DNA from: Bacteroidales bacterium
Lineage (GTDB): Bacteria > Bacteroidota > Bacteroidia > Bacteroidales > UBA1402
Length of the DNA stretch: 64,000 nucleotides
Direction of reading: 5' to 3'
Assembly: GCA_028694375.1 (NCBI GenBank)
Contig: JAQUTN010000002.1
Coordinates: forward strand, 139 to 64,138
In this document: in pieces, positions 1 through 64,000 of the stretch
Layout of the letters: each line of letters starts with the position of its first letter
Position numbering within the stretch: the stretch's first letter is position 1
Notes under the pieces: generated by a model
Database searches by the model: none
What the model saw: only the letters and a program-made list of their open reading frames with translations
Told to the model about the DNA's origin: nothing
Program-made: the position numbers and the translations under genes

Positions 1-29
1 AGTCGACGAACCCAAAGCAAGTACAAAGC

Positions 30-112
30 AAAAGCTCTGAGCGATCTGAGATTATACCCATAGACCGGATGTAGATAATGCTACCGTCGGGAAATGCTTT
101 CTCATGCACCCC
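30..112 (+). promoter_or_regulatory. TPP (THI-box) riboswitch: 3' two-thirds of the aptamer plus start of the expression platform; 5' strands probably lie off-window
   Basis: CUGAGA at 46-51, ACCC at 56-59, and ACCGGAUGUAGAUAAUGCUACCGUCGGGAA at 64-93 (compare THI-box core ACCUGAUCUGGAUAAUGCCAGCGUAGGGAA). A GUAG/CUAC helix closes an AUAAUG loop. No GGGGUGC-type 5' partner in nt 1-45, but its complement GCACCCC is at 106-112. It lies directly upstream of a TonB-dependent receptor and a thiamine pyrophosphokinase. Confidence 0.75.
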
Positions 113-143
113 TTTTGATGTTTCACTATTAAAACAGAAAAAC

Positions 144-2360
144 ATGAAAAGGGTTTTTTTATGCCTTGCGGCGGGCATGTTGGCCATCACAGGCACGACA
201 GCCGAAACAACTGACAGTATCAAACAATTGGATTTGGACGACGTAGTGGTACTTGCTTCCTATGCGGGAGAAAATACCCCTGTAACGCATCAAAACCTGA
301 ACAAAGCAGAGATACGCTCTCTTAACGTGGTTTCTTCTTTGCCTCAGGTCCTCTGGATGACTCCCTCGCTGGTGCATACTTCCGAGAACGGAACAACTAC
401 CGGCAATACGGCCATGCGAATCAGGGGAACGGACGCTAGCCGCATTAATTTCAGCCTGAATGGGATTCCCATGAATAATCCTGAATCGCAGGAAGTTTAT
501 TGGGTGAATATTCCCAACCTGACAAGCTCACTGCAAACCATACAGATTCAGCGTGGGGTAGGCGTATCGGCCAACGGAACGGGCGCCTTTGGAGCGGCGG
601 TAAACCTGCTGAGTGAACGACCGACTGCAGAAAATTACGTGGAGTCTTCTACCACCGCAGGCAGTTACGGCACTTTTGAACAAAGTATCACTCTGGCTTC
701 TTCGCGTTTACCCGGAGGTGTGCGGATGCAGCTGCGGTATACAGCAATGAATGCCGATGGTTATTTGCGCAACGGCTGGAGTCGCCATCAATCGCTCTAC
801 GGATCACTGAGCAAGTCCTGGGAAAAGGCTCAGCTGAGTATGAATTATATTTACGGCAATCAGCACACAGGCATCACCTGGGAAGGAGCCTCTAAAGAAC
901 AAATTGATCTTGATCCCCGTTACAATCCGGCCGGAGCCATCAAAGAAGGTTTGTACTATGGTAATGAAAGCGATAATTATCGCCAACACCATATTCAGCT
1001 TTTTTATTCCCGACAGCTGACGGAATCAGTCTTGTTGAATACGGGTTTAAACTACACGGATGGATACGGTTATTATGAACAATATAAACAAGGCCGTAAA
1101 TTTTCGTCAATGGGTTTAGAAAATCAGTTGATAGACGGACTGGAATACGATCGCAGCGATCATATCCGGGGGAAATTTATGGCTAACGGTTTTTACACAG
1201 GTCTTTTCAATTTAAATTATCAAAAAGGAGGACTCAAAATTCAGGGTGGTGGTATGTACTCGTATTACGAAGGAGTGCATTATGCCCGTATCCTGTGGCT
1301 GGAACATAACAACAATATTCCTGAAAACTTTGAATGGGCTCGTAATTATGGAGAAAAAACAGACGGCAATCTGTTTGTCAAAGCCGAGTACGCTCTTAGA
1401 AACAAACTCTTTTTATATGCCGATCTGCAATACCGCAATGTGGGATATGAACTGGAGGGAATAGATGACGACGATTTGCTGGATTTGACTCAGACACATC
1501 AATGGCATTTTTGGAATCCCAAAATGGGTATAAATTGGCGTATAGACCAGGATCAAAAACTCTACCTTTCTGCAGGGATTGCCAATCGCGAACCCACACG
1601 GGCAGATTTGAAGGATGCCGTTAAAGGAGGCAGCCGCCAGGTCTTACCCGAAAGGCTGTACGACGTCGAACTGGGTTACTCAATAAACAAAGCAAAATGG
1701 ATGCTGGCCCTGAATCTGTACGATATGGAATACCATAACCAATTGATCCCTACCGGTAAACTAAACGAAGTGGGTTATAAGCTTATGAGTAATGTGCCCT
1801 ACAGTTACCGCAGAGGAATTGAGCTCAGTGCCGGTATCAAGCCTTTGTCTGTCTTGCAACTGGATGCCAATCTGAACCTGAGTACCAATAAAGTGAAAGA
1901 TTTTCGCCTGTATTACGATACCTACGATAATGCTTCCGACTGGAATGAAATCTTAAATGAAAATCAGCAAATCAGCACTTATTTACCTGAAGCTGATTTA
2001 CCTTTTTCACCTCAATGTATAGCGGCTGCCCGTATTCAATATCAGCCTGTTCGTCCTCTTCAATTGAGCTTGATGGGGAAATACATAGCAGAGCAAGGGT
2101 TTAGCTATATTCAGCACGAAGAATTTCGCTTGCCGGCCTATACCCAGTTTAATTTTTCTGCCGTATATTCGGGAAGTTTTGTTGGGAGCAGCGACTTTGA
2201 ATTAGGTTTCTACATAAATAATCTACTGGGCAACCAAGCACTTTGCAATGCCTGGGGATATGAAGCCGCTTTTTTGAGCGGAGAATCTTCCTATCGCGAA
2301 GCAGGTTATTATGTACTGGCTCCCAGACATTATATGCTGAAATTCGTTCTTAAGATTTAG
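144..2360 (+). CDS. TonB-dependent outer-membrane receptor (putative thiamine transporter)
   Basis: ORF 78-2360, start moved to ATG 144 (MKRVFLCLAAGMLAITG signal peptide). Plug-like N-terminus (DLDDVVVLAS, IRGTDASRINFSLNGIPMNN) and a long beta-barrel region. Preceded by the TPP riboswitch. Confidence 0.85.
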   Translation: MKRVFLCLAAGMLAITGTTAETTDSIKQLDLDDVVVLASYAGENTPVTHQNLNKAEIRSLNVVSSLPQVLWMTPSLVHTSENGTTTGNTAMRIRGTDASRINFSLNGIPMNNPESQEVYWVNIPNLTSSLQTIQIQRGVGVSANGTGAFGAAVNLLSERPTAENYVESSTTAGSYGTFEQSITLASSRLPGGVRMQLRYTAMNADGYLRNGWSRHQSLYGSLSKSWEKAQLSMNYIYGNQHTGITWEGASKEQIDLDPRYNPAGAIKEGLYYGNESDNYRQHHIQLFYSRQLTESVLLNTGLNYTDGYGYYEQYKQGRKFSSMGLENQLIDGLEYDRSDHIRGKFMANGFYTGLFNLNYQKGGLKIQGGGMYSYYEGVHYARILWLEHNNNIPENFEWARNYGEKTDGNLFVKAEYALRNKLFLYADLQYRNVGYELEGIDDDDLLDLTQTHQWHFWNPKMGINWRIDQDQKLYLSAGIANREPTRADLKDAVKGGSRQVLPERLYDVELGYSINKAKWMLALNLYDMEYHNQLIPTGKLNEVGYKLMSNVPYSYRRGIELSAGIKPLSVLQLDANLNLSTNKVKDFRLYYDTYDNASDWNEILNENQQISTYLPEADLPFSPQCIAAARIQYQPVRPLQLSLMGKYIAEQGFSYIQHEEFRLPAYTQFNFSAVYSGSFVGSSDFELGFYINNLLGNQALCNAWGYEAAFLSGESSYREAGYYVLAPRHYMLKFVLKI

Positions 2361-2362
2361 TT

Positions 2363-2980
2363 ATGTCTCCAACCATCATCCTCGCTAACGGAGCTTTCCC
2401 CCGAGAACCCGAGTTGCTGCAACTGTTGCGTCAGGCAGAACATATTGTTTGTTGCGACGGTGCTGCCGAAAAATTGCTGGATTTCGGCAGGGAACCCTCC
2501 GCTATCGTGGGTGATATGGACAGCCTGAGCCCGACGCTGAAAGAGCGTTTTTACGATCGGATTGTGCTTATCGATGAGCAGGAAACCAACGATTTAACCA
2601 AAGCAGTGAGCTATTGTGAGCGCGTTGGTTATCAGCATATTATCATAATGGGAGCCACCGGAATAAGAGAAGATCATACTTTAGGAAATATCTCCTTATT
2701 AGTGGATTACTCTATGCGAATAGGGGATATATGCATGATAACAGACTTCGGTCGCATTGATGTTGTAAGGCATTACAAGCGATTAGAAAGCTATCCGGGA
2801 CAGCAGGTTTCTTTGTTTACAATTGATCCGCAAACTATAGTCAGTGTGGAGGGTTTAAAGTACCCCTTAGTCAACCGCAAGTTGAGCAATTGGTGGCAGG
2901 GAAGCTTAAACGAAGCCTTAGGTTCCGCTTTCGAAATACGGACAGAAAATGGAGCTCTTATCGTTTATCGGGCCCATTGA
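2363..2980 (+). CDS. thiamine pyrophosphokinase
   Basis: 205 aa. IILANGAFP...VCCDGAAEKL...IVGDMDS...ETNDLTKAV matches the TPK catalytic-domain pattern (GDxDS, DxTD-like). Starts 3 nt after the receptor stop. Confidence 0.8.
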   Translation: MSPTIILANGAFPREPELLQLLRQAEHIVCCDGAAEKLLDFGREPSAIVGDMDSLSPTLKERFYDRIVLIDEQETNDLTKAVSYCERVGYQHIIIMGATGIREDHTLGNISLLVDYSMRIGDICMITDFGRIDVVRHYKRLESYPGQQVSLFTIDPQTIVSVEGLKYPLVNRKLSNWWQGSLNEALGSAFEIRTENGALIVYRAH

Positions 2981-3014
2981 GTTTTATAGCTTGCTCGTTG
3001 TTTTGTTGCCTGAC

Positions 3015-5012
3015 TTATTGCCGTTTCAGTACCAAAGCTGTTCTGGAGGGCAGGTAAAGATATATCCATTCCAGTCCTGAATCCGCATCTTCTGCCTTTG
3101 GAATAGTCGTATGAACAAGCTGGTCATCGATTAGCCCAAACCCTCCAAATGCTTTAGCATCGCTGTCCAATACAGTTTTATAATTCCCTTTTTGTACCAG
3201 AATGCCGTAATCGGTATAGGACCTGAAGGGATGCAAATTAAAGACAAACAGCAGAGGACCACGCTCGAAGGCCAAAATCTGATCATTATCGTGCAACCAC
3301 CTTTGACAGGGAGGCTCTTTGCTCTTGTTTTTCTTCAGCAGTTGTATCATAGCTTTGTCAAAAGCATGCAAATCGGCGTATTTGAGTTGCTTATTCTCCA
3401 GCAGACTCCATTGACGGCGGGCGTATTTGTAGGACCAGCCGTTGCCCTCGCGCGGAAAATCTATCCATTCGGGATGTCCGAATTCATTGCCCATAAAATT
3501 CAGATAGCCTCCATTTATGGTACTGGCAGTCAGGAGGCGTATCATCTTGTGCAGGGCTATTCCCCGGTCCACAACCAAATTCTGGTCATCTTTGCTCATA
3601 TGCCAGTACATATCGGCATCAATAAGGCGGAAGATGATGGTTTTGTCTCCAACCAAGGCCTGATCGTGGCTTTCGGCGTAACTGATGGTTTTTTCGTCTT
3701 TTCTGCGGTTAGTCAATTCCCACCAGAGGGTTCCGGGCTTCCAGTTTTCGTCGCTGTATTCTTTGATAAGTTTAATCCAGAAGTCGGGGATACCCATGGC
3801 CATACGGTAATCGAAGCCGATTCCGCCTTCTTTAAAGGGTGTAGCCAGGCCGGGCATACCACTTACCTCTTCGGCTATGGTAATAGCTTTGGGTTTGATT
3901 TCGTGTATGAGTTTGTTGGCCAAAGTCAGGTAAGCGATGGCGTCACCGTCCTGGTTCAGACTATAATAATCGTCGTAGGAACCAAAGGCTTCACCCAGCC
4001 CGTGGCTGCGATAGAGCATGGAAGTGACCCCGTCAAAGCGGAAACCGTCAAAACAGAATTCTTCCAGCCAGTATTTGCAATTGGACAATAAAAAGTGCAG
4101 CACCTCGTCACGGCCGTAATTGAAACATAAGGAATCCCAGGCAGGATGCTCTCTTCTGTCGCCGCCGTGAAAGTACAAGCCGGGATCTCCGTCCAGACAA
4201 CCCAAACCTTCGACGGTATTTTTGACGGCATGAGAATGCACAATATCCATAATAACCGCAAGCCCATAGCCGTGAGCCTCGTCAATGAGCTGTTTGAGCT
4301 CTTCGGGTATACCAAAACGGGAAGAAGCCGCAAAAAAGCTGGAAACGTGATAGCCAAAGGAACCGTAGTAGGGATGCTCCTGTATAGCCATAATTTGTAT
4401 GGCATTGTAACCATTGTCGACTATGCGGGGCAAAACCAAGCGTCTGAATTCGTCGTATGTGCCAATTTTTTCTTCCTCGGTGGCCATGCCGATGTGGCAT
4501 TCATAAATAAACAAAGGAGGGGAGGGAGCCTTGAATTTATGTTTAAAGAAATAGGGCTTTGCCGGTTCCCAGACCTGAGCACTGAAAATATTGCTTTGAG
4601 GGTCCTGAACAACCCGTCTGGCCCAGGCCGGTATCCGCTCTCCGCTGCCACCCTGCCAGGAAACATACATTTTGTACAGGTCACCATGCTTAAGACGGTC
4701 AGCGGCAAGTTGTATTTCCCATACACCATGTGCTTTTCTCTCCAGGGCATATTCGGGTCGACGTTCCCAATTATTGAAATCGCCGATCAAATGAATGGAG
4801 TCGGCATTGGGAGCCCATTCCCGAAAAGTCCAGCCATCGGAATGCCTGTGCAATCCAAAAAAAAGATGTCCATTGGCAAATTCGGCCAGACTGCCACTAC
4901 CGGTCAGACTTTTCTCCCTAGTCAGTGCGTAATCATAACGCCCCTGGATGGCTGAACGGTAGGGTTCAAGCCAGGGATCGTTTTGTATGATCTTCAGGCG
5001 AGGGGTTTTCAT
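3015..5012 (-). CDS. glgB: 1,4-alpha-glucan branching enzyme (GH13, eukaryote-like type)
   Basis: ORF 3015-5063, start moved to ATG 5012 (MKTPRLKIIQNDPWLEPY). GH13 blocks VIMDIVHSH, GFRFDGVTSM, IAEEVSG, YAESHDQ. Confidence 0.85.
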   Translation of the reverse strand: MKTPRLKIIQNDPWLEPYRSAIQGRYDYALTREKSLTGSGSLAEFANGHLFFGLHRHSDGWTFREWAPNADSIHLIGDFNNWERRPEYALERKAHGVWEIQLAADRLKHGDLYKMYVSWQGGSGERIPAWARRVVQDPQSNIFSAQVWEPAKPYFFKHKFKAPSPPLFIYECHIGMATEEEKIGTYDEFRRLVLPRIVDNGYNAIQIMAIQEHPYYGSFGYHVSSFFAASSRFGIPEELKQLIDEAHGYGLAVIMDIVHSHAVKNTVEGLGCLDGDPGLYFHGGDRREHPAWDSLCFNYGRDEVLHFLLSNCKYWLEEFCFDGFRFDGVTSMLYRSHGLGEAFGSYDDYYSLNQDGDAIAYLTLANKLIHEIKPKAITIAEEVSGMPGLATPFKEGGIGFDYRMAMGIPDFWIKLIKEYSDENWKPGTLWWELTNRRKDEKTISYAESHDQALVGDKTIIFRLIDADMYWHMSKDDQNLVVDRGIALHKMIRLLTASTINGGYLNFMGNEFGHPEWIDFPREGNGWSYKYARRQWSLLENKQLKYADLHAFDKAMIQLLKKNKSKEPPCQRWLHDNDQILAFERGPLLFVFNLHPFRSYTDYGILVQKGNYKTVLDSDAKAFGGFGLIDDQLVHTTIPKAEDADSGLEWIYLYLPSRTALVLKRQ

Positions 5013-5458
5013 TAAAGCAAGACTTTGACTACGGCTTTTTTGATCGGGCCTTTGCCTATGCAAGGCGCGTGTCCGTCACCGGGAAAAAATACCGTGAATT
5101 CTCCTGGATGTACATTGACATAACTAAGGGAGCTGTCGTTGTAAAAACAGATATCTTTCTCCGGGTTATAGGGAGCCTGGGCCTGAATGCAATCGTGGGC
5201 GGCTCGCCAGCCCATAGTTTCGGTGCCGCTGATGATAATTTGTATGTCGATGTATTTCTCATGAGTTTCCAGGCGGGCAACTTCGGGCGATTTTCCCTCG
5301 TATTCTGAAATTGAAATATAAAGTTTTTCACCCTCCAATACAATCTTACCCGGTTCCAGTGAGTCCAGGTCGTGCGATTTCAGATAATCGAAAGCTCTTT
5401 TGAACAAAGGGTGCATGCCCAGGTAGAGAGAGCTGTTTTTTAATGAGTCCAGTATCAT
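5012..5458 (-). CDS. YhcH/YjgK/YiaL (DUF386) family protein
   Basis: 148 aa. MILDSLKNSSLYLGMHPLFKRAFDYLK...HEKYIDIQIIISG...FFPGDGH is typical of the family. Its stop shares one nucleotide with the glgB start (TAATG at 5014-5010). Confidence 0.7.
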   Translation of the reverse strand: MILDSLKNSSLYLGMHPLFKRAFDYLKSHDLDSLEPGKIVLEGEKLYISISEYEGKSPEVARLETHEKYIDIQIIISGTETMGWRAAHDCIQAQAPYNPEKDICFYNDSSLSYVNVHPGEFTVFFPGDGHAPCIGKGPIKKAVVKVLL

Positions 5459-5467
5459 AATTCTATT

Positions 5468-6157
5468 TTATTGGTTATATAATTGCTTATTTTCCTGATG
5501 TTCGTCCAGGGCATAATTCAAAAAACGGTTCAAAGGATAGAGCTGCTGAAATATGCCTGCTATATATTCACAAAAATCGGAACGTTCCGTTTCTTCGGAA
5601 TTAAGTTTGTGTGTTGCAGTATAATCTTTGTATTTCAGATAGTCCATACCGGGAAAATCGATAGGAAATCCTTTGGGAGCCGTCATGAGTCTGCGTCCGT
5701 CCATGGTGCCAAAATTCTCTCTAAAGCTTTGGGCATGAATAATATCTTCAAATTCATCCAGATTTTCGATTATGGAATGACGCAAGATTTTGAGCTGCGG
5801 GGCAGCCGGCATCCATATGCCTCCTGTAATAAAACAGTTATCGGGTTGCAGATGCAAGTAATAGCCCGCCCGGTCGTTGTTTTTCCCTCCGAGGGTCATA
5901 AAGGCTCCCAAATGGTTTTTGTAGGGTGTTTTATCCTGGCTGAAGCGTAAGTCGCGGTGAATCCTGAAAATACATTCCTGAGGCTTTAAATGCCTTAATT
6001 CAGGGTCAAAATCAGCCAGCAGCATAATCAGCTTTTCGATAAGCTGAAAGTGATACTCCCGGCTTTCGGTATATAAAGCCTTGTGTTCATTGAACCATTC
6101 CCTGTTGTTGTTTTGTGACAAGCGGCGCAGGAACTCAAGTATGCCTGAAATATTCAT
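5468..6157 (-). CDS. DUF2461 (TIGR02453) family protein
   Basis: ORF 5468-6181 begins with TTG; the ATG at 6157 gives MNISGILEFLRRLSQNNNREWFNEHKALY. RIHRDLRFSQDKTPYKNHLGA motif. Confidence 0.7.
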   Translation of the reverse strand: MNISGILEFLRRLSQNNNREWFNEHKALYTESREYHFQLIEKLIMLLADFDPELRHLKPQECIFRIHRDLRFSQDKTPYKNHLGAFMTLGGKNNDRAGYYLHLQPDNCFITGGIWMPAAPQLKILRHSIIENLDEFEDIIHAQSFRENFGTMDGRRLMTAPKGFPIDFPGMDYLKYKDYTATHKLNSEETERSDFCEYIAGIFQQLYPLNRFLNYALDEHQENKQLYNQ

Positions 6158-6264
6158 TATGGAAGCTTTATTCTTTGCCAAATGTAGAAAAAAAAGCCCA
6201 AGGCATAAAGCCAGCAGCTATTTTTTTTTGGATATTTGCAAATACTTCTTAAAGCATATTCCGG

Positions 6265-8592
6265 ATGGCTCATTTACCCTCACTGATATCTGATCTCGCG
6301 CTCATACTACTAATTGCCAGTGTAATTACCTTGTTGTTCAAATGGTTGAAACAACCGGTGGTCTTGGGTTACATTGTTGCGGGTATGTTGGCCGGCCATA
6401 ATATCGGACTGAATCCAACGGTGGTAGATACCGATAATATTCAGATCTGGGCCGATATAGGGGTTATGTTTTTGTTGTTTACCTTGGGTTTGGAGTTTAG
6501 TTTCAAAAAGTTGACAGAAGTTGGTAAATCGGGTCTCCTTATAGTTATGGTTGAATTATGCGGAATGTTGACCTTTGGTTTTCTTATAGGCAGGATTTTG
6601 GGCTGGAAACCCTTAGACAGCCTTTTGTTGGGGGGTATGATTTCCTTGTCATCTACTACCATAATTATTAAAGCCTTTAATGACTTAAAGCTCAAAAAAA
6701 GAAAGTTCAGCACTATGGTTTTTGCTACTCTGGTTGTTGAAGATTTGGTAGCAGTAGTTATGATGGTGCTCATATCTACTCTCGCTGTAAGCAAAAATTT
6801 TTCGGGAGAGGATATGCTTTTTGCCCTTTTAAAGCTGGTTTTTTTCTTGATAATCTGGTTTATGCTGGGTATTTTCCTGATTCCGACTTTCCTGAAAAAG
6901 CTGAGGCCTTTGTTAAACGATGAAACCTTATTGATCGTATCGTTGGGTTTATGCCTGGGGATGGTAGTCTTGGCAGTAAAAGTGGGCTTTTCTGCCGCCC
7001 TGGGTGCTTTTATAATGGGATCCATATTGGCAGAAACTTTTGAGGTCGAACGAATCGAAAAATTAACCAAGCCGCTGAAAGACTTTTTCGGAGCTATCTT
7101 TTTTGTATCCGTAGGAATGATGGTAGATATGAATGTGATAGTGCAATTTATCTGGCCTATAGTAATTATTAGTTTGGTGACGATGTTGGGCAAGCTTGTT
7201 TTTGTTTCTGCCGGTGTGTTTATTTCAGGCCAATCGCTTAAAACATCTATGCAGTCGGGTTTTAGTATGGCTCAAATAGGAGAGTTTGCCTTTATTCTGG
7301 CCGGTCTGGGCATGAGCCTTGGGGTTACCGGCAGCCATCTGCATCCCATAGTGATTGCCGTTTCAGTTATTACAGTTTTTTGTGCCCCGTATATGATGAA
7401 GTTATCAGGTCCGGCCTATTTGTTTGTATTGAAAGGAATGCCGGAACGCTGGAAAATACTCTTAAACAAACGAGAACAAAAGAAAACTCAGACAAAACAA
7501 CCCGGCGATTGGTTTTTATTGCTCAAGAGCTATTTCCTTTATCTCATTGAGTTGTCTGTACTTATTTTGGGAGTGTTGATTGTCTCTGATAAATATCTGG
7601 CTCCCTTTTTGGAAGCAAGAATTCCTCAAGGGATATGGGCAGATATTCTGGTTCTTCTGATTGCTTTATTGGTAATCTCCCCATTTTTAAGGGCATTGAC
7701 TCACAATCGCAGTAAATATTCCGGTCTGATGTTGAATCTCTGGACGGCAAAAGCCTCTAACCGGATATATCTTATACTATTAACTGCCATTCGTATGATC
7801 CTGGCATATTCGGCTATACTTTACCTTATGTTTCGTTATTTGCCCTTGCCCACAGTGCTAATTATACCAATCGGTGTTGTGTTATTGGTTTTTATTTTGA
7901 GGTCCAAAATGCTTATGAAACGTTATTGGCGCTTAGAAGCCCGTTTTATGATCAATTTAAATGAAAGGCAAATGGAGGAAAACTTACGCAAAATTGAAGC
8001 CAATCAGGGAGTTCGTAACATTAGGGATATGCACGAAGCCCATTGGCTGGATAATTTACTTTATACTTTTTGTTTGAGAATAGAGGATGGCTCTTTGTTG
8101 ATTGGGAAGGCTCTTAAAGAGCTGAATTTCAGGGAAGAATTCAATCTGATTGTAATTCGGGTGGAACGAAATAAAATCAAGAATAATGTACCCGATGGAA
8201 ATTTTGTACTGGAGAAGGGAGACATATTACGCATGGCCGGTCATAACCTGGTGTATACCTTAATCAGAGACGAAGAACTTAAATTAAATTTTGTGCCCGA
8301 TTCCCTGATGACACTGAATGCTTTTTCACATCAGGAAACTCAGTTAAAATCTCCTCGTTTGAGCTGTTCCGGAATACCTATACGCAAAGAATCGCCTTTA
8401 GCCGGTAAAAAGCTTGTTGATTCCGGTCTTATGTCTGTCAACAAGTGCCTGGTTATAGGAATGGAAAGAGAAAAGAAACGAATTATCAATCCGGATTCTG
8501 ATCAGGAAATACTGCCTTGTGATCTGGTCTGGGTGATAGGAGAGGAAAAGCAGGTTTCAATATTGATTAGTGAGAACGTTTATCACCTCTGA
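6265..8592 (+). CDS. cation:proton antiporter (CPA2/Kef-type) with C-terminal TrkA-C (RCK_C)-like domains
   Basis: 775 aa. About 12 hydrophobic segments in the N-terminal 560 aa, then a soluble tail with two repeats of the LxGKxLxEL...V..I.R type. Confidence 0.8.
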   Translation: MAHLPSLISDLALILLIASVITLLFKWLKQPVVLGYIVAGMLAGHNIGLNPTVVDTDNIQIWADIGVMFLLFTLGLEFSFKKLTEVGKSGLLIVMVELCGMLTFGFLIGRILGWKPLDSLLLGGMISLSSTTIIIKAFNDLKLKKRKFSTMVFATLVVEDLVAVVMMVLISTLAVSKNFSGEDMLFALLKLVFFLIIWFMLGIFLIPTFLKKLRPLLNDETLLIVSLGLCLGMVVLAVKVGFSAALGAFIMGSILAETFEVERIEKLTKPLKDFFGAIFFVSVGMMVDMNVIVQFIWPIVIISLVTMLGKLVFVSAGVFISGQSLKTSMQSGFSMAQIGEFAFILAGLGMSLGVTGSHLHPIVIAVSVITVFCAPYMMKLSGPAYLFVLKGMPERWKILLNKREQKKTQTKQPGDWFLLLKSYFLYLIELSVLILGVLIVSDKYLAPFLEARIPQGIWADILVLLIALLVISPFLRALTHNRSKYSGLMLNLWTAKASNRIYLILLTAIRMILAYSAILYLMFRYLPLPTVLIIPIGVVLLVFILRSKMLMKRYWRLEARFMINLNERQMEENLRKIEANQGVRNIRDMHEAHWLDNLLYTFCLRIEDGSLLIGKALKELNFREEFNLIVIRVERNKIKNNVPDGNFVLEKGDILRMAGHNLVYTLIRDEELKLNFVPDSLMTLNAFSHQETQLKSPRLSCSGIPIRKESPLAGKKLVDSGLMSVNKCLVIGMEREKKRIINPDSDQEILPCDLVWVIGEEKQVSILISENVYHL

Positions 8593-8610
8593 GCTTGTTC
8601 GACTCTGAGT

Positions 8611-10452
8611 TTATTCAACGGTGACCGATTTAGCCAGATTACGAGGTTGGTCCACGTTACGACCCTTGTTGATGGCTATGTGATAAGCAAAAAGCTGAAG
8701 GGGTATGCAGGCAACTACCGGAGAAAGACATTCGTCTACATCAGGTATCTCAAGACTAAAATCAGCCATGGAAGACACTATTTTGTCTCCTTTGGTTACC
8801 AGGGCTATCACTTTACCTCCTCTTGCCTTGATTTCCTGGATGTTACTAACGGTTTTTTCGTAAATACTATCGGTAGTGGCTATTACGAAAGTGGGCATTT
8901 CGTTGTCTATTAGAGCAATTGGCCCGTGTTTCATTTCTGCTGCAGGATAGCCTTCAGCATGTATATAGGAAATCTCCTTGAGTTTTAAAGCACCTTCCAG
9001 AGCCAAAGGATAATTATAGCCCCTGCCCAGGTATAAAAAATTGTGGGCATAGGTAAATATTTTTGACAGATCTTTTATGCGTTCGTCCAGCATTAACACT
9101 TCTTCCATCAACTCGGGTAGTGATTTCAGGCTTTTGAGGATGCTTAGAAAACGCTCTTTGGCAATGCTCTTTTTTTCCTTGGCAATTGTCATGGCCAACA
9201 TGGTCAAAACCGTCACCTGGCCGGTGAAGGCTTTGGTGGATGCAACGCCGATTTCGGGTCCGACGTGAATGTAAGTGCCGGTATGCGTAGCTCTGGGTAT
9301 GGAAGAGCCAACCACATTACATATTCCGTATATAAAAGCTCCTTTTTCTTTGCCCAACTGTACGGCTGCCAGAGTATCGGCTGTTTCACCGGATTGGGAG
9401 ATGGCTATCATTAAGTCACCCTTGTTAATAACAGGATTACGGTAACGGAATTCGGAAGCATATTCAACTTCGACCGGAATTTTGCAAAATTCTTCAATCA
9501 AATGCTTACCGATAAGGGCTGCATGCCACGAAGTGCCGCAGGCAACAATAATGATGCGCCCGGCATTCAGTATTTTATCTTTGTGGTCAATGACGCCCGA
9601 GAGGATAACATTGGTAGCTTCCACATTGATTCTGCCTCTTATGCAATCGATGATGGTTTTGGGTTGCTCGTTGATTTCCTTAAGCATAAAATGAGGATAG
9701 CCCCCTTTTTCCAATTGAGAGATACTCATATTTAAGCTCTTAACATCGACCTTTGTTATGGTATTGTTCAGATTCACAATATTGATTTGCTCCTTTGGAC
9801 GTAGCAAAACCACCTCTTCATCGTTGAGGTAAACCACTTTGTTGGTATATTCTATAATGGGAGTGACGTCGGATGCAACAAAGTATTCTTCTTTGCCAAG
9901 GCCCACCACCAAAGGGCTGCTCTTGCGGGCAGCAACGATTTCTTCCTTATTGTTTTTGTCAATAACAGCAATGGCGTAAGCACCGATTACCTGCTTAAGC
10001 GCAGATTGCACAGCCTCAAACAAGGAACAATTGTTGGAGGTTTTTATATATTCTATCAATTGAACCAGGACTTCGGTATCGGTATCGCTCTTAAAGTTGT
10101 AACCATGCTCCTGCAGGGCTTTTTTGAGCAGGGTATAATTCTCTATTATTCCATTGTGAACCAAAGCGAGTGAGGCAGTTTCCGAGTAGTGAGGGTGAGC
10201 GTTGGCGTTGTTCGGCTCTCCATGAGTGGCCCAACGGGTATGGGCTATACCGATTTTTCCGTTTATATTTTTGGATTCGGTAAAATGTTCAAGGTCACGA
10301 ACCTTACCTTTGGTTTTGTAGACATTTATTTCGTTATCATCGATTAGAGCAATTCCGGCACTGTCGTAACCCCTGTATTCGAGACGGTGTAATCCTTTTA
10401 TCAGTATAGGGTAAGCTTCTCTGTGCCCTATATAAGCAACTATTCCACACAT
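8611..10452 (-). CDS. glmS: glutamine--fructose-6-phosphate aminotransferase
   Basis: 613 aa. MCGIVAYIG N-terminal nucleophile, two SIS domains (GTSWHA, SQSGETADT), C-terminal NLAKSVTVE. Confidence 0.95.
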   Translation of the reverse strand: MCGIVAYIGHREAYPILIKGLHRLEYRGYDSAGIALIDDNEINVYKTKGKVRDLEHFTESKNINGKIGIAHTRWATHGEPNNANAHPHYSETASLALVHNGIIENYTLLKKALQEHGYNFKSDTDTEVLVQLIEYIKTSNNCSLFEAVQSALKQVIGAYAIAVIDKNNKEEIVAARKSSPLVVGLGKEEYFVASDVTPIIEYTNKVVYLNDEEVVLLRPKEQINIVNLNNTITKVDVKSLNMSISQLEKGGYPHFMLKEINEQPKTIIDCIRGRINVEATNVILSGVIDHKDKILNAGRIIIVACGTSWHAALIGKHLIEEFCKIPVEVEYASEFRYRNPVINKGDLMIAISQSGETADTLAAVQLGKEKGAFIYGICNVVGSSIPRATHTGTYIHVGPEIGVASTKAFTGQVTVLTMLAMTIAKEKKSIAKERFLSILKSLKSLPELMEEVLMLDERIKDLSKIFTYAHNFLYLGRGYNYPLALEGALKLKEISYIHAEGYPAAEMKHGPIALIDNEMPTFVIATTDSIYEKTVSNIQEIKARGGKVIALVTKGDKIVSSMADFSLEIPDVDECLSPVVACIPLQLFAYHIAINKGRNVDQPRNLAKSVTVE

Positions 10453-10469
10453 AGAACAATATTTAGGTG

Positions 10470-10477
10470 CAAAAATA
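10470..10477 (-). promoter_or_regulatory. candidate Bacteroidota -7 box (TATTTTTG) for glmS
   Basis: The minus strand reads gattgTATTTTTGcacc, 18 nt upstream of the glmS ATG. TTTG at 10506-10503 is a possible -33 element but the spacing is long (25 nt). Confidence 0.4.
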
Positions 10478-10547
10478 CAATCTAGCAGGTTTTTTGAAGC
10501 ATCAAATTGAAAAAAAATACTCCATTTGGTTATTTTTTTTCAATTCA

Positions 10548-10603
10548 CGAGAATCGTCTATTTGAAATTAATTGTCCTGATGTACGCGTACAAGCGATTC
10601 TCG
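10548..10603. repeat. 9-bp inverted repeat (cgagaatcg / cgattctcg) enclosing a 12-bp perfect palindrome tgtacgcgtaca
   Basis: Arms at 10548-10556 and 10595-10603; palindrome at 10581-10592. This is a GC-richer island inside the AT-rich glmS upstream region. Confidence 0.6.
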
Positions 10604-11248
10604 GAGCCTGAGGGTAAAATAATAAATATAGAAAGAAAGACGGGTCTGTATCATCGGCAAAACGATAAAGCATTATTAACATTTCAACTCTGTGAGCTTG
10701 TTTTAATGAATAATGATTGCATACATTATTTATACCATCATTCAGGATTATATTTTACAGAAATATAATACAAACATTTGTCATACCAAACACACATAAG
10801 TAAAACACACAAATGTTAGCAATGATAGTTTACATTATTGTATGTTTTAGAAAAAGACATTTTAGTTCCGGAATGATCAGGGAATAAGGGCTTGAAATAT
10901 ATTAAAGTAATCACTTCAATATATTAGAATCAATATACTGGAAAACAGCAGCCCATATTCAATATTAAGATTATTTACCGAGCATAAAACCATATAATTT
11001 CTAAGTAAGTCTATAAGTTAGAAGTATAGATTTAAAATAAAGCCGCTAATTGTCTGAATATATGTATTTAAGATATTGAATTAAAATAATAGGCTCATAT
11101 ATTCTTAATATAGTTATGTAAAGACAAATATGTATACCAAATTTACATAAGAGAAATCTATAAAATCAGACTTAGTAAATGTGAATTTTTAATATTTCAT
11201 ATCTGTAAATTATATTCAATAATCCTGCTTAGTAATGACAATTATTTG

Positions 11249-11256
11249 TACATTTG
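11249..11256 (+). promoter_or_regulatory. candidate -7 box (TACATTTG) for the HTH gene
   Basis: Matches TAnnTTTG, 32 nt upstream of ATG 11288. Confidence 0.45.
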
Positions 11257-11287
11257 TGCAAACGAAAAATGCATAAATCTCCGCCTT

Positions 11288-11731
11288 ATGAAAGACAGAA
11301 TTAAGGAAATTTTAGATTCTCAGGGCTTAAATGCCACTCAATTTGCTCAAAAAGTCAGTATGAACGTCTCTGCCTTGTCTCATATTTTGAGTGGAAGGAA
11401 TAATCCTGGTTACGATGCCCTGCAAAAGATCATTGTGAATTTTCCCCAGATCAGTGTTGAGTGGTTGATGACCGGCCAGGGAGAGATGTACAAAGAAATC
11501 TTGTCCGATGAGCCGGAACAAGTCAGTTTATTTGACGAGAATCCTCTAAAAGCTGATCCAGGCCCCGGAAAAGGAGAATATCCTGCGCAAAAAGGCTTAA
11601 AAAGCCCTCAAAAGCCCATTAAGTATACAGATAATCAACAGCTTATAACTAAAGAAAAAGCAGGTGTAAAAATTCGCAAGATAGCTGTATTTTATTCTGA
11701 TAATACTTACGAGGAATTTTTTCCGCAATAA
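11288..11731 (+). CDS. XRE-family helix-turn-helix DNA-binding protein
   Basis: ORF 11246-11731 (TTG) overlaps the -7 box, so I start at ATG 11288: MKDRIKEILDSQGLNATQFAQKVSMNVSALSHILSGRNNPGYDALQKII. The C-terminal half is low-complexity. Confidence 0.75.
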   Translation: MKDRIKEILDSQGLNATQFAQKVSMNVSALSHILSGRNNPGYDALQKIIVNFPQISVEWLMTGQGEMYKEILSDEPEQVSLFDENPLKADPGPGKGEYPAQKGLKSPQKPIKYTDNQQLITKEKAGVKIRKIAVFYSDNTYEEFFPQ

Positions 11732-11799
11732 GGATCTTCTTAGCAGACTTGGGGAGTAAAGTTTTATTTTGAGATAGGCCTGAATTGAATTTTCTCCCG

Positions 11800-11807
11800 T
11801 ATATTTG
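11800..11807 (+). promoter_or_regulatory. candidate -7 box (TATATTTG) for pyrK-pyrD
   Basis: Matches TAnnTTTG, 19 nt upstream of ATG 11826. Confidence 0.4.
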
Positions 11808-11825
11808 TACATTCAACTAGAAATT

Positions 11826-12617
11826 ATGTCTTCGATCGCAAACAAACAAGTTTTAGATTTTATCTTGTACGAAAAAGAGGAATGGCCCAATTCTGCCCTG
11901 ATGAAATTCAAAACAACTGAAAGTCTGCCGGAAATATTGCCAGGACAATTTGTACAAGTTAAAGTAGAAGATTCTCCTCAAACATATTTGAGACGTCCTT
12001 TATCTGTCAATTATATAGACAGGGAAAACTCCTGTTTGTGGTTATTAGTACAAAAAGTCGGCCCGGGAACCCGAAAATTGGCAGCATTGGCACTGAATTC
12101 CAAAGTAAATATGATACTCCCTCTGGGTAATTTCTTTTCCCTGCCGGAGCCTAAAAAAGAATCAGGTTTACAAAATATAGTATTGATAGGTGGAGGTATC
12201 GGCACTGCTCCCCTGCTATTGTTAGGAAAAAGTTTGCATGAACTGGGTTACCTACCTCATTTTTTATTGGGAGGACGCTCTGCAGCCGATATTTTACAAG
12301 TGGAACAATTCCGCGTTTACGGGAAAGTATTTATCACAACCCAGGATGGAACTTTGGGTGAACAGGGCTTGGTGACAGAACACAGCATTTTGAAGGAAAT
12401 GCAGCCTGATCGAATTTATTGTTGCGGTCCCAAACCTATGATGCAAGCTGTAGCTTCCCTGGCAAAAAAGAGGAATTGCTGGTGCGAAGTCTCCCTCGAA
12501 AATTTAATGGCCTGTGGTTTTGGAGCCTGTCTCTGTTGTGTGGAAAAAACAGACAAAGGACATGTTTGTACTTGCACTGAAGGTCCTGTTTTTAATATAA
12601 ATCAACTATTATGGTAG
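11826..12617 (+). CDS. pyrK: dihydroorotate dehydrogenase electron-transfer subunit
   Basis: FAD/NAD-binding fold ([15 protein letters not shown]) and a C-terminal 2Fe-2S cysteine cluster (CGFGACLCC...C). Overlaps pyrD by 7 nt. Confidence 0.85.
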
Positions 12618-13525
12618 ATCTGTCAGTACAATTAAAAGCTCTGCGCCTGAAAAATCCTGTGATGACTGCTTCGGGTACTTTTGGTTACGGAGAAGAATAC
12701 CTGGACTTTATGGATTTATCGCGAATAGGTGGTATTATTGTAAAAGGGACTACCATTCGTTCAAGGGAAGGTAACGATTATCCTCGTATGGCCGAAACTG
12801 CTTCCGGTATGTTAAACGCTGTGGGACTGCAAAATAAGGGTGTCGATTATTTTGTAAAAAACATTTATCCCCGCATTTGTGACTTTGATACAAATGTGTT
12901 AGTCAACGTCTCCGGTTCTACGGTAGAAGACTATGTTCAGGCAGCCGAAATCATACAGGAACTGGACAAGATTCCGGGTATAGAACTCAATGTTTCCTGC
13001 CCCAATGTCAAAGCAGGGGGCATGGCCTTTGGCGTGAGTGCAAAAGCTTTGTGTCAGGTGGTCAAAGAAGTCAGGGCGGTTTATAAAAAACACCTGATGT
13101 TGAAATTATCGCCCAATGTGACTGATATCACAGAACTCGCTAAAACAGCCGAAGACCAGGGAGCCGATTCCCTGTCGCTGATAAACACGTTGTTGGGCAT
13201 GTCCATCGATGCCGAAAAACAACGCCCTAAACTCTCTACAATTACAGGTGGCTTATCCGGTCCCTGTGTTAAGCCTGTTGCGCTGAGAATGGTTTGGCAA
13301 ACTTACAAAGCAGTCAAAATTCCTGTTGTTGGTATGGGAGGTATCTCAAACACTGCAGATGCCATAGAATTTATGTTGGCCGGAGCCTCTGCCATACAGG
13401 TGGGAACAGCCAATTTTATAGACCCTGCGGTGTCTGTAACCATAGCTGAAGGCATAGAAGATTATTGTCAAAGGCATGGCTTAAAATCGGCCCAAGAACT
13501 GACCGGAGCGCTTAAAATCGATTAA
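12611..13525 (+). CDS. pyrD: dihydroorotate dehydrogenase (class 1B) catalytic subunit
   Basis: 304 aa. [26 protein letters not shown] and GGI motifs. Confidence 0.9.
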
Positions 13526-13598
13526 ATACAGGCTCAATTTAAGTAAGCAGACAGGGACTTTTGTGTGTCTGGTAGGTTTGTTACCGAAATTTGAGAGA

Positions 13599-14282
13599 TC
13601 ATTCATCCAATAAATCCGGCCGTAAAAGGCGGGTTCTATCCAAAGATTGCTCCATTTCCCATTCCTGAATTTTACGCTGATTGCCCGACAATAATATATC
13701 CGGGACTTTCCATCCTTTGTAATCTGCCGGCCTGGTATAAATTGGAGGGGCCAGCAGTTTATCCTGAAAGGAATCGGAAAGGGCCGATTGTTCGTCGCCC
13801 AGAGCCCCCGGGATAAGCCTAACAACACAATCGGTCATAACGGCAGCTGCCAGCTCGCCACCGGTAAGCACATAGTCACCAATGGATATTTCTTTGCTTA
13901 TCAAATGTTCACGAATGCGGTGATCTATGCCTTTGTAATGTCCGCAAAGAATAATCAGGTTTTGTTTCAGGGAAAGTTGATTGGCCAGGCCTTGATTGAA
14001 TTTTTCTCCATCCGGCGAAGTATAAATGATTTCGTCGTAGTTACGTTGGCTGCAAAGATGAGTGATGATCCGGTCTACGGGTTCAATTTGCAGTACCATA
14101 CCCGCAGAAAAACCAAAAGCGTAATCGTCTACCCGACGATGTCTGAGATCGGTAGAATAATCGCGCAAAGAATGAATATTGATGTCAACCAGCTGTTTAT
14201 CTCTGGCTCTTTGTATAATAGAACAGTTCAGGGGGCCTTCCAGCAGTTCAGGCAAAACCGTAATAATATCAATACGTAGCAT
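13599..14282 (-). CDS. trmD: tRNA (guanine37-N1)-methyltransferase
   Basis: ORF 13599-14321, start moved to ATG 14282 ([18 protein letters not shown]). [12 protein letters not shown] motif. Confidence 0.9.
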
Positions 14283-14297
14283 AGTTTTGTTTTGGCG

Positions 14298-14305
14298 CAA
14301 AGATA
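14298..14305 (-). promoter_or_regulatory. candidate -7 box (TATCTTTG) for trmD
   Basis: The minus strand reads ttttgTATCTTTGcgcc, 16 nt upstream of ATG 14282. Confidence 0.4.
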
Positions 14306-14311
14306 CAAAAT

Positions 14312-14388
14312 TGCTCCGCATAAGCCGTACAGCATACTATTTTATATATGATCAGCCAGAAGGACCGAATGCCAGCTTATGCGGAGCA
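14312..14388. repeat. 14-bp perfect inverted repeat (tgctccgcataagc / gcttatgcggagca) with a 49-nt spacer
   Basis: Arms at 14312-14325 and 14375-14388. It lies between the stop of the riboswitch-controlled lipoprotein gene (14397) and the trmD promoter and start. Confidence 0.7.
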
Positions 14389-14396
14389 GTACAAGT

Positions 14397-15164
14397 TTAG
14401 CTGGCAGATAGCAATTCTTGTACTTTAATATAAATCAAATCGTCGATACAAACGTAGGTTGGAGTATTTATTCCATACATGCCGGTGTCGCTTGACTCAA
14501 AGTATATGCTGAGTTTGTTTAATTTGCCCAACTCTCTCAGATCCACAAATTCCCAGCGGTTCAATAATACCTTTTTATTATCTCTGAAATCAGCCAGGTA
14601 AAACGATTTTTCAGCTTTAAACTCTCCTTGAGCGTCGTAAGCTTTAAAGATAATACGCAAGAAATCACCTGCTTCAAACTTCTTTGCAAAAGCATCGCCA
14701 TCTCTCATAGACAGATAGGCATAAGTAGAATTAGTAATTTGCATGCCTTTTATTACATGTTCTTGCTCTTGTTCGAATTGAATAAAACAGGAGGAATCGG
14801 CATCGTATGCGCTATAATAAAAGAGGCCGAATTGCCGGCCTCCGGCGGCTTTGCCGGCACTGCAGCTGTACTGATTGCCGAAACCCGCTGTAACAGAATC
14901 GCAGAGGGCACTGAGTGCAAAACCGTACCAGGTTTCAGAACTGTAAGTTACACCTTCCCATTCGTATTCCGAAAGGCTATAACTGTTGTTGAAAACCAAA
15001 TTGTTAGAGACATAAGCCTGGTTGTTTTGAAATTCTTCAACCACAGGCTCTTCAAAATTAATACAGATTTCTTCTTCGTGTACATTCACTACTGGTTCAC
15101 AGGCCAACATTCCAATCAAAAGCAGGCCCAAGGTCAAAGACCTGAAAACTTTTTTTTTGTGCAT
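14397..15164 (-). CDS. DUF4465-like surface lipoprotein (candidate corrinoid-binding protein)
   Basis: 255 aa. Lipoprotein signal MHKKKVFRSLTLGLLLIGMLAC. WYGFALSA...GNQYSCSAGKAAGG...FGLFYYSAYD resembles the DUF4465 pattern as I remember it. A cobalamin riboswitch lies upstream on the same strand. Confidence 0.6.
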   Translation of the reverse strand: MHKKKVFRSLTLGLLLIGMLACEPVVNVHEEEICINFEEPVVEEFQNNQAYVSNNLVFNNSYSLSEYEWEGVTYSSETWYGFALSALCDSVTAGFGNQYSCSAGKAAGGRQFGLFYYSAYDADSSCFIQFEQEQEHVIKGMQITNSTYAYLSMRDGDAFAKKFEAGDFLRIIFKAYDAQGEFKAEKSFYLADFRDNKKVLLNRWEFVDLRELGKLNKLSIYFESSDTGMYGINTPTYVCIDDLIYIKVQELLSAS

Positions 15165-15371
15165 AATTTAAAAATTTAGGGTTCCCGCCATAATAACTTC
15201 AAGAAACGCGGAAACCCCTCATCGTTTCTGGAAGCCGAGATGTTTGATTGTGTTTGCCCTACATGCACAATGTTTTCAAAAACACGATGACACCGCGTGC
15301 TGATCGAGTGTTAAGAAGAAAAAGGGATCCTTGGGGAAATCTTTTTCAGCTCTTGCTCCCGAAAGCTTTGA

Positions 15372-15545
15372 AAATAGCAACCGGCAGGTTTTCTGACTTG
15401 ATTCACTTTGTCACCTTCCCATCTTTTACAGACAGTGGTTTGAAAAAACAAAGCCTTGAAAGAATCTTACAGCAGCGGGCACTGTTCCGGATTTGCACCG
15501 GATTCCCTTTTATGTCGGTTCCGAAAGAACAGACATCACCAGTCG
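15372..15545 (-). promoter_or_regulatory. cobalamin (B12) riboswitch aptamer
   Basis: Minus strand: AAAAGGGAAUCCGGUGCAAAUCCGGAACAGU (15511-15481), GCCCGCUGCUGUAAG (15480-15466), ACCACUGUC (15439-15431), GGGAAGGUGAC (15420-15410), and B12-box-like AGUCAGAAAACCUGCCGG (15398-15381). These are the conserved cobalamin-riboswitch blocks in the right order. Confidence 0.9.
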
Positions 15546-15549
15546 GCTG

Positions 15550-15557
15550 CAAAGTTA
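15550..15557 (-). promoter_or_regulatory. candidate -7 box (TAACTTTG) driving the cobalamin riboswitch transcript
   Basis: The minus strand reads gatTAACTTTGcagccgactggtgatg, so the aptamer begins a few nt downstream. Confidence 0.5.
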
Positions 15558-15614
15558 ATCATCTTTGTAAAATGAAGAAAAAAAAACGTTTTTTTTTAAT
15601 AGCTTTATTTTGCT

Positions 15615-15622
15615 TACATTTG
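15615..15622 (+). promoter_or_regulatory. candidate -7 box (TACATTTG) for the DUF3078 gene
   Basis: gctTACATTTGcagcc, 49 nt upstream of ATG 15671. It forms a 9-bp inverted repeat (ggctgcaaa 15545-15553 / tttgcagcc 15619-15627) with the divergent promoter. Confidence 0.5.
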
Positions 15623-15670
15623 CAGCCTTTTTAAAGGCATAATTATTCACTTATTAATCAAAACTGCTTT

Positions 15671-16543
15671 ATGAAAATTAAATTACTTTTTATAGCAAGC
15701 TTGTTCTCAATAGCTTTGTTAGCACAGGAAAATGCCGAAGAGGTCAAAGGACCTTGGACGTATCAGGGTATCACCGGCTTGAATTTTTCCCAGACTTCTT
15801 TTACGAATTGGAGTGAAGGTGGTGAAAATTCAGTGGCCGGCAACGTGTATTTGAACGCCTCTTTGAATTACGTCAAGGATAAAGTATCGTGGACCAACGA
15901 CTTAAGTACTAATTTTGGTATGTACTATACTACTGAAAACAATTGGAGAAAGAATATTGACAATATTAATTTCGCTTCCAAGTATGGCCGTAGTATAACT
16001 AAGGTTTTTTATTATGCCGCCCTGCTTGATTTTAAAACCCAGTTTGCCAATGGCTATAATTACGCTGTCAGTACTACCGACAGGGTTTCCGGATTCATGA
16101 CTCCTGCTTATCTGAATCTTTCGGTGGGTATAGATTATAAACCAAATGAACATTTTAGCGCATACTATTCTCCCGTGACTGGTAAAATGACTTTTGTGTC
16201 GGACACTACTTTTTCAACTAATTATGGCCTGCAGGCCGGTAATAAAAATCGCGCAGAGTTGGGCAGTAGCTTTAGGGCATCAGCCAATTACGATGTGTTC
16301 AAAATTGTAAATCTCAAGTCTAACCTGGATTTGTTCACTGCATACAATCAAAGTTTCGGTAAAGTAGATGTCAACTGGGAAGTGTTGCTTAACCTCAAAG
16401 TAACAGAATTGCTTACGGTTACCTTCCAATCTACTCTGCGTTACGACGACGACATCAAATACGTGGACTCCAATGGTGATTTAGGTGATGCAAGACTTCA
16501 GTTTAAAGAAGTGCTTGGTGTAGGCTTGTCATATAAATTTTAA
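15671..16543 (+). CDS. DUF3078-like outer-membrane beta-barrel protein
   Basis: 290 aa. Signal peptide MKIKLLFIASLFSIALLAQ, GLNFSQTSFTNWSEGGENS motif, alternating beta-strand pattern, C-terminal GVGLSYKF. Confidence 0.65.
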   Translation: MKIKLLFIASLFSIALLAQENAEEVKGPWTYQGITGLNFSQTSFTNWSEGGENSVAGNVYLNASLNYVKDKVSWTNDLSTNFGMYYTTENNWRKNIDNINFASKYGRSITKVFYYAALLDFKTQFANGYNYAVSTTDRVSGFMTPAYLNLSVGIDYKPNEHFSAYYSPVTGKMTFVSDTTFSTNYGLQAGNKNRAELGSSFRASANYDVFKIVNLKSNLDLFTAYNQSFGKVDVNWEVLLNLKVTELLTVTFQSTLRYDDDIKYVDSNGDLGDARLQFKEVLGVGLSYKF

Positions 16544-16573
16544 GAATAAAAGTTGCAGTTATTTCAAATATAG

Positions 16574-16613
16574 AGAAAGAGGCTGTCTCAAAAAATCGAG
16601 ACAGCCTCTTTCT
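16574..16613. terminator. bidirectional rho-independent terminator (16-bp perfect stem)
   Basis: agaaagaggctgtctc (16574-16589), loop aaaaaatc, gagacagcctctttct (16598-16613). It sits between convergent genes. Confidence 0.85.
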
Positions 16614-16660
16614 TTATGTGCGCCTTACCCTGGGAGGTCTCACAGTGACCATGCCTGGTA

Positions 16661-17197
16661 TTAAACTACTTTGTTCATACCAGCCTGTAAGGCTTTTTCG
16701 TTCATCGGAATAAGTTTGTGATGTCTGGCTGGCAGTGTTTTTCTCAATCCTTCCAGGACGGATTCCAGTTGCACGACAGCTCGCAGCTTGAGGTAAGCTC
16801 CAAGAACTATCATGTTGAAAGCCTTACTGTTATCCATATCTGAAGCGATTTCCATAGCTTCGATGGTGTGAATTTGGATGTCTTTGCGCACCGGAGCACG
16901 GGTAATGCCGTGCGGATCGTATAAAAGTACCCCTCCCGGCTTGATTTTGGGTTCAAACTTATCCATCGATTGCTGATTGAGAATGATAGCGGTATCGAAA
17001 GAATTCAATATGGGTGAACTGATACGTTCATCGCTAATAATAACAGTAACATTGGCCGTTCCGCCTCTTTGTTCCGGGCCATAAGCAGGCATCCAGCTGA
17101 CCTCTTTGTTTTCGAGCAAGGCTGAATAAGCCAGGATTTTACCCATAGACAATACGCCTTGTCCTCCAAAGCCGGAAATAATTATTTCTTCTTTCAT
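16661..17197 (-). CDS. 2-oxoacid:ferredoxin oxidoreductase gamma subunit
   Basis: 178 aa. MKEEIIISGFGGQGVLSMGKIL and EQRGGTANVTV motifs. Confidence 0.85.
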   Translation of the reverse strand: MKEEIIISGFGGQGVLSMGKILAYSALLENKEVSWMPAYGPEQRGGTANVTVIISDERISSPILNSFDTAIILNQQSMDKFEPKIKPGGVLLYDPHGITRAPVRKDIQIHTIEAMEIASDMDNSKAFNMIVLGAYLKLRAVVQLESVLEGLRKTLPARHHKLIPMNEKALQAGMNKVV

Positions 17198-17199
17198 TT

Positions 17200-17958
17200 T
17201 TATTTGTCTTTTAAATCACCTAAGGGGAAAAAGGGAAACATATTTTCGACCATCCATCGGTTGGCTTGCACAGGACTCATTTTCCAGCCCGAATTACAGG
17301 TAGAAACAACCTCGACTATGCTGGTACCTTTGCCCTCCATGGAATTCTCAAAGGCTTTGCGGATGGCTTTTTTGGTTTTCTTGACTGCAACGGCCGTATG
17401 GACACTTTGACGGGTTACGTAACAGGTACCTTCGAGTTCAGCCAGCAAGTTGGTGATTTTGAGTGGATAACCGTTTAAGGCTACGTTTCTTCCGTAAGGA
17501 CAAGTGGAAGTCTTCATGGCGTTCAGGGTGGTGGGGGCCATTTGCCCGCCGGTCATTCCATAAATTCCATTGTTGATGAAAATGATGGCAATGTTTTCGC
17601 CCCTGTTGCAGGCATGGATGGTTTCGGCGGTACCAATGGCGGCCAGATCGCCGTCTCCCTGGTAGGTGAACACCAGTTTGTCGGGGCGCAGACGCTTCAT
17701 GGCAGTGGCCAAAGCAGGCGCTCTGCCGTGAGCTGATTCAGCAAAATCCACATCGATGTATTTGTAAATGAAGACTGCGCAACCCACCGGAGCCACACCC
17801 ATGGCTTTATCTTCCATGCCCATTTCCTCAATTACTTCGGCTATAATGTGATGTACAGTGCCGTGGCTGCAGCCGGGACAATAATGCATCACATTATCCT
17901 TGATTAGTTTTGATTTTTCGTACACCAGGTTTTCGGGTGCAATTATGGGATTGTTCAT
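17200..17958 (-). CDS. 2-oxoacid:ferredoxin oxidoreductase beta (TPP-binding) subunit
   Basis: ORF 17200-18033, start moved to ATG 17958 (MNNPIIAPENLVY). CPGCSHG and GDGDLAAIG TPP motifs. Confidence 0.85.
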   Translation of the reverse strand: MNNPIIAPENLVYEKSKLIKDNVMHYCPGCSHGTVHHIIAEVIEEMGMEDKAMGVAPVGCAVFIYKYIDVDFAESAHGRAPALATAMKRLRPDKLVFTYQGDGDLAAIGTAETIHACNRGENIAIIFINNGIYGMTGGQMAPTTLNAMKTSTCPYGRNVALNGYPLKITNLLAELEGTCYVTRQSVHTAVAVKKTKKAIRKAFENSMEGKGTSIVEVVSTCNSGWKMSPVQANRWMVENMFPFFPLGDLKDK

Positions 17959-17959
17959 A

Positions 17960-18130
17960 TTATTTCTTTTTTCGTATACGTAAAATGATTTCAGCCAGTT
18001 TGCAAAGCACTGCCGCAATACCGGAGGCGGCAAACCAGAAAAACAGACCGGAAAAATAACAGACTATGGATACAACTGCCAGCATAATGGCCAGAATGGA
18101 CAAAGTGTATTTTAAGCCTTGCAAATCCAT
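17960..18130 (-). CDS. 56-aa hydrophobic membrane protein embedded in the oxidoreductase operon
   Basis: MDLQGLKYTLSILAIMLAVVSIVCYFSGLFFWFAASGIAAVLCKLAEIILRIRKKK. ATG 18130 lies 1 nt after the alpha-subunit stop (TGAtATG), and its own stop lies 1 nt before the beta-subunit ATG (TAAtATG). The ORF-track version (to 18160) uses a TTG inside the alpha gene. Confidence 0.55.
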   Translation of the reverse strand: MDLQGLKYTLSILAIMLAVVSIVCYFSGLFFWFAASGIAAVLCKLAEIILRIRKKK

Positions 18131-18131
18131 A

Positions 18132-19205
18132 TCAGAAGTTTTTTTTGAGCGCTTCAACAATTTCTTCGGGAGCCGGCACTATACCACCCATACGACCATA
18201 ATGACTGACCGGAACTTTTCCTTCAACTGCCAGGCGGACGTCTTCGACCATTTGGCCGGCGTTCAACTCGACGGTCAAAATAGAACGAACCTGGCGACAA
18301 TAGCCTTCGATGGCTTTGTAGGGGAAAGGCCACAAAGTGATGGGACGCAGCAGCCCTGCTTTAATCCCCTGTTCACGTAAAAGCTCTACCGATTTTTGAC
18401 AAATCCGGGCAGCACAACCAAAGGCAACGATCAGAAATTCGGCATCGTCACACATAAAGGTATCGTAACGAACTTCGGCAGCTTCTACCTTGCGATAGCG
18501 TTCGTGGCGTTCCAGATTCCTTTTTTCCATTATGGCCGGATCCAGTTCTAGAGAACTGATGATGTTTTGCGGGCGCTTGTTGGTTCTTCCGCTCAGAGAC
18601 CAGGGACATTTAGCGGCAATCTCTTCGTCCGTGGCACGAGGCTTGAAAGCAGGTAACCTGAGTTTTTCCATCATTTGTCCTATAACGCCGTCCGTCAAAA
18701 TAAGAGCGGGGATGCGGTATTTAAAAGATAAATCAAAGCCCAGGTCCACAAAATCGGCCATCTCCTGCACAGAGTTGGGGGCAAGTACTATGAGGTGATA
18801 GTCTCCATGTCCACCGCCTTTGGTTGACTGAAAATAATCCGACTGGCTGGGTTGAATGGTGCCAAGGCCCGGGCCTCCGCGCATTACATTTACAATCAGA
18901 CAAGGTAAATCGGCTCCGCACAGATAGGATATGCCTTCTTGTTTGAGGCTGACACCGGGACTGGACGAAGAAGTCATCACTTTTTTGCCACAGGAAGCAC
19001 CTCCAAATACCATATTAATGGCGGCCACTTCGCTTTCGGCCTGGAGACAAACCATTCCTGTGCTATCCCAGGGCTGTTCTTCCATGAGTGTTTCCAAAAT
19101 TTCGGACTGGGGAGTGATAGGATAACCAAAGTATCCGTCACATCCGCAACGTATTGCTGCATGTGCAATGGCTTCGTTGCCTTTCATCAAATGTATATCT
19201 TCCAT
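18132..19205 (-). CDS. 2-oxoacid:ferredoxin oxidoreductase alpha subunit
   Basis: ORF-track start 19211 is TTG; ATG 19205 gives MEDIHLMKGNEAIAHAAIRCGCDGYFGYPITPQSE. Confidence 0.85.
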   Translation of the reverse strand: MEDIHLMKGNEAIAHAAIRCGCDGYFGYPITPQSEILETLMEEQPWDSTGMVCLQAESEVAAINMVFGGASCGKKVMTSSSSPGVSLKQEGISYLCGADLPCLIVNVMRGGPGLGTIQPSQSDYFQSTKGGGHGDYHLIVLAPNSVQEMADFVDLGFDLSFKYRIPALILTDGVIGQMMEKLRLPAFKPRATDEEIAAKCPWSLSGRTNKRPQNIISSLELDPAIMEKRNLERHERYRKVEAAEVRYDTFMCDDAEFLIVAFGCAARICQKSVELLREQGIKAGLLRPITLWPFPYKAIEGYCRQVRSILTVELNAGQMVEDVRLAVEGKVPVSHYGRMGGIVPAPEEIVEALKKNF

Positions 19206-19207
19206 AA

Positions 19208-19432
19208 TCAAAGTTTTATTTTATAGACCTTGATGCAACCATCCGGACAAACATAGGCGCAATTTGCACAGCCTATACAGGCATCGGGTTGAGCCATATA
19301 AGCATAATTATATCCTTTTTCGTTCACATCTTTTGCCAGTGCCAGCACTTGGGAGGGACAGGCGTCAACACACACCTCACAACCTTTGCATCGGTTGATA
19401 TCCACCAACACTGCCCCTTTTATTTTTGCCAT
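19208..19432 (-). CDS. 4Fe-4S dicluster ferredoxin (delta subunit)
   Basis: 74 aa with two CxxCxxCxxxCP motifs (CKGCEVCVDACP, CIGCANCAYVCP). Confidence 0.85.
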   Translation of the reverse strand: MAKIKGAVLVDINRCKGCEVCVDACPSQVLALAKDVNEKGYNYAYMAQPDACIGCANCAYVCPDGCIKVYKIKL

Positions 19433-19485
19433 AACATATTGGTTAATAAGATTAATACCTAAAACATCCTTACATTGGAGGGCTA

Positions 19486-19493
19486 CAAAGGTA
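19486..19493 (-). promoter_or_regulatory. candidate -7 box (TACCTTTG) for the oxidoreductase operon
   Basis: The minus strand reads catTACCTTTGtagcc, 54 nt upstream of ATG 19432. Confidence 0.45.
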
Positions 19494-19518
19494 ATGAAAT
19501 ATTTTTACAGAAGAATGA

Positions 19519-20337
19519 TCAGAGCTTTTCTGACCAGTAGTAGCAATCGGGAAAAGCATCCTGCAGATCACATTCAGCCCTGAATAAGCCAAAGATAGAC
19601 GATCCACTGCCCGACATGGAGGCATAGAGGGCTCCTGCCTCATAAAGAGCTTGTTTCATTAGGGCCAGGTCCGGATTATGGGCAAACACTGTTTTTTCAA
19701 AATCATTAACCAGGCAGTCTTTCCAGTTTTCGGGCGGAAGACAGATGCAATCACTGATTGCAAATTGAGGTATTGCCGGTTTTATACCGGCGTAGGCTTC
19801 GCGGGTAGAGACCTGAATGTTTTTCGGAATCAACAGGATTAAAAAAAATCCTTTTAGTGACAAATCTACTGCCTGAAAACGATCTCCCTTATCGTAAGCC
19901 AATAAAGCCCGATTTTGCACGAAAAAGGCACAATCGGCCCCTAATATTGCGGCGTATTGTTCCAGTTGGGTTGCTGTAAGTCCCAGTTTCTGGCTGTCGT
20001 TGAGCAGTTTTAGCATAAAAGCGGCATCCGAAGAGCCTCCGCCCAATCCTGATCCGGCCGGAATGGATTTATGCAGCAATATTTCTACAGGCTCGAGGGG
20101 AAAGTCCTTTTGTAACAGCCGGTATGCTTTGATCACCAGATTGTCCATGGCATTTCCTTCGACAGGAATTCCACTCAGCTGTATACTTGGATCATTAGCC
20201 GTATGGAGCGGTACGCACTCAAGTATATCTTTAAGTCCTATGGGATAAAAAAGAGTTTCGATGTTATGGTAATTATCAGAGCGCTTTTCCAGAACATGCA
20301 GCCCCAGATTAATTTTGGCGTTGGGAAAACAAATCAT
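19519..20337 (-). CDS. ispE: 4-diphosphocytidyl-2-C-methyl-D-erythritol kinase
   Basis: Start moved to ATG 20337 (MICFPNAKINLGLHV). GHMP-kinase motif PAGSGLGGGSSDAA. Confidence 0.85.
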   Translation of the reverse strand: MICFPNAKINLGLHVLEKRSDNYHNIETLFYPIGLKDILECVPLHTANDPSIQLSGIPVEGNAMDNLVIKAYRLLQKDFPLEPVEILLHKSIPAGSGLGGGSSDAAFMLKLLNDSQKLGLTATQLEQYAAILGADCAFFVQNRALLAYDKGDRFQAVDLSLKGFFLILLIPKNIQVSTREAYAGIKPAIPQFAISDCICLPPENWKDCLVNDFEKTVFAHNPDLALMKQALYEAGALYASMSGSGSSIFGLFRAECDLQDAFPDCYYWSEKL

Positions 20338-20481
20338 AATCAAAAATGGATTGAATTGCAAAAATAAACAGATTAAGTGATTTTGCAATCTGCTCAGTAG
20401 GGATTGCCGTTAAAAGAATGTTGATAAGTAAATTTGGGTATCAGGCATTTCTTCTGTACTTTTGAAAGCATCAAATTCAAA

Positions 20482-22014
20482 ATGATGGACAAACCCACTA
20501 CCAACCGTAAAAAAACCCCTGCAGTTGTTGCAGACATAGGTCGGCTTCAACCTCAGGCTCTTGAACTTGAAGAAGCAGTTTTAGGTGCTTTGATGCTCGA
20601 AAAAGATGCTTTTTCGGAAGTGAGTGAGATTTTAAATTTGGATTGCTTTTATGAACCCCGGCATAAACATATTTTCAAGGCGATACAACAATTAGCCATT
20701 AAGCAAAGACCGATTGATATCCTGACTGTTCAAGAACAACTCAAACAAGAAGGGGTGTTGGATGAAGTGGGGGGAGCCTATTTTTTGGCAGAACTCAGTT
20801 CTAAAGTTGTATCTACTGCCCATTTGGAATACCATGCCCGCATCGTTGCCCAAAAACACCTGGCCAGGGCTTTGATAAGCTACACTTCCGAGATACAGGG
20901 AGATGCCTACGACGAAGCCATGGATGTGGATGAGTTGATGCAAAAAGCAGAAGCACAATTGTTTAAGCTCTCCCAACAAAATCTAAAAAAAGACGTAATT
21001 CAAATTAATCCTGTTATTGACGAAGCCTTAAACATTCTCAACCTGGCTGCCAAAAGAGAAGATGGTCTGAGCGGTATAGAATCGGGCTTTCATGCTTTGG
21101 ACAAGATTACTTCTGGCTGGCAGAATTCCGATTTAATTATTATTGCAGCCAGGCCTGCCATGGGCAAGACCGCTCTGGCTCTTTCGATGATAAGGAACAT
21201 GGCTGTGGACAATAAGCAGTCTGTGGCCATCTTTTCGATGGAAATGTCCAATGTTCAGCTGGTTAATCGTTTGATTGTCAATGTTTGTGAAATTGAAGCG
21301 GAAAAAATAAAGAGCGGTCGTTTACAGGATTTTGAATGGTATCAACTGGACCAGAAAATTAAAGAACTCTACGATGCTCCCATTTTTATTGACGATACAC
21401 CGAGTCTTTCCGTTTTTGAATTTGCCACCAAAGCCAGAAAATTGGTGAGGGAACATCAGATCAAACTGATTATGATTGACTACCTGCAATTAATGAATGC
21501 CACTGCTAAGGGTATTAAGTACGGTAACAGGCAGGAAGAAGTCATGACCATTTCCCGTTCACTAAAAGCCTTGTCCAAGGAGTTGAACATACCGATTATT
21601 GCGTTGTCTCAGGTGAATCGAGCTTCTACCAACCGCACTGGAGCCATGGGTGTTCCTGTAAATGAAGCCAAAAGGCCTCAATTGTCTGATTTGCGGGAAT
21701 CGGGAGCCATCGAGCAGGATGCCGACTTGGTTATTTTTATACACCGGCCGGAATATTATCGGATACTGGAAGACGAAAACCAAAACAGCCTGGTGGGCAT
21801 TGCCGAACTTATCATTGCCAAGCACAGAAACGGAGCCACCGGAGATATTCGGCTGCGATTCAGAAGCAATTTTGCCAAATTCAGCAACCTCGAAGACGAT
21901 GCCTTCTTCAGTGGCGAGGATCAGCCCATCATTAGTTCCAGGGCCAATTACCAAGCCGGAGATGATTTTGACTTTGGTGCAGAAAGCTACAGCAGCGCAG
22001 ACAAAGTTTTTTGA
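20482..22014 (+). CDS. dnaB: replicative DNA helicase
   Basis: Start moved to ATG 20482 (MMDKPTT). PQALELEEAVLGALM, Walker A ARPAMGKTA, and SQVNR...ESGAIEQDAD blocks. Confidence 0.95.
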   Translation: MMDKPTTNRKKTPAVVADIGRLQPQALELEEAVLGALMLEKDAFSEVSEILNLDCFYEPRHKHIFKAIQQLAIKQRPIDILTVQEQLKQEGVLDEVGGAYFLAELSSKVVSTAHLEYHARIVAQKHLARALISYTSEIQGDAYDEAMDVDELMQKAEAQLFKLSQQNLKKDVIQINPVIDEALNILNLAAKREDGLSGIESGFHALDKITSGWQNSDLIIIAARPAMGKTALALSMIRNMAVDNKQSVAIFSMEMSNVQLVNRLIVNVCEIEAEKIKSGRLQDFEWYQLDQKIKELYDAPIFIDDTPSLSVFEFATKARKLVREHQIKLIMIDYLQLMNATAKGIKYGNRQEEVMTISRSLKALSKELNIPIIALSQVNRASTNRTGAMGVPVNEAKRPQLSDLRESGAIEQDADLVIFIHRPEYYRILEDENQNSLVGIAELIIAKHRNGATGDIRLRFRSNFAKFSNLEDDAFFSGEDQPIISSRANYQAGDDFDFGAESYSSADKVF

Positions 22015-22065
22015 ACACAAATCAAAAAATTAGGTATAAAAATTGTACAGATCAATATTTAAATG

Positions 22066-22073
22066 TACTTTTG
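22066..22073 (+). promoter_or_regulatory. candidate -7 box (TACTTTTG) for tRNA-Arg
   Basis: aaatgTACTTTTGtgc, 16 nt upstream of the tRNA 5' end. A TTG at 22043-22045 lies 20 nt upstream as a degenerate -33 element. Confidence 0.5.
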
Positions 22074-22088
22074 TGCCCGTTAAAAAAA

Positions 22089-22165
22089 GGCCCCGTAGCT
22101 TAATTGAATAGAGCATCTGACTACGGATCAGAAGGTTACAGGTTTGAATCCTGTCGGGGTCACCA
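22089..22165 (+). tRNA. tRNA-Arg (anticodon ACG), CCA encoded
   Basis: Hand-folded cloverleaf: acceptor GGCCCCG/CGGGGTC, D arm GCTT-AATTGAATA-GAGC, anticodon arm TCTGA-CTACGGA-TCAGA, T arm ACAGG-TTTGAAT-CCTGT, then ACCA. Confidence 0.85.
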
Positions 22166-22237
22166 ATTACCACAACAACATAAGGCTATCAGGCAGTAAA
22201 TCAGCTTGGTGGCTTTTTTGTTGGTATATCTTTGCCC

Positions 22238-22262
22238 AACATTTGTCCCCTAAATGTTTTTT
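22238..22262 (+). terminator. weak AT-rich hairpin plus T-run downstream of tRNA-Arg
   Basis: aacattt (22238-22244), gtcccct, aaatgtt (22252-22258), followed by tttt. Confidence 0.3.
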
Positions 22263-22298
22263 ACAATATTCGGGGCATTCTTTCGGGCTTCTAATTTT

Positions 22299-24605
22299 CT
22301 ATTCCACCAGACGTTTATTAAACATCAGGAAACCAATGTTGATACCGGCATTCCAGTTGTTTTTGGGATAACTCAGGTAATTGGCAAACAGACTCATGGA
22401 TACAAAAGGCTGATGAAACACCAGGGATATCTCTCCAAGGAATTGTGTGTTCGAGAGTGAACGGCTAATCATAGTCTGTTGATTGGGTCCCCGTTTAATA
22501 GCATCCAGGGGCATAAAGCTGTAAAATTCAGATCTCAGGTGCAGAAAAGGACGTATAGTCCATATGGGCATCAGTCCAAGGGCAGCGTATTTGTTGGAAC
22601 GAAAAGCTTCGTTGAAAGTACTCATGGTATAGGGGGTAGGTTTAAAAGCCGGTGCCTGTATGATACTGGCAGTGTAATTATCCAGAGATCTTTTATTGTT
22701 GTAAACAGCATTAATCAGGCAGCCCAGTGTAATATTTTTATTAAAATTAAAATAACTTTCATAGGCAGCAGCAGCCTGGAAATAGCCCAGATTTTCACCT
22801 TCCTTGAAGCGGTTGCCCACCGAATCGGGGTAAGAATAGGATTCTTTACCCAACAGGTATTGGCCTAAGAGATAGTAATGACTGCCTCCTGTGGGATATT
22901 GCCTGTGGTTTAAATTGTTTTTCTCCAGTCGAAGAGAAAAATTTGACAGATCGTAGTAGCTGCGGTCAAAGTTGGCTTGAGTGATGTTGCTTAGGTAAGA
23001 TTGCATATACCAATCGCTGATTCTTCCTACAGAATAACCTATTTCAAATTTAGCCTGATCAAAAGCCGGCAGTCCGTAACGTAGTCTGAACAGGATTTCT
23101 CTTTCCTGGATAAAGGCGGGGCTCAACTCTTCGTAAAATAATTTTTCTCCTTCGTAAAACTTAAAACTGCTCACCGAAAGGCTGGCCTGCAGATAACTGG
23201 GAATTTTGCCCACCATATCCCAGCGAGTGTTTAATCTCAGAGCGTTGTGAATACTGCCAACGTAGGCGTCGGCCGAATAATAGGTGGCCACTTTCCCGAA
23301 ACGTTGGTAACCTATACGTGCATATAAAAGATTAGAGGTAGTAGAAGAGATGTTTCCGCCTAAGGCAAATACCAGGTTTTCTTCGGTTTTAATATCCAGT
23401 CTAAGTCTGAACATCTCATTGTCCTGATTGTAAGTGACTTTGGGAATGATCTGTGATATTCTGGTATCGGTAATCAGGGCATAATAGGCTTTGCGGAATT
23501 CTTTGAGTGTGAATCGGCGACCCTTGTCGTAGCCTATCATTTTGCGTACGTATTCTTCTTGTTGGTCGTTGAGCCCGTTGACTTCGAGTTCGTAAAAAAC
23601 CAGTTCGGGAACATTGGCTTTGAAAGCCTTTCTTCTTTGAGCCAGCGAATCAGGATGCTCTCTACGAATGATTTTGTTTTTGATGGAATCAATCATGGAA
23701 ATGCCCAAAGCGTAGCCTTTTTGATAGGTTTCCATGGCTTTATTAAAATCCATCAGGGATACATCTTTCAACTCAAACTTAAATTGAATAAACTCATCGG
23801 GAGAAAGTTCAAATTTGTTGGGTTGAATTATAATATGCTCAATTTGAGAAAAAACATCGTTTTCGTCGGGTTTGCTGTTTACTACTGACACATTACTACC
23901 AATGATAAAATCCGGCCCAAAATCATTTTGCATAAGCTCCACCGGATAATTGTCGTAGATGCCTCCGTCGAGCAAAAGCATGGTGTCGATACTAACTGCA
24001 TTGAAAACCATGGGAAAACTCATAGATGCACGCACGGCATCTTCCAGCCGGCCTTTTCTGAAAACTATGGCTTGCTTGCTGTGAACATCGGCTGCAACGC
24101 AACGAAAAGGAATAAACAAACGGTTGAAATCACCTCTGCATAAGGCTGTATACTGACTAAATACCTGCACGAAAGCATAATTAAGCTGGCTGGCATTCAC
24201 CAGGCTGCTAGGTAGGACCAAAGATCCGGGATTGGACAAGAGGCTGTCGCTCAGAGAAAGATAGGTGGAAAAGAATTCTGGGCTTTGATCTCCTTTTCTG
24301 AAATAGTCTATGTCGTCTGTTTGTATGGTACCGGTAGACCAGTAGGTAAAATCTTCCGACAAAAACATGGCCATCATTTCGTCAGGCGATAAGCCGATCG
24401 CGTAGAGGCTGCCCACTATGGCCCCGATCGAAGTACCTGTGACATAGTCAATGGGAATCTGGTTCTCTTCAAGAGCCTGAATCAGGCCCACATGCGCCAG
24501 GCCTTTGGCTCCGCCACCGCTTAATACAAGGCCAACGCGCTGAGCCTGGGTATAAAAAACCAGGCTCAGGCAGACGGCAAAAAGTATGCGGCGTTTAAAA
24601 CTCAT
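22299..24605 (-). CDS. patatin-like phospholipase fused to an Omp85/surface-antigen-type beta-barrel (type Vd/PlpD-like architecture)
   Basis: 768 aa. Signal peptide, then GLVLSGGGAKGLAHVG and the GTSIGA serine lipase motif. The C-terminal roughly 400 aa have an alternating aromatic beta-strand pattern ending GFLMFNKRLVE. Confidence 0.75.
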   Translation of the reverse strand: MSFKRRILFAVCLSLVFYTQAQRVGLVLSGGGAKGLAHVGLIQALEENQIPIDYVTGTSIGAIVGSLYAIGLSPDEMMAMFLSEDFTYWSTGTIQTDDIDYFRKGDQSPEFFSTYLSLSDSLLSNPGSLVLPSSLVNASQLNYAFVQVFSQYTALCRGDFNRLFIPFRCVAADVHSKQAIVFRKGRLEDAVRASMSFPMVFNAVSIDTMLLLDGGIYDNYPVELMQNDFGPDFIIGSNVSVVNSKPDENDVFSQIEHIIIQPNKFELSPDEFIQFKFELKDVSLMDFNKAMETYQKGYALGISMIDSIKNKIIRREHPDSLAQRRKAFKANVPELVFYELEVNGLNDQQEEYVRKMIGYDKGRRFTLKEFRKAYYALITDTRISQIIPKVTYNQDNEMFRLRLDIKTEENLVFALGGNISSTTSNLLYARIGYQRFGKVATYYSADAYVGSIHNALRLNTRWDMVGKIPSYLQASLSVSSFKFYEGEKLFYEELSPAFIQEREILFRLRYGLPAFDQAKFEIGYSVGRISDWYMQSYLSNITQANFDRSYYDLSNFSLRLEKNNLNHRQYPTGGSHYYLLGQYLLGKESYSYPDSVGNRFKEGENLGYFQAAAAYESYFNFNKNITLGCLINAVYNNKRSLDNYTASIIQAPAFKPTPYTMSTFNEAFRSNKYAALGLMPIWTIRPFLHLRSEFYSFMPLDAIKRGPNQQTMISRSLSNTQFLGEISLVFHQPFVSMSLFANYLSYPKNNWNAGINIGFLMFNKRLVE

Positions 24606-24660
24606 TTATTATCGCAGATTTGGTAACACAGAATTATCAAAAATACGATAATTATTCTAT

Positions 24661-26514
24661 TTATATCAGCTCGCAACTCCTTTTAACGAATTTTATAAGC
24701 GATTCACCCTTAAGCATACCATTACTCAGGAGAGCAAGGTCAATCAATTGATTGACAGCATTTTTATTTTTTTCGTCAAGTTCTTTCCCTATCAAGGCTT
24801 TAATCAATTTATGCTCGGTATTCAAGACCATACTGTAACTTACCGGCATTTCGCCGTAAAAACTCATACCTGGTTGCAGGCTCGACATGTCCTGCATCCT
24901 ACGCATAAATTCGTTTTGTGTCAGCACAATAGGCAGGCTGTTTTCGCCCAGGCTGTCCAGTTGAAGCTCGAAATGTACTTTATCTATCAGGGGCAATTGT
25001 TCAGTAAACAATTTTTTCAGACTATCTTGTTCTTCTTCGCTCAGCTTAAGTTGTTCTTTGTCTTTTTTGCGGATCAGATTTTCGATGACATCACTATCTA
25101 CACGAACAAAACGCGATTTTTCGAATTTTTGTTCCAGGTGTTGCATCAGAGGCACATCCAGTTCTCCGTCCATGAATAAAACATCGTAACCGGCATTCCT
25201 GGCTGTTTCAATATAAGCGTACTGAGTTTCTTTGTCGCTGGTATACAAATAAACAAGCTGTCCGTCTTTGTCGGTTTGCTCTTCTTTGATCAAGGTTTTG
25301 TATTCTTCGAATGTAAAATACTTGCCGTCAACATTTTGCAACAGACTGAATTCTTTGGCATAGTCCCAGAATTTTTCTTCCGTCAGAATGCCGTATTGTA
25401 TAAAGATTTTCAGGTGATTCCATTTTTCCTCAAATTGTTTGCGTTCGTCCTTGAAAATCTTTTTCAGGCGATCTCCTACTTTTTTGGTAATGTGATTGGA
25501 AATCTTTTTTACGTTATCGTCGTGTTGCAGGTATGAGCGGGAAACGTTGAGAGGTATATCAGGCGAATCGATGACTCCGTGCAATAAGGTAAGAAAGTTA
25601 GGCACGATGCCTTCTACAGAATCGGTCACATAAACCTGGTTACAATACAACTGAATTTTGTTTTTCTGAATTTCGATGCTGTTTTTGATTTTCGGAAAAT
25701 ACAAAATACCGGTCAGATGAAAAGGATAATCCACGTTCAAGTGAATGTGAAATAATGGATCTTCGGCGAAAGGGTAGAGGTCTTTATAAAATTTCAGGTA
25801 ATCCTCTTCTTTGAGTTCATTGGGTTTCCTGGTCCAGGCGGGTTGGGTATCGTTTATTTGATTGTCCTGATCTGTTTCCTGGTATTTTTCTTCTTTCCAT
25901 TCTTTCTTTTTCCCGAAGACTATGGGTATTGGCAGGAATTTGCAGTATTTATTGAGCAGCTCGCTTATTTTTTCTTCTTTCAGGTAGTCTTTATTATCAA
26001 TATGCAGGATAATATCGGTGCCACGGCTGTCTTTTTCGATTTCTTCCAGTTTATATTCGGGCGATCCGTCGCAGCTCCAGCGCACTGCCTGTGAGCCTTC
26101 TTTCCATGATTTGGTTACAATCTCCACACGGCTCGACACCATAAAGGTGGAATAAAAACCTAAACCGAAGTGCCCGATGATGGCATTGGCGTCGTTTTTG
26201 TATTTTTCAAGGAATTCCTCTGCTCCTGAAAAGGCAATTTGGTTGATGTACTTGTCAATTTCTTCTGCTGTCATGCCAATTCCCCGGTCGGAAATAGTCA
26301 AGGTTTTGTTTTTGCTGTTCAAGGCTACACAAATGGATAAATCTCCGAGCTCTTCTTTTAATTCTCCCACCGAAGCCAGGGTTTTGAGTTTCTGAGTGGC
26401 ATCAACTGCATTAGAAATAACTTCGCGTAAAAAAATTTCCTGATCGCTGTACAAAAACTTTTTGATGACGGGGAAAATGTTGTCTGTAGTAACCCCGATA
26501 TGTCCTTTTTGCAT
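24661..26514 (-). CDS. htpG: molecular chaperone HtpG (Hsp90)
   Basis: 617 aa. FLRELISNA-type block (FLREVISNAVDA) and GHFGLGFYS motif. Confidence 0.9.
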   Translation of the reverse strand: MQKGHIGVTTDNIFPVIKKFLYSDQEIFLREVISNAVDATQKLKTLASVGELKEELGDLSICVALNSKNKTLTISDRGIGMTAEEIDKYINQIAFSGAEEFLEKYKNDANAIIGHFGLGFYSTFMVSSRVEIVTKSWKEGSQAVRWSCDGSPEYKLEEIEKDSRGTDIILHIDNKDYLKEEKISELLNKYCKFLPIPIVFGKKKEWKEEKYQETDQDNQINDTQPAWTRKPNELKEEDYLKFYKDLYPFAEDPLFHIHLNVDYPFHLTGILYFPKIKNSIEIQKNKIQLYCNQVYVTDSVEGIVPNFLTLLHGVIDSPDIPLNVSRSYLQHDDNVKKISNHITKKVGDRLKKIFKDERKQFEEKWNHLKIFIQYGILTEEKFWDYAKEFSLLQNVDGKYFTFEEYKTLIKEEQTDKDGQLVYLYTSDKETQYAYIETARNAGYDVLFMDGELDVPLMQHLEQKFEKSRFVRVDSDVIENLIRKKDKEQLKLSEEEQDSLKKLFTEQLPLIDKVHFELQLDSLGENSLPIVLTQNEFMRRMQDMSSLQPGMSFYGEMPVSYSMVLNTEHKLIKALIGKELDEKNKNAVNQLIDLALLSNGMLKGESLIKFVKRSCELI

Positions 26515-26646
26515 AATTTGTTATATTTAAAATACAATAAAAATGAATGAATAATGCTATTTTTAGATAAGCTTTGAACAAAAAAAATGCCAAACACCAG
26601 GGAGTGACATTTTTTGTAGAAGGCTGCAATTTTGGCAGTTGTTTAT

Positions 26647-29160
26647 CTATTTTTCAATCTTGTCCGAGAGAAGAATCTTGTTTTCAGTACTGTCTAATTC
26701 GACAAATATGTGTTTGTTTTCTTTGAATTTTTCACTCAGGATCACTTCGGCCAGTTCGTCTTCGAGGTATTTTTGAATGGCCCTTTTCAGCGGGCGGGCA
26801 CCAAATTGCACATCGTAGCCTTGTTCGGCAATAAAATTTTTGGCTTCAGGAGTAATGCTCAAGGTATAGCCCAGGTTTGCTACTCGCTGATGGAAGGATT
26901 TTAATTCCAGATCGATAATTTTCAATATAGACTCCTTAGACAATTGTTCAAAGTATACCGTGTCGTCTATACGATTTAGAAATTCGGGAGCAAAGGTCTT
27001 GGTTATTGCTTTATGTATCAATGATTTGGAATAATCTTTTTGTTGAGTGGAATCCGGATAACCAAAGCCTACGCCTTTGCCGAATTCTTTGAGCTGGCGA
27101 GTACCCACGTTAGAGGTCATGATCAGAATGCTGTTCTTGAAATCCACTCTGCGTCCCAGACTGTCGGTCAGCCGGCCTTCGTCCATTACCTGCAGCAGCA
27201 GGTTAAATACATCCGGATGGGCTTTTTCGATTTCGTCAAGCAATAAGACGGAGTAGGGCCTACGACGGACTTTTTCGGTAAGCTGGCCACCTTCTTCGTA
27301 TCCTACGTATCCGGGAGGGGCTCCAACCAGACGGGAGACTGTGAACTTCTCCATAAACTCGCTCATATCTATGCGAATAAGAGCGTCGCTGGTATCAAAC
27401 ATTGCTTCCGAAAGCAATTTAGCCAGATGAGTTTTACCTACACCGGTAGGGCCGACAAAAAGAAAAGTACCAATGGGTTTATTAGGGTCTTTCAGGCCGA
27501 CACGGTTGCGTTGAATAGCTTTTACAACAGCCTCTACAGCAGTGTCTTGTCCAATAATCCGGCTTTTAAGCTCCTCTTTCATTTTGAGCAGCTTACTGCC
27601 TTCTTCCTGAGCAATGCGTTGCAGGGGAACTCCTGACATCATGGCCACCACTTCGGCTATTTTTTCGTCGTCTACCGGCTGGCGGTTTTCGGTGAGTTTG
27701 GCTTCCCAATCTGCTTTAAGTATAGCCAGCTGTTTGAGCTGATCTTTGCTTTTGTCACGATAATCAGCGGCCAGTTCAAAGTTTTGTTCGTTGACGGCTT
27801 TCACTTTGAGCCTGTTGTTCTCGTCGATATCTTTTTCGAGCAACTCTATACTTTCGGGAACCTGTACATTGGAAATATGCACTCTGGAGCCGGCTTCGTC
27901 CATAGCATCAATAGCCTTGTCCGGAAAATTCCGGTCGGAAATATAGCGGTTGGTGAGTTGAACACAGGCTCTCAGGGCTTCGTCCGAGTAAGTAACGTTG
28001 TGATGCTCTTCGTAGCGATCCTTGATATTTTTTAAAATCAAATAGGTTTCTTCGAGAGTAGTGGCATCGACAACGATTTTTTGGAAACGGCGTTCCAGAG
28101 CTCCGTCTTTTTCGATGCTTTTTCTGTATTCATCGAGCGTTGTAGCCCCTATGCATTGTATTTCGCCTCTGGCCAAAGCAGGTTTCAGCATATTGGCTGC
28201 ATCCATGGAGCCGCTGGCGTTGCCGGCACCGACTAAAGTGTGGATTTCGTCAATAAACAATATGATGTCCGGATTTTTTTGCAGTTCGTTCAAAACGGCC
28301 TTCATCCGTTCTTCAAATTGTCCCCGGTATTTCGTGCCGGCGACCATGGAGGCCAGGTCGAGAGATATAACCCTTTTGTCAAACAACATGCGTGAAACCT
28401 TACGTTGTACTATACGCAGGGCTAAACCTTCTACTATGGCTGATTTACCCACGCCGGGTTCTCCAATGAGTACGGGGTTGTTTTTCTTTCTTCTGCTCAA
28501 AATCTGGGCCAGTCTCAAAGTTTCTTTTTCACGTCCGACTATGGGGTCGAGCCTGCCTTCCAGAGCGGCTTTTGTAAGGTCGTTTCCAAAATTATCCAAA
28601 GCAGGAGTGTCCTTGCCTACACCTGGCCTGTCCTGCGTTTTCTGAAAAATGTCGGGCTTGTTGCCGGCACCGTATTCTTCGGCCTCATCGTCTTCTTCGT
28701 CGGTAAACTCAGGTCCCGAGGTTGGGTATTTTTTTTCGTAAAAAAGACTTCGCAGGGTATCCCATTGTACTCCTTCGTTGTTTAGGACATTGGCCGCCAA
28801 ATTGTTTTTCTCTTTTAGGATGGCTAAAAGAATATGTTCTGTATCCATAATATCACTTTTCATTCCGTGTGCTTCGAGTAAGCCCATTTTGAGAACTCTT
28901 TCGGTAGACGGACTCAGGGGTAAATCGACAGGTTCCTGTATCATCTTTTCCTGCTTGATTTTCATTTCGATGGATTGCTTCACAAAAGCGACATCCACAT
29001 TGAGTCTGCTCAGGTAGATCAGCGCTTTGCTGTTTTTTTCCCTTAGGATTCCCAATAAAAGATGTTCAGGATCAATCACAGCATTACCCAGTCTTCGGGC
29101 CTCTTCGTTGCTAAACCCTAAAACCTCAAGTACATCTTTGGAAAATTTATTTGTATTCAT
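26647..29160 (-). CDS. clpC: ATP-dependent Clp protease ATP-binding subunit (ClpC-type, two AAA+ modules)
   Basis: Start moved to ATG 29160 (MNTNKFSKDVLEV). Clp_N repeats and two Walker A sites (GEPGVGKSA, GPTGVGKTH). Confidence 0.85.
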   Translation of the reverse strand: MNTNKFSKDVLEVLGFSNEEARRLGNAVIDPEHLLLGILREKNSKALIYLSRLNVDVAFVKQSIEMKIKQEKMIQEPVDLPLSPSTERVLKMGLLEAHGMKSDIMDTEHILLAILKEKNNLAANVLNNEGVQWDTLRSLFYEKKYPTSGPEFTDEEDDEAEEYGAGNKPDIFQKTQDRPGVGKDTPALDNFGNDLTKAALEGRLDPIVGREKETLRLAQILSRRKKNNPVLIGEPGVGKSAIVEGLALRIVQRKVSRMLFDKRVISLDLASMVAGTKYRGQFEERMKAVLNELQKNPDIILFIDEIHTLVGAGNASGSMDAANMLKPALARGEIQCIGATTLDEYRKSIEKDGALERRFQKIVVDATTLEETYLILKNIKDRYEEHHNVTYSDEALRACVQLTNRYISDRNFPDKAIDAMDEAGSRVHISNVQVPESIELLEKDIDENNRLKVKAVNEQNFELAADYRDKSKDQLKQLAILKADWEAKLTENRQPVDDEKIAEVVAMMSGVPLQRIAQEEGSKLLKMKEELKSRIIGQDTAVEAVVKAIQRNRVGLKDPNKPIGTFLFVGPTGVGKTHLAKLLSEAMFDTSDALIRIDMSEFMEKFTVSRLVGAPPGYVGYEEGGQLTEKVRRRPYSVLLLDEIEKAHPDVFNLLLQVMDEGRLTDSLGRRVDFKNSILIMTSNVGTRQLKEFGKGVGFGYPDSTQQKDYSKSLIHKAITKTFAPEFLNRIDDTVYFEQLSKESILKIIDLELKSFHQRVANLGYTLSITPEAKNFIAEQGYDVQFGARPLKRAIQKYLEDELAEVILSEKFKENKHIFVELDSTENKILLSDKIEK

Positions 29161-29402
29161 CTTTATAATCTTTCTGTTCAAAATGTAAGACCTCTGGTAA
29201 AACATTTACATGGTCAAAATTACTTGTTTTCTATCAATATTTGCCTACTATGAACAAAAAACTTGCCAAAGGACAATATGTCAGTATAGATTGCTTTGAA
29301 AGTAGCTTGATTCCTTGAATTTATTGCTGTTTTTTTTTGCTCAGTCTATTAAAATGTGCTATATTAGCGTGTTTTTATTTTAACTGTTAAGAATTTTGTC
29401 AA

Positions 29403-31958
29403 ATGATTGATGAAGAAAGAGTTATAAGGGTTAACATTGAAGAAGAAATGAAATCTTCCTACATAGATTATTCTATGTCAGTCATTGTTTCCCGAGCCTT
29501 GCCCGATGTACGTGACGGTATGAAGCCGGTACACCGCAGAGTGTTGTTTGGTATGAATGAATTAGGTAATAATTCAGATAAACCTTACAAGAAATCAGCC
29601 AGAATTGTGGGTGATGTCCTTGGTAAATACCATCCCCACGGAGATTCTTCTGTCTATTTTACTATGGTGCGACTTGCCCAGACCTGGTCTATGCGTTATC
29701 CTTTGGTGGACGGACAGGGCAATTTCGGTTCAGTTGACGGTGACAGCCCTGCTGCCATGCGTTACACGGAATGCCGCTTGCGTAAAATTGCCGAGGAAAT
29801 GTTGGTGGACATCGACAAAGAAACCATCGATTTTCAGCTTAACTTTGACGATACTCTTAAAGAACCGACGGTTTTACCGACTCGTATCCCGAACCTTCTG
29901 GTAAACGGAGCCTCCGGTATTGCTGTAGGTATGGCTACCAATATGCCACCGCATAACTTATCGGAAATTGTGGATGGTACTATTGCCTATATTGATAACA
30001 ACGATATCAGCATAGAGGAATTGATGAAATACGTCATAGCTCCCGATTTCCCCACAGGTGGCTACATTTATGGCTATTCGGGAGTGAAGGAAGCTTTTGA
30101 GACCGGAAGGGGCAGAATTGTGATTCGCGCCAAAGCCGATATCGAAAACGGTCCGCAACACGATAAAATCATAATAAGTGAGATTCCCTATCTGGTCAAC
30201 AAAGCGGAACTCATAAAAAGTATTGCCGATCTCACCGTTGACAAAAAAATTGAAGGCATTTCTAACGTTAACGATGAATCGGATCGCAGCGGAATGCGTA
30301 TTGTCGTGGATATCAAACGCGATGCCAATTCCAATGTTGTTCTCAATAAACTATTCAAGATGACGGCTTTGCAGTCTTCTTTCAGTGTAAACAACATTGC
30401 CCTGGTGCACGGACGTCCCCGTATGTTGAATCTCAAAGACCTGATTCGCCATTTTGTAGACCACAGACATGATGTGGTGAACCGCAGAACCCAGTACGAG
30501 CTGAACGAAGCCGAAAAACGGGCTCATATTTTAGAAGGTTTGATCATCGCCTGCGACAACATTGACCGTATCATTGCTCTTATCAAGGCTTCCAATTCTC
30601 CCGAAGATGCAAGAGCAGCACTTATGGAAAACTTTGATCTTAGTGATCTTCAGGCCAGGGCTATTGTAGAAATGAGGCTGCGTCAGCTTACCGGCCTTGA
30701 AGTAGACAAATTGCACCGGGAATTTGAAGAGCTAACCAAAAAGATTGCCTGGTACAAAGAAATCCTGTCCAATGTGAGTTTAAGAATGAACATCATCAAG
30801 GAAGAATTGCTCGAAATTAAAAATAAATACGGTGATTCCAGACGTTCAGAAATCATTTACGCCTCTGAGGACTTCAATCCGGAAGATTTTTATGCGGATG
30901 ATCAAATGATTATCACCATTTCGCATCTGGGCTACATAAAGCGGACACCTTTGGTTGATTTCAGATCTCAAAACCGTGGTGGGGTGGGTTCCCGGGGGAG
31001 CGAAACCCGCGACGAAGATTTCGTGGAATACATTTATCCGGCTACCATGCACAACACCATGATGTTTTTTACCCAAAAAGGGAAATGTTATTGGCTTAAG
31101 GTGTATGAGATTCCCGAAGGTTCCAAAAATTCCAAAGGCCGGGCTATTCAAAATTTGCTAAGTATTGACGGAGAAGACAAAGTAAATGCCTTCATTCGGG
31201 TTATTGCGCTGGATGACAAGGAATTCAACGAATCACACAACCTGATTTTTGCGACTAAAAAAGGTGTGATCAAAAAAACTCCGCTGGAAGCCTATTCAAG
31301 ACCCAGAAACAATGGTGTAAATGCCATTACCATACGAGAAGACGATCAGGTTATTCAGGTTCGTCTTACCGACGGAAACAGCGAGATAATACTGGCAAAC
31401 AGAAACGGACGAGCCATACGCTTCCACGAAAAAAACGTCAGACCTATGGGTCGCACGGCAACAGGCGTGCGCGGTATGCACATTGATGAGGATGGTCAGG
31501 ACGAAGTCATCGGAATGATTATTGTTGCTGAAAACGAGAGCATAATGGTGGTTTCCGAACAAGGTTACGGCAAACGTTCCGAAGTGGAGGATTACCGTAT
31601 CACCAACCGGGGAGGTAAAGGTGTTAAGACGCTGAATATCACCGATAAGACCGGAAAGTTAGTAGCCATTAAGTCGGTAAACGACGATAATGATCTAATG
31701 ATTATTAACAAGTCCGGCATTGTTATCAGGCTGCCCCTGGCCAATATCCGTATCATGGGTAGAGCCACTCAGGGCGTACGTCTGATTAATCTGGAAAAAC
31801 ACAACGACCAGATCGGTTCTGTTTGCAAAGTTTGTTCCGAAAAAGAAGAGGAGGAGTCGATAATGGATGATCAAAACAATTCCGACGAAGATCAATTTCT
31901 TCCTGATCAAGAACAATTTTCAGCAAATGATAATCAACAGGCAACAGATGAGAATTAA
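29403..31958 (+). CDS. gyrA: DNA gyrase subunit A
   Basis: 851 aa. [33 protein letters not shown] and AAMRYTE blocks. Confidence 0.95.
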
Positions 31959-32025
31959 AACTCGTCTATTGATAAAATAAATTTCTGATGTATATTTGTA
32001 TATAAAACATCAACAACACTAAAAA

Positions 32026-33273
32026 ATGATTCAAATGAAAAAGATTGCTTTATTGTTTACAGCCATACTTTTATTGTGTGGATGTAATACCTACGCACAA
32101 ATGAAAAATGTGCGTAAGGCCAAAGCCAGGCTTAATGCTGAAACGCCTAATTTAGTTGAAGCCAGAGAAGCCATTGAACCGGCACTAAGGGATTCCGTTT
32201 CAAAAACAATGGCTGATACCTGGTTTACTGCCGGTAAGATATATTACAAATTGTTTGATCAGGAACAAAAGAAAGAATGGAATGGTGCCAAAGCCGATGG
32301 AGAATTAATGGCACAATCTCTGGCTAAAAGTTACGATAGTTTTGTAATTGCCGATTCCCTGGATCAAATGCCCAATGCCAAGGGAAAAGTGAAACCAAAA
32401 TTTCGAAAATACATTACCGAAATGGTCAAAGCCATGCAAAATGGTTTTATAAATTCCGGCTCGTTTTATTTTAAAAAACAGGATTATCAAAATGCCATCA
32501 AGATGTTTGAGTATTATCTGGATTATCCCAATCTGCAATTCTGGACCGAAGAAGAAAGAATGGGTTATCAGAAAGATACAATGATAGACGACATCCAGTA
32601 TTATTGCGGAGCCTCAGCTTCTCAGGACGGAGATTCTGAAACGGCCATAAAATACTTCAGCATGCTACTGGATGTGTATCAACCTCAGGAAGATATGTAT
32701 CAATTCCTGATTTATGAGTACGGTCGTTTGAAAGATTCTGTCAACTTACTGGAAATGTATAAGATAGGAGTTCAGAAATTCCCGGAAAATCCCTTTTATG
32801 CCCGCAGTCTTATTAACATTTATTTAAATAAAAACGACTTAGCCGAAGCCTTGATCTGGATAGACAAAGCCATCGAAGAAGATTCGCTTAATGCCACCTT
32901 GTGGGACGTGAAAGGTCGTATTTACGAGAGTGAAAAGAATCTTAAGGAAGCCGAGCTCTGTTTTCTGAGAGCTATTGAGTTTGATCCTAATTTTGAACCG
33001 GCTTTAGGGAACGTTGGCCGTATATACTACAACGTTGCCGTCGAAGAACTGGACCGTGTCAATGCCATCAGGGACGACAGGGTATATCGTCGCGAAAAAG
33101 CCAAAATGAAAGCAGTATTTGAAAAACCCTTACCGTATATGGAAAAAGCACACGAGCTGAATCCGGAGGAAAGAGATTATATTATTGCTCTGAGAGGTAT
33201 TTATTATAATCTGGGCAAGGGTTATGAAAAGAAATACGAAGAAATGGATGCTCTTATGAAGCAGGGTCGTTAA
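32026..33273 (+). CDS. tetratricopeptide-repeat lipoprotein
   Basis: 415 aa. Lipobox LLLCGC and TPR-like helical repeats. The start could instead be ATG 32035. Confidence 0.6.
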   Translation: MIQMKKIALLFTAILLLCGCNTYAQMKNVRKAKARLNAETPNLVEAREAIEPALRDSVSKTMADTWFTAGKIYYKLFDQEQKKEWNGAKADGELMAQSLAKSYDSFVIADSLDQMPNAKGKVKPKFRKYITEMVKAMQNGFINSGSFYFKKQDYQNAIKMFEYYLDYPNLQFWTEEERMGYQKDTMIDDIQYYCGASASQDGDSETAIKYFSMLLDVYQPQEDMYQFLIYEYGRLKDSVNLLEMYKIGVQKFPENPFYARSLINIYLNKNDLAEALIWIDKAIEEDSLNATLWDVKGRIYESEKNLKEAELCFLRAIEFDPNFEPALGNVGRIYYNVAVEELDRVNAIRDDRVYRREKAKMKAVFEKPLPYMEKAHELNPEERDYIIALRGIYYNLGKGYEKKYEEMDALMKQGR

Positions 33274-33302
33274 TTTTTGAAATTCGAATAAAACATACAA
33301 TT

Positions 33303-33333
33303 AAAAGGTGTTCCTGTCAGGAGCACCTTTTTT
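33303..33333 (+). terminator. rho-independent terminator
   Basis: aaaaggtgttcc, tgtca, ggagcacctttt, then ttt (one G-U pair in the stem). Confidence 0.75.
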
Positions 33334-33421
33334 ATTATCCAACATTCAGTCCGGATGGTACTCGGATAAAAATTGCCCATAATTAATATTATGTTGAATA
33401 GAAATAAGAGTTCAATGATCA

Positions 33422-33455
33422 TAAAAAAAAGCTGCCTCCTTTTGAGACAGCTTTT
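33422..33455 (-). terminator. rho-independent terminator for the porin-like gene
   Basis: The minus strand reads aaagctgtctc-aaaagg-aggcagcttt followed by 8 T; one mismatch in the stem. Confidence 0.65.
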
Positions 33456-33500
33456 ACGATTATCAGTCAATAGTTAAATGTATAATCTAAAGTCTTCTGA

Positions 33501-34799
33501 TTAAAACAAATACATCACTATTGCGTGCAAGCGATACGCTGCAGTATAGTCTTTGGCAGAAATTTTGAATTGATTGATTGAATTTTTACTCAGGTCTCCC
33601 CAGTTGGCTGCATTATACTCCAATTCTAAACCCAGGCGCCAATTTTGGGGATTGTAGGTATAAGTCAGCATAACACGAAACATATCTTTGATATACTGGT
33701 ATTGGCTGTTGTTGGAAGGAATCAACTCAGCACCAAAGCCGTAAAAATCGTAATTAACTTCCTCTGTCGATTTTGTGCTGCCAAGTATGGCTGAATATCC
33801 TCCAAAAAGGCCCAATTGATGAAGCTTACCGTATTGTATCTGTGCAAAGCTGGCTAAACTATTTAAAGCCAGATAATTATGTTTATCATCGATAATATAG
33901 CCCCCAATGATACTGTGATCGCTCAAGTTTTGGCCCAGCAGGGTTTTGCTCATAAGCATAAACTTGTTGTGAGTATACATCAGATAGGCTGTGCCTGAGT
34001 AGGTGTTTAATAACTTGGTATTTATGTGTTCAATATCGGCAATATCCTTATAGGTTCTTTCCGGACGGAGGGCTTTGAAATCTCCACCTATGCCTGCAAT
34101 CAGCTTGCCGTTGTTGTACTCAGCTCCAAAAAAAAGATTGGGAATGACCGCATCTTTTTGATATTGAATGCTTTTACCCTTAGGCCCCGAAGAGGCATAC
34201 ATTAATTGATATACGACAGCTGCCGTCAGGTTAAAGTCTTCTTTCCTGTAATTATAGCGTATTTGCGGGCTGCGGTTAAATGCCTGATAAGGGGCTCCGG
34301 TATTCAAGGATACCACGTTTGGCATTAAATGTTCTACAAAAAGCGGATGCCAGGTCTGCCCCACTATTAAATGACTGTTTTCCCAATCTAACTGACTGTA
34401 TGCCTTGCGTATACGCATTAAAATATAATCGGAACTGCCTCCAAAGTCCGTTTCAATAATGCCTGTATGTTTTTTAGCTCCCAATATACCTGCAGAGTTG
34501 AATTTTAATCCCATGCGGGTAGTAATGCTTGACAGGCCGGCCGAAGGGCTGTTGTTGAGGTCCTCTCCTATTCCGTTCAGGTATTCTGGCATTGGATAAA
34601 GCGGGAACAAATCCAGAACGGCGGTGCGCGTATTGCGGTTTTGTGCAAAAAAATCGCTGCGAACAAAACCATACAGATTCCAGGTTTTGACAGAGGTTTC
34701 ACTTTGGGCAAGGTTTTGGGTAGCGCCCAGGGAAGTATTTTGTGCCGAGAAGGGCAAACTTATTAAAAGACTAATAATCAGTACAAATAATCTGCTCAT
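33501..34799 (-). CDS. outer-membrane beta-barrel (porin-like) protein, function unknown
   Basis: 432 aa. Signal peptide MSRLFVLIISLLISLPFSAQ, alternating-residue beta strands, C-terminal HAIVMYLF. Confidence 0.55.
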   Translation of the reverse strand: MSRLFVLIISLLISLPFSAQNTSLGATQNLAQSETSVKTWNLYGFVRSDFFAQNRNTRTAVLDLFPLYPMPEYLNGIGEDLNNSPSAGLSSITTRMGLKFNSAGILGAKKHTGIIETDFGGSSDYILMRIRKAYSQLDWENSHLIVGQTWHPLFVEHLMPNVVSLNTGAPYQAFNRSPQIRYNYRKEDFNLTAAVVYQLMYASSGPKGKSIQYQKDAVIPNLFFGAEYNNGKLIAGIGGDFKALRPERTYKDIADIEHINTKLLNTYSGTAYLMYTHNKFMLMSKTLLGQNLSDHSIIGGYIIDDKHNYLALNSLASFAQIQYGKLHQLGLFGGYSAILGSTKSTEEVNYDFYGFGAELIPSNNSQYQYIKDMFRVMLTYTYNPQNWRLGLELEYNAANWGDLSKNSINQFKISAKDYTAAYRLHAIVMYLF

Positions 34800-34814
34800 G
34801 CTGATAGATTTTAA

Positions 34815-36122
34815 TTAGGGTTGAATTTTACCGTACAAATCATACATTCCTGCATCATAAATGTAGGCATCATAAAATTCACCGATAGTCAGTGTTTGTG
34901 TTTTATCAATAAAGACCTCGGGGTCTACTTCGGGAGAATCAAATTGGGTTCTGGCTATATAAAAATCAGGTTCTTCCCTGTCGATGATGACCCGATGAAC
35001 CTGCCCTATTTTAGCTTGGTTTAAGGAAGCGGAAATTTCTTGTTGTATGCCCATAAGTTCATCCAGCCGGGCTTGTTTGATCTCCTGAGGAACATCGTCA
35101 GTATAATGCCGATGGGCGTAGGTGCCCTCTTCGTCTGAATAGGCAAAGGCACCCATACGCTCAAATCTGAGCTCGCGTACAAATTGTTTAAGTGCTCGAA
35201 AATCATCCTCGCTTTCGCCGGGATGTCCCACCATCAGAGTGGTTCTCAAATGAATGCCCGGAACCTCACGTCGGATGCGTTCTATTAGGGCTAAGGTGGA
35301 TTTATGATCGATTCGGCGCTGCATTTTTTGGAGCATTTCATCGCTGCAATGTTGCAGGGCCATATCCAGGTAATGGCAGACATTTTCGCGTTCACGGATT
35401 AGGGGAAGTATATCGTAAGGAAAATGTTGCGGATAAGTATAATGCAGACGCAGCCATTCTACGCCGGGAATATCGGAAATAGTTTCGATAAGTTCGGCCA
35501 ATTTGTATTCTTTATACAGATCTTTGCCGTAATAAGACAAATCCTGGGCTATCAGTTGAAATTCTTTGACACCATTCTGAGTCAAATCTCTGATTTCCTG
35601 AGCAATATCTTCGATGCTTTTGGAAAGATGTCTGCCGGTTATCAAAGGAATGGCGCAAAAGGAACAATTGCGGTTGCAACCTTCGGAAATTTTTATGTAG
35701 GCATAATGAGATGGTGTCGTCAGGATGCGTTTGTTTTTGTCTGCCTTACGGTATTCTTCGCCAAGTTCGGCTAGTATGTTTTGCCAATTAAATTTACCGA
35801 AATAGGCATCTACTTCTGGAATCTCTGCTTCAAGGTCGTTCATATAACGCTCAGATAAGCAGCCCATTACAATAAGTTTGCTTATATCTCCGCGTTTACG
35901 TGCTGCCGCATACTGCAAAATTACTTCGATGGATTCTTCTTTGGCATCCTGAATAAAACCACAGGTATTGATAATGACAACTCCTCCTTCGATATCGTCG
36001 GAATTGTGTTTAATTCGATAACCGGCTGCTTGAAGCTGATACAATAATTGTTCTGAATCCACCAGGTTTTTGGAACAGCCCAGCGAGATAAGGCTAGCTG
36101 TTTTGGGAGTCTCCTTATTCAT
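34815..36122 (-). CDS. rimO: ribosomal protein S12 methylthiotransferase
   Basis: 435 aa. LGCSKN N-terminus, radical-SAM CNRNCSFC, C-terminal TRAM domain. The start shares one nt with the ftsY stop. Confidence 0.85.
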   Translation of the reverse strand: MNKETPKTASLISLGCSKNLVDSEQLLYQLQAAGYRIKHNSDDIEGGVVIINTCGFIQDAKEESIEVILQYAAARKRGDISKLIVMGCLSERYMNDLEAEIPEVDAYFGKFNWQNILAELGEEYRKADKNKRILTTPSHYAYIKISEGCNRNCSFCAIPLITGRHLSKSIEDIAQEIRDLTQNGVKEFQLIAQDLSYYGKDLYKEYKLAELIETISDIPGVEWLRLHYTYPQHFPYDILPLIRERENVCHYLDMALQHCSDEMLQKMQRRIDHKSTLALIERIRREVPGIHLRTTLMVGHPGESEDDFRALKQFVRELRFERMGAFAYSDEEGTYAHRHYTDDVPQEIKQARLDELMGIQQEISASLNQAKIGQVHRVIIDREEPDFYIARTQFDSPEVDPEVFIDKTQTLTIGEFYDAYIYDAGMYDLYGKIQP

Positions 36123-37081
36123 CAGAATTGGCTGCCAAACAGAGCGTTAACAAATTCTTTGCGGTTGAATATCTGCAAATGGTCAATGCCTTCGCCCAAT
36201 CCAATGTACTTTACAGGAATTCTGAATTGATCGGAAATACCCAGCACTACCCCACCCTTGGCTGTACCATCAAGTTTGGTTATGGCCAAAGCATTGACTT
36301 CGGTGGCCAGGCTGAATTGCCTGGCTTGTTCAAAGGCATTTTGTCCGGTAGAGGCATCCAGGACCAGCAAAATTTCATGAGGCGCTTCAGGAAGCAGCTT
36401 TTTCATTACTTTTTTGATTTTGGTCAGTTCATTCATCAGATTGATTTTGTTGTGCAATCTGCCTGCGGTATCTATTAGTACCACATCAGCCTGATTGCTG
36501 ATTGCCGAACTGAGGGTGTCGAATACCACCGAAGCAGGATCTGAACCCATAACTTGTTTGACAACAGTAGCCCCTGCTCTTTCGCCCCAGACACATAATT
36601 GCTCTATGGCTGCAGCCCGAAAAGTGTCGGCTGCTCCTATGAATACTTTTTTGCCCCGTTGGGTGTATTGATGAGCCAGTTTACCAATGGTTGTGGTTTT
36701 GCCAACACCGTTCACCCCTACCACCATAATTACATAAGGTTTAGTGTTTTCGGATACTATAAAGTCGTTGGAAGCCTCCTGGTCGTTCTCTATAAGTAAT
36801 TCAGCTGTCTCTTCACGAAGTATTGCGTATAACTCTTCAGTATTAACGTATTTATCTTTTTCAATACGTTTTTCAATACGTTCGATAATCCTGAGAGTTG
36901 TTTCTACACCTACGTCTGAACCAATCAGAATTTCTTCGAGTTGATCCAGTACCTGGTCATCTACCTTTGATTTACCAGCTATGGCACGATTTATTTTCGT
37001 GAAAAAGCTTTCCTTGGTTTTGGATAAACCCTGATCGAGTTTTTCCTTTTTATCTTTTGAAAAAATACTGAATATACCCAT
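36122..37081 (-). CDS. ftsY: signal-recognition-particle receptor
   Basis: 319 aa. GVNGVGKTTTIGKLA, DTAGR and TKLDGTAKGG motifs. Confidence 0.9.
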   Translation of the reverse strand: MGIFSIFSKDKKEKLDQGLSKTKESFFTKINRAIAGKSKVDDQVLDQLEEILIGSDVGVETTLRIIERIEKRIEKDKYVNTEELYAILREETAELLIENDQEASNDFIVSENTKPYVIMVVGVNGVGKTTTIGKLAHQYTQRGKKVFIGAADTFRAAAIEQLCVWGERAGATVVKQVMGSDPASVVFDTLSSAISNQADVVLIDTAGRLHNKINLMNELTKIKKVMKKLLPEAPHEILLVLDASTGQNAFEQARQFSLATEVNALAITKLDGTAKGGVVLGISDQFRIPVKYIGLGEGIDHLQIFNRKEFVNALFGSQF

Positions 37082-37103
37082 TACATTCCTTTCTTATATA
37101 TGC

Positions 37104-37138
37104 ACAAAAAGGCTGTTTTCGTGAAAAAACAACCTTTA
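37104..37138 (-). terminator. rho-independent terminator after the rpmB-rpmG-DUF4295 operon
   Basis: The minus strand reads aaaggttgtttt-ttcac-gaaaacagcctt followed by tttgtgc (one G-U pair in the stem). Confidence 0.7.
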
Positions 37139-37161
37139 TAGTCCGAAATAAAAAGCCCGAT

Positions 37162-37314
37162 TTATTTTTTCAGGTATTCGTTGACTTTGTCTACGGGTAC
37201 CATTTCTTCTTTGAAAGAATAGGATCCTGTTTCGGGTGCTTTCACCATCTTTATAACTTTCACCGTATTACGGCTACCGGCATTACGCAGGGTAGCAACT
37301 GTTTTCTTTGCCAT
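37162..37314 (-). CDS. DUF4295 family small protein (below the ORF-track length cutoff)
   Basis: Hand translation: MAKKTVATLRNAGSRNTVKVIKMVKAPETGSYSFKEEMVPVDKVNEYLKK (50 aa). It lies 8 nt downstream of rpmG, the position this family occupies in Bacteroidota. Confidence 0.75.
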   Translation of the reverse strand: MAKKTVATLRNAGSRNTVKVIKMVKAPETGSYSFKEEMVPVDKVNEYLKK

Positions 37315-37322
37315 GAGTCGAT

Positions 37323-37511
37323 TTATTTAATTTCTTTATGTACAGTGACTTTTTTGAGTATGGGATTGTATTTTTTCAATTCCATTCTGGCAGTCGTATT
37401 TTTGCGGTTTTTGGTAGTAATGTAACGGGAGGTTCCGGGCATACCGCTTGCCTTATGTTCCGTGCACTCCAGGATAACCTGAATTCTGTTGCCTTTTGCT
37501 TTTTTTGCCAT
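37323..37511 (-). CDS. rpmG: 50S ribosomal protein L33
   Basis: 62 aa. [20 protein letters not shown]...[10 protein letters not shown]...ELKKYNP. Confidence 0.9.
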
Positions 37512-37522
37512 GAGTATTCCTC

Positions 37523-37783
37523 CTAATTAAGTATTTTTACTTCTTCTAAACGCAGAAAGCCATCTTCTCCGGCTTTTTTGATAGCCTGATTCAAGCCTTT
37601 GCGGTTGATAATGCGTAATCCTGCTGCAGAAATGGTCAGTGCAATCCAACAGTCCTGTTCTACCCAATAGAACTTCTTTTCAAACAGATTGACGTTGAAT
37701 TTGCGTTTTGTACGTCTCTTAGAGTGAGAAACGTTATTGCCAATCATTGCTTTTTTTCCTGTAATCTGACAAACTTTTGACAT
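37523..37783 (-). CDS. rpmB: 50S ribosomal protein L28
   Basis: 86 aa. [33 protein letters not shown]. Confidence 0.9.
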
Positions 37784-37956
37784 CGCTGTATATTATTTGG
37801 TTGTTTTGTCGTGTTTTGTTGCTTTTTTATCCACCTGTATGCGAAGAACAAGAGAATAGTTTTTTGCGGCTGCAAAGATCAGCTTTTTTTGATTATTTTC
37901 CAACTATTCCGCCAAGAAATTTTATAAAAATAAAATAACAGACTTAAGTATCAGAT

Positions 37957-39225
37957 TTACAGGTACAAATAATCTAATAATAAGATTAGAGCCTGATGTA
38001 CTGCCTGCTCAATATTACCTATTCTATCCGATTGAAATTCAAACTTTCTGCACATAACTTGTTCTGAGTCGGCCAGGGCAATAAAGACTGTTCCGACGGG
38101 TTTTCCGATACTTCCACCTGTGGGGCCGGCTATTCCGCTCAGGGCAATGCCAATATCGCTTTTTAATTTGATCCTGACTCCATTAGCCATGGCTTCCGCC
38201 ACCTCTTTACTCACTGCACCTTTGGTCTGCAGTATAAGTTCAGGAACAGCCAGCAGCTCCTGTTTAACCTGATTGGCATAACTGATAATACCGCCCAAAA
38301 AATAAGCTGAACTGCCGGGAGCTCTGGTTAGCCTGGCTCCCACTGCTCCACCAGTACAACTTTCGGCCAGAGCAAGGCTAAGCCCTTTATTGCTGAGAAC
38401 CTGGCCCAGGGCTTCTTCCAGACTTTTGACCCCCTCGGCAAAAATGGCAGTTCCCAACAGACTTTTCAATTTGTCAAGATGAGAATCCAGAAGTTCGTTC
38501 AATCTGGTTTCATCGCTATTCTTTGCGGTAAGACGCAAAAGCATTACCGAACGTTGGGGAAGATAAGCCAGCTTGAGCTCAGGAGGCAGAGCATCTTCCC
38601 AATCGGAAATAAATTCTGCCAGGACAGCCTCAGGGTAGCCTTTTACCCAAATATATCGTTGAATGATAGGATGCGATTGTACTTTGCTTAGCAGGCGCGG
38701 CATTATCTCCTTTTCCATGCACCACATCATTTCCAGAGGAACTCCCGGCATGGAGACCAGAATTTTCCCGTCTTGTTCAAACCAGCTGACGGCTGCTGTG
38801 CCTTTGCGGTTGATAATGACTGTGCAAGCTTCGGGAACTTCGGCTTGTGAGCGGTTAAAACTGTTAATGGCCCACAAGCCCCGCTTGTTGAACAATTCCG
38901 TCATATTGTCGTACACAGCCTGATTGAAAACCAGTTTAGTATTAAAATAAGTACAAAGGCAATGTTTAGTAATATCGTCTTTGGTCGGGCCTAAACCGCC
39001 TGTCATCAAGACAATTCCGGAACCGGCCAGAGCTGAATCCAAAGCTTGAAAAATTGCCTGTGCATTGTCGGGAACCGATGTTATTTTATTCACTTCAAAT
39101 CCTGAACGATTCAAAAAAGAAGCTATCCAGGCTGAATTGCTGTCAACTATTTGTCCATTGACAATTTCGTCACCTATTGTGATTATTTCAACGTTCTTGA
39201 AGGCCGGTGTGAACGGGGTGTCCAT
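37957..39225 (-). CDS. CinA-family competence/damage-inducible protein (MoCF-biosynthesis domain plus NMN-deamidase domain)
   Basis: 422 aa. IITIGDEIVNGQIVDSNSAWIA, TGGLGPTKDD, and C-terminal ESCTGG. Confidence 0.8.
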   Translation of the reverse strand: MDTPFTPAFKNVEIITIGDEIVNGQIVDSNSAWIASFLNRSGFEVNKITSVPDNAQAIFQALDSALAGSGIVLMTGGLGPTKDDITKHCLCTYFNTKLVFNQAVYDNMTELFNKRGLWAINSFNRSQAEVPEACTVIINRKGTAAVSWFEQDGKILVSMPGVPLEMMWCMEKEIMPRLLSKVQSHPIIQRYIWVKGYPEAVLAEFISDWEDALPPELKLAYLPQRSVMLLRLTAKNSDETRLNELLDSHLDKLKSLLGTAIFAEGVKSLEEALGQVLSNKGLSLALAESCTGGAVGARLTRAPGSSAYFLGGIISYANQVKQELLAVPELILQTKGAVSKEVAEAMANGVRIKLKSDIGIALSGIAGPTGGSIGKPVGTVFIALADSEQVMCRKFEFQSDRIGNIEQAVHQALILLLDYLYL

Positions 39226-39235
39226 ATGGTATAAT

Positions 39236-40258
39236 TTAAATACTGACTCTGGAATAGGGCGTTGCGTCCATTCCGCAAAAATCCTGCTCTAAATATTTAT
39301 AATAACCGGCAACAGCAATCATAGCGGCATTGTCGGTGGTAAATGACAAAGGAGGAAGGTGAATGGTCCAGTCTTTTTTTAGTGCTGTTTCTTCGACAGC
39401 CTTGCGCAAGCCTGAATTGGCTGATACGCCTCCGGATAAAGCTATCTCCTTAATGTTGAATTCTTTGCTTGCCTTTATGAGTTTATCCATCAAGATGTCC
39501 ACAATAGTGGCCTGCAAGGATGCACATAAATCGGCCTGACGCTCACGGATAAAGTCTCCGTTTGTTGCCATTTCATCGCGCAAACGATACAAGAAAGAGG
39601 TCTTAAGTCCGCTGAAACTGTAGTCCAAACCCGGAATTTGTGGTTTGCTGAAACGAAAGGCGGCAGGAGCTCCGATAGCCGCCAAACGATCTATTTGCGG
39701 CCCGGCCGGATAATCCAGACCCAGCATTTTACCGCATTTGTCAAAAGCTTCTCCTGCGGCATCGTCTATAGTTTGTCCTATGATTTCCATCTCTTTGACT
39801 GAATGCACCAGCACCAATTGAGAGTTTCCTCCCGAAACCAGCAGACAGATAAACGGAAATTTGGGCTCTGGTTTATCCTTCCCTTCGATACGGATAAAAT
39901 GAGCCAAAATATGCCCTTGTAAGTGATTAACCTGAATCAGCGGCAAATCGAGTGAACGGGCCAATCCTTTGGCAAAAGAAGTACCAACCAGCAGGGAACC
40001 CATCAGGCCGGGGCCCAGGGTGAAGGCGATGGCGCTGAGCTCTTTTTTGTCTATTCCTGCCTGTTTAATGGCCTGGTCTACCACTGGAACTATGTTTTGT
40101 TCGTGGGCACGGGAGGCCAGTTCGGGTACAACACCGCCATAGGCTTCGTGAATTTTTTGACTGGCAATGACGTTGGACAAGAGGCTACGATCTTTTAAAA
40201 CAGCAGCAGAAGTATCGTCGCAGGAAGATTCTATCCCCAGAATGTATGCAGATTTCAT
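39236..40258 (-). CDS. tsaD: tRNA N6-adenosine threonylcarbamoyltransferase
   Basis: 340 aa. ILGIESSCDDTSAAV, GPGLMGSLLVG and VSGGVSAN motifs. Confidence 0.9.
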   Translation of the reverse strand: MKSAYILGIESSCDDTSAAVLKDRSLLSNVIASQKIHEAYGGVVPELASRAHEQNIVPVVDQAIKQAGIDKKELSAIAFTLGPGLMGSLLVGTSFAKGLARSLDLPLIQVNHLQGHILAHFIRIEGKDKPEPKFPFICLLVSGGNSQLVLVHSVKEMEIIGQTIDDAAGEAFDKCGKMLGLDYPAGPQIDRLAAIGAPAAFRFSKPQIPGLDYSFSGLKTSFLYRLRDEMATNGDFIRERQADLCASLQATIVDILMDKLIKASKEFNIKEIALSGGVSANSGLRKAVEETALKKDWTIHLPPLSFTTDNAAMIAVAGYYKYLEQDFCGMDATPYSRVSI

Positions 40259-40324
40259 AGATTTTCTTATTTTTGCCAGCTTATAGCCCTCTGAGTAAGG
40301 GCCTGCAAAAATACAATTTATCGC

Positions 40325-43300
40325 TTGAAAAAGAAAGGTTTTTATTGGCTATTTGCGTTGTTGGCAATCATTCTATTGCCGCTGCTTTTGCTGAATAACA
40401 ACAAGTTTCAGTACAGGCTGTTACAGCATTATGCCAAAGTGTTGGCTTTGGAATATAATCTGGAGCCTGACTTTGATTCATTTCATTTTCACATTGACAA
40501 GAGCATCCTCATTCAGTTTGAGGGGCTTAGCTTTGCTGATAGTTTGGGACAAGTCTTTTTTCATGCAGAAAGACTGGATATGGATGTGCGAACTCTGCCC
40601 CTGTTATTACACAGGCAGTTGGATTTTTCTAACATTAGGCTAATAGAGGCGGATTTACAACTCTACCGGATTTCCCACGACAGCCCACTGAATATAACCT
40701 ATCTTGACAAACTTTTCAAAACCGAGCGTCAAATCTTCAATTCCTTCAGTATATCTTCTCTGTTATTGAAAGATTGTTCCTTCAGCTATGATGTCATTAC
40801 TGCAGTTGATTTGTCCATGGAACCAAATCAGGCAGATAAAAAAGGATTCGATGTAAATCACATAGCGATACAGAAACTGAGTACTAAACTATCGGCTGAG
40901 ATTCCCCAAGAGGCTCCTCCAAGCTTGATTATTAACTCTTTTTCCATGGAGGAAAGCGGTGGATTTGTCATTAACGACTTGCTATTAAGAGTAATACTTG
41001 ATAAACAGAACCTCATATTGGATAATTTTAGCTTAGTATTACCAAAATCGAGTTTGGAAATGGATAGTCTGAAACTTAGTTATGATACGAATTCAGAAGG
41101 CCAGCCAGAATTCTTTGTATTAAAAGATCCGGTCGCGATGAACTTGTCTCTGCATTTTTCTGATATCAACTCTTTTCTACCAGCTAATTTGCAACTTGAA
41201 AACAGCAATGCTGATTTGGCTTTTACCCTTAGTGGCGGAGAAAACAACCTGGAGATGAACGAGCTTCGTTTTCAAATGGATAGCGTAGTGTACTTCAATG
41301 GCAACGTCAACATAAATGAAATCAGGAATGAGAATCAGTTTAAATTGCTTTCTAATGTTGACTTTTTACATCTGCAACCGGAGGCCATACGCTTGCTGCA
41401 ACATGTTTTTTCTATCGAAGACAATGTAATACCTGAAGTAGTTTACAAGCTGGGAGCTTTGGATTTTTGTGGTTTAGTGGCTCTGGAGCCCGAGAACTGG
41501 ACTTTGACAGGCGAACTGTTGGCCGATCCGGGAAATTTGTCGATACTGGCACAAGTGGAATATTCTGCTTTGGATGCAATTTATGATTTCAATCTGAATT
41601 TAAATTCTGATTCCTATGCCTTAAACAATTTATTTGATAGTCGTATTGCCTTGGGAAGAACAGCTTTCGAAATAAACATAAACGGAAAAAAAGCTGGTAA
41701 TGATCCACCTATTGCTGATTTAAACGCTGCATTCAAAAGCCTGCAAATAAATAACTACACTTATCATAATGTTATATTGGATGCCTATTACAACGGCCAT
41801 GGTTATTACCGGGCAAATCTGAACTCAAGGGATAAAAATTGTTTGTTGGATTTAGCAGTAACACTGAATGATCTGGGTGACGAGGCCACCATCAATTGTA
41901 ATCTGAAAGCCGACCGCATAGATTTACACAGCTTAAATTGGTTGTCGGCTGACAACGAGCATGGTTCAGCGCTTTCTTTCAATATGCAGGCCGATTTAAA
42001 AGGCAATACGCCTGAAGTGCTGCGAGGGCGTATAAATATTGATTCATTGCAATTCGAAAACAACGATGAATTGTTTGAACTGGACAATTTCTATGCCTTG
42101 AGCGGCGACAATAAGGGTGAACGTTACTTATTACTTAAATCCGATCTTCTCGAAGGCTGGATGTATGGAGAAATTGATATAACAACTGTATTGGAGGATG
42201 CTCGCAACAAGGCATTTCAACGCTACTTCCCTGCCCTGCGGATCGCTAAATATGAGGAAATACACAGTGGAAATAACTACGACTTCCGTTTTAAGCTTAA
42301 CGATACCAGAAGCTTATCCCGGGCCTTGGGTCTGCCATTGAGTTTGCCATCAGGCCTGTCTTTTGAAGGATTTTTCAGAGATGAGACAGATAAGTTTGCT
42401 CTCAAACTCAATACAGAGGCCATTGTTTTTGACGGAATAGCTCTCCGGTCAGTGCAAAGCACGCTTGAGAATCCGTCAGATTCCTTGCAATGGCGTTTTA
42501 CCGGAATACTTGAAAGGGAAGATACCAGCAGTATTAATGTGGATTTTATAGCGAGGGCCTTGAATAATGAGTTATTTTGGGACACTTATTGGCATAGCGA
42601 TACCGGAGAAGTATACAAAATTAATTTGAGCAATATTATGCGATTTGAACGGGAGAATCCGAAATCCGCATTGAGCATATATTCCAGCTTCAATCCTTCG
42701 GAGCTTGTGTTGAGAGATTCTTTGTGGAGAATGGAATCCTCCGGTTTACTATGGGATGGAAAAAAGTTGATGGTCGATAATTTTCTTGTTCATCACAACA
42801 ATCAATACATTAAACTTGACGGTACACTGTCTGATAATAACGAAGATGAGTTTTGGATTGATTTGAACAAGGTGAATTTAGATTATATATTTGAGTTATT
42901 ACCTCAGAATGAAGAGTCTGTGCGTTTAGGAGGTAATATCAGCGGTGCGGCGCAAATTATCAACTTGTTTGAAGAACCCAAACTAAATGCCTCTTTAAGT
43001 GCCGAAAATTTTTCTCTGAATAAAGCAGTTCTGGGAGATCTGAATTTTAATTCAAGCTGGAATGAGGAGATTTCCGGTATAGAAATGAGCGGCATCCTAT
43101 TTGACAGAGGATTACAGATTGCCAAAGCCCGGGGGGGTATATTTCCGGCGGCCGATTCTATCTATTTATGGATAGATGCACAAAAAGCAAGACTCTCATT
43201 TATAGGAAGCTTTATTGATGATGTCATTGAAAATCTTGATGGTTACGGCAGCGGATTTGTTGAGATTGCCGGCACATTTAGCGACCGTAAGGTTGGTGTT

Positions 43301-44854
43301 AAAAGTGATTGTTACGTGGAAGAGGGAGTAATCGGAGTGGACTTGCTCCATTGCAATTACTATTTCAACGATTCCATACACCTGACGCCTCAGGGTATTT
43401 TTTTTAATAGTATCAATGCAAGAGACAGCGAGGGTAATCTTGCGATAATTAACGGAGCCATCAGATATAATTATTTTGAAGATATTGCCTTGGATCTGAA
43501 TATACAAACGGATAAACTTAAGGTTTTTGATATTGAACCCTCCTATGCCGAACCATTCTACGGCAGAGTGTATGCCAGCGGTACGGCTATGTTGAACGGT
43601 CCCCTGGAAGACATACAGATGGATATCAATATGCGCACCGACGAGCGCAGCAGTTTTGCCATAACCCTGCTTGAAGAATCTGAGGTCAGCGATTACAGTT
43701 TTATAGAATTTGTTGACAGGGACAAAGAGCCTAAAAAAGATAGTATTCAAGAGCAGCAGAACTTGTTGATACCTATTGTACGGCAGACAGCAGAAGCTTC
43801 CGCTTCGAGGCTTAATTTGAACCTGCAGATTGAGGCTACGCCTTCGGCCGAAATCGTTTTGGTAACCAATCCCGGTACCGGAGACGAAATCAGAGGGCGC
43901 GGAACCGGCAGCATCCGACTGGTTTACAACAATACCGGCGATATTGAGTTATACGGACGTTACACCTTGGAATCGGGCAGTTATCAGTTTATTATTCAGG
44001 ACCTTTTACGAAGGGATTTTAATATTTTAAATGGAAGCACCATCAATTTCTCCGGCGATCCCCTGGAAGCCGATATGAATATTAACGCCATTTATTCGGT
44101 GGTAAATGTGTCGCTTAGCGATTTACTGGACGAAGCCGAAATAGCTTCTTTAAATTTGAATCGCAGCAGTATTCCGGTCAACTGTACCTTGTTGTTAACC
44201 GGTGAACTGCAACATCCCACTATACAATTGGGACTGGATTTTCCTTCGGCTGACGAGGAATTGAAACGCCGGGTTATGAACGTAATCAACACAGATGAAA
44301 TGCTTAACCGGCAAATTGTCTATTTGATGCTGTTAAATCGTTTTACCGCAGCCGAAAATTCGCTGGCCCAAACCAATAATAACGTAAATGCCGTTGTAGG
44401 TGCTACCCTCTCGTCGCTTTCGAGTCAGTTGAATAATATGATTTATCAGGCACTGGGTTCTTCCTTCCTGACTTTTGACTTCAATTACCGTTACGACGAT
44501 CTTGTAGCACAAGGCCTGGGAGAATGGCAGTTAGCGATGAGCAGTCAGCTGATGGACAACAGGTTAATTATCAATGGTAATATTGGATCCCGCGAAGATC
44601 TGGTCAATAACAATACCCAATTCATCGGCGACTTTGACCTGGAGTACAAATTCTCACAGTCCGGACGCTGGAGGTTGAAAATGTTCAATCGTTCCAACGA
44701 CAGTCGTTACTTTAAATCGGCCATGACCACCCAGGGAGTTGGCCTGGGCTACCGTGAAAGCTTTAATAATCTATTGGAGCTAAGACAGTTGTTTGCAGAG
44801 CGCATTGCCGCTCAAATTATCAAAAGCCTGAACGAATCAGATCTGAAGAAATAA
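40325..44854 (+). CDS. tamB: translocation/assembly module protein TamB (DUF490)
   Basis: 1509 aa. N-terminal anchor WLFALLAIILLPLLLL and a long beta-rich repetitive body. The C-terminal segment (GDFDLEYKFSQSGRWRLKMFNRSN...GVGLGYRESF) is typical of DUF490. The only start that keeps the anchor is TTG 40325. Confidence 0.8.
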   Translation: MKKKGFYWLFALLAIILLPLLLLNNNKFQYRLLQHYAKVLALEYNLEPDFDSFHFHIDKSILIQFEGLSFADSLGQVFFHAERLDMDVRTLPLLLHRQLDFSNIRLIEADLQLYRISHDSPLNITYLDKLFKTERQIFNSFSISSLLLKDCSFSYDVITAVDLSMEPNQADKKGFDVNHIAIQKLSTKLSAEIPQEAPPSLIINSFSMEESGGFVINDLLLRVILDKQNLILDNFSLVLPKSSLEMDSLKLSYDTNSEGQPEFFVLKDPVAMNLSLHFSDINSFLPANLQLENSNADLAFTLSGGENNLEMNELRFQMDSVVYFNGNVNINEIRNENQFKLLSNVDFLHLQPEAIRLLQHVFSIEDNVIPEVVYKLGALDFCGLVALEPENWTLTGELLADPGNLSILAQVEYSALDAIYDFNLNLNSDSYALNNLFDSRIALGRTAFEININGKKAGNDPPIADLNAAFKSLQINNYTYHNVILDAYYNGHGYYRANLNSRDKNCLLDLAVTLNDLGDEATINCNLKADRIDLHSLNWLSADNEHGSALSFNMQADLKGNTPEVLRGRINIDSLQFENNDELFELDNFYALSGDNKGERYLLLKSDLLEGWMYGEIDITTVLEDARNKAFQRYFPALRIAKYEEIHSGNNYDFRFKLNDTRSLSRALGLPLSLPSGLSFEGFFRDETDKFALKLNTEAIVFDGIALRSVQSTLENPSDSLQWRFTGILEREDTSSINVDFIARALNNELFWDTYWHSDTGEVYKINLSNIMRFERENPKSALSIYSSFNPSELVLRDSLWRMESSGLLWDGKKLMVDNFLVHHNNQYIKLDGTLSDNNEDEFWIDLNKVNLDYIFELLPQNEESVRLGGNISGAAQIINLFEEPKLNASLSAENFSLNKAVLGDLNFNSSWNEEISGIEMSGILFDRGLQIAKARGGIFPAADSIYLWIDAQKARLSFIGSFIDDVIENLDGYGSGFVEIAGTFSDRKVGVKSDCYVEEGVIGVDLLHCNYYFNDSIHLTPQGIFFNSINARDSEGNLAIINGAIRYNYFEDIALDLNIQTDKLKVFDIEPSYAEPFYGRVYASGTAMLNGPLEDIQMDINMRTDERSSFAITLLEESEVSDYSFIEFVDRDKEPKKDSIQEQQNLLIPIVRQTAEASASRLNLNLQIEATPSAEIVLVTNPGTGDEIRGRGTGSIRLVYNNTGDIELYGRYTLESGSYQFIIQDLLRRDFNILNGSTINFSGDPLEADMNINAIYSVVNVSLSDLLDEAEIASLNLNRSSIPVNCTLLLTGELQHPTIQLGLDFPSADEELKRRVMNVINTDEMLNRQIVYLMLLNRFTAAENSLAQTNNNVNAVVGATLSSLSSQLNNMIYQALGSSFLTFDFNYRYDDLVAQGLGEWQLAMSSQLMDNRLIINGNIGSREDLVNNNTQFIGDFDLEYKFSQSGRWRLKMFNRSNDSRYFKSAMTTQGVGLGYRESFNNLLELRQLFAERIAAQIIKSLNESDLKK

Positions 44855-44857
44855 GAT

Positions 44858-46339
44858 TTAATAAGCCCGGGCAAAAATCACCCGGCGGGCCGAAGGCTTG
44901 CCGCTAAAAATGCAGGTACCCGGAGTCTGGTCTCCATCCAAAGGAATACAGCGGATGGTTGCCTTGGTTTCGTTCTTAACCCGCTCTTCGGTTTCGGAAC
45001 TGCCGTCCCAGTGACAGGATAAAAAGCCCCCTTCTTCTATTTTTTCCTTGAATTCATCGTAGGAATTCACTTCAAAAGTATTTTTAGTGCGGAAGTCCAG
45101 AGCTTTTTGGTAGATGTTCTGCTGGATATCGTCAAGTAATTCTTTTACATAAAGTTCAATACCTTCCATCGAACGGGTTTCCTTGCTTAGAGTGTCTCTG
45201 CGGGCTACTTCTATGCTGTTGTTTTGCAAATCTCTTGCTCCCAGGGCCAGACGTACGGGAACCCCCTTGAGTTCGTATTCGGCGAATTTCCATCCAGGTT
45301 TTTTATTGTCGTTGTTGTCGTAACGTACACTAATGCCTAACTCTTTTAATTTCAACATTAAAGAGGCTACTTTCTCATCAATTTCTTTAAGTTGTTCGGC
45401 ATTTTTATAGATGGGAACGATTACGACCTGGAAAGGCGCCAGTGCAGGTGGCAAAACTAGCCCGTTGTCGTCGGAATGCGACATAATCAGGGCTCCCATT
45501 AAGCGTGTTGAAACTCCCCATGACGTAGCCCAAACGTAGTCTAGTTTGTTTTCTTTATTCAGGAAAGTAACATCAAAAGCTTTGGCGAAGTTTTGTCCTA
45601 AAAAGTGCGAAGTGCCCGATTGTAAAGCCTTGCCGTCTTGCATCAGGGCTTCGATGGTGTAGGTTTCCAGCGCACCTGCAAAACGCTCGTTAGCGGTCTT
45701 TACACCTTTAAGTACCGGCATGGCCATGTATTGCTCGGCAAAATCAGCGTACAATTTCAGTATTGTCAATGCTTCTGCTTCTGCTTCTGCCTTGGTAGCG
45801 TGGGCAGTATGGCCTTCCTGCCACAAAAATTCGGCGGTGCGCAAAAACAGCCTGGTGCGCATTTCCCAGCGAACCACATTAGCCCATTGATTGCACAAAA
45901 TGGGCAAATCTCTGTAAGATTGTATCCAGTCTTTATAGGTGTTCCAAATAATGGTTTCCGAAGTAGGCCTTACTATCAGTTCTTCTTCGAGTTTGGCTTC
46001 TGGATCTACTATCAGCTGGTCTCCATCAGTAGATTTCTTCAACCTGTAATGGGTTACAACGGCGCATTCTTTGGCAAAACCTTCCACATGTTCGGCTTCA
46101 CGGCTCAAAAACGACTTGGGAATAAACAAAGGGAAATAGGCATTTTGGTGTCCGGTCTCCTTGAACATTTTGTCCAATTGAGCCTGCATCTTTTCCCAGA
46201 TGGAATATCCATAGGGTTTGATTACCATACAACCTCTGACGGCAGAGTTTTCTGCCAGATCAGCTTTATTGACTAAATCGGTATACCATTGTGAATAATT
46301 CTCGCTGCGAGAGCACAATTCCTTCAATTCCTTTGCCAT
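44858..46339 (-). CDS. proS: proline--tRNA ligase (archaeal/eukaryotic-type)
   Basis: 493 aa. The N-terminus (...[30 protein letters not shown]) and class II motifs are typical of this ProRS type. Confidence 0.9.
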
Positions 46340-46458
46340 TGTTTTTTAATCTAAAATTTTCTTGAAGGCGCAAAATTACTAAAAAGATTTGTTGGGGATA
46401 CACATTAATTACTTAAATTAGCAGCTTGTTTTATATAGAGAAAATTAAATATAAGCTT

Positions 46459-47406
46459 ATGTTCGAATCTTTATCGGTCCTGGATCAAGTGACCATTAAC
46501 TTCTCTGCCGCGGGTACTCACCTGGTAAATAGTATTTTAGCTTTAATCATGTTTGGAGTTGCCCTGGATATTCGTCTGGGCGTTTTCAAAGAAGTATTGG
46601 TAAAACCCAAAGCGCTGATAACAGGGCTTGTTTCCCAACTTATACTGCTGCCTGTGGTGACTTTTTTACTCATTATTATTTTCCATAAATGGCTCACACC
46701 TACTGTCAGCATGGGAATGATTCTGGTTTCGGCCTGTCCGGGAGGCAATATTTCAAACTTTATGACCAATCTGGCCAAAGGCAAAACGGAGTTATCGGTC
46801 AGTATGACTGCTGTCAACACCGCTATTGCCATTTTTATGACGCCTTTGATCTTTAAAATATACGGAGGTTTATATGTGGATTATATGGCTAAAGCTTCCG
46901 ACAATTTGTTGCAACCCATCTTTATTCCATTGGGCCAAATGTTCTATACGATTTTTATACTCTTGGGAATTCCTTTGACTTTGGGTTTGTTGTGTACCCA
47001 TTTCTTTCCGAAATTCTCAAAAAAAATATCCCCTACATTTCGTAAAGCCTCTATGGCGCTCTTCTTGTTGATTGTCGTAATGGCTTTTTCCAACAATTTT
47101 GACCTGTTTCTGAAGCATATCCAATGGATCTTCCTTATTGTTCTTATACATAATGGAATGGCCTTGCTTACAGGTTTTTCATTTGCCTCTTTACTCCGTG
47201 TAAATCGCAAAGAACGTAGAGCAATAACTATAGAGACAGGTATTCAAAATTCTGGCCTGGGCCTGGCCTTGTTGTTTAATCCCAAAATATTTCCTCCCGA
47301 AATGGCCATAGGCGGTATGCTTTTCATCACAGCCTGGTGGGGAATCTGGCATATCGTATCGGGTTTGGGACTTTCCTATTCCTGGTCAAAAAAACCCTTA
47401 GATTAA
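46459..47406 (+). CDS. bile acid:sodium symporter (BASS) family transporter
   Basis: Start moved to ATG 46459. ACPGGNISNF motif and about 9 hydrophobic segments. Confidence 0.75.
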   Translation: MFESLSVLDQVTINFSAAGTHLVNSILALIMFGVALDIRLGVFKEVLVKPKALITGLVSQLILLPVVTFLLIIIFHKWLTPTVSMGMILVSACPGGNISNFMTNLAKGKTELSVSMTAVNTAIAIFMTPLIFKIYGGLYVDYMAKASDNLLQPIFIPLGQMFYTIFILLGIPLTLGLLCTHFFPKFSKKISPTFRKASMALFLLIVVMAFSNNFDLFLKHIQWIFLIVLIHNGMALLTGFSFASLLRVNRKERRAITIETGIQNSGLGLALLFNPKIFPPEMAIGGMLFITAWWGIWHIVSGLGLSYSWSKKPLD

Positions 47407-47434
47407 GCAAACACTTTTTAATTGTTCTTTTGTA

Positions 47435-48790
47435 GTGTATCTTTTCAGTTCAAAAAAAGAGATTGAACGCAACTCATTGTTGTATGTCTTGCTGCGTTTT
47501 TATTCTCGCATTTGCTTTCGTTGTTTTTATAGAAACATTCGATATACCGGTTGGGAAAACATTCCCAAAAATGGGCCGGTACTTTTTGCCCCCAATCATC
47601 AGAATGCCTTAATGGACGCACTTGCTGTGCTGCTTTGGCAAAAAAAGCCCGTCGTTTTTATGGCCAGAGCCGATATGTTTCAAAAAAACTGTGTCAGCTA
47701 TCTGTTGCGTCTCATCAAAATCATGCCTGTTTACAGGTTGAAAGACGGCTATTCCAAATTGAGCAAAAACGAGCAACAATTCAAAGAGGCTTGTAGCGTG
47801 CTTATTAACAACGGCAACTTATGTCTGATGCCCGAAGGCAGTCAGGACGGCCACCGTCGGCTCAGGCCTTTGGTCAAAGGTTTATTCCGTATTGCTTTCG
47901 AGGCGCAGCTGGCTATGGGGAAAAGCAGAGATGTACAAATTGTTCCCGTGGGAATAGATTATTCCGAATACGAAAAGCCCGGTGCTGATGTAGTGGTTCG
48001 TTTCGGTAAAGCAATAATCGTTTCGGATTATGTGGGTTTTTACGAACAGGATCAGATTATGGGGATGAATGTTTTGCGGAATGTTCTGGCTGAAAGGATA
48101 AAAGATTTGATAATAGATATTCAAAACAAAGATCATTACGAAGAAATCTACGGCTTGGCCCGCTTGCTGAGCCCGGCATATCTTAAAGCGGGGGCCTTGG
48201 AGAATTCGGCGCTTAACCGTTTTGAAGCTCGTCGTCAATTGAGTGGCAGATTCAAAGATTTATTCGATAAGCAGGAAGAGCTAAAACAAACAGTCGTACT
48301 TAAAGAATTTCACGATATTTACGATATTCTCCAAGGCACACAGGAAGAAAAATACTGTTTATTGGATGATTTAAGAAAAATGCTCAGGGATCAAACGCTT
48401 AAGTATCTTTTTACAGCTTTGGCCCTGATACCGGCATATCTGATAAATTGGCCGATACGAAAAATCATTAAGACTATTATAAAGCTTGACAAAGACCGAC
48501 AAATGCACAGTAGCTACCGTTTTGCCCTTTATGCCTTGTTGTTGCCCCTATATTATACAGTATTGAGCTTATTGCCGGTATTCTTGTTCAACTTGTCTTT
48601 GTCGAAGGCTGTGGTCTTGTTTTTTGTCTTTTTGCTGCTGGCCTGTAGCGGGGAACGCTACCTCTCTGCTTACGGTCGAAAAATCAGACTATGGAAGCTC
48701 CTGCGCAGGCAGCCTTCAGACTTGCGTTCCAACCTGATTTCTTCCCTGGATAAATTAGAAGACATTGGCCGGGATTTTTTTGTCGCATAG
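47435..48790 (+). CDS. PlsC-family lysophospholipid acyltransferase with a C-terminal membrane domain
   Basis: 451 aa. HX4D motif NHQNALMD and a PEGSQDG block. GTG 47435 is the first possible start after an in-frame stop. Confidence 0.65.
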   Translation: MYLFSSKKEIERNSLLYVLLRFYSRICFRCFYRNIRYTGWENIPKNGPVLFAPNHQNALMDALAVLLWQKKPVVFMARADMFQKNCVSYLLRLIKIMPVYRLKDGYSKLSKNEQQFKEACSVLINNGNLCLMPEGSQDGHRRLRPLVKGLFRIAFEAQLAMGKSRDVQIVPVGIDYSEYEKPGADVVVRFGKAIIVSDYVGFYEQDQIMGMNVLRNVLAERIKDLIIDIQNKDHYEEIYGLARLLSPAYLKAGALENSALNRFEARRQLSGRFKDLFDKQEELKQTVVLKEFHDIYDILQGTQEEKYCLLDDLRKMLRDQTLKYLFTALALIPAYLINWPIRKIIKTIIKLDKDRQMHSSYRFALYALLLPLYYTVLSLLPVFLFNLSLSKAVVLFFVFLLLACSGERYLSAYGRKIRLWKLLRRQPSDLRSNLISSLDKLEDIGRDFFVA

Positions 48791-48820
48791 GGCAATTTCT
48801 GCTAACTTTGTTCTTTCTTA

Positions 48821-51202
48821 TTGTTGAATTCTGTGGAGAAAATTTTAGATAAACTCAACGACAGCCAAAAACAGGCTGTACTGTATAACGACGGGCCTTC
48901 TCTGGTTATAGCCGGAGCCGGTTCCGGCAAAACCCGGGTGCTCACCCGCAAGGTGGCTGTTTTGTTAAAGCAGGGCCTGGCTCCCTGGAATATTATGGCG
49001 CTCACCTTTACCAACAAAGCGGCCAGAGAAATGAAGGAACGTATTGCCACCATGGTCGATCCTGCCTCGGCCTCTTTGTTGTGGATGGGAACTTTTCACT
49101 CTGTTTTTTTACGGATTTTGCGTGCCGAAGCTTCCGCTTTGGGTTATTCTTCGGCCTTTAGTATTTACGATACCGCCGACAGCAAGAACCTCATTAAAAG
49201 CATTATCCGAGACTTGGGACTGGACGAAAAAATCTACCGCGAAGGAGCAGTACATGCCCGCATTTCGTCGGCCAAAAATGATTTGATTTCAGCCACTGCC
49301 TATGCGAATAATGCGGCCCTGCAGGAAAGGGATCTATTTACCAAAATGCCCCGGATAGCCGAAATTTATCAGCGTTACGTACAACGTTGCCGACTGGCTT
49401 CGGCCATGGATTTTGACGATCTCTTGTATAATACCAATGTCTTGTTTCGAGATCATCCGGAAATTCTCAAAGCCTATCAATCTCGTTTTCAGTTTATTCT
49501 GGTAGATGAATACCAGGATACCAATTTTTCACAACATTTGATTGTAAGTCGTCTGGCTGAGCGTCATCACAAAGTCTGCGTTGTGGGCGATGATTCTCAG
49601 AGTATTTATTCCTTCAGGGGAGCTAACATCGACAATATTCTGAATTTCAAAAAAACATATCCGGAATGTTTAATGTTCAAACTGGAACAAAATTACCGTT
49701 CCACCCAAACTATTGTCAATTTAGCCAACAGCCTGATTGCCAAAAATAAGATGCAAATTCCCAAATCTGTGTTTTCCAAACGTGAAACGGGGAACAAGAT
49801 TCAGGTTCTAAGCGCTTTTTCGGACATGGAAGAAGCATTTATGATCGCTAACAAAATTAATGAAATGCACATGAGTTTGTACGATCCCTGGAGTGAATTT
49901 GCCGTACTTTATCGTACCAATGCCCAATCACGCATTCTGGAAGATGCTCTGCGTAAGCGAAGCATCCCTTATCGCATCTACGGTGGCATGTCTTTTTATC
50001 AACGCAAGGAAATAAAGGATATCATTGCTTATCTGAGGCTGGTAATCAATCCTTCGGACGAAGAAGCCTTCAAACGCGTTATCAATTTTCCGGCCAGGGG
50101 TATCGGCAAAACTACTCTGGATAAAATACAGCAGGCAGCCAATCAACACCAGACTACTTTTTGGGAAATCTGTGCCAATCCGCTGTCGTACAACCTGCCT
50201 GTACACAGTGGTACTGAAAATAAGTTGAGACAATTCAGTTCGCTTATAGAAAGTCTGAAGCCGCTGGCATTGACTTTGAATGTGTACGAGTTTACCAAAA
50301 AGCTTGTTCAGGACAGCGGTATTAATCAGGCACTTTTGCAAGACAACTCCGAAGAAGGTATCAGCCGGCAGGAACATTTGGAATCGCTGCTTTCGGGTAT
50401 GCACGATTTTTGCCAAAACCGTTTGGAAGAAGGAAATGAACAACTGTTGCTTCCCGACTACCTGGCCGAAATCTCCCTATTAACCGATCAGGACGAAGTC
50501 GATGAGGGTGATAAAGTGAATTTGATGACCGTACATGCCGCCAAAGGCCTGGAATTTAAGAATGTATTTGTAAGTGGCCTTGAAGACGGCATTTTCCCCT
50601 CCATACGCAATCAGGAATCAGAGCGCGAGCTCGAAGAAGAGCGCCGTTTACTTTATGTGGCAATTACCAGGGCAGGAGACCATTGTGTGCTGAGTTATGC
50701 CAAAAGCCGCTTTCGAAATGGCCAGACAGAGTATTCCAAACCCAGCCGCTTTTTGAACGACCTGGACAAGAACTTGCTGGATTTACCTACTCGTGCCTTT
50801 GCCGAACAAGAATTGCCTTCTGCCTCAGGGAGCACTCATCGTCCTGCTTCTTTTTACAATCCCTCAGCAAATAAACCCCATTGGCCTACAGAGCAGCGCA
50901 CAAAAACTCCAACCGAAAAGATAAGCAGCCGCCAGGGAAAATGGACCAAACTGTCGGCCAAGCCCGGCGGATCAACTGTCGGCCAGGATAATGCTTTCAA
51001 AGCAGAAGCAGGCAGTTCCGGAGTCAAAACATCTAAAGGGGAATTCCGCCTGGGACAAAGAGTGTTACACGAACGTTTCGGAGAAGGCCTGATACAAAAA
51101 ATTGAAGGCCAGGGCGACAATTGTAAAATCGGAGTTGAATTTAAGCAGGCCGGTTACAAATTACTTTTGCTTAAATTTGCCAGTATGAAAGCTTTAAATT
51201 AA
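48821..51202 (+). CDS. ATP-dependent DNA helicase, UvrD/PcrA/Rep family
   Basis: LNDSQKQAV and AGAGSGKT (Walker A), plus the DEYQDT, VGDDSQSIY and TVHAAKGLEF blocks. The start is uncertain (TTG 48821 or GTG 48833). Confidence 0.9.
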   Translation: MLNSVEKILDKLNDSQKQAVLYNDGPSLVIAGAGSGKTRVLTRKVAVLLKQGLAPWNIMALTFTNKAAREMKERIATMVDPASASLLWMGTFHSVFLRILRAEASALGYSSAFSIYDTADSKNLIKSIIRDLGLDEKIYREGAVHARISSAKNDLISATAYANNAALQERDLFTKMPRIAEIYQRYVQRCRLASAMDFDDLLYNTNVLFRDHPEILKAYQSRFQFILVDEYQDTNFSQHLIVSRLAERHHKVCVVGDDSQSIYSFRGANIDNILNFKKTYPECLMFKLEQNYRSTQTIVNLANSLIAKNKMQIPKSVFSKRETGNKIQVLSAFSDMEEAFMIANKINEMHMSLYDPWSEFAVLYRTNAQSRILEDALRKRSIPYRIYGGMSFYQRKEIKDIIAYLRLVINPSDEEAFKRVINFPARGIGKTTLDKIQQAANQHQTTFWEICANPLSYNLPVHSGTENKLRQFSSLIESLKPLALTLNVYEFTKKLVQDSGINQALLQDNSEEGISRQEHLESLLSGMHDFCQNRLEEGNEQLLLPDYLAEISLLTDQDEVDEGDKVNLMTVHAAKGLEFKNVFVSGLEDGIFPSIRNQESERELEEERRLLYVAITRAGDHCVLSYAKSRFRNGQTEYSKPSRFLNDLDKNLLDLPTRAFAEQELPSASGSTHRPASFYNPSANKPHWPTEQRTKTPTEKISSRQGKWTKLSAKPGGSTVGQDNAFKAEAGSSGVKTSKGEFRLGQRVLHERFGEGLIQKIEGQGDNCKIGVEFKQAGYKLLLLKFASMKALN

Positions 51203-51208
51203 ACCAAG

Positions 51209-52357
51209 ATGGATCTGAATCAATGCCCCTGCCCTGCTTACGTGCTCGAAGAAGCACTGTTGAGAAAGAACCTCGAAAAGATCGCGGCTGTCCGGGATCA
51301 GGCCGGTGTAGAGATTTTATTGGCCTTCAAAGCTTTTGCTCTGTGGAAAGCCTTTCCCTTGTTCAAAGAATACGGCTTTACCGGCACAACATCGAGCTCT
51401 TTGAACGAAGCCCGTCTTGCGTTTGAAGAAATGGGGAAGCTGACCCACAGTTATCTGCCGGCTGTTACGCCAGAAGATCTTCCCAAAGTATTACAATACA
51501 GCAAACAAATCACTTTCAACTCTTTGTCACAATTTGAGTTGTATTATCCTCAGGTTAAAGCCAGTAACAATCACCCTGTTTCCTGTGGTTTGCGAATCAA
51601 TCCTGAATATTCCGAAGTGGAAACCGATTTATATAATCCGGCTCGTCCGGGAGGCCGCCTTGGTATACCCGCCTCAAAGCTTAAACAAACACTTCCGTCT
51701 GGTGTAGAAGGACTGCACTTTCACAGCCTTTGTGAATCTGATTCTTACACCTTGGAAAGAACCCTCCAGGCGGTAGAAGCAAAATTCGGTCATTTATTCG
51801 GACAAATTCGCTGGCTGAATATGGGAGGCGGACATTTGATTACCCGCAAAGACTACGATACTGCCCATTTGATCGGGGTACTAAGGAGTGTTAAGTCCAG
51901 ATACCCGCATTTACATCTCATTCTGGAACCCGGCAGTGCCTTTGTATGGCAAACCGGATTTTTATATGCTCAGGTGGTTGATATAGTTAGTAATCAGGGT
52001 ATTGATACGGCTATGCTGAATGTTTCCTTTGCCTGTCATATGCCCGATTGCCTCGAAATGCCTTATAAACCAATGATCAGAGGAGCCGGCAAACCTGACG
52101 AAGAGCTTTATCCCTATAAATACCATCTGGGGGGCAACAGTTGCCTGGCCGGCGACAGTATGGGTTTCTGGACCTTTCCTCAGCCTCTCAAGATAGGTGA
52201 CAGTCTTCTTTTCGAAGACATGATTCATTATACGGTGGTAAAAACCCATACTTTCAACGGGGTTGCTCACCCCGCCATTTGTTTCTTACGAAAAGACCGG
52301 CAACTTGAAATATGGCGGGAGTACGATTATTCCGATTACAAGCACAGAATGGATTAA
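51209..52357 (+). CDS. nspC: carboxynorspermidine/carboxyspermidine decarboxylase
   Basis: 382 aa. PAYVLEEALLRKNLEKI N-terminus and GGGHLIT. The size and alanine-racemase-like fold pattern fit NspC. Confidence 0.75.
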   Translation: MDLNQCPCPAYVLEEALLRKNLEKIAAVRDQAGVEILLAFKAFALWKAFPLFKEYGFTGTTSSSLNEARLAFEEMGKLTHSYLPAVTPEDLPKVLQYSKQITFNSLSQFELYYPQVKASNNHPVSCGLRINPEYSEVETDLYNPARPGGRLGIPASKLKQTLPSGVEGLHFHSLCESDSYTLERTLQAVEAKFGHLFGQIRWLNMGGGHLITRKDYDTAHLIGVLRSVKSRYPHLHLILEPGSAFVWQTGFLYAQVVDIVSNQGIDTAMLNVSFACHMPDCLEMPYKPMIRGAGKPDEELYPYKYHLGGNSCLAGDSMGFWTFPQPLKIGDSLLFEDMIHYTVVKTHTFNGVAHPAICFLRKDRQLEIWREYDYSDYKHRMD

Positions 52358-52451
52358 AGGTATAAGTTGAGGAATACTTTGGTATTAATGGGTCTGATTG
52401 AATTGTATCTTTGAGCTTTGAAAGAAAAAATCAAAAAAATTTCCTGAAGTA

Positions 52452-52482
52452 TTTGCCGAATACAAAAAAGATAGTACTTTTG
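52452..52482 (+). promoter_or_regulatory. Bacteroidota-type promoter for the tRNA cluster (-33 TTTG, -7 TACTTTTG)
   Basis: TTTG at 52452-52455, 19-nt spacer, TACTTTTG at 52475-52482. The tRNA-Gly 5' end is at 52493. Confidence 0.6.
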
Positions 52483-52492
52483 CTGCGCAATC

Positions 52493-52565
52493 GCGAAAAT
52501 AGCTCAGTTGGTAGAGCATAACCTTGCCAAGGTTAGGGTCGCGGGTTCGAGTCCCGTTTTTCGCT
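52493..52565 (+). tRNA. tRNA-Gly (anticodon GCC)
   Basis: Acceptor GCGAAAA/TTTTCGC, D arm GCTC-AGTTGGTA-GAGC, anticodon loop TTGCCAA, T arm GCGGG-TTCGAGT-CCCGT. CCA is not encoded. Confidence 0.9.
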
Positions 52566-52571
52566 CTACAA

Positions 52572-52599
52572 AGTAGCGACAGCGGTCGCTATTATTTTT
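52572..52599 (+). terminator. terminator-like hairpin between tRNA-Gly and tRNA-Leu
   Basis: tagcgac (52574-52580), agcg, gtcgcta (52585-52591), then ttattttt. Confidence 0.5.
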
Positions 52600-52643
52600 G
52601 GGAAGACTTCTGGTCTCTCAAATTTCCCTCTAAGAGAATACGA

Positions 52644-52727
52644 ACCCAGGTGGTGGAATTGGTAGACACGCTACTTTGAGGGGGTAGTGGGCGTTCGCTC
52701 GTGTGAGTTCGAGTCTCATCCTGGGTA
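52644..52727 (+). tRNA. tRNA-Leu (anticodon GAG), long variable arm
   Basis: Acceptor ACCCAGG/CCTGGGT, anticodon arm CTACT-TTGAGGG-GGTAG, variable arm TGGGCGTTCGCTCGT, T arm GTGAG-TTCGAGT-CTCAT. Confidence 0.85.
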
Positions 52728-52746
52728 CTTTTCCCTGCATCATCCT

Positions 52747-52830
52747 GCCCAGATGGTGAAATTGGTAGACACGCTAGTTTCAGGGACTAGTGGCCGCAAG
52801 GCTGTGCAGGTTCGAGTCCTGTTCTGGGCA
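52747..52830 (+). tRNA. tRNA-Leu (anticodon CAG), long variable arm
   Basis: Acceptor GCCCAGA/TCTGGGC, anticodon arm CTAGT-TTCAGGG-ACTAG, variable arm TGGCCGCAAGGCTGT, T arm GCAGG-TTCGAGT-CCTGT. Confidence 0.9.
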
Positions 52831-52835
52831 CAAAT

Positions 52836-52877
52836 AAAGCCGTCTTCTTAATTGAAAAGAGGACGGCTTTATTTTTT
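52836..52877 (+). terminator. rho-independent terminator after the tRNA cluster
   Basis: aaagccgtcttctt (52836-52849), loop aattgaa, aagaggacggcttt (52857-52870), followed by attttttac. Confidence 0.8.
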
Positions 52878-52964
52878 ACTTTCTATTAAGCCAGGGAGTA
52901 TTCCGATTAAGTAAAAGCCTGGTTCGGCGGGAATCAAACCCGATTCGGGCCCGATCAAGACAAA

Positions 52965-53897
52965 TCAGACTTGTTTTTTATCCAATTCCAGCAGGCGTAA
53001 AAACTCTTTGGGCGTTTCGCTTTCAAAAAGCATTTGTTCTCCGCTGACAGGGTGAGTAAAAGCTAAGACACAGGCATGTAGAGCCATTCGTTTGATAGGG
53101 CTGACATGTCCGCCGTATTTCAAATCGCCGGAAATTGGGTAGCCGATGCTGTTCATTTGCACTCTGATTTGATTTTTTCTTCCCGTGTCAAGTTTGAACT
53201 CGGCTAAGCTGTAACGTTCGCTACTTTTCAGAACTTTATAATGGGTGACAGCTTTGAGGCCGTCTTCGGGATTGGGGCTGGCATAAACAATCAAAGCTTT
53301 ACTTTCCCACAAATAGGAGCTGACTGTCCCCTGCCCGCTGCCGTCACCGGTTTGCGGAATACCTTCCAATACTCCCAGGTATTTGCGCTGATTGACAGCA
53401 AAACGCCAGTTGTTTTGCATAAGAGACTGAATGTCCTGATTCTTTGCAAACAGCATAATGCCAGAGGTTTCCCTGTCCAAACGATGCACCACAAATATTT
53501 TGTTGCCCGGATGCTGTTTTTTTACATATTCGCTCAAAATGGAGTATGCAGTTTTACTGCGTTCTTTGGCCGTACCTATCGACAAAAGTCCGGCGGCTTT
53601 TTCTACTACAATCAGGTCTTTGTCTTCGAATAAAACTTTAAGTTTAGGGTGATTCAGGCTTTGTTTGCCTTTACTCCAAAGAATATTGACCTCATCTCCG
53701 GGTTTGATCGGATGGTCGAACTGACGAATGACCCGTTTGTTGACCAATATTTGTTGATGAGACAGCAAAGACTTTATGCTGTTGCGTGATTGATCCTGAA
53801 GTTTAGTTATTAGAAAGTTCAGTAAAGTCGATTCCTCAGTGACTCGAAGGGTACTGATTTTTTGTTTTTTGGGCAGAGATCGCCCGGATTTGTCCAT
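52965..53897 (-). CDS. RluA-family pseudouridine synthase with N-terminal S4 domain
   Basis: 310 aa. HRLDRETSGIMLFAK catalytic motif and GRKNQIRVQM. Confidence 0.8.
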   Translation of the reverse strand: MDKSGRSLPKKQKISTLRVTEESTLLNFLITKLQDQSRNSIKSLLSHQQILVNKRVIRQFDHPIKPGDEVNILWSKGKQSLNHPKLKVLFEDKDLIVVEKAAGLLSIGTAKERSKTAYSILSEYVKKQHPGNKIFVVHRLDRETSGIMLFAKNQDIQSLMQNNWRFAVNQRKYLGVLEGIPQTGDGSGQGTVSSYLWESKALIVYASPNPEDGLKAVTHYKVLKSSERYSLAEFKLDTGRKNQIRVQMNSIGYPISGDLKYGGHVSPIKRMALHACVLAFTHPVSGEQMLFESETPKEFLRLLELDKKQV

Positions 53898-53965
53898 ATC
53901 CTTGATTTTGATGCAAAGATAGAAATCTTTACACTCTCCGAGGGAGTATAAAACAGATTATTTAT

Positions 53966-53973
53966 TACATTTG
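53966..53973 (+). promoter_or_regulatory. candidate -7 box (TACATTTG) for the paaK cluster
   Basis: tatTACATTTGcac, 32 nt upstream of ATG 54005. Confidence 0.45.
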
Positions 53974-54004
53974 CACATTTTTGACATAAAAACCTGTATA
54001 TAAG

Positions 54005-55297
54005 ATGTATTTGCATGCAGACCTGGAAACACTGAGCCGAAACGGAATTGAGAAATTACAGATGGAAAGGCTCAGAAAAACATTGAATCATTGCCTGAAC
54101 TCTCCCTTTTATTGTAAACGTTTTGAGGAAAACAATCTCAAACCCGGGGATATTAAAACCCTGGATGATCTAAAGAAAATTCCTTTTACAACCAAAACCG
54201 ACCTTCGCGACAATTATCCCTTTGGAATGTCGGCAGTGCCTTTGGAACAGACTGTTCGTTTGCATTCTTCCAGCGGTACTACAGGCAATCCTACTGTCGT
54301 ATTACATACTCAACGAGATTTGGATCAATGGGCAGAAGCAGTGGCGAGATGCCTTTATATGGTCGGTTTGCGAAAATCGGATGTTTTTCAGAATTCTTCA
54401 GGTTATGGTATGTTTACCGGAGGATTGGGTTTCCAATACGGGGCAGAACGTCTGGGTATGCTCACCGTGCCTGCCGCTGCAGGTAATACACTGAGACAGA
54501 TTAAATTCATTACAGATTTTGGTACTACTGCACTGCATGCTATACCCAGTTACGCCAGCCGTTTGTACGAAGTGATGATACAGCAGGGCATAGATCCACG
54601 CGACACCAGGTTACGGACCCTGCTCATCGGAGCCGAACCTCATTCCGAAGCACAACGTAAACGCATAGAGGAAACGCTGGGTGTAAAAGCCTACAACAGC
54701 TTTGGTATGTCCGAAATGTGCGGTCCCGGCGTTGCTTTTGAATGTCCGGAACAAAACGGTATGCATATCTGGGAAGATTATTACATTGTTGAAATCATCA
54801 ATCCCGATACGCTCGAACCGGTAGCTGAAGGTGAAATGGGAGAAATGGTGTTGACCACCATTAACAGAGAAGCCATGCCTTTGCTGCGTTACCGCACCCG
54901 TGATCTAACCCGTATCCTGCCAGGGAAATGTCCTTGTGGCAGGAATCACGTACTTTTGGATCGTATGAAAGGCCGGAGTGACGACATGATTATTCTGAAA
55001 GGTGTTAATATCTTTCCCATACAAGTGGAGACCATTTTGATGAAATTCAAAGAGTTAAGCAGTAATTACCTAATAGTGCTCCATACAGTCAACAACAACG
55101 ATGAGATGAGCGTCGAAGTTGAACTCGAAGAATTGTTTACCGACGACTACGCCAAACTGCAATGGCTTACCAGGGAAATTACCCGGCAACTCAAGGACGA
55201 ATTACTGGTGACTCCCAAAGTTAAGTTGGTCAAAAAAGGCAGTCTGCCCAAAAGCGAAGGCAAGGCTGTTCGTGTCAATGATTTGCGTAACCATTAA
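54005..55297 (+). CDS. paaK: phenylacetate--CoA ligase
   Basis: 430 aa. SSGTTGNPTV AMP-binding motif, and a size and C-terminal domain typical of PaaK. Confidence 0.8.
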   Translation: MYLHADLETLSRNGIEKLQMERLRKTLNHCLNSPFYCKRFEENNLKPGDIKTLDDLKKIPFTTKTDLRDNYPFGMSAVPLEQTVRLHSSSGTTGNPTVVLHTQRDLDQWAEAVARCLYMVGLRKSDVFQNSSGYGMFTGGLGFQYGAERLGMLTVPAAAGNTLRQIKFITDFGTTALHAIPSYASRLYEVMIQQGIDPRDTRLRTLLIGAEPHSEAQRKRIEETLGVKAYNSFGMSEMCGPGVAFECPEQNGMHIWEDYYIVEIINPDTLEPVAEGEMGEMVLTTINREAMPLLRYRTRDLTRILPGKCPCGRNHVLLDRMKGRSDDMIILKGVNIFPIQVETILMKFKELSSNYLIVLHTVNNNDEMSVEVELEELFTDDYAKLQWLTREITRQLKDELLVTPKVKLVKKGSLPKSEGKAVRVNDLRNH

Positions 55298-55307
55298 TCC
55301 GTATACC

Positions 55308-55736
55308 ATGACTATTCATCAGATTTCCATTTTCATCGAAAACAAACTGGGTTCTCTCAACGAGATCCTGGACATTATTAAATCGGAAAAGCTGCAGATT
55401 ATAGCATCTACTATTTCCGACACTGTGGAATATGGTATTTACAGGGTAATCACCCCGGAACCACGCAAAGCTTACCTGGCATTGAAGAGCCGTGGACTGG
55501 CAGTGAACCTGACCGAAGTTTTTGCAGTTTCTTTGGCTAATACTGTCGGTACTGCTGCCGAAACCATCTCTTATTTTACCCTGGCCGGCATCAATATTGA
55601 ATACATGTATTCTTTTTATCAGGATCACAGAGGTATTTTGATTTTGCGTACCAGCGATACTGCCAAAACACTGGAAGTTATAGCCGAATACAGGCTGAAT
55701 TGCCTCACCGAAGAAGAATTATTACAATTTAATTAA
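55308..55736 (+). CDS. ACT domain-containing protein
   Basis: Start moved to ATG 55308 (MTIHQISIFIENKLGSLNEILDII). Two ACT-like halves. Confidence 0.7.
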   Translation: MTIHQISIFIENKLGSLNEILDIIKSEKLQIIASTISDTVEYGIYRVITPEPRKAYLALKSRGLAVNLTEVFAVSLANTVGTAAETISYFTLAGINIEYMYSFYQDHRGILILRTSDTAKTLEVIAEYRLNCLTEEELLQFN

Positions 55737-55747
55737 TACTCGTACTT

Positions 55748-55942
55748 ATGTTTGGAATCTCAGACCCCGGCATTTGGTTGGCCTATCTGCTGGAATTACT
55801 TTGCCTTGTTTTTGCTGTTTGGTACGGAATAAAATACTGGAATCAGGACGATGGAGATGAATCCTCTCAGCAAACAACAGACCCTCTTAAACCAAAAACA
55901 TCAAAATCAACAAAACCCGCTAAGAAACATAGCCACAACTAA
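55748..55942 (+). CDS. small single-TM protein preceding the symporter (symporter small accessory protein-like)
   Basis: 64 aa. MFGISDPGIWLAYLLELLCLVFAVWYGIKYWNQ followed by a K/S/T/P-rich tail. It ends 10 nt before the symporter start. Confidence 0.6.
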   Translation: MFGISDPGIWLAYLLELLCLVFAVWYGIKYWNQDDGDESSQQTTDPLKPKTSKSTKPAKKHSHN

Positions 55943-55952
55943 ACTAAGCACT

Positions 55953-57518
55953 ATGAATTATTTTGTATTAGGATTGATTGTATTACTTTATCTGTTTACG
56001 CTGGCAGCCATCAGCTGGTACGCCTACAAAAATACCAGGAATGCCAACGACTACATGATAGGCGGCGGTAATATGAGTTCTACAGTGATGGCTTTGTCGT
56101 ATGGGGCTACTTTTATTTCGGCATCGGCCATTGTAGGCTTCGGTGGTGTTTCTGCTGCTTATGGTATGGGTATTCAATGGCTTTGCCTCTTAAACATTTT
56201 GATAGGAGTAATTATTGCCTTTATCTTTTTCGGCAAAAAAACCCGTAAGTTGGGTGCAGAACTTCAAGCTAAGACTTTTCCACAGCTGCTGGGTGCTTAT
56301 TTTCAATCCAAACCCATACAAGTAATAGCCGCTACAGTGATTTTGCTTGGTATGCCTTTGTACGCCGCAGTTGTTATGAAAGGCGGTGCGGTGTTTATCG
56401 AACAGATTTTCAATATCAATTACAATATTGCCTTGCTTATTTTTACTCTGATTACAGCATTGTACGTTATCAGCGGTGGCATGAAAGGCGTGATGTATAC
56501 TTCGGCTTTTCAGGCCGTAGTCATGTTTATCTGTATGTTTTTTATGCTGTTTGGCCTATATAAAGCCTTGGGTATGGGTTTTTCCGAAGCTAACAGAGCC
56601 CTTGATGCTATGGATAGCCTGGTTCCTTCCAATTTTGCCTCGCTGGGGCATCAGGGCTGGGCCAAGATGCCTGTGTTGGGATCACCTCAATGGTATACAT
56701 TGGTAACTTCACTTATTTTAGGCGTCGGCATCGGTTGCCTGGCTCAACCTCAACTGGTGGTGCGTTTTCTGACGGTACGCAGCAGCAAACAATTGAATCA
56801 GGGTATTTTTGTCGGATCTTTGTTTCTTCTCATAACCGTGGGTGTGGTTTACCATGCCGGAGCCTTATCCAATTTATTCTTTTTGAAACACAACGGACAA
56901 GTGGCTACGGAATATATATCGGACATCGACAAAATCATTCCGGCCTTTATTAATGCGGCTATGCCCAATTGGTTTACAGCCTTGTTTATGCTGAGTATTT
57001 TATCGGCCAGCATGTCAACGCTGAGTTCTCAGTTTCACGTTATGGGGACTTCGGCCGCTTCGGATATCTATGCTGATGTTGTACGCAAAAAGGAACGCAA
57101 AAGCATTACCCGCCTGGTTAAAATAGGCGTGTTGGTATCCATTCTGATCAGTTATGTCATTTGCTATACGCTCAAAGAAGGCGTAATTGCGCGGGGCACG
57201 GCTATTTTTATGGGCTTGTGTGCAGCCACTTTCCTTCCTGCCTATTTTTGTATGCTCTATTGGAAAAAAACAAGTAGCAAAGCTGTGTTGTGGAGTATGG
57301 TGGCAGGGGCCGGCGGCAGTGTGTTTGCCCTAGTGTTTTTGCATCAAAAAGAAGCGGCAGCTATAGGTTTGTGTCAGGCAATTTTCGGACGGCCGGTATT
57401 GATCGAGGCTCATCCCTGGCCAATGATCGATCCTATCTTATTTGCCCTGCCCTTGTCGATAGTGGTAATTGTCCTTGTTAGTTTATTAAGCCGCAAACAA
57501 GGACAAAAGCCTGCTTAA
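55953..57518 (+). CDS. sodium:solute symporter (SSS) family transporter
   Basis: Start moved to ATG 55953 (MNYFVLGLIVLLYLF). About 13 hydrophobic segments and an early YMIGGGNMS motif. Confidence 0.8.
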   Translation: MNYFVLGLIVLLYLFTLAAISWYAYKNTRNANDYMIGGGNMSSTVMALSYGATFISASAIVGFGGVSAAYGMGIQWLCLLNILIGVIIAFIFFGKKTRKLGAELQAKTFPQLLGAYFQSKPIQVIAATVILLGMPLYAAVVMKGGAVFIEQIFNINYNIALLIFTLITALYVISGGMKGVMYTSAFQAVVMFICMFFMLFGLYKALGMGFSEANRALDAMDSLVPSNFASLGHQGWAKMPVLGSPQWYTLVTSLILGVGIGCLAQPQLVVRFLTVRSSKQLNQGIFVGSLFLLITVGVVYHAGALSNLFFLKHNGQVATEYISDIDKIIPAFINAAMPNWFTALFMLSILSASMSTLSSQFHVMGTSAASDIYADVVRKKERKSITRLVKIGVLVSILISYVICYTLKEGVIARGTAIFMGLCAATFLPAYFCMLYWKKTSSKAVLWSMVAGAGGSVFALVFLHQKEAAAIGLCQAIFGRPVLIEAHPWPMIDPILFALPLSIVVIVLVSLLSRKQGQKPA

Positions 57519-57627
57519 TGTTTGTTTATTAAGGCAATTTATTGTTGATTTGCGGGAACAAAAACAAAGAGAGCTCGAAACAGCTTGATTTGAACAGGAT
57601 GGCTAAGGATTGCTTTTTTAATTGGCT

Positions 57628-58728
57628 ATGGTAAAATACCTGGATCTGCAGGGGATAACTGCTAAGTACGCAGATGAGATTCATCAGGCTGTCGCTCGGG
57701 TTACCGACTCGGGTTGGTATCTTCAGGGCGAAGAAAACAAACGCTTCGAACAGCATTATGCCGAATACATCGGAACCAGGCATTGTATTGGGGTGGCTAA
57801 CGGCCTGGATGCTCTGATCTGGATTTTGAGGGCTTACATAGAGATGGGCTTTATGCATCCGGGTGACGAAGTGCTGGTACCTGCCAATACTTACATAGCC
57901 TCCATTCTGGCTATTACCGAAAATGGACTTAAGCCTGTTTTGATCGAACCCCGGCTTTTGAGTTATCAGATTGACGAGGATTTAATCGAACAACATATTA
58001 CTGAACGCAGCAAGGCGCTTATGATTGTTCATCTCTATGGCCAATGTGCTTTCAGTGACAAAATTAAGGCTCTCTGCCTGCGTTACGGGCTTAAACTGAT
58101 AGAAGATAATGCTCAGGCTCACGGCTGCGTTTACAGGGGCCGCAAAACGGGTTCCCTGGGTGATGCTGCCGGGCATAGTTTTTATCCGGGTAAAAATCTG
58201 GGGGCTTTTGGGGACGGAGGTGCTGTTACTACCGATGACGAGGAGTTGGCAACTATTGTACGTACGCTGGCCAATTACGGGTCCGAAAAGAAATACGTTT
58301 TCAGGTATACCGGCCGTAACAGCCGGCTTGACGAGATTCAGGCGGCTGTACTGGATGTTAAGCTTCGCTATCTGGATCAGGACATTGAATTGCGCAAACA
58401 AGTAGCTGCCCGTTATTTGCAGGAGATCCGGCATTCCGAAATACAACTGCCTGTTGTGACTGACCGCGATCAACACGTTTATCATATTTTTCCGATTCGT
58501 TGCAAGCGTCGTGAGGCCTTGCAATTGTTTTTGGAAAGCAGGGGAATTCAAACGCTGATTCACTACCCTATTCCTCCTCATAAACAGGCCTGTTACCCGG
58601 AATGGAATAACTTGTCTCTGCCTGTTACCGAACAAATTCACCGCGAAGAACTCAGTTTGCCCTTGAGTCCGGTCATGACCAGTGAAGAAATTGATGAGGT
58701 CATTGCTGCGGTGAACTCTTTCAAGTAA
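57628..58728 (+). CDS. DegT/DnrJ/EryC1/StrS-family sugar aminotransferase
   Basis: Start moved to ATG 57628 (MVKYLDLQG). [17 protein letters not shown] and [10 protein letters not shown] (PLP lysine) blocks. Confidence 0.85.
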
Positions 58729-58774
58729 TTTTTTTTGCAGCTCTCCCATCGTTTAGGCTCCTTGTTTTTTTGAG

Positions 58775-59042
58775 ATTCTTGATCTGCAGTACAAAGACTT
58801 ATACAAATTTTCAGAATACCGGAAAGCCTTGCCCGACTAACTAAAATCAAAAAAAGAAAAAGTCAAGGTTTAGAAAAAAGAAATAAACTATATCTTTGAC
58901 ATGCTTAACTGACTAACCAAAAAAGACAGTCAGACACACTAATTGAAACACTACCAAAAGATACGGCTATATAAAGATTGAAGACTGTTACGGCAACAAA
59001 GTGGAATTGATCGAGGTTAAGTCCAAGGGGGTTAAAGAATAA
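58775..59042 (+). pseudogene. 5'-truncated, decayed paralog of the 59129-59773 lipoprotein gene
   Basis: 58775-58811 (attcttgatctgcagtacaaagacttatacaaatttt) aligns to 59600-59636 with 30/37 matches. The last 31 codons read NTTKRYGYIKIEDCYGNKVELIEVKSKGVKE*, against ...KKYGFIMIEGYDGSKVELIEIKSKGVKE* in the intact copy. In-frame TGA at 58944, and no start codon. Confidence 0.6.
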
Positions 59043-59109
59043 AATGTCGGGGTTATTCTGAAGCTGACTCGCACGAATCAACCAACAGAAACCATTAGGT
59101 TAATCATTA
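58998..59109 (+). repeat. direct repeat, left copy (112 nt)
   Basis: Aligns without gaps to 59729-59840 with 102/112 identical (hand count). Covers the last 14 codons of the gene plus 67 nt of downstream spacer. Confidence 0.85.
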
Positions 59110-59128
59110 GACACTAAAAAGAAAGACT

Positions 59129-59773
59129 ATGAAAAATATAAGTAGAAGAATATTAGTGAACCTATTCTTTTGTACCTCTTTGATTTATTTAATGAACGGA
59201 TGCGATTATAATAAAGGAAGAACGAAATACATTCAACTGACTTCCGATGATCTTGCCCATCTCTACATTAATCTGGATACTTTATACTATGATGGTAATG
59301 AAATTGAATATAAAGATTCGATTTTGTTTTTACTAAACTCCGTTGACACCATAACAGTTGGTGTCAGAACTCAAATATGGTCAACGTTAAGTCAATTTGC
59401 GATTTTGGATGTTAGAGATATTACTGGAAAGTCGACAATAAATTTTAATAAAACACCTAGGTTTTATTTTGCAGACATTGAAATTTTTAGAGATGACTAC
59501 ACTTACCCATCAAGAAAGATTTTTACCGCTTCTAAAGGAGACGGAGGTCGTAATCTGGATGAATGGGTAAGGGAAATAAACACTCTTGATACCGCCTGTA
59601 TTCTTGGCCGGCAGTACGAAGACGTTTACAAATTTCTCCCTCCTTCCGAGAATCATGAATCAGGTATTAAAACAGTGTATTTCGCCAAAAAATATGGCTT
59701 TATTATGATTGAGGGCTACGATGGCAGTAAAGTGGAATTGATCGAAATTAAGTCCAAGGGGGTTAAAGAATAA
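59129..59773 (+). CDS. hypothetical lipoprotein (no family recognised)
   Basis: 214 aa. Lipobox LIYLMNGC. Low GC by eye. Flanked by the 112-nt direct repeats. Confidence 0.6.
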   Translation: MKNISRRILVNLFFCTSLIYLMNGCDYNKGRTKYIQLTSDDLAHLYINLDTLYYDGNEIEYKDSILFLLNSVDTITVGVRTQIWSTLSQFAILDVRDITGKSTINFNKTPRFYFADIEIFRDDYTYPSRKIFTASKGDGGRNLDEWVREINTLDTACILGRQYEDVYKFLPPSENHESGIKTVYFAKKYGFIMIEGYDGSKVELIEIKSKGVKE

Positions 59774-59840
59774 AATGTCGGGGTTATTTTGAAGCTGACT
59801 TGCGCTAATCACCCAACGGAAACCCTTAGGTTTATCATTA
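59729..59840 (+). repeat. direct repeat, right copy (112 nt)
   Basis: See the left copy; the offset between copies is 731 nt. Confidence 0.85.
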
Positions 59841-59853
59841 AAACAATTAAGTC

Positions 59854-59922
59854 ATGAGAAAAAAGATTTCTGCCGAGATAAAGGCGCCCGAAGCGCGCAG
59901 GGTCCGGCAAGGTTTTTTGTGA
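59854..59922 (+). pseudogene. 5' stub of a third copy of the lipoprotein gene, running into unrelated GC-rich DNA
   Basis: ATG 59854 sits at the same place relative to the repeat as ATG 59129. MRKKIS... compares with MKNISRR.... After about 8 codons the sequence switches to the GC-rich patch and stops at 59920-59922. Confidence 0.35.
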
Positions 59923-60020
59923 CGGCTCGTCAGAGACTAGCATAAAACGCCGACGTCCAGCGCTGACCAGCCGGGGATATCGGGAGGCTGAGCGGGCTAC
60001 GGTTGAACGGCGGGAAGCGC
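59881..60020. other. 140-nt GC-rich patch (64% G+C) of unknown origin
   Basis: Hand count gives 90 G/C in 140 nt. Neighbouring intergenic and lipoprotein sequence is visibly AT-rich. No ORF with a start codon crosses it. Confidence 0.7.
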
Positions 60021-60026
60021 TGCTAA

Positions 60027-60038
60027 TTAATCGATTAA
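60027..60038. repeat. 12-bp perfect palindrome TTAATCGATTAA
   Basis: Read directly. Flanked by gctg (60020-60023) and cagc (60039-60042), which can extend the stem. It lies 43 nt downstream of the glycosyltransferase stop. Confidence 0.6.
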
Positions 60039-60080
60039 CAGCACAAGCTTTGATTGACGACCTGACTTATCAACTTAGAC

Positions 60081-60923
60081 TTAATCCGGTCGTGTGATGG
60101 CTCTTCTTATTGTGTATAATGCTTTGTAGAGCAAATATTTAGGCCAGCTGAATCTTTTGATGGCCCGGCTCATTTCCAGAGTGGCGCGATTTTCTTTCCG
60201 GGTGGCAGCCAGCGATTTGAGTTGAATAAAATAATGAGCCAGACCTATTTTTCGGGCTCCAATTTGATTTTCGCCGTGCTGACGGTATAAAACGGTGGCT
60301 TCATGTATTGACTCCAGAATTCCGCCTGCCGCTGCCACTTTGAGCGCAATCCATTTATCGTGCATCAGGGCTTTTTCACTGATTGGCAAGGCCAGCTCTT
60401 TGGCTGCCTGGTTAATCATCATGGTACATCCCGTAAAGGCATTGCAAACAGTCAGGTATTCAAAGCTTTTGAGTAAAGCCGGTCTGATTTTGTTATAGGC
60501 CCAAAAGGAAGGGCTGATTTCGTTGAGTTGTTCATCGACAACCTTTAGATCGGTATTAATTACTACGGCTTTACCTGGCTGTGCTTGTTCACAAGCCCGC
60601 ATTTTGGTGTAGGTCTTTTCGATCTTATCGCTCAGCCATACGTCGTCGTGGTCGCAAAACATGTAGTAATCGGCCCGGGTGTTTTCGAGCAACCACATAA
60701 AACTGCCTTTGGCCAGTCTTCCCGGCTGAGGATCCTCGCGCAGGATCAATTTGGCGTGTTTTTGTTGGTATTCGGCCAGTATTTGCAGGGTATCGTCTTT
60801 GGAACCGTCGTCGTGCACATGGATTTCAAAATCCTGCACTGTCTGGGCAAACAGTGAGTCCAGCTGAGGGCGGAGGTATTTCCCGCTGTTGCAGGTGCTT
60901 AGTAGTATTGCTATTCCCGACAT
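60081..60923 (-). CDS. family 2 glycosyltransferase
   Basis: 280 aa. ILLSTCNSGKYLRPQLDSL...HVHDDGSKDDT and a DHDD (DxD-like) motif. Confidence 0.85.
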   Translation of the reverse strand: MSGIAILLSTCNSGKYLRPQLDSLFAQTVQDFEIHVHDDGSKDDTLQILAEYQQKHAKLILREDPQPGRLAKGSFMWLLENTRADYYMFCDHDDVWLSDKIEKTYTKMRACEQAQPGKAVVINTDLKVVDEQLNEISPSFWAYNKIRPALLKSFEYLTVCNAFTGCTMMINQAAKELALPISEKALMHDKWIALKVAAAGGILESIHEATVLYRQHGENQIGARKIGLAHYFIQLKSLAATRKENRATLEMSRAIKRFSWPKYLLYKALYTIRRAITRPD

Positions 60924-60925
60924 GT

Positions 60926-62740
60926 TTATTCAAAAAACGGCAGCGCAAAAACGGCATAGCCTTTAAGTGTACTAAAATCTTTGACGTGCTCTTTGGCAAA
61001 AAAGAAAGAGAATGGAGACAACTTATCCAGTCCGGAATAGTTGAAAGACAACTTTTGCCAGCTTCCTTTTTGGCTTAAATCGTATGCATCCGAAAAATTT
61101 TGTCCTGTAGAAGAGTTTGTAAAGATTTGTACGTGAACTCCGTCAAAATCTTCGCTGACATAACACCAGGTCGAAAATTTACCCTCTCCCGGACCGGGTT
61201 GATAAAATCCGGTTAAAAATTCGATCCGGTCGTATTGAGGCTGGTAGTAGCCAATACAAGTTGATGATATCTTATATCCCCAACAGCCCTGTAATTCTTC
61301 GGGAGGGTTGCCCGGCAATTGCTTGATTAATTCGTAGTTGTTGGTGGCGTAAGTGCCAGGATCTTTTGGATCATAGCCCTGTTTTCCATAGAGCGGATAA
61401 CTAAAAACCACCAGAGCCATCAATACCATGGCCACGTTAACAAGCATAGCCGTCTTACATAATCCGTCGGGTAAAGACAGGTATTCTTCTTTGCGACTTC
61501 TTGTTTTGGACAAAAACAAAAAGCTCAGGCTAAAGACCAGCAAGCCTCCTATTTGCAGGAAAACCACTTCTACCATCATCAGCATGGCGAACATAAAACT
61601 AATGGTGCCTGCGTACAATCGCTCTTTTTTGTCGCGAAGACTGAGCGGAAATGCTATGAGCAACATCAATAAACAAAGCAGTCCCGGAATTCCGGTTTCC
61701 AACAATACTTGCAGATAGGTGTTGTGCACATGTGAATTGCTTTCAACTAATTGGGTACTTAAGCGGTTCTGTATATATTTTTCTTTCAGCAGATCTTTCA
61801 CGTCACCTATACCCACTCCCAACATATACTGCTTGTCTTCTCCCAAAACCTGCAGTCCTGAATACCAGATGCCCAAGCGGGAATCTTTGCTTTGCAGGGA
61901 AGAGTTTTCGGTCAGTTTTCCCGGACGTATTGATTCAAACCGAGGATGATAGGCGTACAGGGCAATCATAGACAATACACCCAACAACATTACCGTCAGG
62001 GCAAATTTGCGATGTTGATGATTGTTTAGTGCATTAAATACATAAAAGGAAGCAACCAGAACCAGTATGATAAGAGCAATCCGTCCACCCAACACCAGCA
62101 TTAGCGAGGTGTAAACAAGAGCATAAATGGTAAAGCACAGCCAATAACACAATTTACCAATTTTGGGAATCAGGTCTTTGCGTAAATACAACAGACTGAG
62201 CAGGGCAAGCATCTGATTAATACCAAAATAAGTCCTGTGTTTGAATTCGAGGAAGAATTGTAAAAAAGCTTTCCAGGGATATTTATGGATCATATTTCGG
62301 CTCTTGAAATCGCTCAGATATTCAATGACAGGTATGCCCAAAGAAAAGAGTAAACTAAATACATTGCCTGCTACAAAAGCCAACAACAAGGGTTTTAGTT
62401 TATACTCTTTGCTGAATCCGATAGAAAGCATCAGGGGTACGATTGCAATAACCACCCTCCTTTCTATGATTTTGTAGGCATATTCCAGATTTTGTGAATA
62501 AAAGACAGAAATAAGCATCAACAGAGCATAAGCCCATAAGATATAGATTACCCAATGCTGTTTGTCGAAGCGAAATTCCAGATAGCGTTTACTGAGAACC
62601 ACATCAATAATCCAGGTAGCTACCCAACAAAAAAAGACCAAAATCAGCCAACGATCCTGTAAGCTCAGGTTAAAAGCCAGCAGTAAGGCAAAATAATAAT
62701 TTAATTTACCTGTGAGGGCTGTAATTTTTGGCATATTCAT
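60926..62740 (-). CDS. O-antigen ligase/polymerase-like (Wzy_C-type) membrane protein with a roughly 160-aa C-terminal soluble domain
   Basis: 604 aa. About 12 hydrophobic segments over residues 1-450, including a periplasmic-loop region (HVHNTYLQVLLETGIPG). The tail is cysteine- and aromatic-rich (...WCYVSEDFDGVHVQIF...GSWQKLSFNYSG...). Confidence 0.65.
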   Translation of the reverse strand: MNMPKITALTGKLNYYFALLLAFNLSLQDRWLILVFFCWVATWIIDVVLSKRYLEFRFDKQHWVIYILWAYALLMLISVFYSQNLEYAYKIIERRVVIAIVPLMLSIGFSKEYKLKPLLLAFVAGNVFSLLFSLGIPVIEYLSDFKSRNMIHKYPWKAFLQFFLEFKHRTYFGINQMLALLSLLYLRKDLIPKIGKLCYWLCFTIYALVYTSLMLVLGGRIALIILVLVASFYVFNALNNHQHRKFALTVMLLGVLSMIALYAYHPRFESIRPGKLTENSSLQSKDSRLGIWYSGLQVLGEDKQYMLGVGIGDVKDLLKEKYIQNRLSTQLVESNSHVHNTYLQVLLETGIPGLLCLLMLLIAFPLSLRDKKERLYAGTISFMFAMLMMVEVVFLQIGGLLVFSLSFLFLSKTRSRKEEYLSLPDGLCKTAMLVNVAMVLMALVVFSYPLYGKQGYDPKDPGTYATNNYELIKQLPGNPPEELQGCWGYKISSTCIGYYQPQYDRIEFLTGFYQPGPGEGKFSTWCYVSEDFDGVHVQIFTNSSTGQNFSDAYDLSQKGSWQKLSFNYSGLDKLSPFSFFFAKEHVKDFSTLKGYAVFALPFFE

Positions 62741-62742
62741 AT

Positions 62743-63828
62743 CTAAAAAATAAGGGAATACTCCTGTATATGTCCCTGAAGGACAAGATTATAATAAAAA
62801 GCAATTCCAACCAGAACAATGATCAGTTCCGGTATCCACCGGGGTTTTATGTAATAGATAAGTGTAGGAATTAAAAATATCTGTACGATGCTCAACATTT
62901 CCCAGAGCCTGAATGCAAATACAGGAAGAGTGAAAAATAAGTAAAATACCCCTATGGAAATCATATTTATTTTCAGAAACAACAGGCTGTATTTGTTCTT
63001 CTCCAGTATATCGGTACGATAAAACAATAAAAATACCGAAAGTAAAAGTTGAAAAATAATCGTCAGATTTATTTTATTTATGGAGTGTTTAAGCCTTAAT
63101 TGCTCTGTGATGTAAATATTCAGTTTCTCGGAGTAAACACCCAAATCGTATTTTAAAAGCAAAGAAATCGGATCAAATTTAAGAGTGCTCAGCAAAAAAG
63201 GGATAATAATAACAGCTATATATACAATCGGATTTATTTTTTTAGTGTTCAAAAAGTAAAAAGGCAAAAATATAAGGGCCGAATAATGAATCAATGTTGC
63301 CAGGAGTATAATCAACAAAAATTTCCCCGCTTTTCTTTCGACCAAAGGCTCGAAAGCCAGCATGACCACAGCAGCTGCCAGTCCTGCACGAACCTGAATG
63401 ATTTCGTGCAGCATAAAAGTATTACAGAGATAAATAAACAGGGAGAAAAAGATGAATTCTGAATATTTAACGATAGCTTTGGCTTTGAGGGCTACAGAAA
63501 AAAGAGCAAACAAGACCATCAAAAGGGTAAATCCCAGTGTGGGCAGATAAGTTTTAATAAAAGAAGCAACTATCAGAAAAGAGGGTTCCACTCTCGCCGC
63601 TTTGAAGAATATACCCGGATTACTGAAAAGTGTTTTGAAAGGCAGGGCTTTGTCGTAAAAAGCCTGAAATATGCTGTGGTCTTTGCTTACATCGTTGCCT
63701 CTGAATCCGGCAAATGCAATTAAAAACAGAACCATTGCCAGCAACAGCCATTGCTTGTTTTTTTTCAGCTCCTCCCCTACGAGAGAGAGTATCAGGAAAA
63801 CAGCAATTATAATAATATAAACAGTCAT
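62743..63828 (-). CDS. EpsG-family polysaccharide polymerase-like membrane protein
   Basis: 361 aa, polytopic. N-terminal region ...FAGFRGNDVSKDHSIFQAFY...RVEPSF resembles EpsG. Confidence 0.65.
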   Translation of the reverse strand: MTVYIIIIAVFLILSLVGEELKKNKQWLLLAMVLFLIAFAGFRGNDVSKDHSIFQAFYDKALPFKTLFSNPGIFFKAARVEPSFLIVASFIKTYLPTLGFTLLMVLFALFSVALKAKAIVKYSEFIFFSLFIYLCNTFMLHEIIQVRAGLAAAVVMLAFEPLVERKAGKFLLIILLATLIHYSALIFLPFYFLNTKKINPIVYIAVIIIPFLLSTLKFDPISLLLKYDLGVYSEKLNIYITEQLRLKHSINKINLTIIFQLLLSVFLLFYRTDILEKNKYSLLFLKINMISIGVFYLFFTLPVFAFRLWEMLSIVQIFLIPTLIYYIKPRWIPELIIVLVGIAFYYNLVLQGHIQEYSLIF

Positions 63829-63918
63829 TTTTTAAAATGAACAATGAATAGTTGAGCAAACCCAAACCTAAACCAGGTTTAGGTCTTTATTAAAATGCAA
63901 ATGTACTATTTTTATGCC

Positions 63919-64000
63919 TTAGCCCTTTACTTTTTCGCCTACAATCATGAACAGCGGAAATTCTTTAGTACTTGTTCCTGCTTTTTTATGAATGGTGTAA
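63919..64000 (-). CDS. 3' end of a gene continuing beyond the window (function not assignable)
   Basis: The open frame reads ...YTIHKKAGTSTKEFPLFMIVGEKVKG* with its stop at 63921-63919. A palindrome acctaaacc-a-ggtttaggt at 63868-63886 follows downstream. Confidence 0.3.
   Translation of the reverse strand, partial: YTIHKKAGTSTKEFPLFMIVGEKVKG

Follow-up and report, generated by a model that had tools for sequence, protein, structure and literature searches.

A GC-rich patch in a Bacteroidales polysaccharide locus is a truncated copy of a multicopy, hairpin-forming repeat

We analyzed a 64,000-nucleotide stretch of Bacteroidales DNA, referred to below as the window, in which a short GC-rich patch lies between a 214-aa open reading frame (ORF) and a convergent gene for a family 2 glycosyltransferase (GT2) (Table 1). 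The 214-aa ORF has no family match in Pfam or NCBIfam. The 67-bp direct repeat, taken together with 58950-59042, reveals that a truncated second copy of this ORF's 3' end lies upstream of the ORF. The window is homologous to the sister locus L066 at 56168-57561, 57625-58728, and 60132-63917 and to the sister locus L068 at 56108-57561, 57620-58728, and 60132-63917, with a 1.4-kb lineage-specific segment left unmatched in both. At the position of this segment, the sister loci carry a 507- or 508-aa gene that is convergent with the GT2 gene and overlaps it in L068 to L070. The GT2 protein and P0002 share 90% identity up to residue 274. The final ~17 codons of the gene fall within the nonhomologous segment, and DNA homology to the sister loci stops at 60132.

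Table 1. Features in and around the GC-rich patch (window coordinates)
Feature	Position	Strand	Remarks
Lineage-specific 1.4-kb segment of the polysaccharide-biosynthesis locus	58729..60131	.	Unmatched in L066 and L068
214-aa ORF	59129..59773	+	Low GC; lipoprotein-like N terminus (...LMNGC); within the replaced segment
67-bp direct repeat of 59043-59109	59774..59840	+	88% identity
IS3 family internal fragment	59836..59885	+	50 nt, 94% identical to L013 282-331
Start-less 71-codon open frame	59882..60096	+	Chance frame over GC-rich noncoding DNA
5'-truncated, decayed repeat copy	59883..~60038	+	Model positions ~53-209 of the ~210-nt element
Hairpin B	59903..59954	+	Noncanonical pairs marked in the covariance model alignment
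Near-invariant core TCCAGCGCTGACCAGCCGGGGATATCGGGAGGCTGAGCGGG	59955..59997	+	Columns invariant in alignment A2
Orphan 3' arm of outer stem P1, CTACGGTTGAAC	59998..60009	+	5' partner lost with the truncation
Element tail	60010..60050	+	One unit GGCGGGAAGCGCTGC + TAATTAAT; degenerate second unit AACAGCACAAGCTTTGA
Family 2 glycosyltransferase	60081..60923	-	Pfam PF00535

A preliminary description of this DNA had placed an abrupt rise in G+C content near position 59878. The rise is real, although the hand count of 90/140 given there becomes 87/140 (62.1%) when 59878-60017 is recounted. The most GC-rich 140-nt interval of the entire 64 kb is 59883-60022 (65.0%, compared to a mean of 42.5% and a standard deviation of 6.0%), and only 0.04% of the 140-nt intervals reach the patch value. 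The sole other interval with at least 60% GC, at 17582-17755, lies within a 277-aa ORF. All six palindromic hexamers listed at the outset are present where they had been placed, and we found four further AT-rich ones (60024, 60026, 60030, and 60045). This amounts to 10 hexamers per 216 nt compared to a window-wide mean of 2.97, at least 10 being reached in 0.2% of intervals. Neither the GC jump nor the palindrome excess is a chance effect; both are real and follow from the patch being part of a repeat element with self-complementary, GC-rich stems. The hexamers are by-products of these stems (GCGC/GCGC, GCCGGC/GCCGGC, and AGCGCT) and do not form a separate cluster of sites, contrary to the idea of a protein-binding cluster. 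ARAGORN detected no tRNA or tmRNA in the patch, and the fold z-scores of the whole 322-nt intergenic region were unremarkable on the two strands (-1.2 and -1.8).

The 71-codon frame is indeed open, reads as first quoted, and lacks ATG, GTG, or TTG near its 5' end. It had been tentatively read as what remains of the 3' part of a protein gene from a high-GC donor. This reading would account for the GC-rich codons and for the end of the frame, which reaches 16 nt into the convergent GT2 gene, and the sister loci do hold a convergent gene with a 17-nt overlap with the glycosyltransferase. However, the 71-aa frame matched no family in Pfam or NCBIfam at E<=10 (nor did the other long frame), had no homologue at E<=10 among 5.8 billion proteins, and does not resemble the 507-aa protein of the sister loci. 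This DNA is present at more than 60 places, with unrelated genes around it. Upstream of the core, the 33 frames compared (the window and 32 other copies) give three different readings because of 1-nt indels, which break the frame in other copies, and none of the 33 contains a Met. In addition, nucleotide conservation shows no codon-position pattern, third positions being included in the invariant blocks. We therefore find a gene remnant hardly credible; the frame, like the palindromes, is a side effect of GC-rich self-complementary stems. Two further coding hypotheses were rejected. The small ORF 59854-59922 fused to the 71-aa frame, as expected for a frameshifted gene, gave no match as a protein query, and the right part of the frame has no similarity to the displaced 507-aa gene, tblastn with the sister protein returning only chance-level matches.

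The patch is one copy of a noncoding, multicopy, hairpin-forming repeat of Bacteroidales that was previously uncatalogued. MAGs of Bacteroidales and metagenome contigs from JGI yielded more than 60 copies, which often lie at contig ends, and any count per genome rests on fragmented MAGs. The 25-mer 59971-59995 has exact matches at 12 loci in 3 MAGs, the 23-mer 59966-59988 is present in 42 JGI metagenome contigs, and covariance model R1 gave 65 plus-orientation matches, many of them cut by contig ends. Logan contigs also break in the patch, five of them beginning at 59968, where a 31-mer first reaches the copy-specific base 59998. The family fragments MAG assemblies of digester Bacteroidales. 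Full copies are ~210 nt long with 60 to 66% GC and are followed by a 3' tail of 0 to 4 tandem ~24-nt units of GGGGAGCGCTGC plus an A-run. Strict GGA(A)GCG tail motifs number 0 to 4 per full copy at a spacing of 23 to 27 nt; 88 were observed compared to a shuffled mean of 3.3, and the window copy has 1. Mini-variants and chimeras are frequent among the copies.

Different copies have unrelated upstream sequences. The neighbors are unrelated genes, many of them housekeeping genes, some copies lie beside rRNA or tRNA genes, and the copies have no uniform orientation with respect to flanking ORFs. The element has no accompanying protein gene: 95 neighboring ORFs match 103 Pfam families (HipA_C and Fib_succ_major were among those recovered), and the 25 most recurrent families listed include no transposase, reverse transcriptase, or nuclease family. 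A TnpB/omega-RNA arrangement was considered for ORFs of ~420 to 440 aa ending just upstream of some copies, but these appear to encode unrelated proteins and not TnpB. The family was not found in Rfam 15, in the phage and plasmid collections searched, or in the literature searched. None of the Rfam 15 scans, made with the patch, with the entire window, with eight full-copy loci, and with a single full copy, gave a match above threshold. By BLAST of plasmids and phages and by exact scanning of viral contigs, neither the full copy nor the core pattern was found, the patch itself giving only a 32-nt chance match (E = 0.3), and signature strings of the repeat had no match in the literature searched.

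According to RNAalifold, a full copy forms one long imperfect rod of 50 pairs. In the rod columns, 98.1% of the cells are paired, compared to 33 to 45% in slid controls; double-sided changes were found at 10 pairs (69 cells), with a covariation score reached by 0 of 500 shuffles. The rod pairs include 67 G.U/U.G but only 2 A.C/C.A combinations, and selection therefore acts on one strand in its single-stranded form. The full copy L040 folds with a z-score of -4.3 on the plus strand and -0.86 on the minus strand, and the reverse strand of the element scores ~25 bits versus ~240. The ~130-nt interior (alignment columns ~33-165) is nearly invariant and the ends are variable. The sequence of the outer stem differs by subfamily, its pairing being kept by compensatory changes; in this stem, P1, columns 165-177 of alignment A2 pair with columns 24-35, with 7 covarying pairs. 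Hairpin B columns covary as well: at two pairs, 19 copies have C-G and 13 have U-A. From one tail unit to the next, hairpins are not conserved. An origin of the outer-stem variability in host terminator hairpins split by insertion was rejected, since individual arm variants are shared by unrelated loci. Overall, the evidence that a single-stranded fold is under selection is unusually clear for this family.

In the window, model R1 has a sole match, at 59844-60038 (+), which scores 111.6 bits compared to 190 to 245 bits for full copies. By BLAST, the window copy is 83 to 93% identical to 15 copies in loci L011 to L022, with a left edge at 59883 in nearly all of them. Its first ~52 positions are missing, among them the 5' arm of the long-range stem, and pairs are broken; the position of the P1 5' arm is occupied by IS3 and other sequence. 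Hairpin B, with the consensus GCCGGC..TTTTTTG..apical GGCTCG-CAGAGAC..CAAAAAA..GCCGGC, has three broken pairs in the window (TCCGGC/GCCGAC and TTTTTTG/CATAAAA). The core holds a local hairpin, CAGCC-GGGGATATCGGGA-GGCTG. The fold of the window copy (z = -0.08) is no better than that of shuffled sequence. The suggestion of a structured RNA was right in spirit, the patch being a truncated copy of a repeat that in its full form has a covariation-supported, strand-specific structure.

The IS3 fragment comprises 18 nt of 5' leader and the first 11 codons of orfA (MRKKISAEIKA) and forms the small ORF 59854-59922. The corresponding orfA product of L013 (95 aa) matches Pfam PF01527 (HTH_Tnp_1) with 31.6 bits (cut-off, 24.1). 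The fragment resembles an orfA leader and start, yet it lacks inverted repeats, orfB, and a frameshift site, and is a scar and not a full IS3 element. At the junction with the repeat (59883-59885), the two overlap by GGC, and GCCGA-AT is found on both sides. Since repeat and IS3 debris lie in a segment that replaced a native gene, the patch is a rearrangement scar; the early notion of a horizontal-transfer scar was right in spirit, in that a truncated repeat and an IS3 fragment sit in a segment absent from the sister loci.

We consider it highly probable that the patch is a dead, truncated repeat copy with a scrap of IS3 at the edge of a gene replacement, and that the family is noncoding with a selected single-stranded fold. 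The repeat copy is joined to the 50-bp orfA fragment through GGC/GCCGA microhomology, and both fragments lie at the right edge of the segment that replaced the 507-aa polysaccharide-locus gene in this lineage. The copy may have come with, or been trimmed by, IS-associated illegitimate recombination. It is presumably functionless now, except possibly as a hairpin at the 3' end of the convergent glycosyltransferase operon. What looked like a foreign gene remnant is debris of a repeat and an IS that marks where a gene of a surface-polysaccharide locus was replaced, and replacements of this kind are how strains diversify their surfaces.

Alternatively, the patch could be kept for a cis role, as a terminator or 3'-end stabilizer of the glycosyltransferase-Wzy-EpsG operon or of the 214-aa ORF. 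A terminator-like site is present on the minus strand at 59896-59884 (GCGCTTCGGGCGC then CTTTATCT), the reverse-complement tail gives a hairpin and a T-run in 9/40 copies compared to 1/40 for the plus strand, and four copies sit immediately 3' of 5S rRNA or tRNA genes, in convergent orientation. However, terminator-like matches are as frequent as in shuffled sequence (1 found versus 1.1 expected), and the mixed orientation of the copies does not favor such a role. Moreover, the G.U evidence points to the plus strand and not to the strand read by convergent genes, and the sister loci work with overlapping convergent genes and without the element. A cis role of the patch is thus improbable. The family may shape transcript ends.

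Returning to the family of which the patch is a dead copy, the chances seem about even to us that it is a nonautonomous selfish repeat similar in type to REP, REPIN, or BOX and is copied in trans in the form of a single-stranded hairpin. The hairpin, as ssDNA or RNA, would be recognized by an enzyme encoded elsewhere in the genome, and subfamilies would recombine with each other. Like REP, BIME, and REPIN sequences, the element is GC rich, extragenic, multicopy, and noncoding, forms imperfect-palindrome hairpins that fold as a single strand, and breaks assemblies; in those systems, too, structure is kept by compensatory change, action is on a single strand, and the elements are nonautonomous. 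However, REPs measure 20 to 40 nt and REPINs ~100 nt compared to ~210 nt here, and the present element is not a symmetric inverted pair, given the ~25 bits of its reverse strand. Its interior, and not the stem base, is invariant. It also adds a 3' minisatellite and has no sequence similarity to REP or REPIN. RAYTs (Y1 HUH) are single-copy genes; none was found among the 25 most recurrent neighbor families, and no candidate mobilizing enzyme was seen in the ~275 kb of fragmented flanking DNA.

With the BOX elements of Streptococcus pneumoniae (boxA-(boxB)n-boxC), the family shares a modular build with a variable-number tandem unit, a dispersed intergenic location, predicted stable RNA structure, and the lack of its own transposase. 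Phylum and sequence are unrelated, though, the ~24-nt unit lies 3' of and outside the rod here, and covariation and G.U asymmetry are demonstrated for the present family. Closer in taxonomy, BrickBuilt/MITEPgRS of Porphyromonas gingivalis belongs to the same order and is likewise noncoding and multicopy, contains a minisatellite, and causes assembly gaps (PMC4596501). Its bricks are of 23 or 41 nt (AGAYCATARTATCCTCTCRTRTG), and its fixed terminal inverted repeats, GAGACCTTTGCA, match ISPg elements (PMC4596501). In contrast, the present family is GC rich and has a covarying rod and no fixed terminal inverted repeats. Homology to BrickBuilt was rejected, as neither its terminal inverted repeats nor its brick sequences occur in the family.

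With ~210 nt plus a tail, no coding capacity, >60 copies, and unrelated flanks, the element resembles a MITE in size and copy number. However, conserved terminal inverted repeats matching an autonomous IS are lacking: the outer arms covary, no related IS was seen, and the adjacent IS3 fragment and element ends share no sequence. Against mobility, we found no fixed-sequence terminal inverted repeats, target-site duplication, or empty site. No duplication was evident by eye at the left (~AATTnCCC) and right edges of same-subfamily copies, the right edge being blurred by the tail, and in the empty-site search through rubrerythrin orthologues, the one close relative available shared the 478-nt spacer. 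An invariant interior with variable, compensated ends is the reverse of a transposase-recognized MITE and fits a functional RNA at least equally well.

A different view of the family, possible but on the unlikely side, is that it represents a multicopy trans-acting structured RNA gene or a protein-sponge RNA, of which the window copy would be a pseudogene. The invariant interior would bind a protein or RNA, and the GGA-hairpin tail would titrate an RNA-binding protein. Consistent with this, pairing is strand specific, covariation of the closing stem goes with an invariant interior and invariant loops, the plus strand folds very stably, and the GGA(A)GCG motif is strongly enriched. The L040 tail is weakly CsrB-like (21 bits, E = 4e-4, with a 351-nt query), and Bacteroides has multicopy sRNA families bound by RbpB (PMC11697453). 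The FopS/GibS sRNAs of Bacteroides are likewise paralogous, noncoding, mostly intergenic, and numerous per genome (PMC11697453). However, FopS RNAs are 65 to 70 nt long with their own sigma-ABfr promoters, terminators, and a 5' seed (PMC11697453), whereas the present element is ~210 nt, GC rich, and devoid of a conserved promoter, its upstream sequence being unrelated between copies. A plus-strand terminator follows the tail in only 1/40 copies. CsrB, the best Rfam match, was hit by the full-copy tail only, at 21.3 bits compared to a gathering score of 71, and tails with 0 to 4 GGA(A)GCG units do not make up a CsrB/Rsm sponge. Bacteroides is, moreover, reported to lack CsrA (PMC13370968). Finally, copies break assemblies as repeats do, and the frequent mini-variants and chimeras also speak against an RNA gene.

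The copies could also be structure-specific, single-strand recombination sites, similar to attC, that delimit gene cassettes, with the window patch at the edge of a swapped cassette. In 8 of the 9 two-copy contigs, the copies are in direct orientation, 1.4 to 3.6 kb apart, with 1 to 3 genes in between. Bracketed or adjacent accessory genes include HipA, KilA-N, a PDDEXK nuclease, and candidate defense families, and a 359-aa ORF beside the L013 copy appears Fic-like by eye from its HPFYDGNGRTGR motif. Structure is kept while the outer stem sequence varies, one strand is selected, and the window copy lies exactly at the edge of the replaced segment. However, attC sites have conserved ends (R/L boxes) and a variable center, which is opposite to the conservation seen here, and at 210 nt plus tail, the element exceeds the attC length of roughly 57 to 141 bp. 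Among the recurrent neighbor families listed, there was no integrase and no tyrosine or serine recombinase beside any copy, and many copies flank housekeeping genes or, in some cases, adjoin rRNA or tRNA genes. We thus judge a recombination site quite improbable; if true, a cassette swap in a capsule or O-antigen-like locus would have left the patch behind as its footprint.

That the family constitutes a new class of ~210-nt, rod-shaped, functional single-stranded elements, whether sponge/regulatory RNA or recombination site, appears unlikely to us. If it were a sponge or regulatory RNA, its loops and GGA tail would bind an RNA-binding protein in a phylum without Hfq and CsrA. Either an RNA gene or a recombination site would be a new player in Bacteroidales, whose posttranscriptional and mobile-DNA biology is poorly known. 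We also compared the copies by replication strand. Judged by flank GC skew, strand bias is weak, with 32 loci negative and 20 positive, these loci not being independent. The window locus runs opposite to the majority in this comparison.

The preliminary description had reported an abrupt GC-rich patch carrying a start-less open frame and six palindromic hexamers, and this observation was confirmed. We measured 62.1% GC over 59878-60017, and the 140-nt window starting at 59883 reaches 65%, the maximum of the 64 kb (mean 42.5%, sd 6%, for the composition of the whole window). The only other 140-nt window of at least 60% GC, at 17582-17755, falls within a 277-aa ORF (17200-18033, minus strand) and looks like ordinary coding DNA. 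All six hexamers were found at the positions claimed; with four AT-rich ones they make 10 palindromes in 216 nt, against a mean of 2.97, a number reached by only 0.2% of windows. The plus frame 59882-60096 is indeed open and overlaps the convergent family-2 glycosyltransferase gene (60081-60923, minus strand) by 16 nt.

The patch is a copy of a repeat. An exact scan of species-representative genomes with 59971-59995 recovered 12 loci, most of them at the ends of contigs, from three Bacteroidales/Porphyromonadaceae MAGs, and a scan of JGI metagenomes with 59966-59988 added 42 contigs; there were no copies in viral contigs, plasmids, or phages. By BLAST, homology of 83-93% begins abruptly at 59883 and extends to approximately 60030. 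All five Logan contigs begin at window position 59968, because the first 31-mer containing the copy-specific base 59998 starts there. Rfam 15, a scan that had been proposed for the patch, gave no match on it, and in the whole window matched only a cobalamin riboswitch and four tRNAs, all outside the patch. Folding of the whole intergenic region around the patch was unremarkable on both strands.

Comparison of the copies also bears on the open frame, which we rejected as a gene. The proposal that it is the 3' remnant of one was not borne out, as the frame lacks a start codon and a homologue and is unstable among copies: indels of 1 nt upstream of the core yield three readings that bear no relation to one another, and Met occurs in no copy. 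The core of other copies translates as LTSRGYREAER, which is common to them only because the DNA there is invariant. No Pfam or NCBIfam model matched the 71-aa frame or the long minus-strand frame, and the 71-aa frame has no similarity to the C terminus of the 507-aa protein of sister loci. A frameshift in a T6 run could fuse it with a 22-codon ORF at 59854-59922 (MRKKISAEIKAPEARRVRQGFL*), and no match to such a fusion turned up among the 5.8 billion proteins searched.

To define the element, we aligned 58 copies on their invariant core and used MAFFT to align 32 distinct copies of full length; both alignments gave an element of approximately 210 nt. In order, it comprises a left part (AAGCG.ACCG..GTGAAAG) and a variable arm; CGAAGCCGATATATAGACAC; GGCGCCCGAAGCGCGCAG; a hairpin of the form GCCGGC...GCCGGC, with either TTTTTTG/CAAAAAA or the compensated alternative TTGCCTG/CAGGCAA; the invariant core TCCAGCGCTGACCAGCCGGGGATATCGGGAGGCTGAGCGG; a variable arm complementary to the first; and zero to four tandem units of approximately 24 nt (GGGGAGCGCTGC plus an A-run), or approximately 49 nt in one subfamily. 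RNAalifold predicted a single long rod of 50 pairs. In the sequence-only alignment 98.1% of the cells were paired, compared to 33-45% with partners slid; double-sided changes affected 10 pairs (69 cells), and none of 500 shuffles reached the observed covariation score. The same position is held by arms as different as GTCCTGCCC/GGGCAGGGC, CCCCGGCCC/GGGTCGGGG, and the 18-bp GCCCGGAAGCGGCCTGCC/GGCAGGCCGCTTCCGGGC. G.U/U.G pairs numbered 67 versus 2 A.C/C.A. In one full copy, the plus strand had a folding z-score of -4.3 and the minus strand of just -0.86. We conclude that selection targets the single-stranded state of just one strand, the counterpart of the window plus strand. Mini-variants retain only the outer stem and core hairpin; at the rubrerythrin locus, one such variant (contig L015) stands against a full copy in three other contigs (L020, L033, and L044). 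Subfamilies swap modules.

The window copy is a decayed wreck. A covariance model built from the 32-copy alignment found one match in the 64 kb, at 59844-60038 (plus strand), scoring 111.6 bits compared to 190-245 bits for full copies. The window sequence has no relation to the model left of position ~53; the outer helices have thus lost their 5' arms, and three pairs are broken in the GCCGGC/T-run hairpin. A structured RNA had been suggested; full copies of the family are indeed structured, on one strand, whereas in this copy the fold of 59883-60040 is no more stable than that of shuffled sequence (z = -0.08). At its left, 59836-59885 shares 94% identity with the start of an ORF on another repeat-bearing contig (L013), covering the leader and the first 11 codons. 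This ORF matches PF01527 (HTH_Tnp_1, a domain of IS3-type orfA); the window contains no inverted repeat of an IS. The IS3 homology begins where the 67-bp direct repeat of 59043-59109 stops. The IS3 and repeat homologies share a GGC overlap, and GCCGA.AT occurs near the junction in both partners, which fits an illegitimate, microhomology-mediated joining. The idea of a scar is accordingly retained in this form: the patch is very probably the scar of a rearrangement, composed of an IS3 fragment and a degraded copy of this newly recognised structured repeat.

Exact matches of its proteins assign the window to a lineage of Bacteroidales MAGs, GCA_028704325.1 among them. Glycosyltransferase homologues of 82-90% identity lie on contigs with one gene order: SSF transporter, FdtA, FdtA, DegT, a 507/508-aa gene, then convergent GT2, Wzy, and EpsG. 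In the window, the place of the 507-aa gene is taken by 58729-60131, where a low-GC 214-aa ORF is preceded by a truncated duplicate of its own 3' end and followed by the 67-bp direct repeat, the IS3-derived fragment, and the decayed repeat copy; this segment also includes the final ~17 codons of the glycosyltransferase. Since the truncated duplicate lies directly upstream, the ORF sits between direct repeats (58880-59110 and 59690-59840, its 3' end plus 67 bp downstream, 88% over the 67 bp), an arrangement that a tandem duplication or the insertion of a cassette might leave. Gene content in this polysaccharide locus also differs at a second point: in sister loci L066 and L068 two FdtA-domain genes, ~0.9 kb in all, separate the SSF transporter gene from that of the DegT aminotransferase, and in the window both are missing, leaving only ~60 bp (57561-57620).

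Locations of features in the window and on contigs carrying repeat copies
Feature	Location	Strand or orientation	Remark
Cobalamin riboswitch aptamer	window 15366-15558	-	103.6 bits
tRNA-Arg(ACG)	window 22089-22165		
tRNA-Gly(GCC), tRNA-Leu(GAG), tRNA-Leu(CAG)	window 52493-52831		cluster
DNA homology to sister loci, left block	window 56108 (L068) or 56168 (L066) to 57561		
DNA homology to sister loci, middle block	window 57620 (L068) or 57625 (L066) to 58728		L066/L068
DNA homology to sister loci, right block	window 60132-63917		L066, L068
Copies adjoining rRNA/tRNA genes	L029 1800-2166; L061 505-1170; L064 5660-5987; L019 2315-2676	convergent in all	
Mini-variants	L015 2042-2199; L024 3870-3992, 7503-7615; L013 4974-5021		short outer stem round core hairpin CAGCC-GGGGATATCGGGA-GGCTG
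Two-copy contigs	L011, L021, L024, L027, L034, L036, L042, L055	direct	
Two-copy contig	L015	inverted	the only one
Second GC-rich repeat	L015 1261-1397; L032, L037, L057		directly 3' of repeat tail

No gene travels with the family. The 95 ORFs adjoining copies represent 103 different Pfam families, including GAPDH, FAD synthetase, rubrerythrin, HipA, KilA-N, and a PDDEXK nuclease; no transposase, reverse transcriptase, or recombinase was among the 25 most recurrent neighbour families listed. Several neighbours match PADLOC candidate anti-phage defence families (PDC-S01, S02, S13, S22, S41, and PD-DExK) or toxin-type domains (HipA and KilA-N), one further neighbour appears AbiEii-like by eye only, and others are housekeeping genes. 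Copies show no uniform orientation with respect to the ORFs around them. Four copies lie 50-350 nt downstream of 5S rRNA or tRNA genes, the 5S gene being the end of an rRNA operon. In eight of the nine two-copy contigs the copies are co-oriented, 1.4-3.6 kb apart, and bracket one to three genes; several contigs extend precisely from a copy to its neighbour, hinting at arrays of co-oriented copies. No fixed terminal inverted repeat was found, no target duplication was evident by eye at the edges of same-subfamily copies, and the rubrerythrin locus yielded no empty site.

The nearest known counterparts of the family are structured intergenic repeats, a heterogeneous class that includes REP/REPIN, BOX, and, also from Bacteroidales, the minisatellite-bearing BrickBuilt MITE (PMC4596501), whose TIRs and bricks are unrelated in sequence to our family. 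We consider the chances even that our family is a non-autonomous repeat spread in trans as a single-stranded hairpin. Its invariant interior and covarying ends are unlike a transposase-recognised MITE and leave room for a functional RNA, for which FopS (PMC11697453) offers a comparison, or for an attC-like structure-specific recombination site; we regard a family of RNA genes as a tentative possibility and the recombination site as improbable. For an RNA gene, a sub-threshold CsrB/RsmB match in one tail (L040 2709-2767; 21.3 bits versus a gathering score of 71), produced by a hairpin with a GGA loop, a linker rich in A, and a terminal hairpin, is only a lead, and Bacteroides is reported to be without CsrA (PMC13370968), which argues against a CsrB-like sponge. 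The patch itself is of modest interest, and the repeat family that it exposed deserves follow-up. Beside some copies we also noted a second, unrelated GC-rich repeat (...ACGCTACTTTTTGGCCTGCGGCCAAGAAGATAGCGGCGCTCGGCAACGACAAAA...), which is tandem with a period of approximately 80 nt and can form a long hairpin.
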